Position numbers and translations under genes: made by a program
Assembly (NCBI GenBank): GCA_965238175.1
Contig: CBDEGZ010000003.1
Coordinates: forward strand, 2,272,001-2,336,000
Direction: 5' to 3'
DNA from: Gammaproteobacteria bacterium
GTDB taxonomy: Bacteria; Pseudomonadota; Gammaproteobacteria; CAJXQU01
DNA length: 64,000 nucleotides
The notes under the pieces: model-generated
The model's database searches: none
What the model was told of the DNA's origin: nothing
What the model saw: the letters and a program-made list of their open reading frames with translations, nothing else
Shown: positions 1 through 64,000 of the stretch, one piece after another
Layout: each line of letters opens with the position of its first letter
Position numbering within the stretch: the stretch's first letter is position 1

Positions 1-29
1 TAACCACGTCACTTTTATTCAGTAGTCTA

Positions 30-2156
30 TTGATACTTTCTTCGTGTGAAAGTCTTGTGAATCATAAACCTGTGGCGCCTGAAATAGATGATTTGCTCGA
101 ATCTGCCGATCAACCTGAATCGAGAACGATTATTAAGGAAATAGAATCGGAACAATCCACAAGTACAGCTACAAAAGTTGCAAAAGAACCTGAATTCTTT
201 CCTGGCAATGGCGTTTTCGTGGGTCACTCACACTATGCGGACAACTCCGGATCCGGTTCACAAAAATCAAAAGGTGATGTCACACTAAACTTTCAAGACA
301 CCGACATTCATGAAGTTGTAAAAGTCGTACTCGGTGATTTATTAAAAAGAAACTACTTAATTGATCCTGCAGTTGCCGGTACCGTCAATATCCAAACCAG
401 CAAACCTCTTACGAGAGAAGATCTTTTGCCGATATTAGAAAACCTATTACAAATGTCTGGCGCGACCATGCTTGAATCCGACGGTTTGATCAAAGTTGTG
501 CCTGCATCCAGCGCTGTTTTGTCATCATTGCCTCCAGGCATAGGAAATAGCATTTCTTCAAGCTCCGGTGGATTTCACACACAAATAGTTCCCCTGCGTT
601 ATGTTGGTGTTGACGAGATCAATAAAATTCTCCAACCCTTTTTAAAAGACACAATCGTGCAACTTTATCCGCAACGCAACCTGATGATTCTGTCAGGCGC
701 TCAGTCAGATCTAAAACGCCTGGTTGAAACCATTCATATATTTGATGTGGACTGGTTGAAGGGAATGTCGCTTGCGATGGTGCCTATCAACTACGCAAAT
801 TCAAATGATATCGTTAATGAGCTAGATGACCTGTTCGGCAAAGCTTCTGGCAGCCCATTAGCGGATATAGTCCGGTTTATAGGTCTGGAACGTTTGAATT
901 CAGTTATCGTCGTCACCCAACAACCTCGTTATCTGAAAGAAATGACCACCTGGATACAACGACTGGATCGCTCCGATGGTGCTGGCGGTCAACGACTGTA
1001 TGTATATCAAGTACAAAACACGCGTGCTGCTGAACTGGCAGAAGTACTGAATAATGTTTTTTCAGATCAAAATAGTAATTCCTCTCAATTTCCAGATGCT
1101 GAACTTGCGCCAGGACTTGAGCCGGTTGTGATAGAAAGCGAAACGGTTGATGGTCAACAAACCGGTACTGCTGATCAGCAATCAAGTGATTCATCAAGAC
1201 CTTCCCTTATTGTCGGTGAAGGGGTGGCTTTACCCGGTGCAGATGCCGTTAAGATCATTGCGGATGAAAGCAATAACTCTTTAGTTATACTGGCCTCACC
1301 TACTGATTATCAAATGGTCGAAAGTGCCTTACAAAAACTGGATATCACACCACTACAAGTGTTGATAGAAGCCAGTATTATTGAGGTCTCTTTAACGGAC
1401 GATCTCACATATGGCCTTGAGTGGTTCTTCAAAAATAGTACAGGGTTCGGAGAAGGTCAAGGCACGCTCGATTTAAATGGTGCAGGCGGACTCAATGCAC
1501 TAGTACCTGGTTTTTCCTATGGAGTAGTTGCTGCGGGCGGTGATGTACGTGCGGTGTTTAATGCTTTGGCAAGTGAATCGAAAGCAAATGTTTTATCTGC
1601 ACCCTCTCTAATGGTATTAGACAATCACACAGCCAGTATAAGTATAGGTAATCAAGTACCTGTTCTAACCAGCCAATCTACAAGTAACATTGGAACAAAT
1701 TCACCTACAGTCAATCAAATAGAGTACCGTGACACGGGTGTGTTAATGACAGTAACCCCACGAGTGAATGCTAGTGGATTGATTATCATGGAAATTAAAC
1801 AAGAAGTAACTAACGTGACCGAAGCAAATAATTTAGGGCCAACGTTTAATCAAAGAACAATAGAGAGCACAATATCCGTTAATACGGGTAACACGATTGT
1901 CTTAGGCGGTCTGATCAGCGATGAGCGAGAAAAAAGTAAAAGCGGTATTCCAGGCTTACATAAAGCACCGATCATCGGCCCACTCTTTGGTCAGACAGGT
2001 AATACGCTAGATCGTACAGAATTGGTTTTGCTTCTAACACCAAGAGTAATTCGTAATGACTTAGATACTTGGGAAGTAACAAACGAATTTAAAAACAAAC
2101 TACAAGATCTTCGCGACCAGTTGGAAGACGATGATTTTATAATTTCAGAAGATTGA
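30..2156 (+). CDS. gspD: Type II secretion system secretin GspD (true start may lie at or before the window edge)
   Basis: N0 motif LNFQDTDIHEVVKVVLGD, repeated N domains, secretin core (QVLIEASIIEV, APSLMVLDNHTASISIG, GIPGLHKAPIIGPLFG, TELVLLLTPRVI). Confidence 0.92.
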   Translation: MILSSCESLVNHKPVAPEIDDLLESADQPESRTIIKEIESEQSTSTATKVAKEPEFFPGNGVFVGHSHYADNSGSGSQKSKGDVTLNFQDTDIHEVVKVVLGDLLKRNYLIDPAVAGTVNIQTSKPLTREDLLPILENLLQMSGATMLESDGLIKVVPASSAVLSSLPPGIGNSISSSSGGFHTQIVPLRYVGVDEINKILQPFLKDTIVQLYPQRNLMILSGAQSDLKRLVETIHIFDVDWLKGMSLAMVPINYANSNDIVNELDDLFGKASGSPLADIVRFIGLERLNSVIVVTQQPRYLKEMTTWIQRLDRSDGAGGQRLYVYQVQNTRAAELAEVLNNVFSDQNSNSSQFPDAELAPGLEPVVIESETVDGQQTGTADQQSSDSSRPSLIVGEGVALPGADAVKIIADESNNSLVILASPTDYQMVESALQKLDITPLQVLIEASIIEVSLTDDLTYGLEWFFKNSTGFGEGQGTLDLNGAGGLNALVPGFSYGVVAAGGDVRAVFNALASESKANVLSAPSLMVLDNHTASISIGNQVPVLTSQSTSNIGTNSPTVNQIEYRDTGVLMTVTPRVNASGLIIMEIKQEVTNVTEANNLGPTFNQRTIESTISVNTGNTIVLGGLISDEREKSKSGIPGLHKAPIIGPLFGQTGNTLDRTELVLLLTPRVIRNDLDTWEVTNEFKNKLQDLRDQLEDDDFIISED

Positions 2157-2184
2157 TCTTCTAATTTAAATTACTAGTGTTAGA

Positions 2185-2952
2185 TCAAAATTTATCTTTT
2201 AATTTTCTGATCCGGGCGAATACTAACTCGTCTGGTTCAGAAAACATTCCTAAATAGTCTCGAATTTCTAAATTATCTGGCCGCAAAAAAGGATTGGTTT
2301 GTTTTTCAATAACAAGTGTCGTTGGAATCGTTGGTTTTGCTGCTTTACGTAAAACACGAACTTCTGTCATACGATGTAGCAACTGCTCATTTTCTGGATC
2401 TATAGATAAAGCGAAGTTTCCATTATTTTCGGTGTATTCGTGAGCACAGTAGATCATCGTTTGGTCGGGCCACTGTAATAATTTTTGCAATGACTCCCAC
2501 ATTTGTTTGGCCGAGCCTTCAAACAAACGTCCACACCCCATTGAAAATAAAGTATCTCCGACAAATGCCATATTTTGATCGGCCAAATAGTAAGCAATAT
2601 GGCCTGATGTATGACCGGGAGTTTCCGCGATCATTATTTCATGCTGGCCAAACGAAAATATTTCCTCATCACGTACACAAATGTCTATACCGGGAATTCT
2701 ATCTTTATCAATCTCTGCACCAACAATCGTGCAGCCAGTCATTTCTTTGAGTTGTAGATTTCCACCGACATGATCGAAGTGATGATGAGTATTAAACACA
2801 TGCGTCAATTTCCAGTGGTTTTCATTTAACACAGTCATGATTGCGTCAACTTCTGGCGTATCGACAGTAGCGGTTAAACCGGTATCATGATCATGCAACA
2901 GATAACCGTAATTATCTTCTAGACAAGGAATTTGAACGATTTCTATGCTCAT
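2185..2952 (-). CDS. gloB: Hydroxyacylglutathione hydrolase (glyoxalase II)
   Basis: THHHFDHVGG, TPGHT, GDTLFSMGCGRLFEG, CAHEYT, TNPFLR motifs. Confidence 0.95.
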   Translation of the reverse strand: MSIEIVQIPCLEDNYGYLLHDHDTGLTATVDTPEVDAIMTVLNENHWKLTHVFNTHHHFDHVGGNLQLKEMTGCTIVGAEIDKDRIPGIDICVRDEEIFSFGQHEIMIAETPGHTSGHIAYYLADQNMAFVGDTLFSMGCGRLFEGSAKQMWESLQKLLQWPDQTMIYCAHEYTENNGNFALSIDPENEQLLHRMTEVRVLRKAAKPTIPTTLVIEKQTNPFLRPDNLEIRDYLGMFSEPDELVFARIRKLKDKF

Positions 2953-3067
2953 TTATTCTCCATCAAAAATATTATATAAATGATGATGTTAATCATGCAT
3001 CATGATATTCTTTCAAGCAAATCTTTTGTTGTTATAACTACAACTGAAAACAAAGAATATTTTACCG

Positions 3068-5227
3068 TTGATGACTAAAAAATTAACCCTACTGATCGTA
3101 GATGATGATCAAGACACTCGCAAATTAATAGAACGTTCTTTATCAATAGAACAGTTTAATTTTCTGCATGCGGGCAGTGGCGAATTAGCGCTGGAAATAA
3201 TCGAACAATCATCGCCAGATCTGATCATGCTAGATGTCATTATGCCAGGCATTGATGGTTTCGAGGTCTGTCAATTAATCCGCGAACAAAAAAATGGTGA
3301 TTTTATTCCCATTCTGATCATGTCATCTCTTGATGATATGGATTCGATTAACAAGGCATACAATGCAGGTGCAACTGATTTTGTAATTAAGCCCTTTAAT
3401 CCAACATTACTCCACTATCAAATCAAGTTTTTGCTAAAAGCTAAACTTACTGATGATAAATTAAGAAGTACACAACAAAGACTAGTTACGACTCAACGAA
3501 TTGCAAAATTAGGCCATTGGGCATGGTCCTTTAATGACAATATTATTACCTGGTCTGACGAAGTATGTCAGATCATGGGCTTTCCCACTTCCACCAAGTC
3601 CGCTGGACATTATGAGATAGCTAATAAAATCCATTTAGATGACGTTGTACGTGTTAAAGATTTGATCAAAAGTGCTATTCAACAGAAAACAGCCTATCAA
3701 GTCGAGCACAAAATTATCTTACCAAACAATCAGGTAAGAACGGTGTTACAAGAAGCGGAAATATTCTTAGATAAAAATGGAAATGCTGAAAAGGTGGTTG
3801 GTACCTTGCAAGATATTACCAATAAGAAAATATCAGAAGACAAAATCAAAAGCCTTTCTTATTACGATAAAGTTACAGGCCTCCCTAATCGCAAACTACT
3901 AAAACGCTTATTAAAAAAATATATTCAAAGAGCACATGCAAAACAATCGATACCTGTTCTTACCATTACATTAGACCGGTTCAAGCTAATTACAGATTCT
4001 TATGGGCACGCGTTTGGTGAAAATTTGATTAGAAAAATAGCCATAAGATTAATTCGTAGTGTTAAAGACTCAGCATATTTTGTTCGCAATGACTACGAAA
4101 ATATCTTTCAAAAACCAGATCTTAAAAAGAACATAACCATTGCTCATTGTGGTGGTGATGAGTTTGTTGTTCTGTTGCCAGAAATTCCGGAGATTGATGA
4201 TACAGCCCTGGTTGCTAAAAATATAACCGATGGCCTATCCAAGCCTTATCTTGTTTCCGGACAAGAGATCCGGGCTACTGCCAGTGTTGGAATTAGTGTT
4301 TATCCAGTCGATGGAAAAGATCCCGATACGCTGCTCAAAAGTAGTGCAATTGCTCTATACCATGCAAAAAGACAAGGTGGGGATGACTACAAATTTTATA
4401 CTGCCAAAATGAATGCTCGTGCATTTAAACGTTTGACGCTTGAAACTCACATTCGAAAAGCTATTGATGAAAAACAATTTGTACTTTTTTATCAACCAAA
4501 AATATCTCTGTCGACAAATCAACTAGTCGGAATGGAAACCCTATTACGTTGGAAACATCCGGAACTAGGAATAATCTCACCAGATGAATTTATAAACATT
4601 ATTGAAAAAACAGGTCTTGTAGTTGCCCTCGGTGAACGGATAATCAAAGCGGTTTGCGAACAAATCAAACAATGGGAAATTGAAGGGTATCAGCTGGTTC
4701 CAGTTGCAATTAACCTTTCACCAGTTCAGTTAAGACAAAAAGATCTGCATTTACGTATTGGTAAGATACTAAAGAAAACAAAAGTAAAAGCTCACATGAT
4801 CGAACTTGAGATTACCGAGAGTTCGTTGATGAACAATATTGATAAAGCTATAGCCATGTTAAAAAAATTGCGCTTACTGGGTACTCAGATCTCTTTGGAT
4901 GATTTTGGAACAGGCTACTCTTCCTTAACTTATCTAAAACACTTCCCTGTAAACAGTTTGAAAATTGATCGAAGCTTTGTTGAAAACGTCACAAACGATC
5001 AAGATGATGCTGCCATTATTAAAGGTGTAACCGCTATGGCGCACAATATGCAACTCGAAGTCATTGCCGAGGGAATAGAAAATCAACAACAACTCACCTT
5101 TTTGAAAAATATTGGTTGTGATTATGGTCAAGGATATTTATTTGGTGAGCCTGTTGATGCCGGAATATTCACAAAAAAATTCATGCATAGAATAGATCAA
5201 GATGATGTCATGACACTTGGTGAATAA
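3068..5227 (+). CDS. Response regulator REC-PAS-GGDEF-EAL c-di-GMP enzyme
   Basis: REC (LIVDDD..DLIMLDVIMP..KP), PAS/PAC region, D-x-x-TGLPNR and GGDEF, EAL domain (ETL variant, ELEITES, DDFGTGYSS, KIDRSF, AEGIE, QGY). Confidence 0.92.
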   Translation: MMTKKLTLLIVDDDQDTRKLIERSLSIEQFNFLHAGSGELALEIIEQSSPDLIMLDVIMPGIDGFEVCQLIREQKNGDFIPILIMSSLDDMDSINKAYNAGATDFVIKPFNPTLLHYQIKFLLKAKLTDDKLRSTQQRLVTTQRIAKLGHWAWSFNDNIITWSDEVCQIMGFPTSTKSAGHYEIANKIHLDDVVRVKDLIKSAIQQKTAYQVEHKIILPNNQVRTVLQEAEIFLDKNGNAEKVVGTLQDITNKKISEDKIKSLSYYDKVTGLPNRKLLKRLLKKYIQRAHAKQSIPVLTITLDRFKLITDSYGHAFGENLIRKIAIRLIRSVKDSAYFVRNDYENIFQKPDLKKNITIAHCGGDEFVVLLPEIPEIDDTALVAKNITDGLSKPYLVSGQEIRATASVGISVYPVDGKDPDTLLKSSAIALYHAKRQGGDDYKFYTAKMNARAFKRLTLETHIRKAIDEKQFVLFYQPKISLSTNQLVGMETLLRWKHPELGIISPDEFINIIEKTGLVVALGERIIKAVCEQIKQWEIEGYQLVPVAINLSPVQLRQKDLHLRIGKILKKTKVKAHMIELEITESSLMNNIDKAIAMLKKLRLLGTQISLDDFGTGYSSLTYLKHFPVNSLKIDRSFVENVTNDQDDAAIIKGVTAMAHNMQLEVIAEGIENQQQLTFLKNIGCDYGQGYLFGEPVDAGIFTKKFMHRIDQDDVMTLGE

Positions 5228-5246
5228 ACTAATCTATAAACCCTTT

Positions 5247-5537
5247 ATGTCGAAAGAAAATAATACAGAAATAGATAATCAAGAAACTCTACTCGAATTT
5301 CCTTGTGAATTTAGTGTTAAAGCATTTGGAATTCATGAAAATGAATTTGATCTTGTCGTTGTAGAAATTGTTTCGAATCATCTCAACAAATATTCAGATT
5401 ATTCAGTTGCTACACGTGAAAGCAGTAACGGAAAATATTTATCTGTCAGTGTAACTATCACTGCTGAAAGCAAAACACAACTCGATGCTATTTATAACGA
5501 GTTAAGTAACCACGAACGAGTCACAATGGCTTTGTGA
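5247..5537 (+). CDS. ybeD: YbeD/DUF493 family protein (start 5247 preferred over 5217)
   Basis: LLEFPCEFSVKAFG, SSNGKYLSVSVTI, LDAIY; conserved position upstream of lipB. Confidence 0.88.
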   Translation: MSKENNTEIDNQETLLEFPCEFSVKAFGIHENEFDLVVVEIVSNHLNKYSDYSVATRESSNGKYLSVSVTITAESKTQLDAIYNELSNHERVTMAL

Positions 5538-6193
5538 AAATACACATCCGGCAACTTGGTCAAACCGAATATATGCCTGTATGGGAGGCGATGCGAGAAT
5601 TCACTCAACAACGAGATGAAGATACCAATGATGAAATCTGGTTATTAGAACATCCGGCGATTTTCACACAAGGTCAAGCTGGGAAAAAAGAACACATCTT
5701 AGATCAAGGTTCCATTCCAGTTATTCACATTGATCGTGGTGGTCAAGTAACATATCACGGTCCAGGACAATTAATTTGCTATGTAATGCTTAATCTTCGA
5801 CGACTTGATTTAACTATCAAAAAATTAGTTAATTTATTAGAACAATCTATTATAGAATTACTCAAAATGTACAACATAAATTCCGATCGCCGTAATAAAT
5901 CCCCAGGTATTTATGTTGGCCAAAAAAAAATTGCTGCGCTAGGATTACGTGTACGTAAAGGCTGTACTTATCATGGCCTGTCTTTGAATATAAAAATGGA
6001 TCTGAAACCCTTTCAAAGAATTAATCCTTGTGGCTTTGCTGGAATGTCGGTAACACAACTTTCAGATCTTAGTGTTGAACAAACCTTCTCAAAAATTAAT
6101 AGTCAATTGGTTGGCATATTATGTGCTCATTTAAATTATCAATCCGAAAATATTGACTGGAAAACTGCATTGCCGGAATTCTTAAACTTATGA
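5534..6193 (+). CDS. lipB: Lipoyl(octanoyl) transferase LipB
   Basis: [39 protein letters not shown]. Confidence 0.96.
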
Positions 6194-7176
6194 AAATTGA
6201 TCCCCATAAAGCCCAACGTGGCGCTGATAAAGTTGCACGCATTCCAGTAAAGATTATACCAACGGAAGGCAAACTTCCCCGTAAACCAGCATGGATTAGA
6301 GCAAAAGCGCCTACTGATCCAAATGTTTTAAGAATAAAAAAATTAATCAAAGAAAAAAAATTAAATACTGTTTGCGAAGAAGCCTCTTGCCCTAATCTTG
6401 GTGAGTGCTTTGCACATGGTACTGCGACCTTTATGATCATGGGAGAGTTGTGTACCCGGCGCTGCCCTTTCTGCGATGTCGCTCATGGACGCCCTCAAGC
6501 ATTGGATGAAAACGAACCGCAAAATTTAGCCGATGCAATTCAAACAATGGGATTAAGCTATGTTGTTGTCACTTCAGTGGATCGTGATGATCTACGTGAC
6601 GGCGGCGGCGAACATTTTGCAAATTGCATTAATAAAATTCGCAAATATAATTCAACTATTAAGATCGAAATTCTAGTGCCCGATTTTCGTGGAAGAATGA
6701 AAAAAGCACTGGATAATTTAGAACAAGGTTTGCCCGATGTTTTTAATCATAATCTTGAAACCATTCCGCGTTTATATAAACAAGTTCGTCCCGGTGCAGA
6801 TTATCAATGGTCACTTGATCTGATCAAAGAATTTAAAAATCGTCATCCAACAATACCAACAAAATCAGGTCTGATGTTAGGTTTAGGTGAGACGTTAGAC
6901 GAAGTGAAGAATGTGTTACAAGATCTAAAAGATCATGGCTGCAATATGATCACATTAGGACAATATTTACAACCGACACGCCACCACCTCCCCGTAGAAC
7001 GTTTTGTCCCTCCTGAAGAATTTGGTCAGTTAAAAGATTTTGGAATCGAGCTTGGCTTTGACAATATTGCAAGTGCGCCAATGGTGAGATCTTCTTACCA
7101 TGCAGATCTTCAAGCAGGCCAGCAATCAAATCAAAGTTCTCGTCAAGGTTTTAGCCAAAATTCTGTTCAACCATAA
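6190..7176 (+). CDS. lipA: Lipoyl synthase LipA
   Basis: [12 protein letters not shown], radical [18 protein letters not shown]. Confidence 0.97.
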
Positions 7177-7956
7177 TTGGAAACCTCTCTGCTTTACATC
7201 ATCAAAGCTTTTATTCTTCCTCCCGGAATAAATATTTTATTACTAACATTTGGGTTTGTGTTTTTAAATAAATATAAAAAGTTCTGTCGTTTTCTTGTTC
7301 TCCTTTCGATAGCTTCTTTATTCCTTTTAAGTACCAATATGGTCAGTCGTCAATTGGCAGCTACGCTTGAAACAATAGCGCCACTTCACCCCGATCTTTC
7401 TTCATTATCTGATCAAACTGGCACCAAACCACAAGCGATTGTTATACTCAGTGGAGGTCATTATGATGTTATGCCTGAATATGGTATCTCTGTTCCACAA
7501 GCCGCTGTGCTTGAACGGATAAGGTATGCAATGCACATCCAACGCCAAACCAATTTACCTATTTTAATCACAGGTGGAAAGGTATCTTCTACCAATCAAT
7601 CCGAAGCATGGATTATAAATCAAGTTTTGCTTAATGACTTTCAAATTGGAGCAAAATGGTTAGAAGAAGAAAGTCACAATACCGCAGAAAATGCCGAGTA
7701 TAGTTTTAATATTCTTAATCAAGAAAAGATCCAACACATCTATCTTGTGACCCATACTTCACACATGAGTAGAGCTGCAAATATTTTCCAGAAAAATGGG
7801 TTCACTGTAACACCAGCACCAACAATATTTTTATCTAAAGAAGGTGATCTAACAGATTTAATGCAATGGCTACCAACGTCATATTTTTTAGCCTCTAGTC
7901 GTAATAGTTTGCATGAAATACTCGGCCATTGGTGGTACAAACTACGCCATCATTAA
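7177..7956 (+). CDS. YdcF/ElyC/SanA (DUF218) family membrane protein
   Basis: N-terminal TM, AIVILSGG, ILITGG, EEESHNTAENA, LVTHTSHMSRA, HEILG. Confidence 0.85.
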   Translation: METSLLYIIKAFILPPGINILLLTFGFVFLNKYKKFCRFLVLLSIASLFLLSTNMVSRQLAATLETIAPLHPDLSSLSDQTGTKPQAIVILSGGHYDVMPEYGISVPQAAVLERIRYAMHIQRQTNLPILITGGKVSSTNQSEAWIINQVLLNDFQIGAKWLEEESHNTAENAEYSFNILNQEKIQHIYLVTHTSHMSRAANIFQKNGFTVTPAPTIFLSKEGDLTDLMQWLPTSYFLASSRNSLHEILGHWWYKLRHH

Positions 7957-8043
7957 CTAAGAGGCTGAGATCAATAAATCAAAAAATGATCTGTCTAATT
8001 CACCTCAAATATTTCCAAGTAAAAACAACTCCATTTCCAACTC

Positions 8044-9180
8044 TTAAATTATAATCAACTCAGCTCTCAAAGCTCCTGATTGTTTTAAAGCTTCCAGAAT
8101 AGCAACCAGATCGCCCGGCGCTGCACCGACACTGTTTACGGCATTGACGATATCTTTTAAAGATACACCGGGATCAAAAAGGAACATTTTCGCATCCTCT
8201 TGTTCAACCAAAATATCTTGATTATCTATCACCACAGTTTCTCCATTAGACAAAGGTTCTGGTTGACTGACAATAGGATTATTACTGATCGTTACTGTCA
8301 AACTTCCATGTGTTACAGCCGCAGCAGAAACCATTGCATTTCGACCAATAACAATTGTTCCCGTTCGTGCATTGACAATAATTTTTGCAGCACCTTCCCC
8401 TGGTACAAAGGTGAGATTCTCTACCATAGAAACAAAGCTAACACGCTGTGTATTATCTTTTGGTGCAATGACACTGATCGAGGAACCGTCAATAGTGACG
8501 GCGCTACCCGAGCCCAAGTTTTCATTAATCACTTCTGCCATTCTTGTTGCTGTCGTAAAGTCTGGTTCATGTAAGTTAAAAACAATATGATTTCCATGCC
8601 CAAAAGAATTTGGTACAACTCTTTCAACGGTTGCACCATTAGGTATTCGACCAACACTGGGTACATTCACCGAGATCCTCGATCCATCCGAAGACTCTGC
8701 ACCAAATCCACTAACGACTAAACTACCTTGAGAGATCGCATAAACTTGACCGTCAGCTCCTTTCAAAGGTGCCATTATTAAATTACCGCCACGTAAGCTC
8801 TCTGCATCACCTAAAGAAGAAGCCGTAACATCAATTTTTTGCCCGGGTTTTGAAAAAGGCGGCAAGGTAGCATGCAAGATAACGGCTGCAACATTATCCA
8901 AACTTGGATCTACTTCAATCGGAATAGTAACACCCAATTGATTGAGCATGCTTTTTACACTTTGTACTGTAAAAGGCGCTGAACTAGAACTATCACCGGT
9001 TCCATCAAGCCCCACTACGAGCCCATAACCTACTAATTGATTATCGCGAACACCGGAAACAGAAGTAAGATCTTTAATTCTATCTGCCGCAGAATTCTGG
9101 GAAAATAGGGTGAAAAAAGCACAGAACAAAAATTTAATATGCCATTGTGATTTCATAGGTAAATTCATAGTTGATCTCAT
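8044..9180 (-). CDS. flgI: Flagellar P-ring protein FlgI
   Basis: RIKDL..GVRDNQLVGYGLVVGLDGTGD; C-terminal LEALKQSGALRAEL. Confidence 0.97.
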   Translation of the reverse strand: MRSTMNLPMKSQWHIKFLFCAFFTLFSQNSAADRIKDLTSVSGVRDNQLVGYGLVVGLDGTGDSSSSAPFTVQSVKSMLNQLGVTIPIEVDPSLDNVAAVILHATLPPFSKPGQKIDVTASSLGDAESLRGGNLIMAPLKGADGQVYAISQGSLVVSGFGAESSDGSRISVNVPSVGRIPNGATVERVVPNSFGHGNHIVFNLHEPDFTTATRMAEVINENLGSGSAVTIDGSSISVIAPKDNTQRVSFVSMVENLTFVPGEGAAKIIVNARTGTIVIGRNAMVSAAAVTHGSLTVTISNNPIVSQPEPLSNGETVVIDNQDILVEQEDAKMFLFDPGVSLKDIVNAVNSVGAAPGDLVAILEALKQSGALRAELIII

Positions 9181-9207
9181 TGATTTAGAGGTCTTAAATT
9201 TAAAAAT

Positions 9208-9954
9208 CTAAAATAGGCTCCATTTGCCAATAAAGAAACGCGCTAACCAACCCATTCTATTTGAGTCAGCAATAGTGCCATCACCGCTATAGATAATGGT
9301 CGCGTCGGCAAGTTTAGTTGATGCAAGTGTGTTATCCGGCCCAATGTCATAACGACGGACAATGCCAGCAATTTTGATATATTCATTACCTTCATTAAAA
9401 TTCAAACGTTTTTCCCCGCGAACGACCAGATTACCATTCGCTAAAACATCTGAAACTGTGACCGTAATATCACCTGTTAAGCTATTACTTTGATTACTAG
9501 TACCAGATCCACTAAAGCTATGATCAGAACTGAAATCGGTACTTAGAGTATTATCAGTATTGCTGACCAGTGGTAAAAATCCTGGTGCATTAAATAGAGG
9601 TGATGATCCCAGTAACGTAGGATTTTCTATAGTTGTTTCCTGAGTTCGTGCAGAATCGGTATTCGCCGATTTTGTTGCATTTGTTCTTTCTTGCAGAGTG
9701 ATCGTAATCGTATCGCCGATCCGTCGCGCTTTTAGATCTTCAAATAAGATAATTTCTTGGCCAGCCTTATAAATCCCACCGGTCACCAATTCCTCATCTT
9801 GTTCTTGACGATAGTTTACAATCGGTAAACTCGGTGCAAATTCCGGATCATGTTTGGGTGCAGAGCTGCATCCAGTCAACATACTCAGTATGAAAAAAAG
9901 CACCGTGCCATAATAAATAAGAGGCAGTTTTTTTTCGTTCATAATTAATCTCAA
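9208..9954 (-). CDS. flgH: Flagellar L-ring lipoprotein FlgH
   Basis: Lipobox LTGC, LFEDLKARRIGD, NGNLVVRGEK, GWLARFF. Confidence 0.96.
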   Translation of the reverse strand: MRLIMNEKKLPLIYYGTVLFFILSMLTGCSSAPKHDPEFAPSLPIVNYRQEQDEELVTGGIYKAGQEIILFEDLKARRIGDTITITLQERTNATKSANTDSARTQETTIENPTLLGSSPLFNAPGFLPLVSNTDNTLSTDFSSDHSFSGSGTSNQSNSLTGDITVTVSDVLANGNLVVRGEKRLNFNEGNEYIKIAGIVRRYDIGPDNTLASTKLADATIIYSGDGTIADSNRMGWLARFFIGKWSLF

Positions 9955-9998
9955 TTGATTCTTAATGCTGGGCTATAAAGATACTCGGCTATCAAAAC

Positions 9999-10787
9999 CT
10001 ATAAGTTCTGACCTACGTACTGCAACATTTGATCCACTGTTGAAATTGCCTTGGAGTTTATTTCATAAGCACGCTGGGTTTCGATCATATTGACCAGTTC
10101 TTCAACAACATTGACGTTAGAACTTTCTAATGCACCTTGGGCTAATAAGCCTAATCCATTCGTTCCAGGAATAGCCGATGTAGGCGCTCCACTGGCGAGT
10201 GTTTCTCTAAAGGCATTTTCTCCAATGGGTTGCAAACCGGCGGGATTAACAAAATCGGTCAGATTGATCGTGCCAACAGTTTGTGGTTGAGCTTGGCCAA
10301 GAACTTGAACCGTCACTGTACCATCTGATCCGATAGTTACACTTTGTGCTTGATCATCTATATCAATTTGATCGTTCAATAATTCGTATCCAGAAGAGTT
10401 CACCATGATGCCTTCATCACTCAACTCAAACGAGCCATCACGGGTGTATCCTGAGCTTCCATCAGGTAGTTCAATTTCAAAAAAGCCCCTACCCTGAATC
10501 GCCAGATCCAAAGAATTTCCAGTTTGCACCATATTGCCTTGTGCGTGAATTTTTTCAGTCGACACAACTCGAACACCTGTGCCCAGCATAAGTCCTGAAG
10601 GCAACTCTGAGTTCTGTGATGAAGAAGCTCCCGGTTGGCGGACGGTTTGATACATCAAATCTTCAAATGAAGCTCGTCCACGTTTAAAACCTGTTGTACT
10701 AACATTGGCCAGATTATTGGAGATTACGCCTATTCTTGTTTGTTGAGCATCCAACCCTGTTTTTGCAATCCATAAAGCAGGTACCAT
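9999..10787 (-). CDS. flgG: Flagellar distal rod protein FlgG
   Basis: [52 protein letters not shown]. Confidence 0.97.
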
Positions 10788-10882
10788 CTTAAATCTCCTT
10801 TTACTTTGCTGATTTTTTTAAAATAAAAATCTTTAAAATCTAACTTAAAAACTATCTCCAGTTCTGCTGTGGCCAATCTTTC

Positions 10883-11623
10883 TTATGAAAGTCTCATCGT
10901 TTGAGCAGCGGCAGCGTCAACCTCTTCGACTGTTTCCATTGCCTTAATCTGCATTTCAAACTGACGTTGTAAATTGATCATATTCACCATTTCTCCAACC
11001 GCACTAACGTTACTGGCCTCCAATGAACCGGGAGCGACTCTGACAACCGCATCAACTTCAGCCTCACTGCCATTCTTCATCCGAAAAAGACCATCAACGC
11101 CTTTTTGCAATTCAGAAAGTTGCGGATTAACTAATTTAATCCTATCAACCTGTACGGCGGTATTCACCGCCTGACCTAATGGTCGAATTGAAATAGTACC
11201 TGAGACACCAATCTCCAGTGATTCAGCTTGCGGTAAAGCAATTGGACCACCATTACCAAGAATCAATTGTCCAGCCCCATTTTCCAGCAAGCCATTAGCA
11301 TTCAGTTGCATATCCCCTCGACGGGTATAGGCTTCCGATCCATCTGCTGCTTGAACTGCAATAAAACCATCGCCATTAATGGCAATATCGAGTCTATTCC
11401 CTGTGTATTGAGCTGAACCCTGCGCATAATTAATTCCAGGGCGTTCTGTCAGCGCATATACCCGTGATGCATGTCCGTCGCCAAACACCGGCATACTTCG
11501 TGCGGCAGCCAGATCCGCCTTAAAACCGGTGGTACTCACATTCGCAAGATTATGTACCGAGATCGCCTGTGCATTCATGGTTTGTTTAGCACCCGACATT
11601 GCGAGATAGAGCATTCGATCCAT
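10883..11623 (-). CDS. flgF: Flagellar rod protein FlgF
   Basis: [33 protein letters not shown]. Confidence 0.96.
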   Translation of the reverse strand: MDRMLYLAMSGAKQTMNAQAISVHNLANVSTTGFKADLAAARSMPVFGDGHASRVYALTERPGINYAQGSAQYTGNRLDIAINGDGFIAVQAADGSEAYTRRGDMQLNANGLLENGAGQLILGNGGPIALPQAESLEIGVSGTISIRPLGQAVNTAVQVDRIKLVNPQLSELQKGVDGLFRMKNGSEAEVDAVVRVAPGSLEASNVSAVGEMVNMINLQRQFEMQIKAMETVEEVDAAAAQTMRLS

Positions 11624-11672
11624 GACTATTTCCTATTCTTGCCTATTAATAAATTAATCAATGAACTATTAA

Positions 11673-12890
11673 TTAAATATTAATCACAGTTTGTGTAATC
11701 GTATCAGCCGTCGTTATTGCTTGTGCATTGGCCTGGAAATTACGTTGCGCCACAATCAATGCTACTAGTTGCTCAGTTAAATCGACATTCGACTCTTCTA
11801 ACGCACCCGATCTTAATGTTCCAACACCAGAAGAGCCTGGTGCTGATGCTTGTCCTGGCCTTCCTGAATCGTTTGTTTCTGCAAAAGCATTACCACCTAA
11901 TTGCAAAAGCCCTTGAGGATTCTGAAATCTGGTCATAACTATCTGCCCCTGAACGATGGGATCACCAGTGTTATAATTCGCTGATATAATTCCTTCATCA
12001 TCAATACTCAAACCATTAAAAAGCCCAGCAGCATTCCCATTCTGGTTCACTGCGTTAGAAGTGAAACCATTTCCGAACTGTGTTGTGCCGGTATAATCGA
12101 ATGCCAAATTCAATGGAGCTGCACCAGAACCGGGAATTGTATATGCAGGCAAGGCCGCTGTATTACTGGCTCCCACGTCCAATGCTCCCGAGGTATCAAA
12201 TACAAGAGTATGATTTCCCGGTATTAAGTTGCCATCAATCGAAACTTGGCTATTCCAGGTGTTTGCACCTGTTTTTTGATAATAAAGTGAAGTCGGGTGA
12301 GAATTCCCTAAAGAATCGAAAATTGTAAGCGACGTCGAATGATTAAAGCTGGTTGTGTCATCTACATCTATCGGAGGAACTGGTGCGAAAGTCGTCGCAC
12401 CTACATCAAGATTCAAACTAAGATCCAGGTTTGTTGTTGCTACCGGATCAGAAGCACTTGTATTTATCTGTAATGGACCAGTTACATTAGTTATATTCCC
12501 TGAAGCATCAACTTGATTAGTCACTAAACGTTGTTGTTGTGCATTGACAATAAACCCATCTCTATCTAATCCAAATTCACCAGCACGAGAATAAACACGT
12601 GAATCCTGATCTTCTAAGATAAAAAACCCCTCACCATCGATCGCTAAATCTAACACCTTCTCCGTTGTGGTAATATTTCCCTGACTAAACTGTTGCGAAA
12701 TTCGCGAAATGGTAACACCGTTTCCTGTTGCATTTTCTGATACACCTGTCTGGCTAACCGCAAAAATATCTGCAAACTCTGCACGACCTTGTTTAAAACC
12801 AGTTGTACTTGAATTTGCAATATTATTTCCTATTGTTTCTAAATGTGCTTGTGAGGCTCTTAAACCACTAATTGATGTTTGAAAAGTCAT
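11673..12890 (-). CDS. flgE: Flagellar hook protein FlgE
   Basis: GNNIANSSTTGFK, DLAIDGEGFF, LEESNVDLTEQLV..QRNFQANA. Confidence 0.96.
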   Translation of the reverse strand: MTFQTSISGLRASQAHLETIGNNIANSSTTGFKQGRAEFADIFAVSQTGVSENATGNGVTISRISQQFSQGNITTTEKVLDLAIDGEGFFILEDQDSRVYSRAGEFGLDRDGFIVNAQQQRLVTNQVDASGNITNVTGPLQINTSASDPVATTNLDLSLNLDVGATTFAPVPPIDVDDTTSFNHSTSLTIFDSLGNSHPTSLYYQKTGANTWNSQVSIDGNLIPGNHTLVFDTSGALDVGASNTAALPAYTIPGSGAAPLNLAFDYTGTTQFGNGFTSNAVNQNGNAAGLFNGLSIDDEGIISANYNTGDPIVQGQIVMTRFQNPQGLLQLGGNAFAETNDSGRPGQASAPGSSGVGTLRSGALEESNVDLTEQLVALIVAQRNFQANAQAITTADTITQTVINI

Positions 12891-12916
12891 TATATATTCC
12901 TTCTAAGTGTTTAATA

Positions 12917-13591
12917 TTACTGTACTTGTTTGACCTTATCTATCCCAATAGAACCTATTCCTGCCAGATTCAACAAAGGACCACTTGCGCCTGATAAGGT
13001 GACGCTATCAACTTTAGCTTTTAGCTGCGTAGTCACTAGTTTATTTTCACCATCAATTGAAGCTTCTGCACTAATTGAATATTTCCCTGCAGGAACTGCC
13101 TTATCACTTTCATCTAATCCACTCCACTTAAAATTAACACTACCTTCTGATTGGGTACCAAGTTTCAATTCTTTCACTACCTGCCCCGATGAGTTTTTGA
13201 TCAATAGGTTAAGTTCACTGGTAGAACTGCTCAGCTCAACCGCACCTTCAACCGCACCACCCGCCTTAATATCAATGGTATTGGCCGGCACTAAAACTTC
13301 GCGTCCAACTAAAGTAGATGCTTGCAATGCTTGGTTGGATTGTAGGGAACTAGACAATGTGCTGAACGAATTCTGTAACTCAGTTATTCCATTAACCGTA
13401 CCAAATTGGGCTAACTGACTAAGAAAATCAGCATTATCTACTGGCTTGGTTGGATCTTGGTTATTGAGTTGAGCAACCATTAGTTCCAAAAACTCATTTT
13501 GGCCAAGGTTATTATTGCCTGCACTTTCTTTCGATTTATTGATCGAAAGTGCTTCAGCACCTTGTCCAATACTTTTAACTGGACTTTCCAT
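12917..13591 (-). CDS. flgD: Flagellar hook capping protein FlgD
   Basis: FLELMVAQLNNQDPTKP..SQLAQF. Confidence 0.95.
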   Translation of the reverse strand: MESPVKSIGQGAEALSINKSKESAGNNNLGQNEFLELMVAQLNNQDPTKPVDNADFLSQLAQFGTVNGITELQNSFSTLSSSLQSNQALQASTLVGREVLVPANTIDIKAGGAVEGAVELSSSTSELNLLIKNSSGQVVKELKLGTQSEGSVNFKWSGLDESDKAVPAGKYSISAEASIDGENKLVTTQLKAKVDSVTLSGASGPLLNLAGIGSIGIDKVKQVQ

Positions 13592-13608
13592 TTTAATTAC
13601 CTCTCACT

Positions 13609-14031
13609 TTAACCACGACCAATACGCAGTGTTTCACTCAACATTTGTTTGGATGTGTTAATCATTTCGACATTTGTTTGATAATTTCTTGAGGCAGCGA
13701 TCATATTTGCCATCTCTTCAATGATGTTGACGTTAGGACGGTAGATATAACCTTCTTCATCAGCAAGTGGATTGCCTGGTTGGAATTCACGACTTGCAGG
13801 GACTTGACTCTCAACAATACCCTCGACTCGAACACCACCGACAGCACCCGACTCTCCAAAGTTAAAATCATCCATAATAGTGGCAAAAACCGGATGTCTT
13901 GCCTGATATGTTTTATCAATACTGCTACTGATCGCATCGGCATTTGCCATGTTGCTTGCCGTCACGTTTAACCGTATAGACTGAGCACTCATTGCCGTAC
14001 CTGAAATATTAAAAACGTTCATCAATGACAT
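13609..14031 (-). CDS. flgC: Flagellar rod protein FlgC
   Basis: RLNVTASNMANAD, PLADEEGY..PNVN..EMANMIAASRNYQTN. Confidence 0.96.
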   Translation of the reverse strand: MSLMNVFNISGTAMSAQSIRLNVTASNMANADAISSSIDKTYQARHPVFATIMDDFNFGESGAVGGVRVEGIVESQVPASREFQPGNPLADEEGYIYRPNVNIIEEMANMIAASRNYQTNVEMINTSKQMLSETLRIGRG

Positions 14032-14033
14032 GA

Positions 14034-14423
14034 TTATTCTCCTTTAATTGCACTAAGCAATCCGGATACTTTCCCATTTAAAAATCTGACACTGGCCTGA
14101 TATTGCAGCGCATTTCGAGTAAATTCCGCCCGCTCTGTTTGTATATCTACCGTATTACCATCAATAGAAAGCTGCTCTGTTTGACGATACATTAGATCAT
14201 GCCCCATCAATTCTGCTTCTCCTGCATATATATGATTTTCTTGCGTCATTTTCATTTCTGATTTCCCTGACACAGCACTTTGTAGCGCTTCCTGGAAATC
14301 AAAATCACGGGCTAGGTAATTCGGCGTCTCAGCATTGGCAATATTTGTTGCTAACACTTCTGCGCGATGAGTTCGCAAACTCATTGCTTTTGCATGTAGT
14401 CCGAGTGCACTGTCTAAATTCAT
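14034..14423 (-). CDS. flgB: Flagellar rod protein FlgB
   Basis: NIANAETPNYLARD, DGNTVD, N-x-L-x-Y. Confidence 0.96.
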   Translation of the reverse strand: MNLDSALGLHAKAMSLRTHRAEVLATNIANAETPNYLARDFDFQEALQSAVSGKSEMKMTQENHIYAGEAELMGHDLMYRQTEQLSIDGNTVDIQTERAEFTRNALQYQASVRFLNGKVSGLLSAIKGE

Positions 14424-14461
14424 TTGTTGCTCCAGAATATTTTCTATCTTGGCAGATACAT

Positions 14462-14478
14462 AGCATAGGCCGTGCCAG
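14462..14478 (-). promoter_or_regulatory. Sigma-54 (-24/-12) promoter of the flgB operon
   Basis: Minus strand CTGGCACGGCCTATGCT = GG-N10-GC, about 40 bp upstream of the flgB ATG. Confidence 0.8.
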
Positions 14479-14533
14479 AAACAATTAAGCTATAGTTTTC
14501 AAATAGATAGTCCATGTATTGCTGAATCCAGAA

Positions 14534-14568
14534 TGGCAAGCGGCAAGGAGTCGCCGAGTAAACGGCAA
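14534..14568. promoter_or_regulatory. Putative FlrC/FleR-type enhancer boxes ((C/T)GGCAA repeats)
   Basis: tggcaa 14534, cggcaa 14541 and 14563, 60-90 bp upstream of the sigma-54 site; CGGCAA repeats are typical of polar flagellar activator sites. Confidence 0.5.
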
Positions 14569-14605
14569 AGGGTGGTCATATCAAGATCACAGTGACTTTA
14601 TAACC

Positions 14606-14633
14606 TCAAGGAATAAGTGGTGGTTGCCGATAC
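14606..14633 (+). promoter_or_regulatory. Putative sigma-28 (FliA) promoter of the divergent GGDEF gene
   Basis: TCAAG-N15-GCCGATAC about 40 bp upstream of ATG 14674; spacer is 1 nt longer than ideal. Confidence 0.5.
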
Positions 14634-15043
14634 GCGTAGATAACATTATTAAAAATTGTGATCGGTAAACATTATGGACTATTCTCAAACGATATCGTTG
14701 AGATTAACTAAACAGTCTTCCACATTAAATTTAACAACTACACTCAAGAACGAATTTGAAAATTTGCCTTTTGTAAACCACGTCAAGGTATATCGGGTAT
14801 TCAGCCTTGAAAAGAACTTGTATGACAAAAACACAATAGAAATTTATGATCACACGAATAAGGTTCTCGATCCTTACTGGTTAGCATATTGGCCCAAGAA
14901 TGAATATGAATTCACCAATCCTATTAGAATTAAATCTGCAGATAATTTGGATAATGAACAAATTGATCTTTATTTACTAAAAGAGTCTGGACAAACATTA
15001 AAGCTGGTTGAATTACATTCACAACAAGCTACTGAAGCTGATA

Positions 15044-16269
15044 TGTAGAAATTCAGACTTGATCTGACAGTTACCCCTTTTTCTGTAACTGACTGTCAGG
15101 TTAAGTTTAGTTCAAAAACTTTTCCTTCCAGATAGCTTGTCCGTCGATGAGTGTTTCCATCGGCGTCCTCCCGCAGCACATTTTGCCTTGGTGAGTTCGT
15201 TGAGTATTGTATTTGAGCAACCATTCGTCAAGGTCGAGTTGCAGTTCATCAATCGATTGGTAAATTTTCTTACGCAAAGCGACTTGATAAAACTCATTGA
15301 GGATCGTCTTATGGAATCGCTCACAAATACCATTCGTCTGAGGTGATTTGACCTTGGTTTTGGTGTGTTCGATATTGTTCAACGCCATATAAAGCTGATA
15401 ATCATGCTGGTCAGCTCGCCCACAATACTCCGTCCCTCTATCTGTCAAAATGCGCAACATAGGCAAACGTTGTTGTTCGTAGAATGGGAGGACGCGGTCA
15501 TTGAGCATGTCAGCTGCCGTAATCGGTGTTTTAGTCGGGTACAGTTTCGCGTGAGCGACCTTGCTGTAAGTATCAACAAACGTTTGTTGATAAACCCGAC
15601 CAATGCCTTTGAAAGTACCGACATAGTAAGTATCTTGCGAGCCAAGATAACCAGGGTGTGCCGTCTCTATCTCGCCACAAGCCTCATCGTCGTCTTTCTT
15701 GCGTTCCATCGCCGCGACTTGAGACTCAGTGAGGATCAAGCCTTCACCAGCTACCTTATCAGACAATGCCTTCAGGCGATCTTTAAAGCAAGCAAGACCA
15801 TGACGAAGCCAGATACAACGAACGCCACTGGGTGAGACAAATGTTCCCCGTTTGCGCAGCTCGTTACTGGTGCGCGTTTGACCATGTGCGGGCTCTTCCA
15901 GTGCATACTCGAGCACAACGGTTTCAATAGCCGGGTCGATTCTGTTTTTAAGATTTGGGGTACGCCGATTACGATCAAACAAGGCTTCTACACCGCCTTC
16001 ATCAGCCGCTTCTTTGTAGCGATAAAATGTATCTCTGGACAAACCCATCATCTTGCAGGCTTTTGAGACATTGCCGAGTTCTTCAGCGAGATTGAGTAGA
16101 CCAACTTTATGTTTTATAACTTTGTCATTAGTATGAATCATGAGAGTTACCTCTTTGTGTTTTGATGTTTACGTTGCAGTTACATCAAAGCGGGTAACTC
16201 TCACTAAATCAAGCGTCGCTACGCTCCGCTTGATTTAGTGATGTGTCAGATTGGGTCTAAACTTCTACA
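15044..16269 (-). mobile_element. IS481-family insertion sequence, 1226 bp, complete
   Basis: TGT...ACA ends; 26-bp imperfect IRs (21/26) at 15044-15069 and 16244-16269; 7-bp target duplication GCTGATA at 15037-15043 and 16270-16276. Confidence 0.93.
15107..16141 (-). CDS. IS481-family DDE transposase
   Basis: N-terminal HTH (GNVSKACKMMGLSRDTFYRY), SQDTYYVG, LTDRGTEYCG, PQTNGICERFHKT. Confidence 0.95.
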   Translation of the reverse strand: MIHTNDKVIKHKVGLLNLAEELGNVSKACKMMGLSRDTFYRYKEAADEGGVEALFDRNRRTPNLKNRIDPAIETVVLEYALEEPAHGQTRTSNELRKRGTFVSPSGVRCIWLRHGLACFKDRLKALSDKVAGEGLILTESQVAAMERKKDDDEACGEIETAHPGYLGSQDTYYVGTFKGIGRVYQQTFVDTYSKVAHAKLYPTKTPITAADMLNDRVLPFYEQQRLPMLRILTDRGTEYCGRADQHDYQLYMALNNIEHTKTKVKSPQTNGICERFHKTILNEFYQVALRKKIYQSIDELQLDLDEWLLKYNTQRTHQGKMCCGRTPMETLIDGQAIWKEKFLN

Positions 16270-16884
16270 GCTGATACGAAAAGTATTCAGTACCTTCTTG
16301 ATATATTTAAGAATCAAATAGAATTATTCAATATATTTGAAAAGGATCACTTAACAGGTCTTTATAACCGGCTAACTTTCGATGAAAAAATGATGCAACT
16401 CATTCAGTTAAATCATGTTGACGAAAGTCGTGAAATTAAAGATGATTCCTGTAATTGGCTAGCTATTCTTGATATCGATCATTTTAAGAAAATAAATGAT
16501 CAATACGGTCACATGTATGGTGATGAAGTTTTATTACTCTTCTCTGAGATCATGCAAGACACTTTTCGTTTTAATGATTTACTGTTCCGATACGGCGGCG
16601 AGGAATTTGTAGTCTGTCTCTTCAATGTCAACAAGGAAGGTGCAATCACCGCGCTTGAACGTTTCCGAAGAGCCATCGAGGATTATGCCCTTCCTTCCAA
16701 CAGAGGGATCACTGTCAGTATTGGTTTGGCAAAAGTATTGGACAAAGAGCTCCCGTCAAATCTTCTTGATCGTGCCGACATCGCTTTATATGAGGCTAAA
16801 GAAACCGGGCGTAATAAATTATGTGTCTCCAGACTTGAAGAAAGTACAATCTCAGAATCTGATGATATGGTTGAGCTTTTTTGA

Positions 16885-17277
16885 TCAATCGTACTTAATA
16901 TATTTAAACCGTGGATCGTCTGGCGTTCCTTCTAATCCACTTTCTTCATCAAGCCCAGGTTGCCACATGATCACTTCTTCAATTTTTTTCGCCAATCCAA
17001 AATCTTTATTAGTAATTCCTTTCGCAGCATGATTGATTAGCTTCACGGTAACAAAAGCGTATGACACTGTTAGATCCGGGTGGTGAAATCCTGCCTCAGC
17101 CAAATGACCCACCGTATTCACTACCATTAAGGTTCCCTTCCAACCTGATGTCTTATATTTACGACGGATCCAACCATTCTCATAACTCCATTCAGGCAGT
17201 TGATCTTCAAGATAAGCGACAATTTCTTCATCCGCATAAGTTTCGTCTTTTTCTTTTTTACGCCACTGCTGCGCCAT
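16885..17277 (-). CDS. Pterin-4a-carbinolamine dehydratase family protein (H4MPT cluster-associated)
   Basis: LPEW, AEAGFHHPDL, HAAKGITNKDFGLAKKIE. Confidence 0.88.
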   Translation of the reverse strand: MAQQWRKKEKDETYADEEIVAYLEDQLPEWSYENGWIRRKYKTSGWKGTLMVVNTVGHLAEAGFHHPDLTVSYAFVTVKLINHAAKGITNKDFGLAKKIEEVIMWQPGLDEESGLEGTPDDPRFKYIKYD

Positions 17278-17965
17278 AGCCCTCTTCCTCTTTATGAATA
17301 CTGGTGCGGATCTCTTTTAAAAGCGACTCATCCAGATCAGTTTTTCGTTTATGTCCGACACAGAGTGCACCTCTAAAACCCAGGTAATCTGGCTGATATT
17401 GAACTAAAGGTACAATATCTTCTTTTCTCAGAGAACCGGCTAAACCTGTGATCAACTTTTGCTGTTTTGCTTTCACAATAAACTGACCGATTTGATGAAC
17501 ATCCATTACCTCTCGTAATGATCCTTTAGTTTTATTTGCGGTATCCAACATAATTCCTGCAAGTCCAGCATCAACGACAGAATCGATGATATGTTCGCCA
17601 GGATACTGATCTGCAAACACTACAATAATAATGCCTTTAGTAGCTTGCCGACTTATAGTCCAGAGTAAGTCATCAACATTTTCACTTAAAGGATCAAAAA
17701 GGCCGACCTTAACTAAATCGACACCTGTATCCGCAACTCTTCTGACCATATCTGCTACGCGTAAAGGTTCGCATGGAAGATCACCCACTGTTGCACTCAC
17801 CAAACGTTCACCATTTATCTTACCGACAACTTCTCGCATGACTTTAAAAGAAACAGCCCCTAATGCCCCTTGCTCTGGTTCTTTCAAATCGATAATGTCA
17901 ACACCACCCTGCATCGCGACCATCGCTTCATCAGCAGATCGCACACTGGCTAGAAATCCTGTCAT
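17258..17965 (-). CDS. mfnB: (5-formylfuran-3-yl)methyl phosphate synthase (MfnB/Orf22), methanofuran/methylofuran biosynthesis
   Basis: LASVRSADEA, DIIDLKEPEQGALGA, SATVGD, MLDTANK, GLAGSL, PDYLGFRGALC. Confidence 0.88.
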   Translation of the reverse strand: MTGFLASVRSADEAMVAMQGGVDIIDLKEPEQGALGAVSFKVMREVVGKINGERLVSATVGDLPCEPLRVADMVRRVADTGVDLVKVGLFDPLSENVDDLLWTISRQATKGIIIVVFADQYPGEHIIDSVVDAGLAGIMLDTANKTKGSLREVMDVHQIGQFIVKAKQQKLITGLAGSLRKEDIVPLVQYQPDYLGFRGALCVGHKRKTDLDESLLKEIRTSIHKEEEGYGAAVA

Positions 17966-18549
17966 GTAGTTTGCTCCTCTCCATCATTTTTGTTTTGTTC
18001 TTGGCGAAAATGGTCAACCTTATCCATTAACCAACCCCAAGCCTCTAATTCCTGTTCACCGGCGGTTTTATCGATCGCAATTTTAAGGTATTCAATCTCA
18101 GTAGCCACCTTTTCAGTTGATAACATGTGTAAACGACTAGTGAGTATGGCAGCTTCAAGTACGGCCGATTTTGCTCGATTAAAGCCTTTAAACGGTTTAT
18201 GGTTTTCATGGTTGTTAATTTTGCAGAAAAAACGAGGTCTTACATCATCTTTCTCGATATGATCTACCTCAAGCTCCATATGCGATAAGGTATCTTCAAG
18301 TCTGGCGCCGTTAATTTCTTTAGCTTCAACGGTTGGCCAGTTATAGTGACCTGTCAAACAGCCTGCAATCACAGCAACATTATCAGTAAGATTAATCACG
18401 GCTTGATTAGTTCGTTCCAAATTTGCCAACGTCGTCGAAGGGCGAAAAGGCGATAAGACAATAAACCCATCGATTTCCTGATATCCGAGCGGTGCGATTT
18501 GATTTGACCCATCCTCATTCCGAGTAATAATAACGGCTTCGTAGATCAT
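17962..18549 (-). CDS. DUF447 family protein (Orf19 of methylotroph H4MPT clusters)
   Basis: MIYEAVIIT..IAPLG, PFRPSTTLANL, GFNRAKSAVLEAAILTSRL, IDKTAG. Confidence 0.85.
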   Translation of the reverse strand: MIYEAVIITRNEDGSNQIAPLGYQEIDGFIVLSPFRPSTTLANLERTNQAVINLTDNVAVIAGCLTGHYNWPTVEAKEINGARLEDTLSHMELEVDHIEKDDVRPRFFCKINNHENHKPFKGFNRAKSAVLEAAILTSRLHMLSTEKVATEIEYLKIAIDKTAGEQELEAWGWLMDKVDHFRQEQNKNDGEEQTT

Positions 18550-18579
18550 CTTTTTCTCTTTGTACTGAGCTTTGTTTAG

Positions 18580-20025
18580 TTAACGTGCTTTTTTGTTTTT
18601 TTGTGCTTTTTTACGGCGCTCTTTTCGCGCTTTCATCGTTGCGCCTCCAGCTTTATGCAACATATGTGGGTCTGCTTTACCATTATCAAGAGGCGATTTA
18701 TAGGCTACCCCCCAGTCCAACTCTTCATCCTGCACATAACGCTTCCCTAACTGCCAGGCTATTTGTGCACGGGCAAGTTCAACACCAATGTAATAAGCGT
18801 GTGGAGCATCTTCTTCCAGCGTTTTCAAATGTTCGAATAACGCAAAGGGATCGGTGTCGGTTTTCAAGCCATCACGATTGTAAATATGAATACCCTCCTC
18901 TGTCACCTGGATCCGATAATTAGCATCTTTAATCTGTGATGCAGTTTCGTTAATTTCTTCCAGATCATATGGGAATGGCTTGCGCTCATGAAGCCCTGTC
19001 AAACCTGCACTATAACCCTTCGGCAAACTCGTATCTTCACGTGCACGGAACATAATCCGACGCCCCAAATCGAGTTCTGCAACACTCTTATTTGCATGCT
19101 CACTGACCTCCGTCGTCAATAAGTTTGTGATGCGCATTTCAGACATCATGCCTAACATCATCGTATTCAGGCCAACCGTGTCTGCTTCAGTCAATTCTGA
19201 AAGATTTCCGGTACCCATCATGATTTCGATATCGGGGTATTTATCTCGCAGTTGCTGATATCTAACAATTGATCGGGTAAATCCAAAATGAACAGGATCA
19301 AGAATGCTATCAGCAATAAAATCTTTACCCTTTTTCTGCATCGTGTCGATAGCTCGGTATAAGGATTTCGGATCGTCCGGAGATTCCGGGATCAAAACCG
19401 GTATGGATCCGACTTCATCAGCAACCCAAAGTGTGCTCTCCTTTAAACTCAATAGATAGTGCGCACCTGCCTGACCACCTCGAACTAATTGATCGGGATC
19501 AACCGAATCTAAACTGACGGTATAACCTTCACTTACAAGCGTCTTAATGATCTCTTCCATTTGCGGAAAATCACGTCCAGGTAAACACCCAACGTCAATT
19601 ACATCCGCACCATCTGCTTTATAAGACACTGCTTGCGCGAGAACATTTTCAATACTGACATCTGGTGCATCAACAATTTCTGCAAAGATCCGTACATCAT
19701 ATTGGCTTAAATCCGGTGGTTCTGCTCCCTTTCCAAAATACACAGGTAGATCTTTTAGATCCTTAGGGCCACGCACCACAGGCACGCCGAGCTTATTGCT
19801 AAGCTCTTCGACATCACCTGCACAAAGACCTGGCACAATAATTCGATCTGCATTCCTGGAATCATCCAAACGACGTTGGATCATCTCAGTTGTCATTAAG
19901 GCCGCAACGCTAACCCCAAGGTTATGGATCTCATAGGTAAAATCCTCACCCTCTATTGAGGCCATGACTTTTCCGAGACTTTTCTTGGCAAGTTTGCCAG
20001 TCAACATAAGAAGATGTTCAGACAT
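18580..20025 (-). CDS. Dihydropteroate synthase-like protein (Orf20, DUF6513/DUF4346), tetrahydromethanopterin biosynthesis
   Basis: LTGKLA, GPKDLKDLP, IFAEIVDAP, GADVIDVG, GTGNLSELTEAD, HAYYIGVELARAQIAWQLGKRYVQDE. Confidence 0.85.
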   Translation of the reverse strand: MSEHLLMLTGKLAKKSLGKVMASIEGEDFTYEIHNLGVSVAALMTTEMIQRRLDDSRNADRIIVPGLCAGDVEELSNKLGVPVVRGPKDLKDLPVYFGKGAEPPDLSQYDVRIFAEIVDAPDVSIENVLAQAVSYKADGADVIDVGCLPGRDFPQMEEIIKTLVSEGYTVSLDSVDPDQLVRGGQAGAHYLLSLKESTLWVADEVGSIPVLIPESPDDPKSLYRAIDTMQKKGKDFIADSILDPVHFGFTRSIVRYQQLRDKYPDIEIMMGTGNLSELTEADTVGLNTMMLGMMSEMRITNLLTTEVSEHANKSVAELDLGRRIMFRAREDTSLPKGYSAGLTGLHERKPFPYDLEEINETASQIKDANYRIQVTEEGIHIYNRDGLKTDTDPFALFEHLKTLEEDAPHAYYIGVELARAQIAWQLGKRYVQDEELDWGVAYKSPLDNGKADPHMLHKAGGATMKARKERRKKAQKNKKAR

Positions 20026-20040
20026 TTTTGACCGAGTTAT

Positions 20041-20868
20041 CTAACTCTCATTGATCGCAAAAGTCACATCTGCCGTTTGTCGATTCGGTTTTACATCATG
20101 TACGCGAAATATCTGCACTCCAGCTGTTACCCCAAGACTGGTAGTTGCACAGGTCGCACCAATCAACTCTTTTGGCTCAGCACCTTTACAAATTGATCCC
20201 ATAAAACGTTTACGGCTGGTGCCTAAAAGTACCGGATAATCTGATTTCACAAATCGGTCAAGATTCGCCATCAGCATTAAGTTATGTTCCTGAGTTTTTC
20301 CGAAACCAATACCTGGATCAATAACGATATTCTCCTTCTTAACACCGGCTTTGATCGCCACGTCACATCTTTCTTTAAGAAACGATTCAATGTCGGTAAC
20401 TACGTCATCATAAGTGGGATTTTTTTGCATGGTCTGCGGCATACCTTGCATATGCATCAAAATGATCGGTAGATCACGTTCTGCTGCTAGTTTAAACATA
20501 TCTTCATCATCTCGTCCGGCACGCACATCGTTGAGAATATTTGCGCCCGCATCGACCGCGGCAATAGCCACCTCAGATAGTGTTGTATCAATACTGATCA
20601 AAATATTTTCGGGTAATGTTCTTCGTAGTGCCTCAATCGTGCCGGCTACGCGACGGATCTGCTCTTCAGAGCTAACCCTTTCAGAATCCGGACGTGTCGA
20701 CTCACCACCAACATCGATAATATCTGCACCTTCTTCAACCATTTGCAAAGCCGAGGCAACGGCTTTACCTCGTTTGGTATGGCTGCCACCGTCCGAAAAA
20801 CTATCCGGCGTGACATTCAAAATCCCCATAATCAGAGGTCTTTGTTGTTTTAATAGCTCAGTAAGCAC
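20041..20868 (-). CDS. folP: Dihydropteroate synthase
   Basis: MGILNVTPDSFSDGG, DVGGESTRP, DPGIGFGK, GTSRKRF, RVHDV. Confidence 0.96.
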   Translation of the reverse strand: MLTELLKQQRPLIMGILNVTPDSFSDGGSHTKRGKAVASALQMVEEGADIIDVGGESTRPDSERVSSEEQIRRVAGTIEALRRTLPENILISIDTTLSEVAIAAVDAGANILNDVRAGRDDEDMFKLAAERDLPIILMHMQGMPQTMQKNPTYDDVVTDIESFLKERCDVAIKAGVKKENIVIDPGIGFGKTQEHNLMLMANLDRFVKSDYPVLLGTSRKRFMGSICKGAEPKELIGATCATTSLGVTAGVQIFRVHDVKPNRQTADVTFAINES

Positions 20869-20891
20869 TTGTTTGTTCCTACGATATACAC

Positions 20892-21962
20892 TTAATTTTT
20901 AAAGATAAAGTAGCGCTGAAGTATAAAACTAAAAACAAAAAGATGTATATCAATAAATATTTTGATCCAAACCACATTCCACACACTATGCGAAGAAACA
21001 TAGCCAACAAGCCCTCCCGATAAAGATGCTATCAATATCACAAGCCCAAAATATAAAACACCTTGTTTTCTTATAGTACTACTGTCCGTTGATTTAAATA
21101 CCATTTTTTTATTCAAGAAAAAATTCATAATGGATGAAAAGAATCTCGCAAGATAGGTACAAAAAATTATATTTGAAAACAAAGAATAGAAAATACTGAA
21201 AGCAACTATATCCACTAGAAAGGAAAACACAGAAACAGATAGGTACCGAAAAAACACAAAATATATTCGCATCGAATCTATCACTGGTCGAAAATGTGAC
21301 AACTTATTATCGTCAATGTAAATTGTTTGAATAGGGGCCTGGATAATTGGTGATCCCGAACGTTTCACTTGTATAATGCAATCAAGCTCATATTCATATC
21401 TATTGGAATTCAATTTCAATAGTTCTGGAAGCAGATCTAAAGAAATTGCGCGCAAGCCTGTCTGACTGTCCTCAAGATCAATTTTGTTCAAATACTTTAA
21501 AACCTTTCTTGTTAACAAATTCCCAAAACGACTACGAAAAGGGACAGAATCAGAAAAGTCACGCACTCCCATAATCAGGCCACTTGAAAACTGTTGACTT
21601 TCCAGGGCAATTTTAATGATGTCTTCTGTTTTATGTTGGCCGTCGGCATCAAGTGTAATCACCTTATCATCAGCTGAATTTGAAAGTGATAAAACTTCCT
21701 TAAAAGCACTTTTCAAGGCAGCGCCTTTCCCGAGGTTTTTTACATGTGTAATTAACTTTAGATCTTTTACTTCTTCTAGTTGTTTAAATATATAAGTAGA
21801 TTCTTCTTTTGATCCATCATCTACGACAATAATTTTCTGGAATTGTTCTTTAGAAAGCTCACTAACAATGTCGATCAAACATTCGTCAGGATTATAGGCT
21901 GGAATAATAAGAAAGATATTATGAAATTTATCTAATTTTTTATCAGATTTACTCATGGACAT
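20892..21962 (-). CDS. Bifunctional GT2 (polyprenol-phosphate glycosyltransferase)/GtrA flippase-like protein
   Basis: IPAYNPD, VVDDGS, NLGKGAALK, DADGQH, DSQTGLR, followed by a 4-TM GtrA-like tail (NFFLNKKMVF). Confidence 0.88.
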   Translation of the reverse strand: MSMSKSDKKLDKFHNIFLIIPAYNPDECLIDIVSELSKEQFQKIIVVDDGSKEESTYIFKQLEEVKDLKLITHVKNLGKGAALKSAFKEVLSLSNSADDKVITLDADGQHKTEDIIKIALESQQFSSGLIMGVRDFSDSVPFRSRFGNLLTRKVLKYLNKIDLEDSQTGLRAISLDLLPELLKLNSNRYEYELDCIIQVKRSGSPIIQAPIQTIYIDDNKLSHFRPVIDSMRIYFVFFRYLSVSVFSFLVDIVAFSIFYSLFSNIIFCTYLARFFSSIMNFFLNKKMVFKSTDSSTIRKQGVLYFGLVILIASLSGGLVGYVSSHSVWNVVWIKIFIDIHLFVFSFILQRYFIFKN

Positions 21963-23824
21963 TGTCTCGTCACCAAAGCAACTTTATCCAACTGATATAC
22001 TGAATACCCATAGAGATTAGGTTCGCCAGCGACTTTTTTAAAAAGAAATGGACATGCCTGCTCTGCCAGCTCTAACAGATAGTCACTCCCTGAACCATAA
22101 GGAATTTTACCAGCATAGAACAAATAGTCAGGCTCTTTTTCCTTTATTTCTGCAAGAAGCTGCTTTACCGAATAGTCAGAAGAAGGTGTCTCTGCATTCC
22201 ATTTATACTGCGGCCTTATCACTTCATTATGCCCATAAAATATCCCATAGATATAGTTACTAGGGATCCACAAAAGTAATTCTTTGTGATCATAAATTTC
22301 CTCATATACAAACTCCGCATCAGAGCCAAAATATTTAAAAATCGTATTTTTTCCTCCAGCCAGTGTATTAAACTGCCCATCATATTTGTTAGAGGTTTTA
22401 TTGATTGAAATATAAACCTGAGCACTAAATAAAATGACTAAAACGCTCAAAATAATTCGTTGCTTTGTTTGAATAAAAACCGAGAATTTATCAAATAATA
22501 TATTGTTGAAAGGCAATTTCAGATCATAATCTCCCAATGCTAACAGTAGTGCCATCAAAAAAACTACGTGCATACCCAACCGTAATGAGTAGCTTCCATA
22601 TAAAAACCAAAGAACTAATGCAGGTGCTAGAAATAATACCGCTACTGTCACTCCTGTTTTTGCCACCATTAGATTTCTTATACAGAGAATTAATAGTAGT
22701 AAAATAAAAGGTTTCTCAATTAGATAAATCTCAGTGAAATATATTAACTGCTCCCAAAATGATCTACCTTGAAATGAAGCACTGATCACTCCTTGGTTTT
22801 GGTGGAAATCACTTCCGCCACCAAATATCCAAAACAAACCCGATGCCAGAAGTATCGCCATAGGTAATACTGAATTTACTGGCATCTTCTTTTTGAAAAT
22901 AGAGTACAAAACGATAATTGGGACAGAAAAAAGAGCCCATATGAGTGCGGGTTGTTTGGTATTTACAGCAACAATCCCACACATCACTGACAACCATAAA
23001 TACTGGTTGTTTTTGGGATCCTCAATATATTTTATCAACAAATAAATCGAAACAATTAAAGCTGAAACCATCATCGGGTCCGCTAGTGCTTGATATAGAT
23101 GTTTTTTCACACCAATACCAAACAATAAAATTACCGCTAGAAGAAAATACTTGGCGACATTTTCATAACTGACCTTTTTCGGTGCCAAACCAACAGTGGT
23201 TAATATACTAAAACTAAAGATTGCAAAAAGAGCCTTTACAGGGAGCTGTAATTCAATTGTCCCTAATAACTTATAGCAATACGCGATCAATATCGAAAAA
23301 AGCTGCGGGTAAGGGGAGTTTGTATAATAAAAATCAATGTCTTCTCCCAAATAATGTTGTACAGCCCACATATTCCAACTGTAAATTTCATCATTCGAAT
23401 CAAATGAACCACTTCCCAGTTTTAATGCAATAAATACTGCAAGAAAGACGTTAAGTATAAGAATGCACAGATGTTCTTTGGGCCAGTCAAAAAAATCATA
23501 TCCTTTAGTTTTAATTAGTAAGGCGCTTCGATAAGTACCCACAAAAACAAAGAAACAAGAGACAACGACTACACTAAATTGGCTAAACAAACTGGTAATT
23601 GTTAGCAAAAATTCCACAACTCCAACAACAAACATACTAATAATAGGAATGGCCGCTATCGTACGAGTTGATTTTATTAACTGCGGAAAAACAGTAACAG
23701 CGGGACAAATGTAAACAGCAACTAATAACAAAAAGCAATAAATGAAAAACACGTAGGATGTGGCCCAACTTAAGAATCCGACATTATAACCGATATTGTT
23801 TATATCATCCTTACCGTTACCCAC
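21953..23824 (-). CDS. Polytopic membrane protein, probable GT-C fold glycosyltransferase
   Basis: More than 10 hydrophobic segments, acidic periplasmic loop motif (DSNDEIYSWNMWA..YPQLF), adjacent to the GT2-GtrA gene; start uncertain. Confidence 0.55.
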   Translation of the reverse strand: MGNGKDDINNIGYNVGFLSWATSYVFFIYCFLLLVAVYICPAVTVFPQLIKSTRTIAAIPIISMFVVGVVEFLLTITSLFSQFSVVVVSCFFVFVGTYRSALLIKTKGYDFFDWPKEHLCILILNVFLAVFIALKLGSGSFDSNDEIYSWNMWAVQHYLGEDIDFYYTNSPYPQLFSILIAYCYKLLGTIELQLPVKALFAIFSFSILTTVGLAPKKVSYENVAKYFLLAVILLFGIGVKKHLYQALADPMMVSALIVSIYLLIKYIEDPKNNQYLWLSVMCGIVAVNTKQPALIWALFSVPIIVLYSIFKKKMPVNSVLPMAILLASGLFWIFGGGSDFHQNQGVISASFQGRSFWEQLIYFTEIYLIEKPFILLLLILCIRNLMVAKTGVTVAVLFLAPALVLWFLYGSYSLRLGMHVVFLMALLLALGDYDLKLPFNNILFDKFSVFIQTKQRIILSVLVILFSAQVYISINKTSNKYDGQFNTLAGGKNTIFKYFGSDAEFVYEEIYDHKELLLWIPSNYIYGIFYGHNEVIRPQYKWNAETPSSDYSVKQLLAEIKEKEPDYLFYAGKIPYGSGSDYLLELAEQACPFLFKKVAGEPNLYGYSVYQLDKVALVTRQCP

Positions 23825-23855
23825 TACCCTTTGTTAATTAATTGGTCTAGTCTTT

Positions 23856-24494
23856 ATGCGTCAATTTATTATTTGTTTGCTTCTATTCCAGTTCAATAGT
23901 GTTTATGCGATTGAAAATGTCATTGTCCAAGGCTTATTCAAGAACACGGCAATTGTTATGCTCGATGATAAACGCCGCGTTCTTAAAGTTGGCATAACTA
24001 GTTCAGAAGGTGCTTTGTTAATAAAATCAACTAGCGAAAGTGCGATCATTGAAATTAGTGGTGAGCGCAAAACCTATCGGTTAGGTCGACATATTTCGAA
24101 TAAATTCAAAACCGCACCTGGCTCCAGAGCCGTTGTTATTACTCCCACTCGTTCGGGGATGTATCTAGTAAATGGCAGCATTAACAGTTTTGCCGTGAAA
24201 TTCCTCGTGGATACAGGGGCCACTTTGATCGCCATGAGTGAAACTCAAGCCAAACGCTTGGGCATAGACTATAAATTAGATGGTGAAATTGGCCATTCCA
24301 GCACAGCCTCTGGCACTGTCAAGTCTTGGTATATCACTTTAAAAAAAGTCAAAGTCGGATCCATTATGCTACGTAATGTGAAGGCTGCTGTATTGAAAGG
24401 CGATTATCCGACTGAGATTCTGCTCGGAAACTCCTTTCTAAATAAAATCCAGATGAATCGAGATGGGAAGTTAATGAAATTGCGCATCAATTAA
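23856..24494 (+). CDS. TIGR02281-type clan AA (retropepsin-like) aspartic protease, secreted
   Basis: Signal peptide, FLVDTGATLIAM, TASG, ILLGNSFL. Confidence 0.9.
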   Translation: MRQFIICLLLFQFNSVYAIENVIVQGLFKNTAIVMLDDKRRVLKVGITSSEGALLIKSTSESAIIEISGERKTYRLGRHISNKFKTAPGSRAVVITPTRSGMYLVNGSINSFAVKFLVDTGATLIAMSETQAKRLGIDYKLDGEIGHSSTASGTVKSWYITLKKVKVGSIMLRNVKAAVLKGDYPTEILLGNSFLNKIQMNRDGKLMKLRIN

Positions 24495-24679
24495 GCAGAG
24501 CTAAAGTTACAATACTAAGTCACAACTGCAATAGAACAGTTTTAATTTCTTTCGAAAACAAATAGATAAAAGGTTTACTTTATACTTTCTGTTCCCATAG
24601 CCAACATAGAAAACGCCCTCTCGATTCGAAACGAAAATTCAATTGTTAAATTCTAAAGATTATATCAAGACTCAAAAAA

Positions 24680-25109
24680 ATGAACTCTTTCACAACCCTT
24701 TCTGATACCGCTCACATTATCGAACTCGCGATTACGCCCGTTTTCTTACTGGCAACGTTGGATTTTTGAGTGTTATGTCAGATCGATTAGGGCGAATTGT
24801 TGATCGTTCTCACGCCTTGTGACAGATCGAAGCCAGTTCCTCTCATGAAGAATCCATCATCTTATAGCGACGTGTTGAAATCATTAACCTTTCTATTGGT
24901 TTTTGTACTACGGCAGGCCTATTAGTTTGCTTACTGATTATCAGTCCATTTCTTGGAAGTCTTTAATAACTATCAACGTCGGTAGCATTATTGCCAGCTT
25001 ATTTGTTTTAGCCATGCTTGCATTAGTTGTGGCCTTGATTTTGTTTTTGAAAGAAGTACAGCTGACTACTCGTACTATTAAGATTGTTAAGAAAGTTCCT
25101 CGGATCTAA
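24680..25109 (+). pseudogene. DUF2721-family membrane protein pseudogene
   Basis: Fragments in different frames: MNSFTTLSDTAHIIELAITPVFLLA / FLSVMSDRLGRIVDRS / IIASLFVLAMLALVVALILFLKEVQLTTRTI; frameshifts and stops between them. Confidence 0.75.
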
Positions 25110-25153
25110 ACCCTTCAGATAGGAACTAAGATAAGAACTTTACCTGTTCATCT

Positions 25154-25873
25154 TTATTCCTCATTTATCATCCGACTAATTTCATCTTCACCTAATGGCC
25201 TATTGATTTTCACCCGTAAACTTTCATTCCACTCGTCAGCAAAATCACGTTGCAAACTAATATTTATGCCAGCAGTACATGTCATAGTGATCAAAGCCCC
25301 AAGGCTAGCTAAGCCCATATCTTTGTGTGCATCCCAGATATCACCTTGCGTACCAAGATAAGCCATTCCCAGATCGCCACCAAAAACACCAACAACGGCC
25401 CATTCGATAAGCTCATACAACATGGAGGTGGACATCGTAAGATCAAGTGGCAAAAAATAACCCCAAAAACCACGAACCCCAACGACGCGTAAAAAAACTT
25501 CTCGGATTGGATAAGCGAGTAATAAGCCATAATTAAAGTGAACCAGACGATCAAAATGATTCCGTTCCCAACCCATTGCATCGTTCAATGAAAAACCGAA
25601 CTTGGATTGCAACCATTGATCATAAGGCACATCGGCATAAGTGAAATGAGCACCGATTGCATGTAGCGCTAGGAAGATGAAAAGTAAGGTATATGAGACT
25701 CGTGATAATGGGAATTTTTTATGTGTCAGAAGTAATAACGTAACCCCTATCATCACCAAAATATTTTCTAGCAACCAGTCATTAAAATGCCAGGGGTTGA
25801 TTGCAAGATATATCCACTCAATCGAAAATAAACCGAGTAAATAATAAAGGTAACGATGGTGCGACAGTTGCAT
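25154..25873 (-). CDS. DUF2238 (YjdF-like) inner membrane protein
   Basis: DWLLEN, GAHFTYADVP, RNHFDRLVHF, YELIEW, GTQGDIWDAHKDM. Confidence 0.88.
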   Translation of the reverse strand: MQLSHHRYLYYLLGLFSIEWIYLAINPWHFNDWLLENILVMIGVTLLLLTHKKFPLSRVSYTLLFIFLALHAIGAHFTYADVPYDQWLQSKFGFSLNDAMGWERNHFDRLVHFNYGLLLAYPIREVFLRVVGVRGFWGYFLPLDLTMSTSMLYELIEWAVVGVFGGDLGMAYLGTQGDIWDAHKDMGLASLGALITMTCTAGINISLQRDFADEWNESLRVKINRPLGEDEISRMINEE

Positions 25874-26048
25874 AAATTTATTTATTACTTTTCATACTTA
25901 ATCGTAAGTGAACATCATTTTCTCGGAGCAATCTTAAACAGTGATTACGATGATACCATTTACGGAAGACTAATCCTTACATTGATAATCCATTATTTCC
26001 AACGACGAATTCTGATCACATTCTCCCCTTTATCGTTTTTTTATCGTC

Positions 26049-26067
26049 ATGCGACAATTGGTCGCAT
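26049..26067. promoter_or_regulatory. Palindromic operator resembling a RegA/PrrA/RoxR box
   Basis: atGCGAC-aattg-GTCGCat (GCGRC-N5-GTCGC) about 70 bp upstream of ATG 26136. Confidence 0.5.
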
Positions 26068-26135
26068 TTTGATCTAACGGCTACTTTGCTAGTATCCCTT
26101 GTAAACCTAATCTGAAATATCCAAAAGGAACAATA

Positions 26136-27116
26136 ATGAAAAAGTATTTAATTGCTAGCCTGGTACTTCTCAATTCATCTTTCGCTTTTTCTCATGACTA
26201 TGAGAGCGTCCGCCCAGATTCACACGCACCCTATGGCGTCATGGGTGATCATACGCATAAATTGGGTGAGGTGATGTTGTCGTATCGATTTATGCGTATG
26301 GAAATGAATGATAACCGCGATGGAACGGATCGACTCAGTGATTCTGAGGTTTTAGCTGATTTCCCTGTTGCTCCAAGAAAGATGACAATGGATATGCATA
26401 TGTTTGGCGCTATGTATGCACCCAATAACAAGTTAACACTGATGGTAATGGTTCCTCTGCTTAATATATCGATGGATCATGTTACACGTACGGGGGGGGA
26501 ATTCACGACCAAAACTGATGGCTTTGGAGATGTAAAACTGTCAGGTCTGTATTCGCTATACGAGCATGGCAACCATAGAGTTCACCTGAATGCTGGGATC
26601 AGTTTACCGACTGGCTCCGTTGACGAACGTGATGATACTCCCATCATGGCAAATGCTATCCTTCCCTACCCAATGCAACTTGGTTCAGGAACTTATGATC
26701 TACTACCTGGTATTACCTACAATGGGCAAACAGTAGCATGGTCCTGGGGCGCTCAATTATCAGGTGTTGTTCGGCTTGGTGAAAACGATGAAGATTATAC
26801 ACTCGGTAATAAGATTGAATTAACCGGCTGGGTCGCGCATAAATGGAATGATCATATTAGCACCTCATTCCGACTTGCGGGTCAAAACTGGGGAAATATA
26901 GATGGTAGTGATGATCGTCTAAACCCAAATATGGTCCCAACTGCAGATACTGATCGCCGTGGAGGGGATCGCGTTGATGCACTTGTGGGCATCAATTATA
27001 AAATGGCCGGTTTTAGAATCTCAGCTGAAGTAGGTGCACCGGTATACCAACATCTTGACGGCCCACAATTAGAAACAGACTGGATAGGCACAATTGGTAT
27101 GCAGTACGCTTTCTAG
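26136..27116 (+). CDS. Outer-membrane beta-barrel 'transporter' (MetA/phenol-degradation-like family) with Met/His-rich N-terminus
   Basis: Signal peptide, HAPYGVMGDHTH, M-x-M-x-M-H-M strands, PYPMQLGSGTYD, C-terminal aromatic YAF. Confidence 0.75.
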   Translation: MKKYLIASLVLLNSSFAFSHDYESVRPDSHAPYGVMGDHTHKLGEVMLSYRFMRMEMNDNRDGTDRLSDSEVLADFPVAPRKMTMDMHMFGAMYAPNNKLTLMVMVPLLNISMDHVTRTGGEFTTKTDGFGDVKLSGLYSLYEHGNHRVHLNAGISLPTGSVDERDDTPIMANAILPYPMQLGSGTYDLLPGITYNGQTVAWSWGAQLSGVVRLGENDEDYTLGNKIELTGWVAHKWNDHISTSFRLAGQNWGNIDGSDDRLNPNMVPTADTDRRGGDRVDALVGINYKMAGFRISAEVGAPVYQHLDGPQLETDWIGTIGMQYAF

Positions 27117-27211
27117 TTATTTAACCTGATGTGATGGTCTCCTCCCCCTAACGGCATCTAGGTGCCATGATTGAACTGACATACACACAATCAAAAGAGG
27201 AGAAGACCAAA

Positions 27212-28225
27212 ATGAAGACTACAACAATCGGGTTAGACATAGCAAAAAACGTATTTCATGCTGTCTGCTGTAATCAACAAGGGCGTATAATCAAAAAGAA
27301 AATGTTAAAGCGAGCGCAGGTACTCTCCTTTTTTCAATCTCAACCTCCTTGTTTAGTCGCAATAGAATCTTGTGCAACGTCACAGTATTGGGCCCGAGCG
27401 ATACAACAACAGGGACATCAGGTGAAATTACTACCACCTCAGCATGTTAACGCATTTCTAATCGGCAATAAGAATGATTATAACGATGCCTTGGCCATCG
27501 CCGTTGCTGCGAAACAACCTCATTTAAAAAGTGTGGGCATTAAATCAGTTGAGCAACAAGACAACCAGGCACAACATAAAGCAAGAGACTTAGCGGTCAG
27601 ACAAAGAACCGCATTATGTAACCAAATGAGAGCGCTTGTTGCAGAATATGGCATTAGCCTTCGTCCCGGCCTAAATACCCTACGTCAATCTATCCCGTTG
27701 CTATTAAGTGATGAGAACGAACGGTTGTCCGTTACTTTCAAAAGGATACTGCGCCAGCTAAAGGAACAATGGCAATCACTTGATGCCTGTATTGCGACAT
27801 TTGACCAATTGATCATTCAATCGGCAAAAAACAATGCGATTTGCCAACGCTTACAAACTATTCCAGGGTTTGGGCCGATGGTCTCGAGCGCGTATTTTAA
27901 TGAAGTGGGAAACGGCGCTCATTATCACAAAGGGCGCGATGTGTCCGCCTCATTAGGACTTGTTCCACGACAGTACAGTAGTGGTGGTAAAGAGGTGCTA
28001 CTGGGGATCAGTAAACGCGGCAATAAATACCTTCGTTGTTTGTTAATTCTAGGCGCGAAGGCCGTGGTATCAAGAGCCAAAACGAAAGGCGATAAACTGA
28101 GTCAATGGATTAATCGTTTAGTTGAGACGCGGGGGCATAATCGAGCGTGTGTGGCGTATGCCAACAAAATGGCAAGAATGGCCTGGGCTATAACGGTTTC
28201 TGGTGATGACTACTCACCGGCCTAA
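27212..28225 (+). CDS. IS110-family DEDD recombinase/transposase
   Basis: GLDIAK, AIESCA, KNDYNDA (RuvC DEDD); TIPGFG; GLVPRQYSSGGK (catalytic Ser); SD GAGGAG before ATG 27212. Confidence 0.95.
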   Translation: MKTTTIGLDIAKNVFHAVCCNQQGRIIKKKMLKRAQVLSFFQSQPPCLVAIESCATSQYWARAIQQQGHQVKLLPPQHVNAFLIGNKNDYNDALAIAVAAKQPHLKSVGIKSVEQQDNQAQHKARDLAVRQRTALCNQMRALVAEYGISLRPGLNTLRQSIPLLLSDENERLSVTFKRILRQLKEQWQSLDACIATFDQLIIQSAKNNAICQRLQTIPGFGPMVSSAYFNEVGNGAHYHKGRDVSASLGLVPRQYSSGGKEVLLGISKRGNKYLRCLLILGAKAVVSRAKTKGDKLSQWINRLVETRGHNRACVAYANKMARMAWAITVSGDDYSPA

Positions 28226-28277
28226 ATAGAGAGAACAAATCATTTCAACGAATTGCGAAGGTAAAACTAAAGATGGC

Positions 28278-28432
28278 ATAACAGGTCAAACCAGCCTATT
28301 GAAAACCTGTCGAGCTCAGGGGTAACTAATACCGATAACCTGATAAGGAAAATAGGCGCGTAATACATCCAGGTCAGAAGTTGAAAACTTCATTGAAGGC
28401 CGTATATATGACAGCAATCCTGTCCCTGTTAT
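28278..28432 (+). ncRNA. Putative bridge RNA/seekRNA of the IS1111 element
   Basis: Outer stem ATAACAGG/CCTGTTAT; stem GCCTATT/AATAGGC enclosing target-matching segments; donor-matching ATATATGA at 28404-28411. Confidence 0.7.
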
Positions 28433-28471
28433 CTGAATGTTTTATCTTGCAATACGGGAGGAGACCATATA

Positions 28472-28678
28472 TGAACTCGGGATAAGGGTGACCCTAAAAA
28501 CATTAAAAGACAATGGGCTAGATGAAAACACTGTGACTGTTTTGTCCGGTGGATTTCTTTTAATGGCTATTAAGGCGGAGTTGCGTAGCAATAGCGAGCT
28601 ATATTGGAGACAACTCTAACGCACTGAGGCGCTAAAAAAGTCTGCTGGATAGGTATTTCTTATCCCAAGTTCAGATTA
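28472..28678. repeat. MITE/ERIC-like element (~210 bp) whose left terminal IR is split by the IS1111
   Basis: Reconstructed left end TAACC|TGAACTCGGGATAAG matches the reverse complement of CTTATCCCAAGTTCAGATTA (28659-28678) at 18/20; TA at both ends; internal stem GAGTTG..CAATAG/CTATATTG..CAACTC. Confidence 0.7.
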
Positions 28679-28882
28679 TTTAGCATATTAGTGCTGTAAT
28701 ATACTATTTCTTAAGGAGCTTTCAACTCCCTTTATAACCCAAGTTAAATTTTGTCTCAAATCAGCGACAGTTTAATTCTCCCCTGTTAACCAGTTCGAAC
28801 TGTCCCTATAATACTGGCTCTTATTGGGGAATGGGAGTCATTGTTGTTCTGTGTATCGGCAGAATAACATAATCAAATCAAA

Positions 28883-30229
28883 ATGCTTTTTTCTATAAAG
28901 AAAGGCTTGGATCTGCCTATTTCTGGACAACCAGACCAAAAAATTGACAACGCAGCTGCGATTAAAACTGTCGCTATTTTGGGCAATGATTATATTGGAA
29001 TGAAACCTAGGCTACAGGTTCAAGAAGGCGATAATGTCAGGCTGGGTCAAACTCTTTTCATTGACAAGAAGAACACTGGTGTCAAATTTACCTCTCCCGG
29101 CGCAGGAACAGTCAAAGCGATAAATCGTGGTGCTAAACGCGTTCTACAATCTGTAGTTATTGAATTAGAGGGTGATGATGCAGAGACATTTGAAAAATTT
29201 GATCAAAATACGTTGTCTAACCTCGAACGATGTGTCGTAAAGGAAAATCTGATCAATTCCGGACTTTGGACAGCGTTAAGAACCCGTCCTTACAGTAAAT
29301 CACCAAAACCAGACTCAGTACCAAGCTCAATTTTTATCACCGCAATAGATACCAACCCACTTGCTTGCGACCCTGAGACTGTTATCAAAGAACAGGCCGA
29401 GTCATTTAATGATGGTGTTATTGTTCTATCTCGTCTAACCGACGGTAAAATATTTGTTTGTAAGTCTGACCAAACAGATATAAACATTACTCAAACCGAG
29501 CAAATTGAACTTCATAATTTTGCCGGCCCACACCCTGCTGGACTGGTTGGCACCCATATCCATCATCTTGATCCGGTTAATAGTGAAAAAATGGTCTGGC
29601 ATATCAATTATCAAGAGGTCATTGCTATAGGAAAATTATTCACCACCGGCCAATTATGGGTTGAACGAATTATTTCTATCGCAGGCCCAATGGTTAAACG
29701 ACCAAGATTACTACGCACAAGACTTGGAGCAAACACTGAACAACTGCTCCATGAAGAAACGGAACATAAACCTTCTCGTGTTATTTCCGGATCAGTTCTA
29801 TCTGGTCATCAAGCATCTAACTGGGCGGCGTATTTAGGTAGGTTCCATCAACAAATTTCTGTTATTGAAGAAAAAACTGATCGAGAATTCTTTGGCTGGA
29901 TAAAACCGGGACGTAATAAATTTTCAGTATTGAATGTATTCATATCGAAGTTCCTTGGCGTTAAGAAATTTAATCTAAACACATCACAAAATGGTAGTCC
30001 TAGAGCCATGGTACCAATAGGTGCCTTCGAGGGCTTGATGCCGCTTGATATTTTACCAACCCAATTACTCAGAGCGCTTGTTGTAAAAGATACTGATGCC
30101 GCTCAACAGCTGGGTTGTCTTGAATTGGATGAGGAGGATTTATCCCTTTGTTCATTCGTTTGCTCGGGAAAATATGACTATGGCCCCGTGTTACGAACTA
30201 ACCTGAACCAGATAGAGAAAGAAGGATAA
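28883..30229 (+). CDS. nqrA: Na+-translocating NADH:quinone reductase subunit A
   Basis: [33 protein letters not shown] end. Confidence 0.97.
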
Positions 30230-30231
30230 AT

Positions 30232-31443
30232 ATGGCGAGTTTGCGGAAATTCCTCGACAAAATAGAACCCTCTTTTCATAAAGGTGGACCTTATGAAAGG
30301 TATTTTGCCGTCTTTGAAATGATCGATACTTTCCTATATACACCGTCTGATGTGACCCGTAATGCACCACACGTGCGTGATGGAATCGATCTGAAACGGG
30401 TCATGAGTTACGTCGTTGTAGCAACGTTACCCGTTATTTTAATGATGCTGTGGAACACAGGTTATCAAGCCAATAGTATTATGACTGAGCAGGGAATGAC
30501 CGAGCTCGAAGGTTGGCGTGGAAGTTTGATTTCCACGTTTAACGTTGGTTTTAATCCCGATAATATGTTTGCAAACATGTTCCATGGCTTGTTGTATTTT
30601 CTACCAATTTATATCACCACGCTCGTAGCAGGTGGCATCTGGGAAGTCTGGTTTGCAGCAGTACGAAACCATGAGGTCAACGAAGGTTTCCTTGTAACTT
30701 CAATGCTTTACACATTAATATTACCTGCTTCAACTCCACTCTGGCAGGTTGCACTAGGCATTTCCTTTGGTGTCGTTATAGGAAAAGAAGTTTTTGGCGG
30801 TACGGGTAAAAACTTTCTCAACCCAGCCCTGACCGGTCGTGCATTTTTATTTTTTGCTTATCCTGCACAACTTTCGGGAGATGCGGTTTGGAACACAATT
30901 GATGGCTATAGTAGCGCCACACCTTTAGCACTTGGTGCGCAAGGTGGCTTGGATGCAATCATGAATGCCGGCTTCACTTGGACACAAACGTTTATCGGCA
31001 ATATGCAAGGCTCTATAGGCGAAACATCAACTTTTGCCTGCCTACTTGGCGCGCTTTTCCTGATTTATACCCGGGTTGCCTCTTACCGAATTATGACTGG
31101 CGTCTTTTTAGGTATGGTTTTTACTACCTACTTATTTAACTTTATCGGCAGCGATACAAATCCAATGTTTTCCTTACCCTGGCATTGGCATCTAACTTTA
31201 GGCGGTTTTGCCTTTGGGATGATCTTCATGGCGACGGATCCTGTTACCGCATCTATGACAGATGCAGGTCGATGGATATACGGTGGGCTAATCGGTTTTA
31301 TGGTGGTGATGATCAGGGTGGTGAACCCTGCCTTCCCAGAGGGCATGATGCTTGCAATACTTTTCGCCAATATATTCGCACCGCTCATCGACTATTTTGT
31401 CGTACGCGCTAATGTTCGACGAAGGTTAAAACGCAATGTCTGA
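30232..31443 (+). CDS. nqrB: Na+-NQR subunit B
   Basis: HVRDGIDLKR, EVNEGF, KEVFGGTGKNFLNPAL, FMATDPV, PEGMMLAILF. Confidence 0.97.
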   Translation: MASLRKFLDKIEPSFHKGGPYERYFAVFEMIDTFLYTPSDVTRNAPHVRDGIDLKRVMSYVVVATLPVILMMLWNTGYQANSIMTEQGMTELEGWRGSLISTFNVGFNPDNMFANMFHGLLYFLPIYITTLVAGGIWEVWFAAVRNHEVNEGFLVTSMLYTLILPASTPLWQVALGISFGVVIGKEVFGGTGKNFLNPALTGRAFLFFAYPAQLSGDAVWNTIDGYSSATPLALGAQGGLDAIMNAGFTWTQTFIGNMQGSIGETSTFACLLGALFLIYTRVASYRIMTGVFLGMVFTTYLFNFIGSDTNPMFSLPWHWHLTLGGFAFGMIFMATDPVTASMTDAGRWIYGGLIGFMVVMIRVVNPAFPEGMMLAILFANIFAPLIDYFVVRANVRRRLKRNV

Positions 31444-32269
31444 TCAAAATCCTATACCTGATCAAAACCAAACTACTCAAAACTCTGGCTTCTTCGATCA
31501 GATCTTAAATTTACCGAACGACAGTACAAAGAAAACGATCATCGTTGCCCTCCTACTATGTTTTGTATGCTCTATTTTAGTCTCCGGTGCAGCAGTCTTA
31601 CTAAAGCCTCTTCAAATTGCTAATAAAAAAGTCGATATAAAAAGTAATATTTTAGCTGTTGCGGATCTAAAAACTGACGATCAAAGCATTGACGAACTGT
31701 TCAAACAGTTTGAGATGAAAGTGGTTGATCTGGAAACGGGTGGCTATGTAGAAGATATTGATGTGGCAAATTTTGATCAAAATAAAGCCTCAAATGATCC
31801 TGAGCAGAGTATTCAATTATCGGGCGATCAAGATATTGCGGGTATTGGTCGTCGAGCCAAATATGCCAAGGTCTACTTGCTGAAAGAAGGTGATGTAACA
31901 AAACAAATTGTATTACCCGTCCATGGCTATGGTCTATGGTCAACTATGTATGGTTTCTTAGCCTTGGAAAGTGATGCAAACACAATTAAGGGCCTTAAAT
32001 TTTATCAACATGCGGAAACACCGGGACTCGGTGGAGAAATAGATAATCCAAAATGGCAAGCCAAATGGGTTGGTAAAAAATTACATGATGACGAAGGTAA
32101 TTTGAAAATTGGCGTGGCTCGCGGTCAAGCTGCTCAAGGTTCTATGCATCAGATAGATGGTCTTTCAGGTGCTACCCTAACCAGTCAGGGTGTTTCTAAC
32201 ATGGTTAAATATTGGCTAAGTGTCGGTGGTTTCGGGCCTTATCTGGAAAAATTACGACCTCACGGTTAG
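31436..32269 (+). CDS. nqrC: Na+-NQR subunit C
   Basis: GYGLWSTMYG, ETPGLGGEI, FMN attachment motif DGLSGATLT. Confidence 0.96.
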   Translation: MSDQNPIPDQNQTTQNSGFFDQILNLPNDSTKKTIIVALLLCFVCSILVSGAAVLLKPLQIANKKVDIKSNILAVADLKTDDQSIDELFKQFEMKVVDLETGGYVEDIDVANFDQNKASNDPEQSIQLSGDQDIAGIGRRAKYAKVYLLKEGDVTKQIVLPVHGYGLWSTMYGFLALESDANTIKGLKFYQHAETPGLGGEIDNPKWQAKWVGKKLHDDEGNLKIGVARGQAAQGSMHQIDGLSGATLTSQGVSNMVKYWLSVGGFGPYLEKLRPHG

Positions 32270-32325
32270 TTAAGGGTTAATTAGCCTTGGTTTTTAACTT
32301 AAATGGATACATAAAGAGATAAAGC

Positions 32326-32988
32326 ATGAGTAGCGAAGCGAAATCTAACGTACTTGATCCACTCATAGATAATAACCCGATCACATTACAAGTATTGGGT
32401 GTCTGTTCAGCATTGGCAGTTACCTCAAATATGATGACAGCACTTATCATGAGTATTGCACTGACCTCGGTTGTCGCCTGCTCCAACGCCTGCATCAGTT
32501 TAATCCGTCACCATATTCCTTCCAATATCAGGATCATCGTTCAAATGACGATTATTGCTTCACTCGTTATTGTTGTTGATCAACTATTAAAAGCCTTTGC
32601 CTATGAGGCGAGTAAATCACTCTCAGTATTCGTTGGTTTAATCATCACAAATTGCATTGTACTTGGCCGAGCTGAAGCTTATGCCATGAAAAACCCGCCT
32701 TTTTTAAGCTTTCTGGATGGTCTGGGCAATGGTCTTGGCTATAGCCTTTTATTAATGGTTGTGGCTTTTTTCAGAGAATTACTGGGTGCCGGGAAACTAT
32801 TTGGTTATCCCGTCTTGACGACAGCCAATGAGGGCGGTTGGTACATCCCGAATGGCTTAATGCTACTACCTCCTAGTGCATTTTTTGTTATCGGTTTATT
32901 GATCTGGGCGGTGAGAAGTTGGAAACCAGAACAAATTGAGTCTCCTGATTATCAGATCCATCAAGTTCATCGTACGGAGGTTCTCTAA
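32326..32988 (+). CDS. nqrD: Na+-NQR subunit D
   Basis: [32 protein letters not shown]. Confidence 0.97.
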
Positions 32989-33597
32989 ATGGAGCATTAC
33001 CTCAGCCTGTTTGTTAAATCGATCTTCATTGAAAATCTGGCGCTGTCCTTCTTTTTGGGCATGTGTACCTATCTTGCTGTTTCGAAAAAAATAGAAACAG
33101 CACTAGGCTTAGGCATCGCCGTCATTCTCGTACAAGCAATCACTGTCCCTGCAAATAATATTATTTACCAACATCTGCTAAAAGAAGGTGCTTTAGGTTG
33201 GGCTGGCTTACCCGAGGTGGATCTTAGCTTTCTAGGTTTAATTTGTTACATAGGTGTAATCGCTGCAATGGTACAAATCCTTGAAATGGCGATGGATAGA
33301 TACGCACCCGCTTTATATAACGCGCTTGGTATCTTCCTGCCCTTAATCACTGTCAACTGCGCGATTATGGGTGGTACTTTGTTCATGGTCGAGCGAAATT
33401 ACAATCTGGCTGAAAGTGCTGTTTACGGCGTCGGCAGTGGACTGGGCTGGGCACTGGCTATAACCGCTATTGCAGGCATTAGAGAAAAACTTAAATATTC
33501 AGATGTTCCAGATGGTTTACAAGGTCTGGGGATCACATTCATCACCGCTGGCCTTATGGCACTTGGTTTTATGGCATTTTCTGGAATTCAACTTTAG
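32989..33597 (+). CDS. nqrE: Na+-NQR subunit E
   Basis: [23 protein letters not shown]. Confidence 0.97.
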
Positions 33598-33609
33598 GGA
33601 TCCACGTTA

Positions 33610-34830
33610 ATGGAAATTCTATTAGGTGTAGTACTCTTTACATTCATCATCATGGCGCTGGTGGTTTTGATCATCAATGCAAAAGCCAAACTTGTTCCCA
33701 GTGGTGACATTGAAATATTGATCAATAACGAAAAGACCGTCAAGACACCTGCGGGTAGTAAGTTACTCGGTGCTCTTGCTGATGCAAATTTATTTGTATC
33801 TTCAGCCTGTGGCGGCGGTGGCACTTGTGGTCAATGCAAAGTAAAAATCTTTGAAGGTGGTGGATCAATACTTCCCACAGAAGAATCGCATATCACCAAA
33901 CGCGAAGCCTCAGAAGGAGATCGTCTTTCCTGTCAGGTTGCGGTTAAACAAGACATGAAAATTCAGGTGCCTGAAGAAGTTTTTGGCGTGAAAAAGTGGC
34001 AATGCACCGTCAAATCAAATCACAATATGGCGACCTTCATCAAAGAATTAGTCTTACAACTACCTGATGGTGAGAATGTCGATTTTAGAGCAGGTGGTTA
34101 TATCCAAATTGAATGCCCACCTCATCATATAAAATATAAAGATTTTGACATTGAAGAAGAATACCGTGAAGACTGGGATCGTTTTGATCTGTGGCGTTAC
34201 GAATCTATTGTTGATAAAGATGTAACCCGTGCTTATTCGATGGCCAATTACCCTGAAGAAAAAGGCATCATTATGCTGAATGTGCGGATCGCATCACCTC
34301 CTCCAGGGGCAAGTGACGACGTAGCACCAGGTCAAATGTCTTCTTATATCTACAATTTAAAACCAGGCGATAAAGTCACGATAGCTGGACCGTTCGGGGA
34401 ATTTTTTGCAAAAGATACTGAAAACGAAATGGTTTTTATTGGTGGCGGTGCGGGTATGGCGCCGATGCGATCACATATTTTTGATCAACTTGGTCGCTTG
34501 AAATCGAAACGCAAAGTCAGCTTTTGGTATGGTGCTCGCAGTTTGAGAGAAATGTTCTACGTAGAAGATTTTGATCAACTACAAGAACAGAACGATAATT
34601 TCAAATGGCATGTGGCGTTGTCTGACGCCATGCCCGAAGATAATTGGGAAGGTTATACTGGCTTTATTCATAATGTTCTTAAAGATAATTATTTAAAACA
34701 GCACCCTGCCCCTGAAGATTGCGAATACTATATGTGTGGGCCACCAATGATGAATGCTGCTGTTATCAGTATGTTAGAAGATCTTGGTGTTGAACGAGAT
34801 CATATATTCCTTGATGACTTTGGTGGCTAA
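33610..34830 (+). CDS. nqrF: Na+-NQR subunit F
   Basis: 2Fe-2S motif [33 protein letters not shown] end. Confidence 0.97.
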
Positions 34831-34879
34831 AACGTAACAAACAACTAAATATTAACAAGCAACAACGGCGTAAAACTAA

Positions 34880-35074
34880 ATGACTACTTTTTTGATCGCA
34901 TTTTTCATTATTGGTATTGCGATTGTCGGAATGGCAATCGGCGTTATCGTCGGCAGACCAGCAATAAAAGGTAGCTGTGGTGGACTGAACCAACTTGGGC
35001 TAAACCAGAGTGACTGTGCATGCTCAGAGCAGAAAAAGAAAGTTTGTCCGAAAAGGATTATTATACAAGAATAA
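34880..35074 (+). CDS. nqrM: Na+-NQR maturation factor NqrM (DUF539)
   Basis: Single TM, MAIGVI..IKGSCGGL, C-x-C. Confidence 0.85.
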   Translation: MTTFLIAFFIIGIAIVGMAIGVIVGRPAIKGSCGGLNQLGLNQSDCACSEQKKKVCPKRIIIQE

Positions 35075-35120
35075 GACTTACTAACTAAAGAGTTGCACAC
35101 CTTTATAAGGAGAACAATCC

Positions 35121-35540
35121 ATGCTTGCATCAATAAAAGTTAAGGAGTACATGGGAAGAACCAGAACTACATTCACGCCTGATATGGATGTTTTACGCGC
35201 TATACATATCCTTATTGAACAAAAAATTTCCGGTGCACCTGTTATTGACGACCATGGCAATCTTGTCGGTTTTCTATCAGAGAAAGATTGTATGAAAGTT
35301 GCTCTAAATGCGGGTTATCATGGTGAATCTGGTGGTCGAGTATCAGAATTTATGGCAAATGAAATCCAGACCATAGACGTAGAAACACCTATCATCGAGC
35401 TCGCTGAGTTTTTCCTTAAATCTCCTTTTAGACGATATCCTGTTGTTGAAGATAATCGACTGGTTGGTGCGGTAAGCCGACGGGATGTACTGATGGCATT
35501 AGAAGTAATGTCAGCACCAGAGGCCAATAAGAAACAATAA
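35121..35540 (+). CDS. CBS-domain pair protein
   Basis: ISGAPVID..LVGFLSEKDC, RRYPVVE..LVGAVSRRDVL. Confidence 0.9.
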   Translation: MLASIKVKEYMGRTRTTFTPDMDVLRAIHILIEQKISGAPVIDDHGNLVGFLSEKDCMKVALNAGYHGESGGRVSEFMANEIQTIDVETPIIELAEFFLKSPFRRYPVVEDNRLVGAVSRRDVLMALEVMSAPEANKKQ

Positions 35541-35711
35541 AGTATAAAAACAGAGCCTATACTGATTTTTTGTAGTCAAAAATGCATCAAAAAGTTGCTA
35601 TATTTTGTTTAAGGTGATTGTTTTCTATCGCTTTGTAATTTATTCTTAACACTTGGGAGTTGTGTAACTCCCTGCTATATATAATTCTAATATTAATAAA
35701 GGGGAATCTTT

Positions 35712-36011
35712 ATGAAAAAGTCATATATATCTTTAGGAGCAGTTGCTGGTATCGCTATCTTAGTTGCATCTTGTGCAGGTGGTGGTAGTGGCACAATGAG
35801 TGCCATGACTTCTTCTGAAGTTGCTGCAATGAAAAGCCAGACGACTGGCGTAGATACACAAGGTAATGTTGTCGAGCTGGGCGAATTCTTCACTTATGGT
35901 GGCGATAACATGGCTGAATACAACGGTGGTACGATAGCCACTGGTGCGAAAGATCCAGCAGTTTGCGGTTCATTCTCAGCAGCAAAATGCAGTGTTGGTC
36001 ACCTGAAATAA
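35712..36011 (+). CDS. Small hypothetical lipoprotein (99 aa)
   Basis: SD AAGGGG, lipobox LVASC, Gly/Ser linker, C-terminal Cys pair, own terminator. Confidence 0.75.
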   Translation: MKKSYISLGAVAGIAILVASCAGGGSGTMSAMTSSEVAAMKSQTTGVDTQGNVVELGEFFTYGGDNMAEYNGGTIATGAKDPAVCGSFSAAKCSVGHLK

Positions 36012-36035
36012 GATCATTTCATGAGATTATTAAAT

Positions 36036-36067
36036 AACGCCCGGTTTACAACCGGGCGTTTTTGTTT
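36036..36067 (+). terminator. Rho-independent terminator
   Basis: AACGCCCGGTT-tac-AACCGGGCGTT followed by a T-rich tail. Confidence 0.88.
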
Positions 36068-36093
36068 AGAAAAAAAACCTAAAACTCACATCA

Positions 36094-36903
36094 GTGGAAT
36101 CAGATCCTTTTAGTCTTAGCCAGCTTCTACACACATTTAAAAATCCTAAGCTTAACCAATACTTTTGGTCTTCAATAGAAAAGATTTTCGGATTAAAAAA
36201 GACTTCTGAATTACATAAATCTATCGAACACAAAACTTCTGCTCCTGATTACATTAAATCAGTCCTTGAAAAACTTGATATCCGATATCAAATACATACA
36301 AAAACAAAAATACCCAACAAGGATCCTTTATTGATTCTTTGTAACCATCCCTTTGGCGCATTAGAAGCTTTGATTCTTTTCAATTACCTTTACGAGTCCA
36401 GATCAGACTTGCGAATAATTGCAAATCTCTTTCTAAAAAGGATCTATCCCCTATCAAACATATTATTTGGTGTTTTACCTTTCAAAGATAAATGCGCAAA
36501 AAAACAAAATATAAAAGTGATGTTGGAAATATCACGTTGGCTTGATAATGGCAATTCTCTGATCTGCTTCCCCGCAGGTGATGTATCGCACCTACAGTTT
36601 AAACCAATATCTATAAGAGATGGTTTATGGGAGAAACAAATTGCAAAATTAGCAAGAACCAGCAACTCAAATGTTTTGCCTATATATATTGAAGGCAGAA
36701 ATAGTCTATGGTTTTATCTTCTAAGCACTCAATTTCATGCGCTTAGATATGCCCTGGAACTATTAAACAAAAAGGGGAACACAATCAAAATACATATTGG
36801 TGATGTGATTGTTCCAGAGAATTTTAATTCTTATCCATCAGATATAGATCTGATTAAGTTCTTTCGAGATAAAAACAATCAGTTATCTGAGTTTCAAACC
36901 TGA
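36094..36903 (+). CDS. PlsC-like acyltransferase (N-terminal half of OlsF/hemolysin-type proteins; no GNAT domain)
   Basis: CNHPFGALE, FPAGDVS, VLPIYIEGRNS. Confidence 0.7.
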   Translation: MESDPFSLSQLLHTFKNPKLNQYFWSSIEKIFGLKKTSELHKSIEHKTSAPDYIKSVLEKLDIRYQIHTKTKIPNKDPLLILCNHPFGALEALILFNYLYESRSDLRIIANLFLKRIYPLSNILFGVLPFKDKCAKKQNIKVMLEISRWLDNGNSLICFPAGDVSHLQFKPISIRDGLWEKQIAKLARTSNSNVLPIYIEGRNSLWFYLLSTQFHALRYALELLNKKGNTIKIHIGDVIVPENFNSYPSDIDLIKFFRDKNNQLSEFQT

Positions 36904-39900
36904 CTGATCAGATACTTCAACCCATATTTTTTCCAATCTTTTTACAGAAATTGGACAACTTGTTCCGAGTTCCTGAGCAAATAACGATACTCGCAGTTCC
37001 TCTATCATCCATCGATAATTTTCATATTGTTCTGTTTTATCTCCATGTTCTAAATACCGCATCCAAAATTTAGAAACAGATAATGCTAAACCTTTATCTT
37101 TTTCAGGATCTCGATCAAATTTATCTAATCGTTTATCTATTGCGTTTAAATAACGTGGGATCTGTTGCAACCACTCAACTTTCGTCTGACTAATAAAACC
37201 AGGATAAATCAGATGATCAAGCTGCTCTTGAATTTCTTGTAAAACATTTAACCAGGTTAATGACGTTTTTCCGGATAGTCGTTTTTTGATTTTATGGAAT
37301 GCTTCTAGTGCTTCCTTGCTTGATTTGCAAATATCATTCGCCACAGAAATCAACTCCCCTCTTCCCTTTTCCAACCGCTGATTAAATTCATTTTGATTGC
37401 GAATTTCTATTTTATCAAAAAGAAAAGTCTGAACAATAATCGCATTAACCAAGTCCTCTTTTAATTGTTCTTTTTTACCAACAGATGAAAATAATAAACA
37501 CATTTTATCAAAGCTTGATAAATTTTTTCTTAAATATTTTATTTGTTCTGGTATCGAAATTTCGATTAATTTAATCAAACCCTGATGATTAACTTTAACC
37601 GCTTTTTCTTTTGTATCCTGAACCTGAATTGAAATCGAACCATTGTTAAAAACCAGTGATGGGTATCCACGTAATGGCATTCCGTGTCTGGTTGTCTCAA
37701 CTATTTCAGGCAAGTCCCCAAAATCCCATGCCTTTATACCATCTCGTTCAATTTTCCAATGTGTATGATCAGAAAATGTTTGCTCTACTTCACCGACCAG
37801 CTTGTTTTGCAATCGTTCTAAATTACGCCCCTCAGAAACTGCTTTGCCATTTGTATCGATCACTCTAAAATTCATGTGCAAATGAACAGGTATTTTAGTT
37901 TGATCCCAATCGGCAATTTTAATCTGAATACCTGTCATCTTTTTTAAATGATCAGACATACTCATAAATAAGTTACCTTTTCGATAAGATAAACTATTAC
38001 AACATGCTTCAGAAAAGTTAGGTGCAGGTACGAAATTACGTCGAAGTTGTTTAGGCAACGAACGAATAAGCTCGGTAATTTTTTCTCCGATCAATCCTGG
38101 CACTAACCAATCAAAATAATCAGAATGTAGTTGATTTAAAACTGCCATCGGTACGGATAAGGTCACCCCATCATCTTTTGATCCAGGTTTGAAGTGATAG
38201 CTTAATGGTAAATCCATTCCTAAAATAGATATCGTTTCTGGTAACGCTTGTTCACATATCTTCTCCGCATCCTCTCTAATCAAAAATTCTCGATCAAAAA
38301 ATAAAATTTGCGGATCTTTTTTCACAAACTCTCGATACCATTTTTCTAGTCCTAAAACATTATTCACATCCTGTGGGATTTTTTGATCATAAAAATCAAA
38401 TTGTGTTTGATCGTCAATCAAAATATCAAGCCGGCGTGATCGATGTTCCATTGATTCGATCTCTACTAGCAACTTTTTATTATGTTTGAAAAAAGCGAGG
38501 CGTGAATGCGTTTCTCCATTAACCAATGCACCTTGAATAAATAATCGTCGAGATTCAACTGGATCAATTGGTGCAAAATTCACCTTACGATCAACCGAAA
38601 GAATTAGTCCATACAAGACTATCTTCTCTAATGCTAAAACACATCCCGATTTTTTTGACCAATAGGCATCTGAATAACTACGTTTTACTAGATTTCCAGC
38701 AATTTTTATAACCCACTCTGGCTCAATTTTCGCATTGATTCTTGCATACAATTTCGTCGTCTCAACCAACTCAGTAGACATCATCCATTTTGGTGTTTTT
38801 TTAAACTGTCCTGATCCTGGAAAAATAAAAAACTTAATCCCTCTCGCTCCGATATACTCTTTTCTATCAGATAAAAAACCAATATTTCCGAGCAATCCAC
38901 TCAGCAAAGCACGATGCACAGCATCTTTATTTGCTGGCTGCTTGTTGATCAAAAAACCAAGATCGCCAGACAGACCTTTCAACTGTCTATGAATGTCGTA
39001 CCATTCACGCATACGCATATAATTAAGAAAATTTGTTCGACATAATTTACGTAATTTATTTTGTGATATTTGTTCCTTTTGTTGTTGATAAAACTCCCAT
39101 AAATTTAAGAGCCATATAAAGTCAGAATCTTCATCAGAAAACTTAGCATGTGCTTCATCCGCTTGCTGCATTTTTTCCATCGGTTTATCACGCACATCTT
39201 GTACGCTCAACGCACTGGCGATGATCAGAATTTCTGTCATGCAATTTTGATCATGCGCCGCTAAAATCATTCGTCCTATACGAGGATCCACAGGCAACTT
39301 GGCTAATTTATTTCCTATTGATGTTAAATTTCTGGAATGATCAACAGCACCAAGTTCTTCAAGTAGTTTATAGCCATCACTGATATAACGACCATCCGGT
39401 GGTTCTACAAATGGGAAATCTTCAATATCTCCAAAATGTAACGAAGACAGTTGTAAAATAACAGATGCTAAACTGGTTCGTTTTATTTCCGGATCAGTAA
39501 ACATCGGTCGAGCATTAAAATCATCTTCAGAATATAAGCGTATACAAACGCCTTCACTGACTCGTCCACAACGACCTTTCCGCTGGTTTGCTGAGGCTTG
39601 AGAAATATTTTCAATTGGTAAGCGCTGTACTTTGCTTCGAGGGTTGTAGCGACTTATCCGTGCAAAACCTGGATCAATTACATAACGTATCCCTGGAACT
39701 GTGAGTGATGTTTCGGCAACATTTGTTGCTAAAATAATGTGCCGCTTTTTATGTGCTTGGAAAATTAAATTTTGTTCTGCCGTGCCTTGCTTTGCATACA
39801 AAGCAATGACTTCAGTATTTTTCAAATTGTGTTTGCGTAGACTTTCCATCGTCTCACGAATGTCTCGTTCACCGGAAAGAAAGATCAAAATATCACCTTG

Positions 39901-40758
39901 GTCAAAATGCGATATTTCATCTACGGCCTCTTTAATTCCTTGTTGAAGATCTTTTTCGTTATCAACCCCTTCTGGCCCAGGTTCAATTAATGGTCGGTAT
40001 TGCAATTCAACAGGGAAAGTTCGACCAGATACTTCGATGATGGGAGCATTATTAAAGTGTCGTGAGAAACGTTCCGGATCAATGGTTGCTGAAGTAATAA
40101 TTATTTTTAGATCGGGTCGTCTGGAAAGCAATGTTTTTAAATAACCCATTAAAAAATCAATGTTAAGACTACGTTCGTGTGCCTCATCTATGATCAACGT
40201 ATCATAAGCATCTAAAAAACGATCACCCTGTGTTTCTGCAAGCAAGATCCCATCAGTCATCACCTTGATAGCCGTTTGAGAACTTACCTGATCATTGAAA
40301 CGAATTTTATAACCAACAATCTTACCAAGCTGACTTTTCATTTCGTCTGCAACACGTGCAGCGACGGTTCTGGCCGCTATTCGACGAGGTTGAGTGTGAC
40401 CGATAAGTCCCGTTACACCGCGGCCCATATCCAGGCAAATTTTCGGTAACTGGGTGGATTTTCCAGAACCCGTTTCACCACAAATAATCACAACCTGGTT
40501 ATCCGAAATCGCTTTGCGAATTTCTTCTCGCTTACCACTAATTGGTAATTCTTCTGGGAATTTGATATTAGGTATGTTTTTTTTACGTAATTCAACCTGT
40601 TCGGAAGAAACTAATATTTGATCTTCAAGTTGCTGCAAGGCAGAAACATTACCTTCGTTGCCTGTTTGTTTTTTTAGCCGTGATAAACGTTGTCGAAATT
40701 TATGCCGATCAAACTGCATACAGTTTTCAATGTTTTTAGCGAGCTGTGTTAAATCCAT
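36883..40758 (-). CDS. hrpA: ATP-dependent RNA helicase HrpA
   Basis: GETGSGKSTQLPK, DEAHERS, SAT, QRKGRCGR; C-terminal WMIEELRVSLFAQELGT. Confidence 0.96.
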   Translation of the reverse strand: MDLTQLAKNIENCMQFDRHKFRQRLSRLKKQTGNEGNVSALQQLEDQILVSSEQVELRKKNIPNIKFPEELPISGKREEIRKAISDNQVVIICGETGSGKSTQLPKICLDMGRGVTGLIGHTQPRRIAARTVAARVADEMKSQLGKIVGYKIRFNDQVSSQTAIKVMTDGILLAETQGDRFLDAYDTLIIDEAHERSLNIDFLMGYLKTLLSRRPDLKIIITSATIDPERFSRHFNNAPIIEVSGRTFPVELQYRPLIEPGPEGVDNEKDLQQGIKEAVDEISHFDQGDILIFLSGERDIRETMESLRKHNLKNTEVIALYAKQGTAEQNLIFQAHKKRHIILATNVAETSLTVPGIRYVIDPGFARISRYNPRSKVQRLPIENISQASANQRKGRCGRVSEGVCIRLYSEDDFNARPMFTDPEIKRTSLASVILQLSSLHFGDIEDFPFVEPPDGRYISDGYKLLEELGAVDHSRNLTSIGNKLAKLPVDPRIGRMILAAHDQNCMTEILIIASALSVQDVRDKPMEKMQQADEAHAKFSDEDSDFIWLLNLWEFYQQQKEQISQNKLRKLCRTNFLNYMRMREWYDIHRQLKGLSGDLGFLINKQPANKDAVHRALLSGLLGNIGFLSDRKEYIGARGIKFFIFPGSGQFKKTPKWMMSTELVETTKLYARINAKIEPEWVIKIAGNLVKRSYSDAYWSKKSGCVLALEKIVLYGLILSVDRKVNFAPIDPVESRRLFIQGALVNGETHSRLAFFKHNKKLLVEIESMEHRSRRLDILIDDQTQFDFYDQKIPQDVNNVLGLEKWYREFVKKDPQILFFDREFLIREDAEKICEQALPETISILGMDLPLSYHFKPGSKDDGVTLSVPMAVLNQLHSDYFDWLVPGLIGEKITELIRSLPKQLRRNFVPAPNFSEACCNSLSYRKGNLFMSMSDHLKKMTGIQIKIADWDQTKIPVHLHMNFRVIDTNGKAVSEGRNLERLQNKLVGEVEQTFSDHTHWKIERDGIKAWDFGDLPEIVETTRHGMPLRGYPSLVFNNGSISIQVQDTKEKAVKVNHQGLIKLIEISIPEQIKYLRKNLSSFDKMCLLFSSVGKKEQLKEDLVNAIIVQTFLFDKIEIRNQNEFNQRLEKGRGELISVANDICKSSKEALEAFHKIKKRLSGKTSLTWLNVLQEIQEQLDHLIYPGFISQTKVEWLQQIPRYLNAIDKRLDKFDRDPEKDKGLALSVSKFWMRYLEHGDKTEQYENYRWMIEELRVSLFAQELGTSCPISVKRLEKIWVEVSDQSGLKLR

Positions 40759-40869
40759 TTGGTTTCAATTATTTTAGAGGTACATCAAGTAATGGTAACG
40801 CAACGAAATACATTAATATTGAAATTAAAAAATTCCTAAAAAGTTTAGCTCTAAGCCAGCCTTGCATAT

Positions 40870-41419
40870 TTACAATATGGTAATTCGTCTTGCAGAAAAA
40901 ACAATCGCGCTTGGTGCCGTTGCAACAAGGATCCTCCAGCTGATTGGTGAAAACAAAATCATAATAGATAGTCCAACGCCTAACCAGTGAACGAAACTGA
41001 TCTCATGATTAAATGTGTCTTTACTTATACATGAGACTAAAAATAAATGAGGTAGCGTTCCAATAAGCTGCCGATACCTCTTATGCAAACCCCATGTCTG
41101 TATCGCTAGCAAAATCATAAAACTGTCAAAGAATAAAAAGACTAAATAATGAATGTAAGCAGCAGCCCGTTTAATCGGCACAGCACCAAAAAGTAGACGT
41201 AAAATAACAAGTGAAAGTGCCGTCATATAGGTGGAGATCGCTTCTGTTAGCCACCAGATCGCTATCCAAACCGCAATTACAGCCGTGACCCTCCCTCATA
41301 GAAAACGAAATTTCAGAACCTTGAGCATCCGAATAAGTTACTGGCAATAATATGTAGGTGACCAGACCCAACATAGAACTTGTACTTAACCCAACCCACG
41401 GGATTATATTCTTTAACAT
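40870..41419 (-). pseudogene. Decayed, truncated DASS/SLC13 (Na+:dicarboxylate/sulfate symporter) gene
   Basis: Frame-shifted fragments read AVWIAIWWLTEAISTYMTAL..LVFLFFDSFMILLAIQTWGLHKR, the N-terminal DASS signature (WW.TEA..; FLF.GGF..A..WGLH.R). Confidence 0.72.
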
Positions 41420-41546
41420 TTTATGTATCTGTGCTTGCCACATGCCGTTATAATAGCTCCCCAATTGAGTAATTTATCACACATTGCAACCTGGATCGGT
41501 AAGCTTTTTGCATAGGTATCTTTAGTCTGGGCTATAAAAAATATAT

Positions 41547-43361
41547 ATGGATCTGAAGTACGACATTTCCGGCGCACAAACTGATGGCGCTCGCGACTAT
41601 CAAGAAGATTCTTTTCTCACTTCTTACATACAAGCTGGTGAAAATGACGATCAAGTTACTTTAACCATTGTTGCTGATGGCATGGGTGGCCACGCCGCAG
41701 GAAATGTCGCAAGTAACCTTGCTGTCCAATCTTTCAATCAATATATTACAACCAACTACCCTGCTGATTCTATTCCAACACTTTTAAAAAGTGCGCTTGA
41801 TGAAGCCAATCAGGCTATTGCGAAAACCATAAGGGAAACAGCAGCACTTAAAGGTATGGGTTGTACCTTAGTAGCAGCACTTTTCATTAATCAGAAAATG
41901 TACTGGATCAGTGTTGGAGATAGCCATCTATTTCTTGTCCAAAGTGATGTTTTAAATAAGAAAAATGCCGATCATAGTTATGGTGGCTATCTAGACAAAA
42001 TGGCAGCAGAAGGGAATCAGGTTAAGGACAACAACAGCTATTCTCGGCATATGTTATTAAGTGCACTGACTGGAGAATCAATTCCAGCGATAGACTGTCC
42101 TGAACAGCCAGTCGAACTTAAAAATGGAGATCAAATCCTGCTTTGTTCTGATGGCATTGACACGCTTGATCAAAAAACTATCGAATCCCAATGTCTTATA
42201 ACTAAAGACGCAAAAAAGTTGACAAAAAAACTATTACGAGTAGTAGAAGATTTCCAACAACCTAAACAAGACAATACAACAATACTGGCCGTATGCTTAA
42301 CATCAAAAAACAATCCGAAAATTGCTTTATCTCCGATCAAGGCTGAGCAAAATTTTAATCCTATATCGAATAAAATAAAATCTCCTACAAGCATTCAAAA
42401 ACCGCTCACACCTCTCATTGAAGCAAAACTTAGTCGGCGAAAAAACAACGGATCTTCATTTTTATCCTGGCTATTCTTTCTCCTCGTTATCTCCGGGTTG
42501 GGAACCGGAGCGTGGTGGTATTTGAACGAAAACAAAGCCGTTATCCCAGAGCTATTACGCGAACAGGAAACGATAGCAAGTTCTCCAATACCTCCGATCA
42601 CCACCAAGACGAGTAAAAGCACTAAATCGACTAAGAAGGCCCGCACACACAAAATCATCAAGTTCAAAAATAAACTTTCAAAGGGCATCTATTCGCCAGA
42701 AATGGTTTGGATCCCTGCAGGCAGTTTCTGGATGGGCGGATCTGGAAGTTATCCACCAGTCAATGAACAACCCTACCATAAAGTAACAATTGCTAGATTC
42801 GCAATTAGTAGCAAGGAGATCACAAGAGGGGAGTTTTCTAAATATAGTGGTATTACTGTTTCCAATGCAAACAAAAACCAACCTATACGAAATGTCTCTT
42901 GGGAAACCGCAAAGAAATATACTCAATGGTTATCCAAGCAAAGCGGTAAACGTTACCGTTTGCCCAGTGAAGCAGAATGGGAATATGCCGCTCGAGCCGG
43001 AACGAAATCTCTTTACTGGTGGGGTGATAAGGTAGGGATCCATAACGCACTCTGTGTAGGGTGTACCTCTCCTCTGGAGCCAACCAGACCTAACGAAGTC
43101 GGTTCGTACCCCGCTAATGCTTTTGGATTAAGCGATACAGCTGGAAATGTCGCAGAATGGGTTGAAGATTGTTATCACGGCAATTACGACGGCGCGCCCT
43201 CAGATGGAAGTATTTGGAATAAGCAAGGCTGTAAAGTTCGTGTGATCCGTGGTGGATCCTATTTCAATGCTACGAAATCATTATACGTTTCACGCCGAGA
43301 CAAACTTCCACAGAAAAATGCAAATGTAACAGTCGGATTTCGGATAGTCAGAGAAAAATAG
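41547..43361 (+). CDS. PP2C Ser/Thr phosphatase - TM - FGE-sulfatase (SUMF1) domain fusion
   Basis: RDYQED, VADGMGGH, MGCTL, VGDSH, LCSDG, DNTT; TM near aa 305-325; FGE motifs RLPSEAEWEYAARAG, GNVAEW, RGGSY, GFR. Confidence 0.88.
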   Translation: MDLKYDISGAQTDGARDYQEDSFLTSYIQAGENDDQVTLTIVADGMGGHAAGNVASNLAVQSFNQYITTNYPADSIPTLLKSALDEANQAIAKTIRETAALKGMGCTLVAALFINQKMYWISVGDSHLFLVQSDVLNKKNADHSYGGYLDKMAAEGNQVKDNNSYSRHMLLSALTGESIPAIDCPEQPVELKNGDQILLCSDGIDTLDQKTIESQCLITKDAKKLTKKLLRVVEDFQQPKQDNTTILAVCLTSKNNPKIALSPIKAEQNFNPISNKIKSPTSIQKPLTPLIEAKLSRRKNNGSSFLSWLFFLLVISGLGTGAWWYLNENKAVIPELLREQETIASSPIPPITTKTSKSTKSTKKARTHKIIKFKNKLSKGIYSPEMVWIPAGSFWMGGSGSYPPVNEQPYHKVTIARFAISSKEITRGEFSKYSGITVSNANKNQPIRNVSWETAKKYTQWLSKQSGKRYRLPSEAEWEYAARAGTKSLYWWGDKVGIHNALCVGCTSPLEPTRPNEVGSYPANAFGLSDTAGNVAEWVEDCYHGNYDGAPSDGSIWNKQGCKVRVIRGGSYFNATKSLYVSRRDKLPQKNANVTVGFRIVREK

Positions 43362-43396
43362 TTTTTTTTTTAAAACTTTTGAGTTTACTTCAACAT

Positions 43397-43650
43397 TTAA
43401 CGGTCACTATGACCAAGTGATTTATCCGGTATAATTTGATCATGGCTCACTTACATAATTTCTTATGATGCTGGAAAGCGATCTTGTTCATTCACGTGCC
43501 AATAAAACTTCTCCATCCAAGCCTGATTTAAGAACAAGCTCTCCTGTCTCCCTTGCCAAATGTGATTGAAACCTCTTACGTTAACCAACTGGATCACAAA
43601 ATAAAATGACACTTTGAGCAATACTCTATCTCCACAAGTGATTTGAACAT
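43397..43650 (-). pseudogene. SelT/SelW/SelH (Rdx) family pseudogene
   Basis: MFKSLVEIEYCSKCHFIL*SSWLT*EVSITFG / ELVLKSG..LDGEVLLAR / DRFPAS*EIM*..PDKSLGHSDR*; several stops and frameshifts. Confidence 0.8.
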
Positions 43651-43722
43651 TACCTTTTTATCTTCATTAATAGATCTAATATAACGTGTAAATTTATAGG
43701 TAAACAATTTGATCAGTTTTCA

Positions 43723-43747
43723 AATCCCGACTAATATAGTCAGGATT
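43723..43747. promoter_or_regulatory. IscR type-1-like box upstream of grxD
   Basis: AATCCCGACTAATATAGTCAGGATT (CYGACT-N5-AGTCRG palindrome). Confidence 0.6.
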
Positions 43748-43785
43748 AATCTGGGTTATCAGATCAAAACTAGACAGGATTTAAA

Positions 43786-44100
43786 ATGGATATTATAGAA
43801 AAAATCAAAGAAACCGTAGAAAGCACACCTATTGTATTATTTATGAAAGGCAATCCTCAGTTTCCACAATGTGGGTTTTCTGCAAAGACAGTCGAAGCAC
43901 TAAAAAGCTGTGAAGTAGAATTTTCATACGTAGATGTTTTAGAAGAACCTTCCGTTCGACAAAATCTACCAAAATATTCTGAGTGGCCTACATTCCCGCA
44001 ATTATTTGTTGGAGGAGAATTGGTCGGTGGTTGTGATATTGTGCTCGAATTGCATGAACAAGGTGAATTACAACAAATCACTAAGAATGCAATCTCTTAA
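43786..44100 (+). CDS. grxD: Monothiol glutaredoxin Grx4
   Basis: MKG.PQFPQCGFS, WPTFPQL, GGCD. Confidence 0.96.
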   Translation: MDIIEKIKETVESTPIVLFMKGNPQFPQCGFSAKTVEALKSCEVEFSYVDVLEEPSVRQNLPKYSEWPTFPQLFVGGELVGGCDIVLELHEQGELQQITKNAIS

Positions 44101-44186
44101 CAAAGATAATAGCTGATAGAGCTATCTGACCAAAAAACTTACGCTAACACAAGAAAGGTATGTAATTCAGTCTGGCAAAACTGTCA

Positions 44187-45542
44187 TCAGGCAGCCAGGG
44201 CTGAAATTGCACCTTTGACTGCCTCTGCTAATTCATTAGCCAGTTGTTTAACTTGTTTACCATCTTGACCTTCAACCATCACTCTTACCAGAGGTTCAGT
44301 CCCTGAAGGTCGAAGCAATACTCTACCCGTGTCACCCAGTTGAGCTTCAGTTTCCTGTACAGCAGCCTTAACCTCATCAATAGTCATAACATCAACCTGT
44401 TTACTCAAGCGGACATTAACTAGGGTTTGGGGATATTTGTTCATTCCTGATTTGAGGTTATTTAGTGTTTGGCCAGATCGTACCATTGCATCAAGAACTT
44501 GTAATGCTGAAACAACACCATCACCTGTTGTTGTCATATCCAGGCATATTAAATGTCCCGATGACTCACCACCTAACGTCCAATCGTTAACACGTAACAT
44601 TTCCATAATGTGCCGATCACCAACATTTGCTCGTTTAAAGTCTAAACCTAATGTTCGAATAGCATGCTCAAGACCGAGATTACTCATTAAAGTACCTACT
44701 ACAGCCCCATTCATACCTCGAGTTCGTTGCCGTTCACGAGCAATGATAAACAAGAGTTCATCACCATCTAAAACTTCTCCATGGTGATCAACCATTATTA
44801 ATCGATCGCCATCGCCATCAAGTGCAATTCCAAGATCAGCACCCTGTGCAAGTACAGCAGCTTGTAACGCATCTGGGCATGTAGCTCCGCAGTCGTCGTT
44901 AATATTCAAACCATTTGGAGAAACACCGATAGTAACAATATCAGCTCCTAGTTCTGCAAATACATCAGGGGCTATTTTATAGGTAGCACCATTTGCACAG
45001 TCGACAACTATTTTAAGGCCATTAAGATTAGCCCCTATGCCAAACGTACTTTTGCAAAATTCAATATAACGTCCTTCTGGATCTCTTACTCTATGCGCTT
45101 TACCAAGCTCTTTTGAAGGTGCAACTTTCATTGGTCGTTCAATCATAGACTCAATAGCTAACTCAATATCGTCGGCCAATTTCCGACCATCTCCCGAAAA
45201 AAATTTAATACCATTATCTTGATACGGATTATGAGAGGCGCTAATAACAATGCCAGCTTGAGCACGGAAAGTTCTAGTGAGGTAAGCTACACCAGGCGTT
45301 GGCATAGGTCCAAGGAGCATACTATCCACACCAGCGGCAGATAAACCAGCTTCTAATGCTGATTCGAACATATAACCGGAAATACGCGTATCTTTTCCAA
45401 TCAAGACACGACTATTACCCTGTTCAGCAAGTACTTGTCCGGCAGCCCAGCCAAGTTTCATTACAAAATCCGGACTTATCGGTGACGTACCCACTTCGCC
45501 ACGTATGCCATCAGTTCCGAAATATTTCCTGTTATTTGTCAT
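44187..45542 (-). CDS. glmM: Phosphoglucosamine mutase
   Basis: [34 protein letters not shown]. Confidence 0.97.
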
Positions 45543-45714
45543 TAATGTTGTCTCCTGACCTATTCTTGCTAATGGTCATTCTATATATAACGACCATTCC
45601 AACAAAAAAATTACACCCTAATCAAATCAATCTAATTAGAAGAGAGCTTCTCAATCATGGATACTACATAAGTATTGGGCCCAAGAAAGTAAATTTCAGA
45701 AACATCAGAAAATC

Positions 45715-47655
45715 TTAATGAGAACTCGCAGGATCACCTATTTGATCGTCACCAGAGTTCTCATCTTTTTTATCAACTTTTAGTCCGGAGCCATCAGCCG
45801 TATCAATATCATCATCGTCGGACCAGTCAGATGGTGGCTTTGGGATCTTACCTTCCATAATTTGATCAATTTGTTTAGAGTCAATGGTTTCATACTTCAA
45901 CAAAGTTTCAGCCATTAAATGCAGCTTATCGATATTCTCCTCCAACAACTTTTCGGCTCGTTGATAATTTCTATCTATAAACCCTCGTATCTCTTCATCG
46001 ATAGCTCGAGAAGTTCCATCAGAAACCTGCTTATGTTGTGTTACCGAACGACCAAGGAAAACCTCACCTTCATCTTCAGAATAAGTTAGCGGACCTAAAC
46101 GCTCAGAAAGACCCCATTTTGTGACCATGTTTCTAGCAATTTCAGTTGCCCTTTCAATATCATTAGATGCTCCTGTCGTCACATGATCAACACCAAAGAT
46201 CATTTCCTCAGCAATACGGCCACCGTACATACTGGAGATCTGACTCTCAAGACGTTCTTTACTATAACTAACACGATCTTCTTCAGGTAAAAACATTGTC
46301 ACACCAAGTGCACGTCCTCGCGGAATGATACTGACCTTATAAACCGGATCATGCGAGGGTACCAACCTACCGACTATGGCATGACCTGCTTCATGGTATG
46401 CAGTCAATTTCTTTTCTGCTTCACCCATGACCATAGATTTACGTTCTGCACCCATCATGATTTTATCTTTAGCTTTTTCAAACTCTTCCATATTGACGAA
46501 CTTTTTATCTGCCCTAGCTGCAAACAAAGCAGCTTCATTGACCAAGTTTGCCAGGTCAGCACCAGAAAAACCGGGTGTTCCTCTTGCTAACACACCTGGT
46601 TTAACGTTTTCTCCAATAGGTACTTTCCTCATATGAACGCGCAGAATTTGATCACGACCACGAATATCAGGAAGCGGCACAACCACTTGTCGATCAAAAC
46701 GTCCTGGTCTGAGAAGTGCGGAGTCAAGTACGTCTGGTCGGTTTGTCGCTGCGATAACAATAACGCCCTCATTACCTTCAAAACCATCCATTTCAACTAA
46801 TAATTGGTTGAGTGTTTGCTCACGTTCATCATGCCCCCCTCCGAGTCCTGCACCACGTTGACGCCCTACAGCATCAATCTCGTCAATAAAGATAATGCAT
46901 GGCGAATGCTTTTTAGCCTGCTCAAACATATCTCTTACACGCGAAGCACCAACACCGACAAACATTTCAACAAAATCAGATCCCGAGATTGTGAAAAAGG
47001 GTACTTTTGCTTCACCTGCAATAGCTTTGGCTAAAAGCGTTTTACCTGTTCCCGGCGAACCTACCATGAGGACGCCACGTGGGATCTTTCCGCCTAGCTT
47101 TTGAAATTTACCGGGATCTCGTAAGAACTCAACTAACTCAGAAACTTCTTCTTTAGCCTCTTCAATGCCAGCTACATCGCTAAAAGTAACGCGTATTTGA
47201 TCTTCACCCAATAATTTTGCTCGGCTTTTACCAAATGACATCGCACCTCGTCCACCGCCACCGCCTTGCATCTGACGCATAAAAAATATCCAGACACCAA
47301 TTAATAGCAAGATAGGAAACCATGAAATCAAGATCTGTAATAAAATGCTCTCTTTTTCAGGCGGTGTAGATTGAATTTTCACATTGTTTTTCAACAAATC
47401 CCCAATCAAAGCATCGTTATCCGTTTCAGGGTTATATGTTCTGAAATATGAACCATCAGCTTTCTTGCCAATAATTGTGCTTTCACGCTTATCGATTAAA
47501 ACTTCGGCGATCTGCCCACTTTTCACATCCGAAATGAATTCGGAATACCCAAGGTCCTGACTTGTCTTTTGTGATGTTTCAAAGTTATTAAAAACCATCA
47601 TCAAAACTAAAGCGATGACGATCCAGAGGATCAGATTTCTTGCCATATCATTCAT
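45715..47655 (-). CDS. ftsH: ATP-dependent zinc metalloprotease FtsH
   Basis: Two TMs, [28 protein letters not shown]. Confidence 0.98.
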
Positions 47656-47725
47656 TAAATAAAATACCCCGTATGGACAGCCATTTGTAACAGATATCCA
47701 ACATAGAAAGAACTACCTATATCAA

Positions 47726-48349
47726 CTATACATTAAATGACCTTCCAATCACATAAAGCTCACTGGAACGATCTCGCGAAGATTTTGGTTTCTTTATAAC
47801 CACATTTTTAAATTGGCTACGCACATTTTTGGTAAATTCATCAAACCCTTCGCCCTGAAATGCTTTAGTAATAAAATCACCTTGCGGTTTTAAAATCTGA
47901 TTTGCACAATCCAACGCCAATTCTATAAGCGCCATACCTCTAGGTTGATCAATAGATTTCATACCACTCATATTGGGTGCCATATCTGAAATAACAAGGT
48001 CTACCTTGTTGTTGTCTATACTATTTAAGAGTTGATCAAGCACAGATTGTTCCAAAAAATCACCTTGAATAATAGTTGTGTTTTTAAGTGGGGTCATTTC
48101 GAGAAGATCTAAGGCGTAGACGTGACCAGTTTCGCCAACTAAATTTGAAGCTATCTGAGTCCATCCACCTGGCGCAGCACCGAGATCGACAATGTTCATT
48201 CCTGACTTAATGAGTCGGGTTTTATCCTGAATTTCCAGCAGTTTATAAGCAGCTCGTGATCGATAGCCGTCTTTTCTCGACGCTAGAACGTATTGATCTG
48301 ATTCATGCTCTTTAAGCCACCTTTGACTACTTCCGCCTTTCTTACTCGT
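47726..48349 (-). CDS. rlmE: 23S rRNA Um2552 methyltransferase RlmE (probable ACG start at 48349)
   Basis: Open frame upstream of the ORF-track ATG encodes [20 protein letters not shown]; [24 protein letters not shown]. Confidence 0.92.
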
Positions 48350-48818
48350 AGCTAATCTCCAGAATTTCGTATTCTATTTGTCCACCAGGTGCATTCACTT
48401 CAATGACATCTTCTTCTTCTTTACCGATCATTGCTCTGGCAATGGGTGATTGGACAGAGATCCGGCCGGCTTTTATATCTGCCTCGTCTTCACCCACTAT
48501 CTGATAAACAATTTCAGATTCATCTTCTAAATGTAAAAGCTTAACTGACGCGCCAAAGACAATTTTCCCATCTGCATTAACTTCTTTAGGATCAATAATC
48601 ACCGCATTCGACATTTTGCCCTCAATATCTGCGATCCGCCCTTCGGTAAAGCTCTGCTGTTCACGTGCGGCATGATATTCAGCATTTTCTTTAAGATCAC
48701 CATGTTCACGAGCAGTTGCTATATCCTTAATAATCTTGGGTCTTGCAACTTTCTTTAACTCGTTAAGCTCTTCCTTGAGTTTTTCCGCACCCCTTAATGT
48801 CATTGGTGATTTATTCAT
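48342..48818 (-). CDS. greA: Transcription elongation factor GreA
   Basis: [32 protein letters not shown]. Confidence 0.97.
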
Positions 48819-51800
48819 TTAACCTACACTCCCATGCAAATTCTGCAGACAGTTAACCCGTAAAACATCTTCTTCTTTCATTGCCTGTACCATCGCATAA
48901 GCACCCGCTATTGTGGTTGTATAGGGAACCTTATGCACGAGCGCCGATCCGCGAATGGTATAAGAATCCGAAATAGCCTGTTTTTTCTCACTGGTTGTAT
49001 TAACGATAAAATTGATCTCATCATTTTTGATCAAATCGACAATGTGCGGCTGACCTTCTAAAACTTTATTGATCACTTTACAACCTATCCTGGCATCAGA
49101 CAAACTTTGTTGAGTACCGCTAGTTGCCATCAGATCGAAACCTAAATCTTCAAGTTGACGGGCCACTTCAATCGCCCTTGCTCGATCGCTTTTACGTACA
49201 CTAATAAAGGCACTGCCTCTGGTTGGAAGTTCAACACCTGCAGCTTGTTGCGATTTAGCAAAAGCCTCTCCAAATGTTTCACCAACGCCCATAACCTCAC
49301 CGGTGGATTTCATTTCAGGACTTAATAAAGGGTCAACTCCAGGGAATTTCACGAAAGGAAAAACCGCTTCTTTGACCGAATAATAAGATGGCACTTTCTC
49401 TTCAGTCATACCTTGTTGTTTAAGAGTTTTACCCACCATACAGGCAGCTGCTATATTTGCTAGTGGCAAACTGGTAGCTTTAGACACAAATGGAGCGGTT
49501 CGCGATGCACGCGGATTGACTTCAAGAACATAGATGTCTTCACCTTGAATAGCAAACTGTACATTCATCAGACCAACCACTTTCAAAGCAAGTGCCATCG
49601 CGCGAGTTTGTTTTTTGATCTCCTCTTGAATTTCAGCACTCAAATGGTGCGGTGGCAAAGAACACGCAGAATCTCCAGAATGAACCCCCGCTTCTTCAAT
49701 ATGCTCCATTATGCCGCCGATCAAAACGTCTTCACCATCACAAATAGCATCAACATCAACCTCTACGGCTTGATTCAAAAATCGATCTAACAAAACAGGC
49801 GCATCATTTGAGACAGCTACTGCGCCAGCCATATATTTACGTAGATCAACTTCGTTGTAGACTATCTCCATACCTCGCCCACCCAATACGTAAGATGGTC
49901 TAACAACTAATGGATATCCTACTTCTTCAGCGCCTATCACCGCATCGTCGATATTACTTGCGGTTCTATTATCTGGTTGTTTCAGGTTCAGTTCTTGAAG
50001 CATTTTCTGGAAACGTTCACGATCTTCAGCCAAATCGATTGAATCGGGTGATGTTCCAATAATAGGAGCACCGGCTTCTTCTAACGCATTTGCAAGTTTT
50101 AAGGGGGTTTGCCCACCATACTGAACAATAATGCCTTTCGGTTGTTCAAGATGAATAATTTCTAATACATCTTCAAGTGTTAATGGTTCAAAAAAGAGTC
50201 GATCAGAGGTGTCATAGTCGGTTGAAACGGTTTCCGGATTACAATTGACCATGATGGTCTCATAACCAAGATCTCGCATGGTAAATGCCGCTTGTACACA
50301 GCAGTAATCAAATTCGATACCTTGTCCGATCCGATTTGGCCCACCACCCAGCACCATGATCTTTTCCTTATCAGTTGGTGCAGCTTCACATTCTTCTTCA
50401 TAGGTGGAATACATATAAGCTGTGCTTGAGGCAAACTCAGCAGCACAGGTATCAACACGTTTATAGACGGGTCTAATTTCAAGTTGATGCCTCAAATTAC
50501 GTACTTTAGATTCACCCACTCCTGTAAGCGCGGCGAGACGCGAATCGGCAAAACCCTTCCTTTTAAGGTTTCTAAGTCGTTCTTCATTGAACCCGGAGAA
50601 ACCATCGCTCTTAATTAGTGATTCTTCTTTGATCAGATCTTCAATCTGAATCAAAAACCAGGGATCAATCTTACAATGATCAAAAACCTCTTCCAACGTC
50701 ATTCCATAGCGAAAGGCATCACCAACATACCAAAGTCGATTAGATCTTGGAACACGCATTTCTTTGATCAGTTCGGCCTCTAAGTCCTCACTTTCAGAAT
50801 TAGCAACTTCGACCAAGCCATCCATACCTACTTCCAGCCCACGAATAGCTTTCTGTAGTGACTCCTGAAGAGTTCGTCCAATAGCCATGACTTCACCTAC
50901 AGATTTCATCTGTGTGGTCAGGCGGTCATCGGCTTGAGGAAATTTCTCGAAGGTGAAACGAGGTATCTTGGTAACGACATAATCGATCGATGGTTCAAAT
51001 GAAGCCGGTGTCACACCACCCGTTATTTCGTTTTCAAGTTCGTCCAATGTGTAACCAACGGCAAGTTTCGCTGCCACTTTTGCAATTGGGAAACCTGTCG
51101 CTTTTGATGCAAGTGCAGAAGATCTAGAAACGCGAGGATTCATTTCGATAATGATCATCGCACCGTTTTCAGGATTAATCGCAAACTGAACATTTGATCC
51201 GCCCGTTTCAACACCAATTTCACGCAAAACCGCTAATGAGGCATTCCGCATGATCTGATATTCCTTGTCAGTCAAGGTTTGGGCTGGAGCGACAGTAATT
51301 GAATCACCGGTATGAACGCCCATTGGATCAAGATTTTCAATGGCGCAGATAATGATGCAATTATCGTTTCGATCACGAACCACCTCCATTTCATACTCTT
51401 TCCAGCCCAATACAGACTCTTCAAGTAAAATCTCAGTTGTACGCGATGCATCAAGACCACGTTTGCAGATCGCATCAAACTCTTCTCGATTAAACGCAAT
51501 ACCACCGCCCGTTCCACCCATCGTGAAAGAAGGTCGTATTATTATCGGAAAACCGATTTCCGATTGCGCGTGATAAGCCTCTTCCATATTATGTGCAGCA
51601 AATGCTCTAGGCGTATTCAAACCAATTTTGGTCATGGCAGCACGAAATTTTTCTCTATCTTCGGCCTTATCTATTGCTTCACGAGTCGCGCCGATCAATT
51701 CCACACCAAATTTTTCAAGCACCCCTTCACTTTCGAGATCTAGTGCACAATTTAATGCCGTTTGCCCACCCATGGTCGGCAATAATGCATCAGGACGTTC

Positions 51801-52040
51801 CTTTTCGATAATATTTGCCACATTCTGCCAATAGACCGGCTCAATATAAGTCGCATCGGCCATGTCCGGATCCGTCATGATCGTAGCTGGATTAGAATTA
51901 ACCAGAATGACTCTATAACCCTCTTCTTTCAATGCTTTACATGCTTGAGTTCCAGAATAATCGAACTCGCATGCTTGCCCTATAACAATAGGACCTGCCC
52001 CAACGATGAGGATACTTTTTATATCAGTACGTTTCGCCAT
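48819..52040 (-). CDS. carB: Carbamoyl-phosphate synthase large subunit
   Basis: [15 protein letters not shown], duplicated ATP-grasp domains, MGS domain. Confidence 0.98.
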
Positions 52041-52049
52041 CTTTGTGGG

Positions 52050-53204
52050 TTAGCTCCTTACCTGTGACATAAGATTAATAAAATGATCAAACAGTGATTG
52101 AATATCATGTGGGCCGGGACTTGCTTCGGGATGCCCCTGAAAACCGAATGCTGGATATTCAGTATGATGTACACCTTGTAAGGAACCATCGAATAATGAT
52201 CGATGTGTCGGTTTAAGATTTGCAGGCAAACTTTGTTCATCCACCGCAAAACCATGATTCTGACTAGTAATCATCACATTTTTAGCTTTTAGATCCTGTA
52301 CAGGATGATTTGCACCATGATGACCAAATTTCATTTTGATCGTTTTTGCACCACAGGCCAGTGATAACAATTGATGGCCTAGACAAATACCAAACGTTGG
52401 CATGCCAGAAGATATGATCTTACTAATAGCTTGAATCGCATAATCACATGGTTCTGGATCACCGGGACCATTTGAAAGGAAGACGCCATCAGGATCCATT
52501 GCCAGTACCTCTTCCGCAGGTGTTTTAGCCGGTACGATTGTCAATTCACAACCACGATCAATTAATAAGCGAAGAATATTACGTTTCACGCCAAAATCGT
52601 AAGCGACGACTTTCCATTTCGGCTTTTCTGTTGATAGTGGATGATCGTCCGATTCAAGTACCCAAGTACTTGCAGACCATTTATAAGATGTTTCAGTAGT
52701 CACGTCTTGAGCTAGATCTAATCCCTTGAGGCCAGGAAACTCTTTCGCTTTTGCCAAAGCATGGACATGCGCAGCAGACGTACTCGCATTTTCTTCCCCA
52801 GCGATGACACAACCTCTTTGGGCCCCTTTCTCACGTAAAATTCTAGTCAATCGGCGAGTATCAATCCCCGCTATGGAAACTACATTATTCTTCTTAAGAT
52901 ATTCACCTAAAGACATTGAAGCACGCCAGTTACTATGCAGCATAGAAAGATCGCGAATAACCAGAGCACTTGCATGTACCTGCGCTGATTCTTCATCCCC
53001 TTCATTGGTTCCTGTATTACCAATATGAGGATAAGTAAGAGTAACTATCTGTTGACAATAAGATGGATCAGTCAAAATCTCCTGGTATCCCGTCATTGCT
53101 GTATTGAAAACAACTTCACCAACAACACAACCAGGCGCGCCAATAGAAATACCACTAAATTCACTACCATCTTCGAGTACTAACAAGGCGGGTTGTTGGG
53201 TCAA
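52050..53204 (-). CDS. carA: Carbamoyl-phosphate synthase small subunit (TTG start at 53204 after GGAG)
   Basis: [38 protein letters not shown]. Confidence 0.96.
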
Positions 53205-53248
53205 GTTTAACTCCAAAGTTCTATTGAAATTCCATGCTTCAGATGTAG

Positions 53249-53285
53249 AAAAACGGGAGTTGCCCACAAGACCCGTCCCGTTTTT
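53249..53285 (-). terminator. Terminator/attenuator-like hairpin in the carA leader
   Basis: AAAAACGGGA...TCCCGTTTTT between the promoter and the carA start. Confidence 0.6.
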
Positions 53286-53297
53286 AAAATTTCTCGA

Positions 53298-53326
53298 ATT
53301 CTACTTCAAAGGACTATTTCTGTCCA
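53298..53326 (-). promoter_or_regulatory. Sigma-70 promoter of carAB
   Basis: TGGACA-N17-TAGAAT. Confidence 0.6.
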
Positions 53327-53364
53327 CGACAATTCCAGATTAAGTATATAAAGATTATCGGTAA

Positions 53365-53660
53365 ACCCATGGTGCATTTAGACGATGACAATTTTCAGAT
53401 GGTTGAACCATTGAAAAATAGTTAACACCATAATTTTCGCCAGTACTCTCGTCGAAAAGCCTTGAAACGATTTGCCATAATTACGTCCGTTCATAAATGG
53501 GTCACACAGCTGAGAGAAAAGTGTCTCAATACCTTTTCTTGCCTTTTTGAACATGAAGTTGAATGGTTTGAAATCCGTTTGATTTTTACGTTTAGGTGTT
53601 GCTACGCTAATAATACATTTGAAAAATCTGGATGTGGGTATAACTTATCATGCCCCTTCT
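53365..53660 (-). mobile_element. IS982-family remnant (3' end of transposase plus right end)
   Basis: Reads TPKRKNQ..FKKARKGIETLFSQLCDPFMNGRNYGKSFQGFSTRVLAKI, then TAAATGCACCATGGGT (IS982-type ..GGGT terminus); left boundary approximate. Confidence 0.75.
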
Positions 53661-53671
53661 AAAAATTGGAT

Positions 53672-54625
53672 TTATACGGCAGCAACCAGAACTTGTTTAG
53701 AATGGCTTCTCACACAATTTCGACCCTTACTCTTTGCTACATATAACGCATCATCGGCACTCTTAAGCAATGATTTTATTCCAGCTTCAGCATCAAGTTG
53801 TGAAGGTTCTATAGTGGCAATACCTGCACTGATTGTTAATACGCCTGATACTGATGACTCAGAATGCGCTATACGTGCTCCTTCTACTGCTACTCTACCT
53901 CTTTCGATCATCTTTGCAGCACCATCATGATCTGTATCTGGAAGAATGATCGCAAATTCTTCACCACCAAAACGACTGACCAGATCTCCAGGCCGTCGTA
54001 TTGCATTAAATAAACCATTTGCTACTTCACATAGCGCATCATCGCCAGCTTGATGACCATAAGTGTCGTTATATTGCTTAAAGAAATCCACATCGCATAT
54101 GCATAACGAGAGAGTATTCCCTTTTTTAGCAGAACGCTTCCATTCTGATTCTAAGTACTTATTAAACTTTCGACGATTGGCCAAGCCCGTTAATACATCA
54201 TAATCAGCCATACGTTTTAGCTGCTTATTCGCTATATCAAGTTGTTGCTGCATTTTGTAAATTCGCCGCATTGCATGTAGTTTAGCATTCAGGACAACCT
54301 GACTGACGGGCTTGCATATATAGTCATCCCCACCAACTTCCAGGCCTTTTACAACGGTAACATCTTCACTCAGCGCACTGATAAAAATAATCGGGATCCA
54401 GTTATTACTACTTTTGGTTCGTTCTCTAATTAGTTTAGCTGCAGCAATTCCATCCAGTTCTGGCATAATCACATCGAGCAATACAAGATCAGGGTGATGT
54501 TTATCAAAAGCTTCAACCGCTTCCTTACCATTCGTGGCAGTAATGACATCAAAACCTGCTTCTAGAATACAAGCCTCCAGATATGCTAGATTTGATTTTG
54601 TATCTTCTGCTACCAGAATCTTCAT
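53672..54625 (-). CDS. REC-GGDEF diguanylate cyclase (PleD/WspR-like)
   Basis: REC (VAEDT, DLVLLDVIMP, CKP), DVLTGLANRR, I-site RPGD, GGEEF. Confidence 0.93.
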   Translation of the reverse strand: MKILVAEDTKSNLAYLEACILEAGFDVITATNGKEAVEAFDKHHPDLVLLDVIMPELDGIAAAKLIRERTKSSNNWIPIIFISALSEDVTVVKGLEVGGDDYICKPVSQVVLNAKLHAMRRIYKMQQQLDIANKQLKRMADYDVLTGLANRRKFNKYLESEWKRSAKKGNTLSLCICDVDFFKQYNDTYGHQAGDDALCEVANGLFNAIRRPGDLVSRFGGEEFAIILPDTDHDGAAKMIERGRVAVEGARIAHSESSVSGVLTISAGIATIEPSQLDAEAGIKSLLKSADDALYVAKSKGRNCVRSHSKQVLVAAV

Positions 54626-54680
54626 TTTGTGCCTTATTATTTTAACTTCAAGATTTATGCTAGCGACCTATTCCGTGTTT

Positions 54681-54731
54681 TCTTGAATTAAGGAGCATAA
54701 AAATCATATTTTTTATGCTCCTTAATCAAGA
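54681..54731. terminator. Long hairpin, probable terminator of the TonB receptor gene
   Basis: TTAAGGAGCATAAAAA / TTTTTATGCTCCTTAA perfect 16-bp stem. Confidence 0.65.
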
Positions 54732-54781
54732 TTGAACCAGTTAGAAGACTCGTATTTTATTTCCTCATGCATGCTCGAAAA

Positions 54782-56836
54782 TTAAAATTGAAGTTTAAAC
54801 CCAACGATAAGAGATCGCCCTTGTTGAGGAGCAATATCTTTCACAAATGAAGTGTGCTGGCGTATTTCTTCGTCTAATAGATTTGTACCTCTCATGAATA
54901 AGTTGAAATTCAATAGCTCTTTGTTAATCACCTCATAACTGAGACCTAAGGTAATATCCGTATAACTATCAGTAGAAGTTTCTAATTGAGCTAACTTTGT
55001 TTGTCGCGCCGTATGATTAGCATCAAAATACAGCTCGAAAGGTCCACGATGATAATCAAGACCTAAACCAACACGCCAAGGCGTGATCCGAGGTAAATTC
55101 TGGTTGTCCTCTAACTTTCCACGGACATAATCTGCCCACATTTTTAGATCTAGAGATTCATCAATATGATCGAAAATATTTAACCTGGTCTGTAGTTCTA
55201 TGCCATAGAACAGTGCATCAGATTGGATATGATTGACCAAAAGTAGTGCTTCCTCATCCGTTACTATTTGAGCGGTCTCTAAAAAATCATCTTCAACTCG
55301 ATCAGAAATACCATCACTATTTCGATCATTTTCACTGGTATAAATATAATCATCAATTTTTGAAACAAACAGGTTAGCTTCGCCAGTTAATCTTCCGTCT
55401 GTTTTATTAAAAATAAGGTCCAAAGAATGTGTGGTTTCCTCTTTAAGATCCAAATTGCCAATTTCAAAAGTATTAGTCGCTAAATGTGCGCCATTAGAAA
55501 ACAATTCTTCTATTGCTGGTGCTCTCTGTGATCGTGTAAAACTAAGACGCGTGTTCAAACTTTCCGTCCAGTGAAAACCTAAACCTGCTGAAAAACTAAA
55601 CAAGTCATGTGACACACTTGATACACTTTCGGAGTCAGTGGTTTGATGTTCATATCGTCCACCAACCTCGATATGTAACTGTTCAAACTCAGCCCTTTCC
55701 AAAACAAAAATACCGACTGAATTAAGGCTTGAATTAGGTAAGAATGCTTCTTCTCCAGAAGTGCTGAGCTTTCTGTTTTGGTGTTGAAATCCAAGAACGC
55801 CCTCCCAACCTGCAAGTGATTGATGTAATAGCTCCACCCGACCCTGCAATTCTTTATTATCGAGTTGTGTTCCGATCTCATCACCTTCTAGCTCCTCATG
55901 AGTGTGATCGTTATAGCCCCAACGAGATTTGATCAAAGTGAAACCTGGAAATGGATCTTCCAGTTCGCTTTTTATATCAAACCGTGTTTGTTCTTGTTTT
56001 ATACGAACACTTTCTTCCTCATGTTCTCCATCCTCTTCTTCATCCTCTTCTTCATGCCCCGGAATACCGTAATTATTGTCAAAATTATTAATTGAAAAAC
56101 CGATAAAGCCGCGGTCATGTACCCAGGATGATCCAAAGGTTGTATCATGAGATTCAATATTGGAATTTTGTAGAGTACCTCTAATGTCTCCTTCTTCTGG
56201 GACGCTTAGTGCAAAACCCGGTATATCAATATCTTGAGTCTTACGATGCGTAGTATCTAAATGAAACGTAAATTCATCGTAACCCACATTGAAACGAAGA
56301 CCACCCGTGAGATCATGGGATGCAGAATCAAAATGAGAATATAAATCACCCTCTAAACCTTCAGGCACATAATCGAGGATCTGATTAGAAATAACGTTTA
56401 TCAGACCTCCACTAGCACTGCTGCCATAAAGCAATGTCGCTGGGCCTCTTAATATTTCTATCCTGTCAACGAATATTGCATTAATCGCAACACCATGATC
56501 TGGACTTATAGTGGAAACATCCAAGCTACCAATCCCATCACTCAGAACTCCGACGCGAACACCACTTTGCCCTCGGATCACGGGGCGGCCAACACCCGGA
56601 CCAAAACCAGTAGAACTAATCCCTGGTGACTGTCCAACAAGATCAGAGATAGTATTTTTATTTCCTCTATCTAGTTCTTCATCCAAAAGTACTGAAACGG
56701 GTTTTAAAATATGCTGACTTGACGTTGATAAAGGATCAGATTGCACTTCCAGATCTTGTAAATGTAAAGTCTCTTCAGCAAACACGAACACACTAAACGA
56801 CAGCATAAATACCGCCGAATATTTTTTAGCAAACAT
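54782..56836 (-). CDS. TonB-dependent receptor, ZnuD-like (metal uptake)
   Basis: Plug motifs GRPVIRG, SPDHGV, IEILRGPATLLYGS; His/acidic loop GHEEEDEEEDGEHEEE; ELFSNGAHLAT, RQHTSFVKD; terminal F. Confidence 0.85.
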   Translation of the reverse strand: MFAKKYSAVFMLSFSVFVFAEETLHLQDLEVQSDPLSTSSQHILKPVSVLLDEELDRGNKNTISDLVGQSPGISSTGFGPGVGRPVIRGQSGVRVGVLSDGIGSLDVSTISPDHGVAINAIFVDRIEILRGPATLLYGSSASGGLINVISNQILDYVPEGLEGDLYSHFDSASHDLTGGLRFNVGYDEFTFHLDTTHRKTQDIDIPGFALSVPEEGDIRGTLQNSNIESHDTTFGSSWVHDRGFIGFSINNFDNNYGIPGHEEEDEEEDGEHEEESVRIKQEQTRFDIKSELEDPFPGFTLIKSRWGYNDHTHEELEGDEIGTQLDNKELQGRVELLHQSLAGWEGVLGFQHQNRKLSTSGEEAFLPNSSLNSVGIFVLERAEFEQLHIEVGGRYEHQTTDSESVSSVSHDLFSFSAGLGFHWTESLNTRLSFTRSQRAPAIEELFSNGAHLATNTFEIGNLDLKEETTHSLDLIFNKTDGRLTGEANLFVSKIDDYIYTSENDRNSDGISDRVEDDFLETAQIVTDEEALLLVNHIQSDALFYGIELQTRLNIFDHIDESLDLKMWADYVRGKLEDNQNLPRITPWRVGLGLDYHRGPFELYFDANHTARQTKLAQLETSTDSYTDITLGLSYEVINKELLNFNLFMRGTNLLDEEIRQHTSFVKDIAPQQGRSLIVGFKLQF

Positions 56837-56904
56837 AAACTATTCTCCTACTCACTCGCCTATCACACTAGACGAATAAGATAATTAACTTTGAAATATG
56901 AAGG

Positions 56905-57195
56905 TTAAGTTGGAGAGTTAGCTGGAGGGGCCCGACTGAAGAAATTGTAATGAAAAACGGGTGTAAATACTGATAAGGATTTTTCTTCATGAAAATAATC
57001 AAAAAGAATATCTGAAATTACCAGTGGTGGTGTAAGACAGGCCTGATCATTATTCTGCCCGGCCAAATAGAGAGAACATTTATGATCATGATGCTCAACA
57101 GCATGATCGACTGTATGCATTGCCGTTAATATTTGCAGTCCTAGGAAGGAGAACAACAACAGCAATATCAAATAATGTTTTTTATACACTTTCAT
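56905..57195 (-). CDS. His-rich, DUF2946-like leader peptide with C-terminal RAPP motif
   Basis: Signal/TM segment, MHTVDHAVEHHDHKC, C-terminal SRAPPANSPT; ends 68 bp upstream of the TBDT. Confidence 0.75.
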   Translation of the reverse strand: MKVYKKHYLILLLLFSFLGLQILTAMHTVDHAVEHHDHKCSLYLAGQNNDQACLTPPLVISDILFDYFHEEKSLSVFTPVFHYNFFSRAPPANSPT

Positions 57196-57291
57196 TCAAT
57201 CAATTATTCGTTAAAGTACACTGGATCATCATTAAACACCCCTAACTGATTACGAAGAAATTTAAATTAATACGTAAGTAATTATTATATA

Positions 57292-57368
57292 TGGGGTGAA
57301 CGACGGGGCTCGAACCCGCGACCACCGGAATCACAATCCGGGGCTCTACCAACTGAGCTACGCTCACC
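57292..57368 (-). tRNA. tRNA-His (GTG)
   Basis: GGTGAGCGTAGCTCAGTTGGTAGAGC..ATT-GTG-ATT..GGTTCGAG..CACCCCA; G-1 and encoded CCA. Confidence 0.96.
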
Positions 57369-57436
57369 ATTGTTTTCAACGACGATTTTAGTATGTCTGG
57401 TTGTAAACGACAAGCTGTCCAAACATAAATAACGTC

Positions 57437-57513
57437 TGGCGCGCCCGGCAGGACTCGAACCTGCAACCCCCGGCTTAGAAGGCCGGTGCTCTATCCGGTT
57501 GAGCTACGGGCGC
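57437..57513 (-). tRNA. tRNA-Arg (TCT)
   Basis: GCGCCCGTAGCTCAACCGGATAGAGCACCGGC-CT-TCT-AA-GCCGG..GGTTCGAG..GCGCCA. Confidence 0.96.
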
Positions 57514-57545
57514 TTAGAGTACCTTTGTAATTTGGACCTTCGAAA

Positions 57546-57622
57546 TGGTCGGGGCAGAGGGATTCGAACCCCCGACCCTCTGCTCCCAAAGCAGATGCGC
57601 TACCAGGCTGCGCTATGCCCCG
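57546..57622 (-). tRNA. tRNA-Pro (TGG)
   Basis: CGGGGCATAGCGCAGCCTGGTAGCGCATCTGC-TT-TGG-GA-GCAGA..GGTTCGAATCC..CCCCGACCA. Confidence 0.96.
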
Positions 57623-57640
57623 ACTGATGAGTCGGTCGGA

Positions 57641-57669
57641 ATAATACGCAGCCCTGCGGTCTGCGTCAA
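57641..57669 (-). promoter_or_regulatory. Sigma-70 promoter of the tRNA Pro-Arg-His operon
   Basis: TTGACG-N17-TATTAT followed by a GC-rich discriminator. Confidence 0.75.
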
Positions 57670-57690
57670 CAATATTCCCACCAGACACAG

Positions 57691-59091
57691 CTATTTCCGT
57701 CGCCAACTCGTCCCTTCTGTATTGTCTTCCAGAGTGATCCCTTGGTCATTCAATAAATCGCGTATTCGATCAGATTCTGACCAGTCTTTTTGAGCCCGTG
57801 CAACGTTGCGTTGTTGAACATAATCCTCGACCTGGCGAGATGATAAAGCACCTTCTCTTTGATCATTTTCACCACGTAAGAAATATTCAGGATCACCTCC
57901 AAGCAGACCAAGAATACGGCCCAAACTTTTCAACCGCCCAGCCAGCCTAGTCGCTTTTTCAGGATCTTCTCGATTTGCATTTAGATCACGCGCCAGATCA
58001 AATAATACCGACAATGCATTTGGGGTATTGAAATCATCATCCATTGCAGCTTTAAACAGAGCTTCATATTCACTATCTTCTCCTATTTCTGCAATTTCAA
58101 CTCCACGCAGCGCAGTATACAGTCGTGTAAGTGCACTTTTTGCATTATCCAGATGTTCATTCGAATAATTTAGCGGACTACGATAATGGCTGGTGAGAAT
58201 GAAATAACGTATTACTTCTGCAGGATATTGTTCGAGAACATCACGAATAGTAAAAAAATTGCCCAATGATTTAGACATTTTCTCATCATCGACACGTACA
58301 AAACCATTATGCATCCATAGATTTGCAAAAGGTTCACCGGTTGCACCTTCGGATTGGGCGATTTCATTTTCATGATGAGGAAATTGTAAATCCTGACCAC
58401 CTCCGTGAATATCAAAGTTATTCCCTAGCTGACAGGTCGACATCGCCGAGCATTCTATATGCCATCCAGGACGGCCATTCCCCCAGGGCGATTCCCAGCT
58501 TGGTTCATCGGGCTTGGCAGCTTTCCATAAAACAAAATCCAAAGGATCATCTTTGGCTTCATCAACTGCAACCCGTTCTCCAACGCGTAGATCTTCTACA
58601 TTCTTGCCGGAGAGCTTGCCGTATTCAGCAAACTCACTGATATCGTAATAAACATCACCATTAGCCGCTGGATAGGCTTTTTTATTTTCGATTAGGGTTT
58701 CTATCATGCTAATGATGTCATCCACATGTTCGGTTGCTTTGGGTTCTTGATCAGGCCTTTTAACACCTAGCGCATCCGCATCTTCATTCATATAGGTAAT
58801 GCAGCGTTCGGTAAGCTCCGTGATACTTTCGCCATTTTCATTGGCTCTGGCGATAATTTTGTCATCAATATCCGTAATATTGCGCACATAGGTAACTTCA
58901 TAACCACTCACACGTAAGTAGCTTGCGACAACATCAAAAACCACCATAACCCGTGCGTGACCGATATGACAAAAATCATAGACCGTCATACCACAAACAT
59001 ATAAACCCACTTTGCCAGGTTCGATTGTTTTTAATGCTTCTTTTTTTCTGGTTAAGGTATTATAAATATTCAGCACAGCGAGCTTTCTCAT
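57691..59091 (-). CDS. cysS: Cysteine-tRNA ligase (start 59091 or GTG 59076)
   Basis: [35 protein letters not shown]. Confidence 0.97.
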
Positions 59092-59163
59092 TAGCGTCTT
59101 ATAGGGCGCGCATGTTACATTAAACAATTGTCGTCATAAACCATATTGGAGAATTATTACCTG

Positions 59164-59736
59164 ATGAGAAACACAATTTTCAGTATTTTTTTGTTATTAG
59201 TATCCCCCCTTTTATATGCCGCGCCACAAGTTGCACTGCAGACCAATCAAGGGACGATAATCATAGAATTAAATGAGGATAAAGCACCGCTAAGTACAGC
59301 AAACTTTCTTACTTATGTTAAAGAGGGCTATTACGAAGATGTCATCTTCCATCGTGTGATCGAAAACTTTATGATCCAGGGTGGTGGCTTTAATGCGGAT
59401 TTCAATAAAAAAGAAACCCACGCGCCGATCAAAAACGAAGCCGATAATGGCTTATCCAACGAGCGTGGAACGGTTGCGATGGCAAGAACCAGCGATCCAC
59501 ATTCTGGCTCCGCTCAGTTTTTTATCAACACAGTAAATAATAGCTTTCTTGATCACTCAGCACCAACATCTCGTGGTTGGGGATATGCCGTTTTTGGAAA
59601 AGTGGTTGAAGGAATGGATGTTGTTGATAAAATCCGCTCAATGCAAACAGGTCCTAGTGGCCCTTTCCCATCGGATGTGCCACAAACACCTGTAATTATT
59701 GAGCGCGCGACTCTTATCGAAGCCGCATCCAACTAA
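59164..59736 (+). CDS. ppiA: Periplasmic cyclophilin PPIase
   Basis: Signal peptide, [32 protein letters not shown]. Confidence 0.88.
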
Positions 59737-59768
59737 ATCTTATAAATTCAAACAAGAGATATAGAATA

Positions 59769-60254
59769 ATGAAAGTAAAATTAACCACCAGCAATGGTGA
59801 CATCACAATTGAGCTTAACGAAGAAAAAGCACCAGAAACTGTAAAAAATTTCATCTCTTATGTTGAATCGGGGCATTACGATGGAACAATTTTTCACCGC
59901 GTGATCAATAACTTTATGATTCAAGGCGGTGGCCATTTACCTGATATGAGTCAAAAGAAATGCAATGATCCGGTAAAGAATGAAGCTGACAATGGTCTGC
60001 AAAATAAAATAGGTACCATAGCAATGGCGAGAACCAGTGATCCTCATTCCGCTTCTGCTCAATTTTTTATCAATGTAGCTGATAATGACTTTCTGAATTT
60101 CAGTAGCGCGACCTCCAGTGGTTGGGGTTATTGTGTTTTCGGTGAAGTGACAGAAGGTATGGATGTTGTAAACCAAATCAAAGAAGTTGCAACTGCCGCA
60201 CAAGACGTTCCCGTCGAAGAAGTTTTGATCAATAAAGCTGAAGTTGTTGATTAA
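59769..60254 (+). CDS. ppiB: Cytoplasmic cyclophilin PPIase
   Basis: [20 protein letters not shown]; cysS-ppiB-lpxH synteny. Confidence 0.92.
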
Positions 60255-60275
60255 TACTTATCCTAAGATTAAATA

Positions 60276-61007
60276 ATGACAATATTATTTATTTCCGATC
60301 TTCATTTAAGTAACGAACGCCCTGATAAACTGGATTTTTTTTTCCAGTTTATCAAGGGCCCTGCGCGACAAGTCGACACCTTATATATTCTTGGGGATTT
60401 TTTTGAATATTGGATTGGTGATGATGATGTTACTCCACCTAATCCAGATATTCTTCAAGCCTTATCCGAACTTAAAAATGCACAAACAAAATTGTATGTG
60501 ATGGTAGGCAATCGCGATTTTTTAATCGGGCAAGGATTTGAAAATATCAGTGGCGCAACGCTTATACCTGATCCTTCTGTCATCGATCTTTTTGGAGAAA
60601 AAACCTTATTAATGCACGGTGATCTATTGTGTACAAAAGATGTGGATTATTTAAAGTTTCGTGAAATGGTTCGCACACCTGAATGGCAAGAAGCCTTCAC
60701 TGATAAACCTTTTAATGAAAGGTTAGCCATTGCAAAAAATATGCGTCTTGAGAGTAAAGCAGCATTAAAAAATAAAATCCCTGTCATTATGGATGTTGAA
60801 CAACAGACCGTTGAACACTATATGAAAACACATAACGTAAACTCTCTGATCCATGGGCATACTCATCGTCCCGCCATACATCAATTTGAACTCGCAGGCG
60901 GTCAAGCTACAAGAACTGTTTTAGGTGATTGGTATCAAAATGAAAATGTTCTTGTTTGTGAATCTAACGAACAAAAGCTAGTCTCCATACAAGAACTGCT
61001 TTCATAA
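60276..61007 (+). CDS. lpxH: UDP-2,3-diacylglucosamine diphosphatase
   Basis: SDLH, GDFFEYWIGDD, GNRDF, HGD, HGHTHRP, LGDW. Confidence 0.96.
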   Translation: MTILFISDLHLSNERPDKLDFFFQFIKGPARQVDTLYILGDFFEYWIGDDDVTPPNPDILQALSELKNAQTKLYVMVGNRDFLIGQGFENISGATLIPDPSVIDLFGEKTLLMHGDLLCTKDVDYLKFREMVRTPEWQEAFTDKPFNERLAIAKNMRLESKAALKNKIPVIMDVEQQTVEHYMKTHNVNSLIHGHTHRPAIHQFELAGGQATRTVLGDWYQNENVLVCESNEQKLVSIQELLS

Positions 61008-61026
61008 ACATAATGTTACGATCTAT

Positions 61027-61917
61027 CTAAACATTCGTTTTAGAGCGACTTACTAAATAAACACCAAAAATAACTAACACAGTACCTATAATCTGAACAA
61101 AATTAATTCGTTCTTGTAGAAAAAAATAAGCCAAAAATAAAGTACTTATCGGGCCTATAGAACTAATGATCGACGCTTTACTCGCACCAATTCTGCGTAT
61201 GCCTGCATTCATTAAAAAAGCAGGAATGACGGTAGATATAATCGCCAACAGAAAAGCCAAGTAATACACATTAACCTCAAATTCTGGCGGATAAAATCCG
61301 TAACTGAAACCATAATGTATTATCGTTACAACACATGAGATAGACATTGCATAGGCAGTAAAGCGAGTAGCGCCTATTCTCTTCGTCATTTCGCCACTTC
61401 CCATTAAAAATATTGCAAAAGTAAATGCACTGATAGCAATGTAAATTACACCTCTAATCATCCCTGCAGAATTTGCTTCAATCTGATCAATAACGACAAA
61501 AATAATCCCTGTATAACTTAGTAATAATGCAAATATTTCCAACCGGTTTATTTTTCGTTTCAAAAAAATAGCTGAAAGTAAAACGACAAAAGTTGGGTAA
61601 AGAAACAATATTATTCTTTCAAGCCCCGCAGAGATCAATTCAAGTCCTTTGAAATCAAATAAACTTGCTAAATAATATCCAATAATCCCAAGAAAAATTA
61701 CCGCACTCCATTCTTGTAAAGAAATAGGGATTTGATCAGAAGATTGTTGGTTTGTTAATGCAACCAATAAGAAAAAAGGCAAAGCCATGATCATACGTAG
61801 CACCATCAAAGACAATGCATCCACATGAGCACCGTAGGCATAGGCAAGTTTTATAAATATAGCTTTTGCTGAAAATGCAATTGCACCAATTAAAACAAAA
61901 ATAATTCCAATTAACAC
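61027..61917 (-). CDS. DMT/EamA family transporter
   Basis: 10 TMs; FSAKAIFIKLAY, GYYLASLFDF.GL, ERIILFLYPT. Confidence 0.9.
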   Translation of the reverse strand: MLIGIIFVLIGAIAFSAKAIFIKLAYAYGAHVDALSLMVLRMIMALPFFLLVALTNQQSSDQIPISLQEWSAVIFLGIIGYYLASLFDFKGLELISAGLERIILFLYPTFVVLLSAIFLKRKINRLEIFALLLSYTGIIFVVIDQIEANSAGMIRGVIYIAISAFTFAIFLMGSGEMTKRIGATRFTAYAMSISCVVTIIHYGFSYGFYPPEFEVNVYYLAFLLAIISTVIPAFLMNAGIRRIGASKASIISSIGPISTLFLAYFFLQERINFVQIIGTVLVIFGVYLVSRSKTNV

Positions 61918-62145
61918 ATCAGAACTTTTTTTTGTTGATTATTTTTCACAGTAACTCCTTAGTTGAACCGTGGATACTGTGTAGAGAATATGTGAATAGT
62001 CGCGACAGGATCCGCGGCTATTTTATTTTCAAGAAGTAATAAAAAGACCGCAACAAGCAGGTAGGCTTAACCAGAGTGTCAGCTTGCTCAAGCGTACTTT
62101 AATAACTGTATTTTTGCGGATTGCAATATTCATGATGCGCGGAGG

Positions 62146-62769
62146 TTAATGCCTATCGTTTTTATTGTCAATATACCGTTTTAAATCATCAGGTCGATCT
62201 AAATCCCATTGCATTGGTAGTGTGTACAAATTCAAATTTAACACATTAATTTTTACCATAGTCTGATCAAAAACAGTCTCGGTTCCCCATACAATATTTT
62301 CAAATATAGAACGGTAATACTTGTTCATTCCTATTAAGGTGTAACCACCATCTTCAGCAGGAGCTATGACAATTTCATTGTTTTTTTCAAGCTTAGTTAA
62401 AGCGAGATCAAGAATATCGATTGTCATTGATGGGCTGTCAGTACCTATTAAAATAGCAGAGGAACAGTTTTTAAGTGAGGTATATAAAGCATTACTCATA
62501 CGCTCACCAAGATCATTTCCTTGTTGCTGTTTAAGCGCAAGACCAAAGGTTTGGAAAAATGAGTGTTTGCTATCAGGACTGCACCAAAGCTCTGTAGGAC
62601 AAAGTTTGCTTTGAGTAACTAAGTTTATTGTTCTACTAGCCAGTTGCTTATGAATATCAGCAGCTTGATCAAATGTTAAGTGCGGTGTGAGTCTGGTTTT
62701 AACTTCACCAGACACCGGTGCTTTACAAAAAACTAATATTTTTGCGTTTGGATACTTCATTCTGATCAA
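62146..62769 (-). CDS. TIGR04282/DUF2064 family transferase (arsenosugar/rSAM-associated 'transferase 1')
   Basis: FCKAPVSGEVKTRL, QQGNDLGERM, IGTDSP, PAEDGGYTLIG, DLDRPDDL. Confidence 0.88.
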   Translation of the reverse strand: MIRMKYPNAKILVFCKAPVSGEVKTRLTPHLTFDQAADIHKQLASRTINLVTQSKLCPTELWCSPDSKHSFFQTFGLALKQQQGNDLGERMSNALYTSLKNCSSAILIGTDSPSMTIDILDLALTKLEKNNEIVIAPAEDGGYTLIGMNKYYRSIFENIVWGTETVFDQTMVKINVLNLNLYTLPMQWDLDRPDDLKRYIDNKNDRH

Positions 62770-62787
62770 ATATTAATTTCGATTTTA

Positions 62788-63567
62788 TTATTGCTTGAAA
62801 GGCAACATTAAAACATTTTGAAATTTTTCATCTTCTGGTTTTCTAAAATAATCCAAACCTATTGTCATCTCTTCATGACCATCACGTGGTTGATCAATAT
62901 AGGTTCCGAAAATTCTATCCCAGATTGAAATTGAAAAACCGTAATTACTGTCGGTTTCATCCCGATGTATAGAATGATGAACTCGATGCATGTCCGGAGT
63001 TACTAATATTTTTCTCAGTTGTTTATCTACTGAAAGTGGAAGCTTTACATTACCATGATTGAAAACAGCACAAGTGTTAAGAATAACTTCAAATATTATT
63101 ACTGCGATGGGTGCTACACCGATTATAAAAACAGCAATTACTTTGATCAAAAGTGAAAAAAATATTTCAATGGGATGGAAACGAATTCCTGTCGATGTAT
63201 CGTAAACAAGATCAGTATGATGAACTTGGTGTAGCTTCCAGATCATCGAAATTTTATGCGACGCTACATGTTGACCATAAATAATCAGATCAAGAATAAT
63301 CAATGTGAGAATGATAGAAATAATGTTTTGAAAATCGATCAAATTGAGCAAGCCAATATTTTTTTCAGCTGCAATTACAGAAGTCTGGTAGACAATTCCA
63401 CCAACTGTAAATCGAACTAAAACTGAACCTAAAATCATTAAACCAAAATTGACTGGCCAGCGCGTTTTTCTTTTTTGATCATTTTTGCGTCTGGGATGTT
63501 TAATCTCCCAAATAATCATGATTGCAAGAACAATCAAAAAAGCACCTAAACGATAACCGGCATCCAT
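62788..63567 (-). CDS. Sterol desaturase/fatty acid hydroxylase family membrane di-iron enzyme
   Basis: His boxes HVASH, HQVHH, RFHP, FNHGN, HRVHH, SNYG..WDRIFGTY; start uncertain. Confidence 0.9.
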   Translation of the reverse strand: MDAGYRLGAFLIVLAIMIIWEIKHPRRKNDQKRKTRWPVNFGLMILGSVLVRFTVGGIVYQTSVIAAEKNIGLLNLIDFQNIISIILTLIILDLIIYGQHVASHKISMIWKLHQVHHTDLVYDTSTGIRFHPIEIFFSLLIKVIAVFIIGVAPIAVIIFEVILNTCAVFNHGNVKLPLSVDKQLRKILVTPDMHRVHHSIHRDETDSNYGFSISIWDRIFGTYIDQPRDGHEEMTIGLDYFRKPEDEKFQNVLMLPFKQ

Positions 63568-63577
63568 CACATTACTA

Positions 63578-64000
63578 TCAGGTCGATTCTTTTTGGTAAT
63601 ATTGCTGAACAAGCACGCGTGGATGAGCACCAATAAAATAAAGAAAACGTAACCACCACATTAGTCCAATGGTTTTAAAAACCCCATTCCTTTCCCAACG
63701 TCTACTCGAGGTAATTGCTTTCTGTTTAAGACAAACTGGATAAGCTTTTTTTCTAAGCCGCTTACTGATCTCAATATCTTCCATAATCGGATAATCACGA
63801 AATCCTTTAATTTCTTCGAAAACATTCCGCATAACAAAAATTCCTTGATCGCCTGTTGCCACTCCAGTCAAGCCAGAACGTAAATTCATCATTGTTTCTA
63901 TCATTCGAAACACGAAGTTTTCGCCCGAAAGTTTCACATCAAACCTTCCCCAGACATGCGGTAATTCCATCGCTTGTAAAATAAGTTTATAAGCTTGCTC
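63578..64000 (-). CDS. TIGR04283 family GT2 ('transferase 2'), 5'-partial
   Basis: WGRFDV, GVATGDQGIF, PIMEDIE, TSSRRW; continues beyond the window. Confidence 0.88.
   Translation of the reverse strand, partial: EQAYKLILQAMELPHVWGRFDVKLSGENFVFRMIETMMNLRSGLTGVATGDQGIFVMRNVFEEIKGFRDYPIMEDIEISKRLRKKAYPVCLKQKAITSSRRWERNGVFKTIGLMWWLRFLYFIGAHPRVLVQQYYQKEST

Follow-up and report, generated by a model that had tools for sequence, protein, structure and literature searches.

An IS1111-group insertion sequence with a predicted bridge RNA whose guide segments follow target and element ends

The locus described here, in a stretch of 64,000 nucleotides (the window), raises the question of whether the long non-coding region downstream of a transposase gene encodes an RNA that reads both the site at which the element inserts and the ends of the element itself. 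Our answer is that it very probably does: we take the element to be an IS1111 insertion sequence, active or recently active, with a DEDD recombinase and a bridge RNA or long seekRNA of ~165 nt that would read target and donor. Bridge RNAs and seekRNAs for IS1111 elements were described in 2024 (PMC11187229, PMC11208160), and positions 27129-28471 of the window are an IS1111-group insertion sequence that is a new example of this known RNA-guided type. The element and its coding parts are laid out as follows.

27129..28471, + strand: IS1111-group insertion sequence, 1343 bp, with ends ATGTGATGG... (left) and ...CCATATA (right)
27134..27146, + strand: left subterminal inverted repeat ATGGTCTCCTCCC, 13 bp, exact against 28456-28468
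27212..28225, + strand: DEDD transposase/recombinase, 337 aa, beginning at ATG 27212, with PF01548 and PF02371
28456..28468, + strand: right subterminal inverted repeat GGGAGGAGACCAT, an exact inverted copy of 27134-27146

TGA stands at both borders (27127-29 and 28472-74), the empty site is reconstructed as TTAACC-TGA-ACTCGGG, and the assembly-graph contig of the repeat spans 27122/27123-28474 in two DNA runs. The subterminal repeats are set in 5 nt from the left end and 3 nt from the right end, and the 3′ non-coding region (NCR) is 246 nt long (28226-28471) compared with 83 nt for the 5′ NCR (27129-27211). IS1111 elements are described as having subterminal inverted repeats of 7-17 bp, short terminal extensions, and a longer NCR downstream of the transposase gene, tnp (PMC11187229, PMC11208160), and their proteins as having 330-350 aa, the D-E-D-D residues, and a GL-P----S/T-G motif (PMC11187229). 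Of the features that define the group, the window has the domains, the catalytic residues, the protein length, the subterminal repeats, the long 3′ NCR, and site- and orientation-specific insertion.

The recombinase had been called apparently intact in the initial annotation; it has an open frame of 337 aa, two Pfam domains, and invariant DEDD residues. PF01548 (DEDD_Tnp_IS110) scores 59.8 bits against a cut-off of 29 (E 3.6e-16) and PF02371 (Transposase_20) 71.8 bits against a cut-off of 21.3 (E 6.4e-20). D9, E52, D89, D92 and the motif GLvPrqySSG (S257-G258) are invariant in a protein alignment of 8 sequences, which leaves out relative L080. We set the start at ATG 27212, and discarded ATG 27167, because GAGGAG lies 9 nt upstream of the former and the relatives begin there; the homology queries with the transposase began at 27203, i.e., with three additional residues.

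The genome (3.35 Mb) belongs to an uncultured, Methylophaga-like marine gammaproteobacterium, its NqrA matching a MAG best, at 90%, and Methylophaga at ~70%. It contains 24 full copies of the element and a 25th that is cut by a contig start. Over 1348 nt, 22 of the full copies are 100% identical and 2 are 99.93% identical, and the transposase frame is open in all 25. So many near-identical copies with open frames argue for recent activity, and on this comparison the element appears to be active or recently active. The sole differences among the 24 full copies are two substitutions, an A to G in the copy at C3:747417-748764 (window-equivalent 28397, next to the 3′ strand of the stem in the donor loop, on its 5′ side) and a C to T within tnp in the copy at C3:393960-395307 (window-equivalent 27850). 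The genome also holds solo left-end fragments of the IS at C3:1154716-1154798, 1393274-1393344, and 2897431-2897503 (40-83 nt, 84-100% identity), among which one pair is inverted and overlapping, and a remnant of a related element at C3:2357911-2358383 that is 79% identical and has a broken transposase frame. A different IS110-family transposase gene, with a 332-aa open frame and a PF01548 score of 91.5 bits, lies at C3:1730241-1730693 (-).

A second and far commoner IS of ~1.23 kb (C3:946626-947851, L288) encodes a 344-aa protein with HTH_29 and rve/rve_3 domains. It is present in at least 60 copies, and the genome is unusually IS-rich. The sites into which the IS1111 element inserts are described with the following features, all of which lie outside the element.

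27122..27126, + strand: left target half (LT) TAACC, predicted partner of the 3′ guide in the target loop
27127..27128, + strand: left core dinucleotide TG, which is TG in 24/24 copies (YG is common to family junctions)
28472..28473, + strand: right core copy TG
28474..28479, + strand: right target half (RT) AACTCG, tallied over 24 sites
28474..28674, no strand assigned: MITE-like repeat of ~200 bp, the landing site, outside the IS; its terminal inverted repeat ..CTGAACTCGGGATAAG.. / ..CTTATCCCAAGTTCAG.. holds the target

Insertion is site- and orientation-specific. Mapping the other copies in the genome, which had been suggested as a check with unrelated sites as the adverse outcome, placed all 24 copies that have both flanks at AACC-TGA, with TAACC in 23 of them, and over 40 nt the left flanks all differ from one another. 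The right flanks of the same 24 copies have the consensus ACTCGG; taking the A of TGA as position 1, the six RT positions are A at 24 sites, A at 19, C at 16, T at 22, C at 17, and G at 14. At three sites with a poor right flank (ACTGTAG...), the flank is the end of the rve-type IS, which abuts two bases after TGA, and these three flanks have probably changed since insertion and so differ from the sequence that was present at that time. The MITE-like repeat has 9 copies in the genome (86-100% identity), and 6 of them have an IS copy at one end. Each such repeat offers two potential targets in opposite orientation. We rejected the idea that the left half alone picks the site, since the genome contains 244 occurrences of TAACCTGA but the element sits at only 24 full-flank sites; therefore, the right half must contribute.

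Next to be considered is the RNA. In the 3′ NCR, we predict the following RNA gene and its parts.

about 28272..28434, + strand: predicted bridge RNA / long seekRNA gene, ~165 nt, its ends placed by conservation and the closing stem
28274..28285, + strand: 5′ strand of the closing stem, pairing with 28419-28431; helices 1-2
28294..28357, + strand: target-binding stem-loop, with stem 28294-28300/28351-28357 and an inner 3-bp stem 28306-08/28346-48
28358..28415, + strand: donor-binding stem-loop, with stems 28358-59/28414-15 and 28372-75/28398-401 and hairpin 28378-81/28387-90

The RNA from this region is thus predicted to fold into two stem-loops, each with an internal loop, and a stem that closes the whole. 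The RNAalifold consensus of 41 sequences comprises 35 pairs, of which 15 show compensatory changes, and 97.3% of the cells are paired compared with 28-39% when the partners are slid; none of 500 shuffles reached any of these measures. The closing stem (helices 1-2) is paired in 96-98% of cells and varies by G-C/G-U exchange with one compensatory pair, the target stem-loop (helices 3-5) has compensatory changes in 8 of 15 pairs, and the donor stem-loop (helices 6-8) has 6 pairs with such changes. The fold of the window sequence by itself has z = -2.68. The stem GCCTATT 28294-28300 / AATAGGC 28351-28357 and the mini-hairpin GGTA/TACC (28321-24/28330-33) of the target stem-loop had been proposed at these same positions.

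A covariance model, R1, was built from the RNA alignment A1, a model of IS1111 right ends having been one of the checks suggested at the outset. In the window's genome, R1 finds 25 matches, one for each IS copy and none elsewhere, so that the conserved RNA is present in every copy, and it matches the 3′ NCR in 18 of 19 further sources; the one without a match is a degraded remnant in this same genome. The 18 include plasmids of E. coli, Enterobacter, and Vibrio, on which IS1111-type elements with proteins only ~45% identical are matched at 74-88 bits. R1 has no match at the IS110-family gene at C3:1730241-1730693. At least 106 stretches in the genome collection contain the donor-segment motif. 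A scan of 26900-28900 with Rfam 15 at E up to 10 gave 0 matches, and this absence shows only that Rfam 15 lacks a matching model.

Within the two internal loops are four segments that we predict to be guides.

28310..28320, + strand: guide 1 (right-target) UCGAGCUCAGG, against top strand CC-TG-AACTCGG with 9 Watson-Crick pairs, 1 G-U pair, and 1 C-A mismatch (RT+2)
28335..28344, + strand: guide 2 (left-target) AUAACCUGAU, identical to top strand TAACC-TG-AT and able to pair with the bottom strand
28364..28369, + strand: donor guide UACAUC, able to pair with top strand G-ATGTG (core G and left end)
28404..28410, + strand: donor guide AUAUAUG, identical to right end ATATA and core TG

In the first loop, the partner of UCGAGCUCAGG would be the target's top strand (core TG and right flank) and that of AUAACCUGAU its bottom strand (left flank TAACC and core), and the two together would specify ~13 bp in the terminal repeat of the MITE-like element. 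The UACAUC and AUAUAUG of the second loop would each pair with one strand of the circle junction (..CCATATA-TG-ATGTG..). The base after UACAUC is a C; an A would be required at this place to pair with the first base of the core. The initial annotation had picked out CGAGCTCAGG (28311-28320), TAACCTGA (28336-28343), ACATC (28365-28369), and ATATATGA (28404-28411), and we found each of these at the positions given. The order of the target guides, with the one complementary to the top strand (28310-20) before the one complementary to the bottom strand (28335-44), is the same as that published for IS1111 seekRNAs, in which the former lies 5′ of the latter (PMC11187229).

To see how these segments vary, we compared related elements. 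A scan of species-representative genomes gave 80 loci with 46-78% protein identity, most of them in marine Gammaproteobacteria and Desulfuromonadales. Together with the window, 57 of the 80 share the ends [YG]ATG(T/A)(G/A)ATGGTCTCC ... GGAGACCATATA[YG], with the core of the left subterminal repeat, ATGGTCTCC, conserved in all 57; the 23 loci that do not have this end pattern, several of which are a sister group with TATGGACCC repeats, were left out of the flank analysis. In 54 non-identical elements, the last 215 nt are a conserved scaffold interrupted by four variable segments. Segment 1 (28310-20) is the reverse complement of the core and right flank, segment 2 (28335-44) is the left flank and core, segment 3 (28364-69) is the reverse complement of the core G and left end, and segment 4 (28404-10) is the right end and core, and all four co-vary with the DNA that they match.

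For the target segments, the mean number of matches to an element's own flanks was 5.52 for segment 1 and 4.70 for segment 2, compared with 3.36 and 1.66 for the flanks of other elements (50 elements), and none of 10000 flank permutations reached the observed match, either with these 50 elements or with 31 representatives of guide classes. Position by position, segment 1 agrees at RT+1 to RT+6 and at both core bases in 24-30 of the 31 guide classes and at LT-1 in 23, while segment 2 agrees at LT-1 to LT-5 in 21-31 of the 31 classes and at the core, with LT-6 at the level of chance (5/31). From this reading (RT+1 to RT+6, the core, and LT-1 to LT-5), the target footprint is therefore ~13 bp, and the target read by the guides is TAACC-TG-A(A/G)CTCG.

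For the donor segments, segment 3 has ACAU or UCAU according to whether base 4 of the left end is T or A in 49 of 53 elements, and in 49 of 54, segment 4 has the same Y as the core at the right junction. The T/AC state changed at least 3 times on a transposase tree of 51 rows, which leaves out three rows whose ORFs are shorter than 300 aa. On this copy by itself, the donor matches are at the level of chance: in mononucleotide shuffles of 28226-28455, the donor 8-mer was found in 318 of 5000, and a junction bottom-strand 5-mer in 4940 of 5000, so that the ACATC match is worthless alone. Across the family, the guide columns follow their own flanks and the donor columns follow the ends, and thus both loops are rescued. 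The earlier claim that the second loop can be read directly against the donor consequently stands in part, since its single-copy match carries no weight while the family covariation points to donor complementarity. The claim for the target loop holds on one copy as well as in the family.

Handshake-like pairing was rejected in the same comparison: the two bases that follow the core in segment 4 match the right flank in 13 of 31 guide classes, a level reached by 1812 of 10000 permutations.

The bases that the elements have in common at both junctions bear on the core. An earlier reading had proposed TGA as the core, and this was an overcall. In 54 aligned relatives, only YG is common to both junctions, and the A that follows it belongs to the left end (ATG...), of which it is the unvarying first base. 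Since the right flank here happens to begin with A as well, a TGA core cannot be told apart from TG plus A at this locus, and the family comparison suggests that what is duplicated is probably just TG, or YG in the family as a whole. The core and the guides disagree in some relatives. TG at the left junction core is accompanied by CG in the left-target guide in 11 of the 54 elements; these loci include L065, L067, L070, L073, L082, L083, L087, L091, L093, and L110, and in those ten, the right junction and the right-end donor guide are also CG. Most of the 11 have CG at the right junction, and in most, CAUU replaces CAUC in the donor guide for the left end. L078, L096, and L098 combine TA at the right junction with TG in the guides. 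The way in which mismatches between donor and target cores are resolved may lie behind these disagreements. At L181 (Vibrio campbellii plasmid NC_022271.1), the right junction is ..CCATATA-GGTG-AGCA and the left is ..AAGGTG-ATGAG, so that four bases rather than two are common to both junctions.

Other accounts of the same region have to be weighed. The matches between NCR and flanks could be due to chance, or target sequence could have been miscounted as part of the element, and short matches are indeed easy to find, as the 5-mer in 4940/5000 shuffles illustrates; the right flanks are also themselves repeated in the genome. However, both target matches together (the exact 8-mer and the 10-mer with <=1 mismatch) occurred in only 7 of 5000 shuffles of this copy and in 0/10000 family permutations, the element boundaries are the same in relatives with unrelated flanks, and the flanking repeats are 86-99% identical where the IS copies are 100% identical. 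We give this account next to no credence. It is also very improbable that the conserved 3′ region works as DNA, whether as recombinase binding sites or as a DNA-DNA pairing device. The compensatory changes keep 35 pairs, and G-U pairs appear only when the + strand is read, which is the signature of an RNA on that strand; homologous IS1111 regions, moreover, are described as yielding RNAs that co-purify with the transposase (PMC11187229). What speaks for a DNA-level role is that there is no internal promoter and that a look-up found no RNA run containing the sequence.

The remaining account accepts the RNA as a target seeker only, with the second stem-loop as a scaffold or precursor, the protein recognizing the ends through the subterminal repeats, and the donor matches unused. 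In its favour are the length and near-invariance of the subterminal inverted repeats in the family, donor matches that do not exceed chance on this copy, and bases after the core in segment 4 that ignore the flanks. It would also agree with the report that a short seekRNA of ISEc11 (~82 nt) is enough for movement in assays and gave movement better than the long form (PMC11187229), so that the role of the second loop in IS1111 rests on covariation and on comparative inspection (PMC11208160). Nevertheless, we consider it unlikely that the donor matches are unused, given the concordance of both donor segments with the ends, with at least 3 independent co-changes of left-end base 4 and the RNA. 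Both donor segments also lie in an internal loop flanked by covarying helices, and donor complementarity is reported for the IS1111 bridge RNAs inspected in PMC11208160. We thus return to an RNA that would read both target and donor as the preferred reading; the element class, the covariation of the RNA, the covariation of the guides, and the published guide order all agree with the RNA-guided IS1111 architecture that had been proposed from the window.

How such an RNA would be made is suggested by the circle junction, where we find one half of a candidate promoter in the right end of the element.

28447..28452, + strand: candidate -35 TTGCAA of a junction promoter; TATG lies 17 nt later and, with AT of the left end, makes TATGAT in the circle only

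CTTGC-AA is conserved in the NCR alignment, and a search for sigma-70-like promoters on the + strand within 27000-28700 found none. For IS1111, the only promoter reported is that formed in the circle (PMC11187229), and both the lack of an internal + strand promoter and the TTGCAA-17-TATGAT at the junction fit that statement. From published IS1111/IS110 work, we infer that the RNA would be made, probably from the circle-junction promoter TTGCAA-17 nt-TATGAT, that it would bind the recombinase, and that recombination would take place at the TG core. The DNA contigs of three runs from one sample had no circle junction and no empty site; they contained only a collapsed repeat contig with loose ends leading to the flanks of other copies.

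One feature of the target sites concerns the stringency of this pairing. At RT+2, the guide predicts G, which is present at 3 sites, while A is present at 19/24; the guide has C where those 19 sites would need U. The C is derived, as U is found at this position in close relatives. All six RT positions are matched at none of the occupied sites, and the sole perfect match to both target guides in the genome, at C3:393937 (TAACCTGAGCTCG), is unoccupied. This site is inverted and lies 24 nt from the right end of the IS copy at 393960-395307. Because TAACC-TG is perfect at 23/24 sites, the RT+2 C-A mismatch is present at 19/24, and the perfect site is empty, it is conceivable, although we think it improbable, that IS1111 bridge recombination is asymmetric in stringency and that the RT+2 mismatch is favoured and tunes the direction of recombination. 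If the mismatch were favoured, the imperfect duplex with the right flank could disfavour the reverse (excision) reaction, and this would be a natural example of a guide-target mismatch that sets the direction of recombination.

From its anatomy, its sites, and the covariation of RNA and guides, we conclude that the element is of the genuine RNA-guided IS1111 type, as first read. It adds a natural ortholog to the RNA-guided IS110/IS1111 recombinases that are being developed for genome editing, and it is a compact system, with a 337-aa protein, a predicted RNA of ~165 nt, and a target footprint of ~13 bp that can be read directly. To judge from sequence comparison, it is a possible ortholog for use as a tool and may be programmable, since guides appear to have been naturally re-directed among relatives into 31 classes on a single conserved scaffold. 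These guide sets, at least 31 in number, are a map of the programmable positions of the RNA, and the 24 two-flank insertion sites in one genome are a record of specificity. What is known of the mechanism is unchanged, and the value of the element lies in a clean natural data set.

A predicted bridge RNA is reported for 93% of IS1111s, in their right end (PMC11208160), and the long forms of IS1111 seekRNAs are given as 148-172 nt (PMC13604230). The closest parallels are ISEc11, ISPa11, ISKpn4, and ISPst6, as described by Siddiquee et al. 2024 (PMC11187229). Like the window element, these have a DEDD transposase of 330-350 aa with GL-P----S/T-G, subterminal repeats, a long NCR downstream of tnp, two guides that overlap at the insertion point, and a long RNA of ~150-170 nt, with a promoter described at the circle junction and none described internally. 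Their targets also lie inside repeats, which in their case are REP and attC, whereas the window target TAACC-TG-AACTCG lies in a MITE-like end; this comparison was made by description. The nearest plasmid-borne relatives of the window transposase are ~45% identical in protein. ISPa11 and ISEc11 were not identified by the plasmid scan or by the donor-motif scan of genome contigs (at least 106 stretches). The guides of the E. coli plasmid element L179 differ from the published ISEc11 target. The target given for ISPa11, GTAGGG-CG.. (PMC13604230), resembles the left flank GTAGGG-CG of relatives L075 and L077.

The bridge RNA of IS621, an IS110 element (Durrant et al. 2024, PMC11208160; structures 8wt6 and others), is described as similar in that one RNA has a target loop and a donor loop, each internal loop reads both strands around a 2-nt core, and the protein has a DEDD RuvC-like domain and a Tnp domain. 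In contrast, the window RNA is in the right end, 3′ of the gene, while that of IS621 is in the left end, and the order of the left and right guides within the loop is reversed (PMC11208160). The subterminal repeats are 13 bp here compared with 2-3 bp in IS621, and the core is TG (YG) compared with CT (PMC11208160). Similarity to the IS621 protein is detectable only in the C-terminal domain (E 2.2e-4).

Elements of the IS4321/IS5075 type and other IS1111s insert in an orientation-specific manner at a fixed position in the terminal inverted repeats of mobile elements. The host elements of the IS4321/IS5075 type are transposons of the Tn21 family, whereas the host repeat here is a non-coding, MITE-like repeat of ~200 bp in a marine gammaproteobacterium.

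Follow-up and report, generated by a model that had tools for sequence, protein, structure and literature searches.

What does a small open reading frame that ends in a ribosome-arrest motif do directly in front of a gene for a metal receptor, and which metal would it report? The locus lies in a 64,000-nt stretch of Gammaproteobacteria bacterium DNA (contig CBDEGZ010000003.1), which we will call the window. Bacterial zinc uptake is explained almost wholly by Zur repression, and copper is the metal to which CruR and CutF, the known metal-sensing arrest peptides, respond; for relatives, nickel and cobalt are no more than suggested (PMC9426467, PMC9973294). We consider it fairly probable that the reading frame described here belongs with CruR and CutF as a leader that acts in cis, senses metal and arrests translation, and that it controls a gene for a ZnuD-type receptor. 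The best reading of the locus is that it acts by stall-dependent unmasking of the receptor's Shine-Dalgarno sequence, and the metal sensed is probably zinc.

Architecture of the locus

The leader ORF (96 residues; minus strand, 56905..57195 with the stop codon), delimited by reading of the frame and by relatives with an aligned cysteine, starts with MKVYKKHYLILLLLFSFLGLQILTAMHTVDHAVEHHDHKCSLYLAGQ and ends in FFSRAPPANSPT directly before the stop. A hydrophobic N-terminal helix is followed by HTVDHAVEHHDHKCSLY and then by SRAPP five codons ahead of the stop. K2, K5 and K6 precede 18 hydrophobic residues, which we read from the sequence as a predicted export or anchor helix (residues 8–25, YLILLLLFSFLGLQILTA; minus strand, 57121..57174). 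The AlphaFold2 model has a helix at residues 2–34, with confidence limited to residues 1–30 (block pLDDT 87–98), and places HHDH at the turn that joins this helix to a second one at residues 39–52. The candidate metal-binding motif, supported by conservation in the family, is H27-x3-H31-x2-E34-H35-H36-D37-H38-K-C40-S-L-Y43 (minus strand, 57067..57117). The putative arrest motif RAPP, assigned by motif conservation, occupies residues 88–91 of 96 (minus strand, 56923..56934; CGG GCC CCT CCA, read from 56934 to 56923) and is followed by five codons and a TAA stop. The leader ORF is in first position, on the same strand and directly before the receptor gene, with 68 nt (56837–56904) between the two. 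This order recurs at L001 and L002, two loci found among 411 pattern matches in a search with a six-sequence alignment. About 360 nt separate the start codon of the leader from that of the receptor, and no Shine-Dalgarno sequence of the leader's own is visible in the window, L001 or L002.

The receptor (684 residues; minus strand, 54782..56836) carries the Pfam plug and barrel domains of a TonB-dependent receptor. Its best-scoring model is NCBIfam ZnuD, NF038289, matched over the full length (433.8 bits, E 1.4e-129) and below the model's cut-off (434 vs 950 bits), while the copper-receptor model TIGR01778 gives only E 2.5e-13. The closest solved relative is Neisseria ZnuD (PDB 4rdr, E 6.7e-63), whose high-affinity zinc site is reported to consist of Asp-99, His-100 and Glu-340, together with His-499 (PMC4557270). 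These four ligands align with D113, H114, E315 and H451 of the receptor and are invariant in the three orthologues. A His/Glu-rich loop at residues 261–275, GHEEEDEEEDGEHEEE, is longer and richer in histidine in L001 and L002. A 38-nt palindrome after the receptor stop codon (54688..54725), read from the sequence and missed by the consensus terminator scan, is a likely terminator. The original prediction had described the 96-residue ORF, the place of SRAPP, a CxxC broken to CSLY, the 68-nt gap and a ZnuD-type receptor with a His/acidic loop. Each of these details agrees with the sequence, and the four conserved zinc ligands and the proximity to 4rdr bear out the class of the receptor.

A family of small proteins with a fixed spacing between cysteine and arrest motif

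The leader's motif is the sole R[AG]PP among the window's 238 stop-to-stop frames that are 60 residues or longer (33,960 residues); from composition, 0.19 would be expected in the 18,969 residues of the window frames of at least 150. An exhaustive profile search gave ten matches, of which the tenth (P0009) was a low-complexity false match and was dropped; RAPP is kept in 9/9 real relatives. Being unique in the window and kept in relatives, the leader's RAPP is more than a chance occurrence.

The initial homologue search with the leader ORF returned a single relative, and tblastn against plasmids gave no match. The family set comprises 129 small proteins collected from searches, the window ORF included, with the cysteine aligned in all; the C40 position is Cys in 129/129, and 90% or more of the members retain H27. 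The second motif position makes CxxC in 104 members and CxxY in 16, the window ORF among the latter, and the mean number of histidines in the 14 residues before the cysteine is 3.5 in CxxY members vs 2.1 in CxxC members. The family also has a conserved A-H-A-V-E-H stretch. At the C-terminus, 48 members carry RAPP, 45 RGPP, 30 R-x-x-x-PP and 6 none of these. In all 93 R[AG]PP members the arginine lies 47–49 residues from the cysteine (48 in the window ORF), and residues 50–85 are poorly conserved across the family.

Named families touch this set only at its edges. The link to DUF2946 (PF11162), for which the original prediction had called for a profile search, fails for the window ORF itself, which has no match at E ≤ 1 and stays short of the gathering score of 23.7 bits. 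It appears at sub-threshold level in relatives, with 21 of the 129 members matching at E ≤ 0.01 (best 5.1e-5) and P0003 reaching 21 bits. DUF2607 (PF10795) gives 12.5 bits on the window ORF (E 0.18; gathering score 24 bits), which we treat as noise together with the ORF's other Pfam/NCBIfam matches (ANKH, DgcJ). Three of the 129 members match it at E ≤ 0.01, and P0006, the highest-scoring relative, reaches 22.9 bits against the cut-off of 24. No further Pfam family is matched by the 129 at E ≤ 0.01, and precomputed Pfam annotation is absent from all of them. In Atlas features, DUF2946 and DUF2607 clusters are among the nearest named ones (0.92).

Transcription and metal boxes

Genes for tRNA-Pro(UGG), tRNA-Arg(UCU) and tRNA-His(GUG), identified by tRNA and Rfam matches, lie directly upstream of the leader (minus strand, 57292..57622), and L001 and L002 show this same tRNA-leader-receptor arrangement. 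A consensus scan placed promoter-like sites at 57669–57641 and 57413–57385 and found no promoter-like or terminator-like site on the coding strand of the 96-nt gap between tRNA-His and the ORF. The leader transcript probably originates from the tRNA genes by co-transcription.

The original prediction had seen no Zur or Fur box upstream, and this holds for E. coli-type consensus sequences, which may not be those of this lineage: within the 96-nt gap the closest agreement (Fur 10/19, Zur 12/23) is at chance level, and no Zur 15-mer with at most two mismatches is found near the locus. The AT-rich, 48-nt gap of L001 gives 13/19 for Fur and 14/23 for Zur, which are not conserved in the window. Between 56700 and 57750 the three tRNAs alone exceed the Rfam gathering score, all other matches being sub-threshold, and a riboswitch was rejected on this basis. 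An intrinsic terminator in the gap between leader and receptor was likewise rejected, as the hairpin there lacks a following U-run.

Pairing of the receptor Shine-Dalgarno sequence

The gap between the two genes is dominated by a predicted RNA helix. The receptor Shine-Dalgarno sequence GGAGA (minus strand, 56844..56848; receptor ATG at 56836–56834) pairs in folding calculations, with probability of about 1.0, with an anti-Shine-Dalgarno UCUCC (56912..56916, minus strand) that begins 7 nt past the second proline codon, and a 12-bp intergenic hairpin (56851..56880, minus strand) is enclosed within this helix. DNA context covers three of the 129 family members (window, L001 and L002), and the same GGAGA-UCUCC pairing is found in 3/3 of these loci, with UCUCC 7–8 nt after RAPP. 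The hairpin has analogues in L002, with a 9-bp core, and in L001, where it is interrupted. Since the loci share synteny, they amount to two independent lineages at most. The codon frame of the UCUCC differs between loci (Ser-Pro vs Phe-Ser), so what is kept is the nucleotides; the anti-Shine-Dalgarno and Shine-Dalgarno bases never vary among the three loci, and the pairing is without covariation.

Pairing of the Shine-Dalgarno sequence to nucleotides 13–30 after the arginine codon has probability 1.00 in the window, L001 and L002. This was reached by 5/300 shuffles for the window and 0/300 for each of L001 and L002, and a pairing of 0.5 by 33/300, 10/300 and 19/300, respectively. Two results weigh against the reading given above: in most shuffles the Shine-Dalgarno bases pair with something (mean ~0.8), and the 146-nt fold as a whole has no unusual stability (z = −0.89; equalled by 31/200 shuffles). 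When the first 21–24 nt are blocked to mimic a stalled ribosome, the unpaired probability of the Shine-Dalgarno sequence rises from ~0 to 0.36–0.76 in the window and L001, while in L002 it largely stays paired (0.02–0.45 unpaired). The pairing suggests a translational, CutF-like output and not a Rho-dependent one as in CruR. Between RAPP and the Shine-Dalgarno sequence C outnumbers G at each of the three loci (21/15, 25/15 and 25/16 in the window, L001 and L002), so Rho could also load there.

A proposed mechanism and its alternatives

In the mechanism that we propose, the leader would be transcribed together with the tRNA-Pro/Arg/His genes or immediately after them, would have no metal-responsive promoter to itself, and its N-terminal helix would bring the nascent chain to the Sec translocon. 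The ribosome would then stall at RAPP with Pro90 in the P site and Pro91 in the A site, leaving the His/Cys/Tyr cluster (residues 27–43), 48 residues upstream, outside the exit tunnel at or beyond the membrane. The stalled ribosome would cover the UCUCC 7 nt downstream and therefore free GGAGA, the receptor's ribosome-binding site, so that the receptor is made. Metal, most likely Zn(II), binding to the exposed cluster may fold or pull the chain and so release the arrest, upon which the leader would be completed, the Shine-Dalgarno helix would re-form and receptor synthesis would drop. Of what was originally predicted, the likeness to CruR and the ZnuD-type receptor stand, while arrest of the leader, the identity of the metal (zinc, nickel or cobalt rather than copper) and sensing in the periplasm are what we infer, as are the direction of the response and co-transcription with the tRNA genes. 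The original prediction had seen neither this co-transcription nor the Shine-Dalgarno pairing.

We favour zinc because of the receptor alone, and the same device may instead serve another metal, the leader sensing copper (or nickel or cobalt) and the receptor importing it, which we regard as rather unlikely. Copper is the metal of both characterised relatives, CruR and CutF, and 104 of the 129 family members have CxxC, two facts that weigh against zinc; DUF2946 and DUF2607 are the only Pfam links; His-only CutF-like clusters before HupE/UreJ point to nickel or cobalt (PMC9973294); and the A-H-A-V-E-H stretch could yield an N-terminal histidine site if the signal peptide is cleaved. Against this, none of the four ZnuD zinc ligands is lost from the receptor, which also has the His/acidic loop and is a poor match to the copper-receptor model, the second cysteine of the leader is replaced by tyrosine with histidines enriched before the first (3.5 vs 2.1 in CxxC members), and DUF2607 is described as ZrgD of a Zur-regulated zinc-uptake operon (PMC9817125, PMC9820375). 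A separate choice concerns the output. It could be transcriptional as demonstrated for CruR-bfrG (PMC9426467), with the stall blocking Rho, release letting Rho terminate before the receptor gene, and the Shine-Dalgarno pairing secondary. The excess of C over G from RAPP onwards in 3/3 loci fits this; the intergenic region, however, is 68 nt long vs 162 nt in CruR and is mostly filled by the 12-bp hairpin and the Shine-Dalgarno helix, and the anti-Shine-Dalgarno pairing is conserved in the three loci, so that we hold a Rho-dependent output to be rather unlikely.

It is improbable, in our opinion, that the leader is a small accessory protein, stable and located in the membrane or periplasm (a metallochaperone or receptor partner, like ZrgD or CzcI), in which RAPP has no regulatory role. 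The model's confident helix at residues 2–34 and the helix-turn-helix around the histidine cluster would suit such a protein, but RAPP or RGPP is held 47–49 residues from the cysteine in 93 of the 129 members across a poorly conserved stretch (residues 50–85), RAPP is reported to be strongly avoided in ordinary proteins (PMC12992588), and CruR and CutF are described as undetectable or quickly degraded (PMC9426467, PMC9973294). Least of all do we expect a secretion monitor of the SecM/ApdA type, in which arrest would report Sec activity and not metal. The first RAPP motifs described were indeed those of ApcA, ApdA and ApdP, which are encoded upstream of protein-localisation genes (PMC12992588), and the leader has a predicted export helix; here, however, the downstream gene encodes a TonB-dependent metal receptor, not sec or yidC, and a conserved His/Cys cluster keeps a constant distance to RAPP.

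The metal-sensing arrest leader that we favour would have wider consequences if the metal is zinc. We offer tentatively, as a possibility that is less likely than not, that this is the first zinc-responsive arrest peptide. A membrane-tethered nascent His5-Cys-Tyr cluster would then sense zinc on the far side of the cytoplasmic membrane and thereby govern the unmasking of a ZnuD-type receptor's Shine-Dalgarno sequence on an mRNA made constitutively by read-through from a tRNA operon, so that all metal control is post-transcriptional and independent of Zur, with DUF2607/ZrgD by extension the same device. With a zinc-stalling leader, zinc uptake would gain a fast layer of control that does not need Zur, and at least 129 small proteins, possibly also ZrgD/DUF2607, would gain a function. 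Such a compact system could reveal how metal on a nascent chain becomes arrest release, for which the strict 48-residue spacing provides a concrete geometric constraint.

Comparison with known arrest leaders and zinc receptors

RAPP is described as a robust arrest core depleted from proteomes, and CruR shows RAPP-dependent arrest in vitro (PMC12992588). CruR (Bordetella pertussis Bp2923, DUF2946) precedes the gene for the TonB-dependent transporter BfrG, responds to copper and needs RAPP for regulation (PMC9426467). The original prediction's comparison with CruR is sound: both are small ORFs, exported in CruR and predicted to be so here, that come first, ahead of a TonB-dependent receptor gene, and have RAPP within a few residues of the stop and a cysteine-centred motif upstream. 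CruR has CxxC at 90–93 and RAPP at 139–142 (PMC9426467), that is, 49 residues from the first cysteine and 46 from the second, compared to 48 in the window leader; the sub-threshold DUF2946 matches of relatives add to the likeness. The expected logic of an uptake gene is also shared, metal releasing the arrest so that expression falls. The two differ in that CruR has CxxC in place of CSLY preceded by HxxxHxxEHHDH, matches PF11162 while the window leader has no match at E ≤ 1, and is longer (145 vs 96 residues) with a longer intergenic region (162 vs 68 nt). The output of CruR is Rho-dependent, whereas the window locus has a Shine-Dalgarno-sequestering helix; the CruR locus has a PepSY-type third gene, absent here; and the CruR-linked receptors discussed there are of the copper type (OprC-like), in contrast to the ZnuD-type receptor of the window. 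We also considered BfrG as the Bordetella homologue of ZnuD and set this aside, as the ZnuD paper locates the homologue of B. pertussis next to znuABC and zur; our literature search found no paper that names BfrG and ZnuD together.

CutF of Rhodobacter capsulatus, which is DUF2946-like, precedes cutO and responds to copper (PMC9973294; bioRxiv 10.1101/2025.02.05.636593), and its stalled ribosome is reported to melt a stem-loop that shields the downstream Shine-Dalgarno sequence (PMC9973294). It resembles the window leader in Sec export (predicted here), in a metal motif 45 residues before a C-terminal proline-rich stall site, and in a short intergenic region with a stem-loop that places an anti-Shine-Dalgarno over the downstream Shine-Dalgarno sequence, most CutF-like intergenic regions being shorter than 100 nt (PMC9973294). 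CutF senses metal outside the cytoplasm, as the window leader would. It has, however, CxxxC and a PPP-type motif where the window leader has CSLY and RAPP, and its stalling is prolonged by copper, which turns a detoxifying oxidase on; because the window leader precedes an uptake receptor, it would need the opposite sign. The published survey of RAPP/RGPP small ORFs (PMC12992588) covers leaders with the same general plan, namely a C-terminal RAPP, a localisation signal and a position before a TonB-dependent receptor in Gram-negatives. Its main text contains no occurrence of zinc and likewise does not mention ZnuD-type receptors or a CxxY/His-rich motif. The literature thus already contains RAPP leaders that precede TonB receptors, as well as His-only CutF-like sensors (PMC12992588, PMC9973294), which the original prediction had not noted, and the novelty of the present locus is smaller for it.

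On the zinc side, ZrgD (DUF2607) is a protein of ~100 residues with one transmembrane helix from the Vibrio zrg zinc-uptake operon (PMC9817125, PMC9820375), where it appears to be promoter-proximal (reporter construct P1475-1455). The DUF2607 model can be aligned with the window ORF and with two relatives as far as its final positions, which puts RAPP at profile positions 96–99 of 100. The Vibrio zrg operon is Zur-regulated, whereas in the window locus we found no Zur box by the E. coli-type consensus. A similar contrast exists with Neisseria meningitidis ZnuD (PDB 4rdr; PMC4557270, PMC2895646), which shares with the window receptor the plug and 22-strand barrel, the four zinc ligands and a His/acidic cluster in the loop-3 region, Asp-rich in ZnuD and Glu-rich here, but which is Zur-regulated and has no leader peptide described for it.

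The leader and its family

The leader is encoded at 56905-57195 (minus strand) as a 96-aa protein, in agreement with the original prediction of an export segment, a His motif and a C-terminal RAPP. Three lysines at the N-terminus are followed by 18 hydrophobic residues (YLILLLLFSFLGLQILTA), the candidate metal motif H27-TVD-H31-AVE-H35-H36-D-H38-K-C40-S-L-Y43, in which the CxxC is indeed broken (CSLY), a poorly conserved linker, and the C-terminus F-F-S-R88-A-P-P91-ANSPT-stop (RAPP codons at 56934-56923, minus strand). A 68-nt gap separates the leader from the receptor ORF. In the AlphaFold2 model, confident for the first 30 residues only, HHDH lies at a turn between helices 2-34 and 39-52. 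Among the 238 stop-to-stop frames of 60 aa or longer in the window, this is the sole R[AG]PP (RAPP or RGPP); composition predicts about 0.19 in 18,969 aa of long frames.

Pfam and NCBIfam scans of the window ORF gave no match at E <= 1 to DUF2946, the check originally proposed, and Pfam gave DUF2607 at E 0.18 only. When 1.84 billion representatives were searched exhaustively with a profile (E <= 1e-3), 10 proteins were returned, of which P0009 was dropped as low-complexity noise; RAPP, on whose conservation the original prediction hinged, ends all nine real relatives (91-116 aa). A wider, word-seeded profile search listed 120 proteins, mostly of 93 aa, none of them with a precomputed Pfam domain. 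The word-seeded list and the earlier hits, minus P0009 and P0018, form a family set of 129 sequences, window ORF included. The Cys is invariant in this set, and at least 90% of the members retain Q21, H27, P90 and P91. The stall motif is RAPP in 48, RGPP in 45, R-x-x-x-PP in 30 and absent in six, and in all 93 proteins with R[AG]PP the Cys-to-Arg distance is 47-49 residues, mostly 48. The Cys motif is CxxC in 104, CxxY in 16 (including the window ORF), CxxF in four, CxxH in three and ends in another residue in two; CxxY members have on average 3.5 His in the 14 residues before the Cys, versus 2.1 in CxxC members. Scanned individually, 21/129 match DUF2946 and 3/129 match DUF2607 (E <= 0.01), with no other Pfam family matched at this threshold, and Atlas features agree with the DUF2946/DUF2607 link. 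On these grounds the window ORF is a genuine gene, related at the periphery to the copper-responsive arrest leaders CruR and CutF but outside their formal definition in both HMM score and CxxC motif.

Four longer members (P0050, P0109, P0117 and P0126; 119-130 aa) carry an extra His-rich insertion before the conserved Cys, 11-16 His in total and further Cys residues, and RSRSPP replaces RAPP at their C-terminus; as sensors, such proteins may have a higher capacity or a different tuning.

The receptor

The receptor ORF (684 aa; 54782-56836, minus strand) has Plug and TonB-barrel domains (Pfam) and a good Shine-Dalgarno sequence, GGAGA, at 56848-56844 (minus strand). Its identification as a ZnuD-like TonB receptor is supported: among NCBIfam models ZnuD scores highest, with 434 bits across the full length against a cut-off of 950 bits, the closest solved relative is N. 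meningitidis ZnuD (PDB 4rdr, E 6.7e-63), and the ZnuD zinc ligands (D113, H114, E354 and H513 in 4rdr chain numbering, offset 14) align to D113, H114, E315 and H451. All four are invariant in two orthologues, from the related loci L001 and L002, both of which have longer His/Glu loops than the window receptor. The copper-receptor model TIGR01778 reaches E 2.5e-13 only. Neither znuABC nor zur is present in the window.

Genomic context and transcription

The two loci fetched besides the window, L001 and L002, are both from gammaproteobacterial MAGs, and all three share the order cysS, tRNA-Pro, tRNA-Arg, tRNA-His, leader, receptor, with carA further on. The leader immediately follows the tRNA-Pro(UGG)/tRNA-Arg(UCU)/tRNA-His(GUG) cluster (57292-57622 on the minus strand of the window; 5602-5940 in L001; 5437-5793 in L002), and the gap from tRNA-His to the leader measures 96 nt, 48 nt and about 150 nt, respectively. 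Consensus scans of the coding strand found no promoter-like or terminator-like site in this gap in any of the three loci, and showed that tRNA-Pro and tRNA-His are each preceded by a conserved promoter-like site; the leader is therefore likely co-transcribed with the tRNA genes. As originally stated, the window gap holds no convincing Zur/Fur box, judged by an E. coli-type consensus which may not be that of the host. Besides the three tRNAs, no Rfam element scores above gathering in the locus region.

The leader's own key residues are likewise Pro, Arg and His, probably by chance; RAPP uses CGG or CGC for its Arg, neither of which is read by tRNA-Arg(UCU). The leader start has no recognisable Shine-Dalgarno sequence in any of the three loci (window 57196-57210; L001 5975-5988; L002 5925-5943), in contrast to the GGAGA of the receptor genes. 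This would fit weak translation of the leader, which has been reported for CruR (PMC9426467). Between the receptor stop codon and the start of a response-regulator/GGDEF gene, a perfect 16+16-nt palindrome (TTAAGGAGCATAAAAA ... TTTTTATGCTCCTTAA, 54688-54725) is likely a terminator, although the consensus scan did not call it.

Elsewhere in the window, the rlmE ORF as listed (region 47726-48340, minus strand; 157 aa) matches only positions 53-204 of 209 of RlmE; its frame remains open as far as the greA stop, coding for an RlmE-like N-terminus but containing no ATG, GTG or TTG, which points to a non-canonical or lost start codon. Next to an IS481-family transposase gene (15107-16141, minus strand) is a 164-aa GGDEF fragment (16390-16884, plus strand) whose matches to diguanylate cyclase models are confined to their C-terminal part; the insertion may have cut this gene. 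An unconnected IS110-family transposase is found at 27167-28225. Genes for (5-formylfuran-3-yl)methyl phosphate synthase-like and dihydropteroate synthase-like (TIGR00284) proteins at 17258-20025 (minus strand), beside an ordinary folP, are of a kind seen in methanopterin-type cofactor pathways and hint at C1 metabolism in this gammaproteobacterium.

RNA pairing at the receptor start

In all three loci the receptor GGAGA pairs with a UCUCC, forming a helix that encloses an intergenic hairpin; these loci are related, and no variation is seen among them in the paired bases. The start of UCUCC is 7 nt from the second Pro codon in the window and in L001, and 8 nt from it in L002. Two loci have Ser-Pro codons beneath it and one has Phe-Ser codons, so what is conserved is the nucleotide sequence, not the peptide. 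In every locus the Shine-Dalgarno sequence pairs with nt 13-30 after the Arg codon at a computed probability of 1.00, a value reached by 5/300, 0/300 and 0/300 dinucleotide shuffles of the intervening sequence in the window, L001 and L002, respectively (0.5 is reached by 33/300, 10/300 and 19/300). The stability of the whole RNA fold is not unusual (z = -0.89).

Arrested ribosomes protect about 15 nt downstream of the P-site codon in toeprints, and from this general figure a ribosome stalled with Pro90 in the P site and Pro91 in the A site is predicted to cover UCUCC. When pairing was forbidden for the first 21-24 nt to represent the stalled ribosome, the unpaired probability of the Shine-Dalgarno sequence rose to 0.36-0.76 in the window and L001, and to 0.02-0.45 only in L002.

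Proposed mechanism and comparison with known systems

The best-supported reading would combine two published precedents. CruR is a RAPP leader before a TonB-dependent receptor, in which copper relieves the arrest and the output is Rho-dependent termination (PMC9426467); in vitro work demonstrated its arrest and placed the two Pro codons in the ribosomal P and A sites (PMC12992588). CutF undergoes Sec export and senses copper in the periplasm, and its stalled ribosome melts a stem-loop shielding the next gene's Shine-Dalgarno sequence (PMC9973294; 2025 preprint). The short gap and the anti-Shine-Dalgarno helix point to the CutF type of output, in which a ribosome stalled on the leader would unmask the receptor Shine-Dalgarno sequence. 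Rho-dependent termination would be allowed by the excess of C over G between RAPP and the Shine-Dalgarno sequence; we consider this output less likely. For the unmasking reading we assume the CruR sign, metal releasing the arrest, because an uptake receptor needs it. With about 30-40 residues inside the exit tunnel at the stall, residues 27-43 would lie at or beyond the membrane, the same argument that the CutF authors made for a 45-residue spacing (PMC9973294).

The original interpretation is partly supported: the likeness to CruR and the ZnuD-type receptor stand, and the metal would probably be zinc, which we favour because of the receptor zinc ligands, the lost second Cys, the extra His and the weak link to DUF2607/ZrgD.

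Leaders with RAPP or RGPP ahead of TonB-dependent receptors are already known as a class (PMC12992588), and a published catalogue of CutF-like proteins (PMC9973294) covers Cys, His and mixed sites, among them His-only clusters in front of HupE/UreJ. The word 'zinc' does not occur in the main texts of PMC9426467, PMC9973294 and PMC12992588 nor, as indexed, in the 2025 CutF preprint, and our literature search returned no description of a zinc-linked RAPP arrest peptide, of ZnuD with ribosome stalling or of BfrG together with ZnuD. The leader family may be present in the data tables of those three papers. What appears to be new is the combination of a CxxY/His-rich leader that Pfam does not annotate with a receptor keeping the ZnuD zinc ligands, in a unit with probable Shine-Dalgarno-unmasking output and probable tRNA-operon transcription.

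ZrgD (DUF2607), of the Vibrio zinc-uptake operon, is an uncharacterised protein of about 100 aa with a single transmembrane helix, apparently promoter-proximal in the Zur-regulated zrg operon (PMC9817125, PMC9820375). Compared with the DUF2607 model alone, the leader RAPP aligns to positions 96-99 of 100. With CruR the leader shares RAPP and the position before a TonB-dependent receptor. With CutF it shares the short gap and the helix masking the next Shine-Dalgarno sequence, but the sign of its metal response would be opposite, as in CruR.
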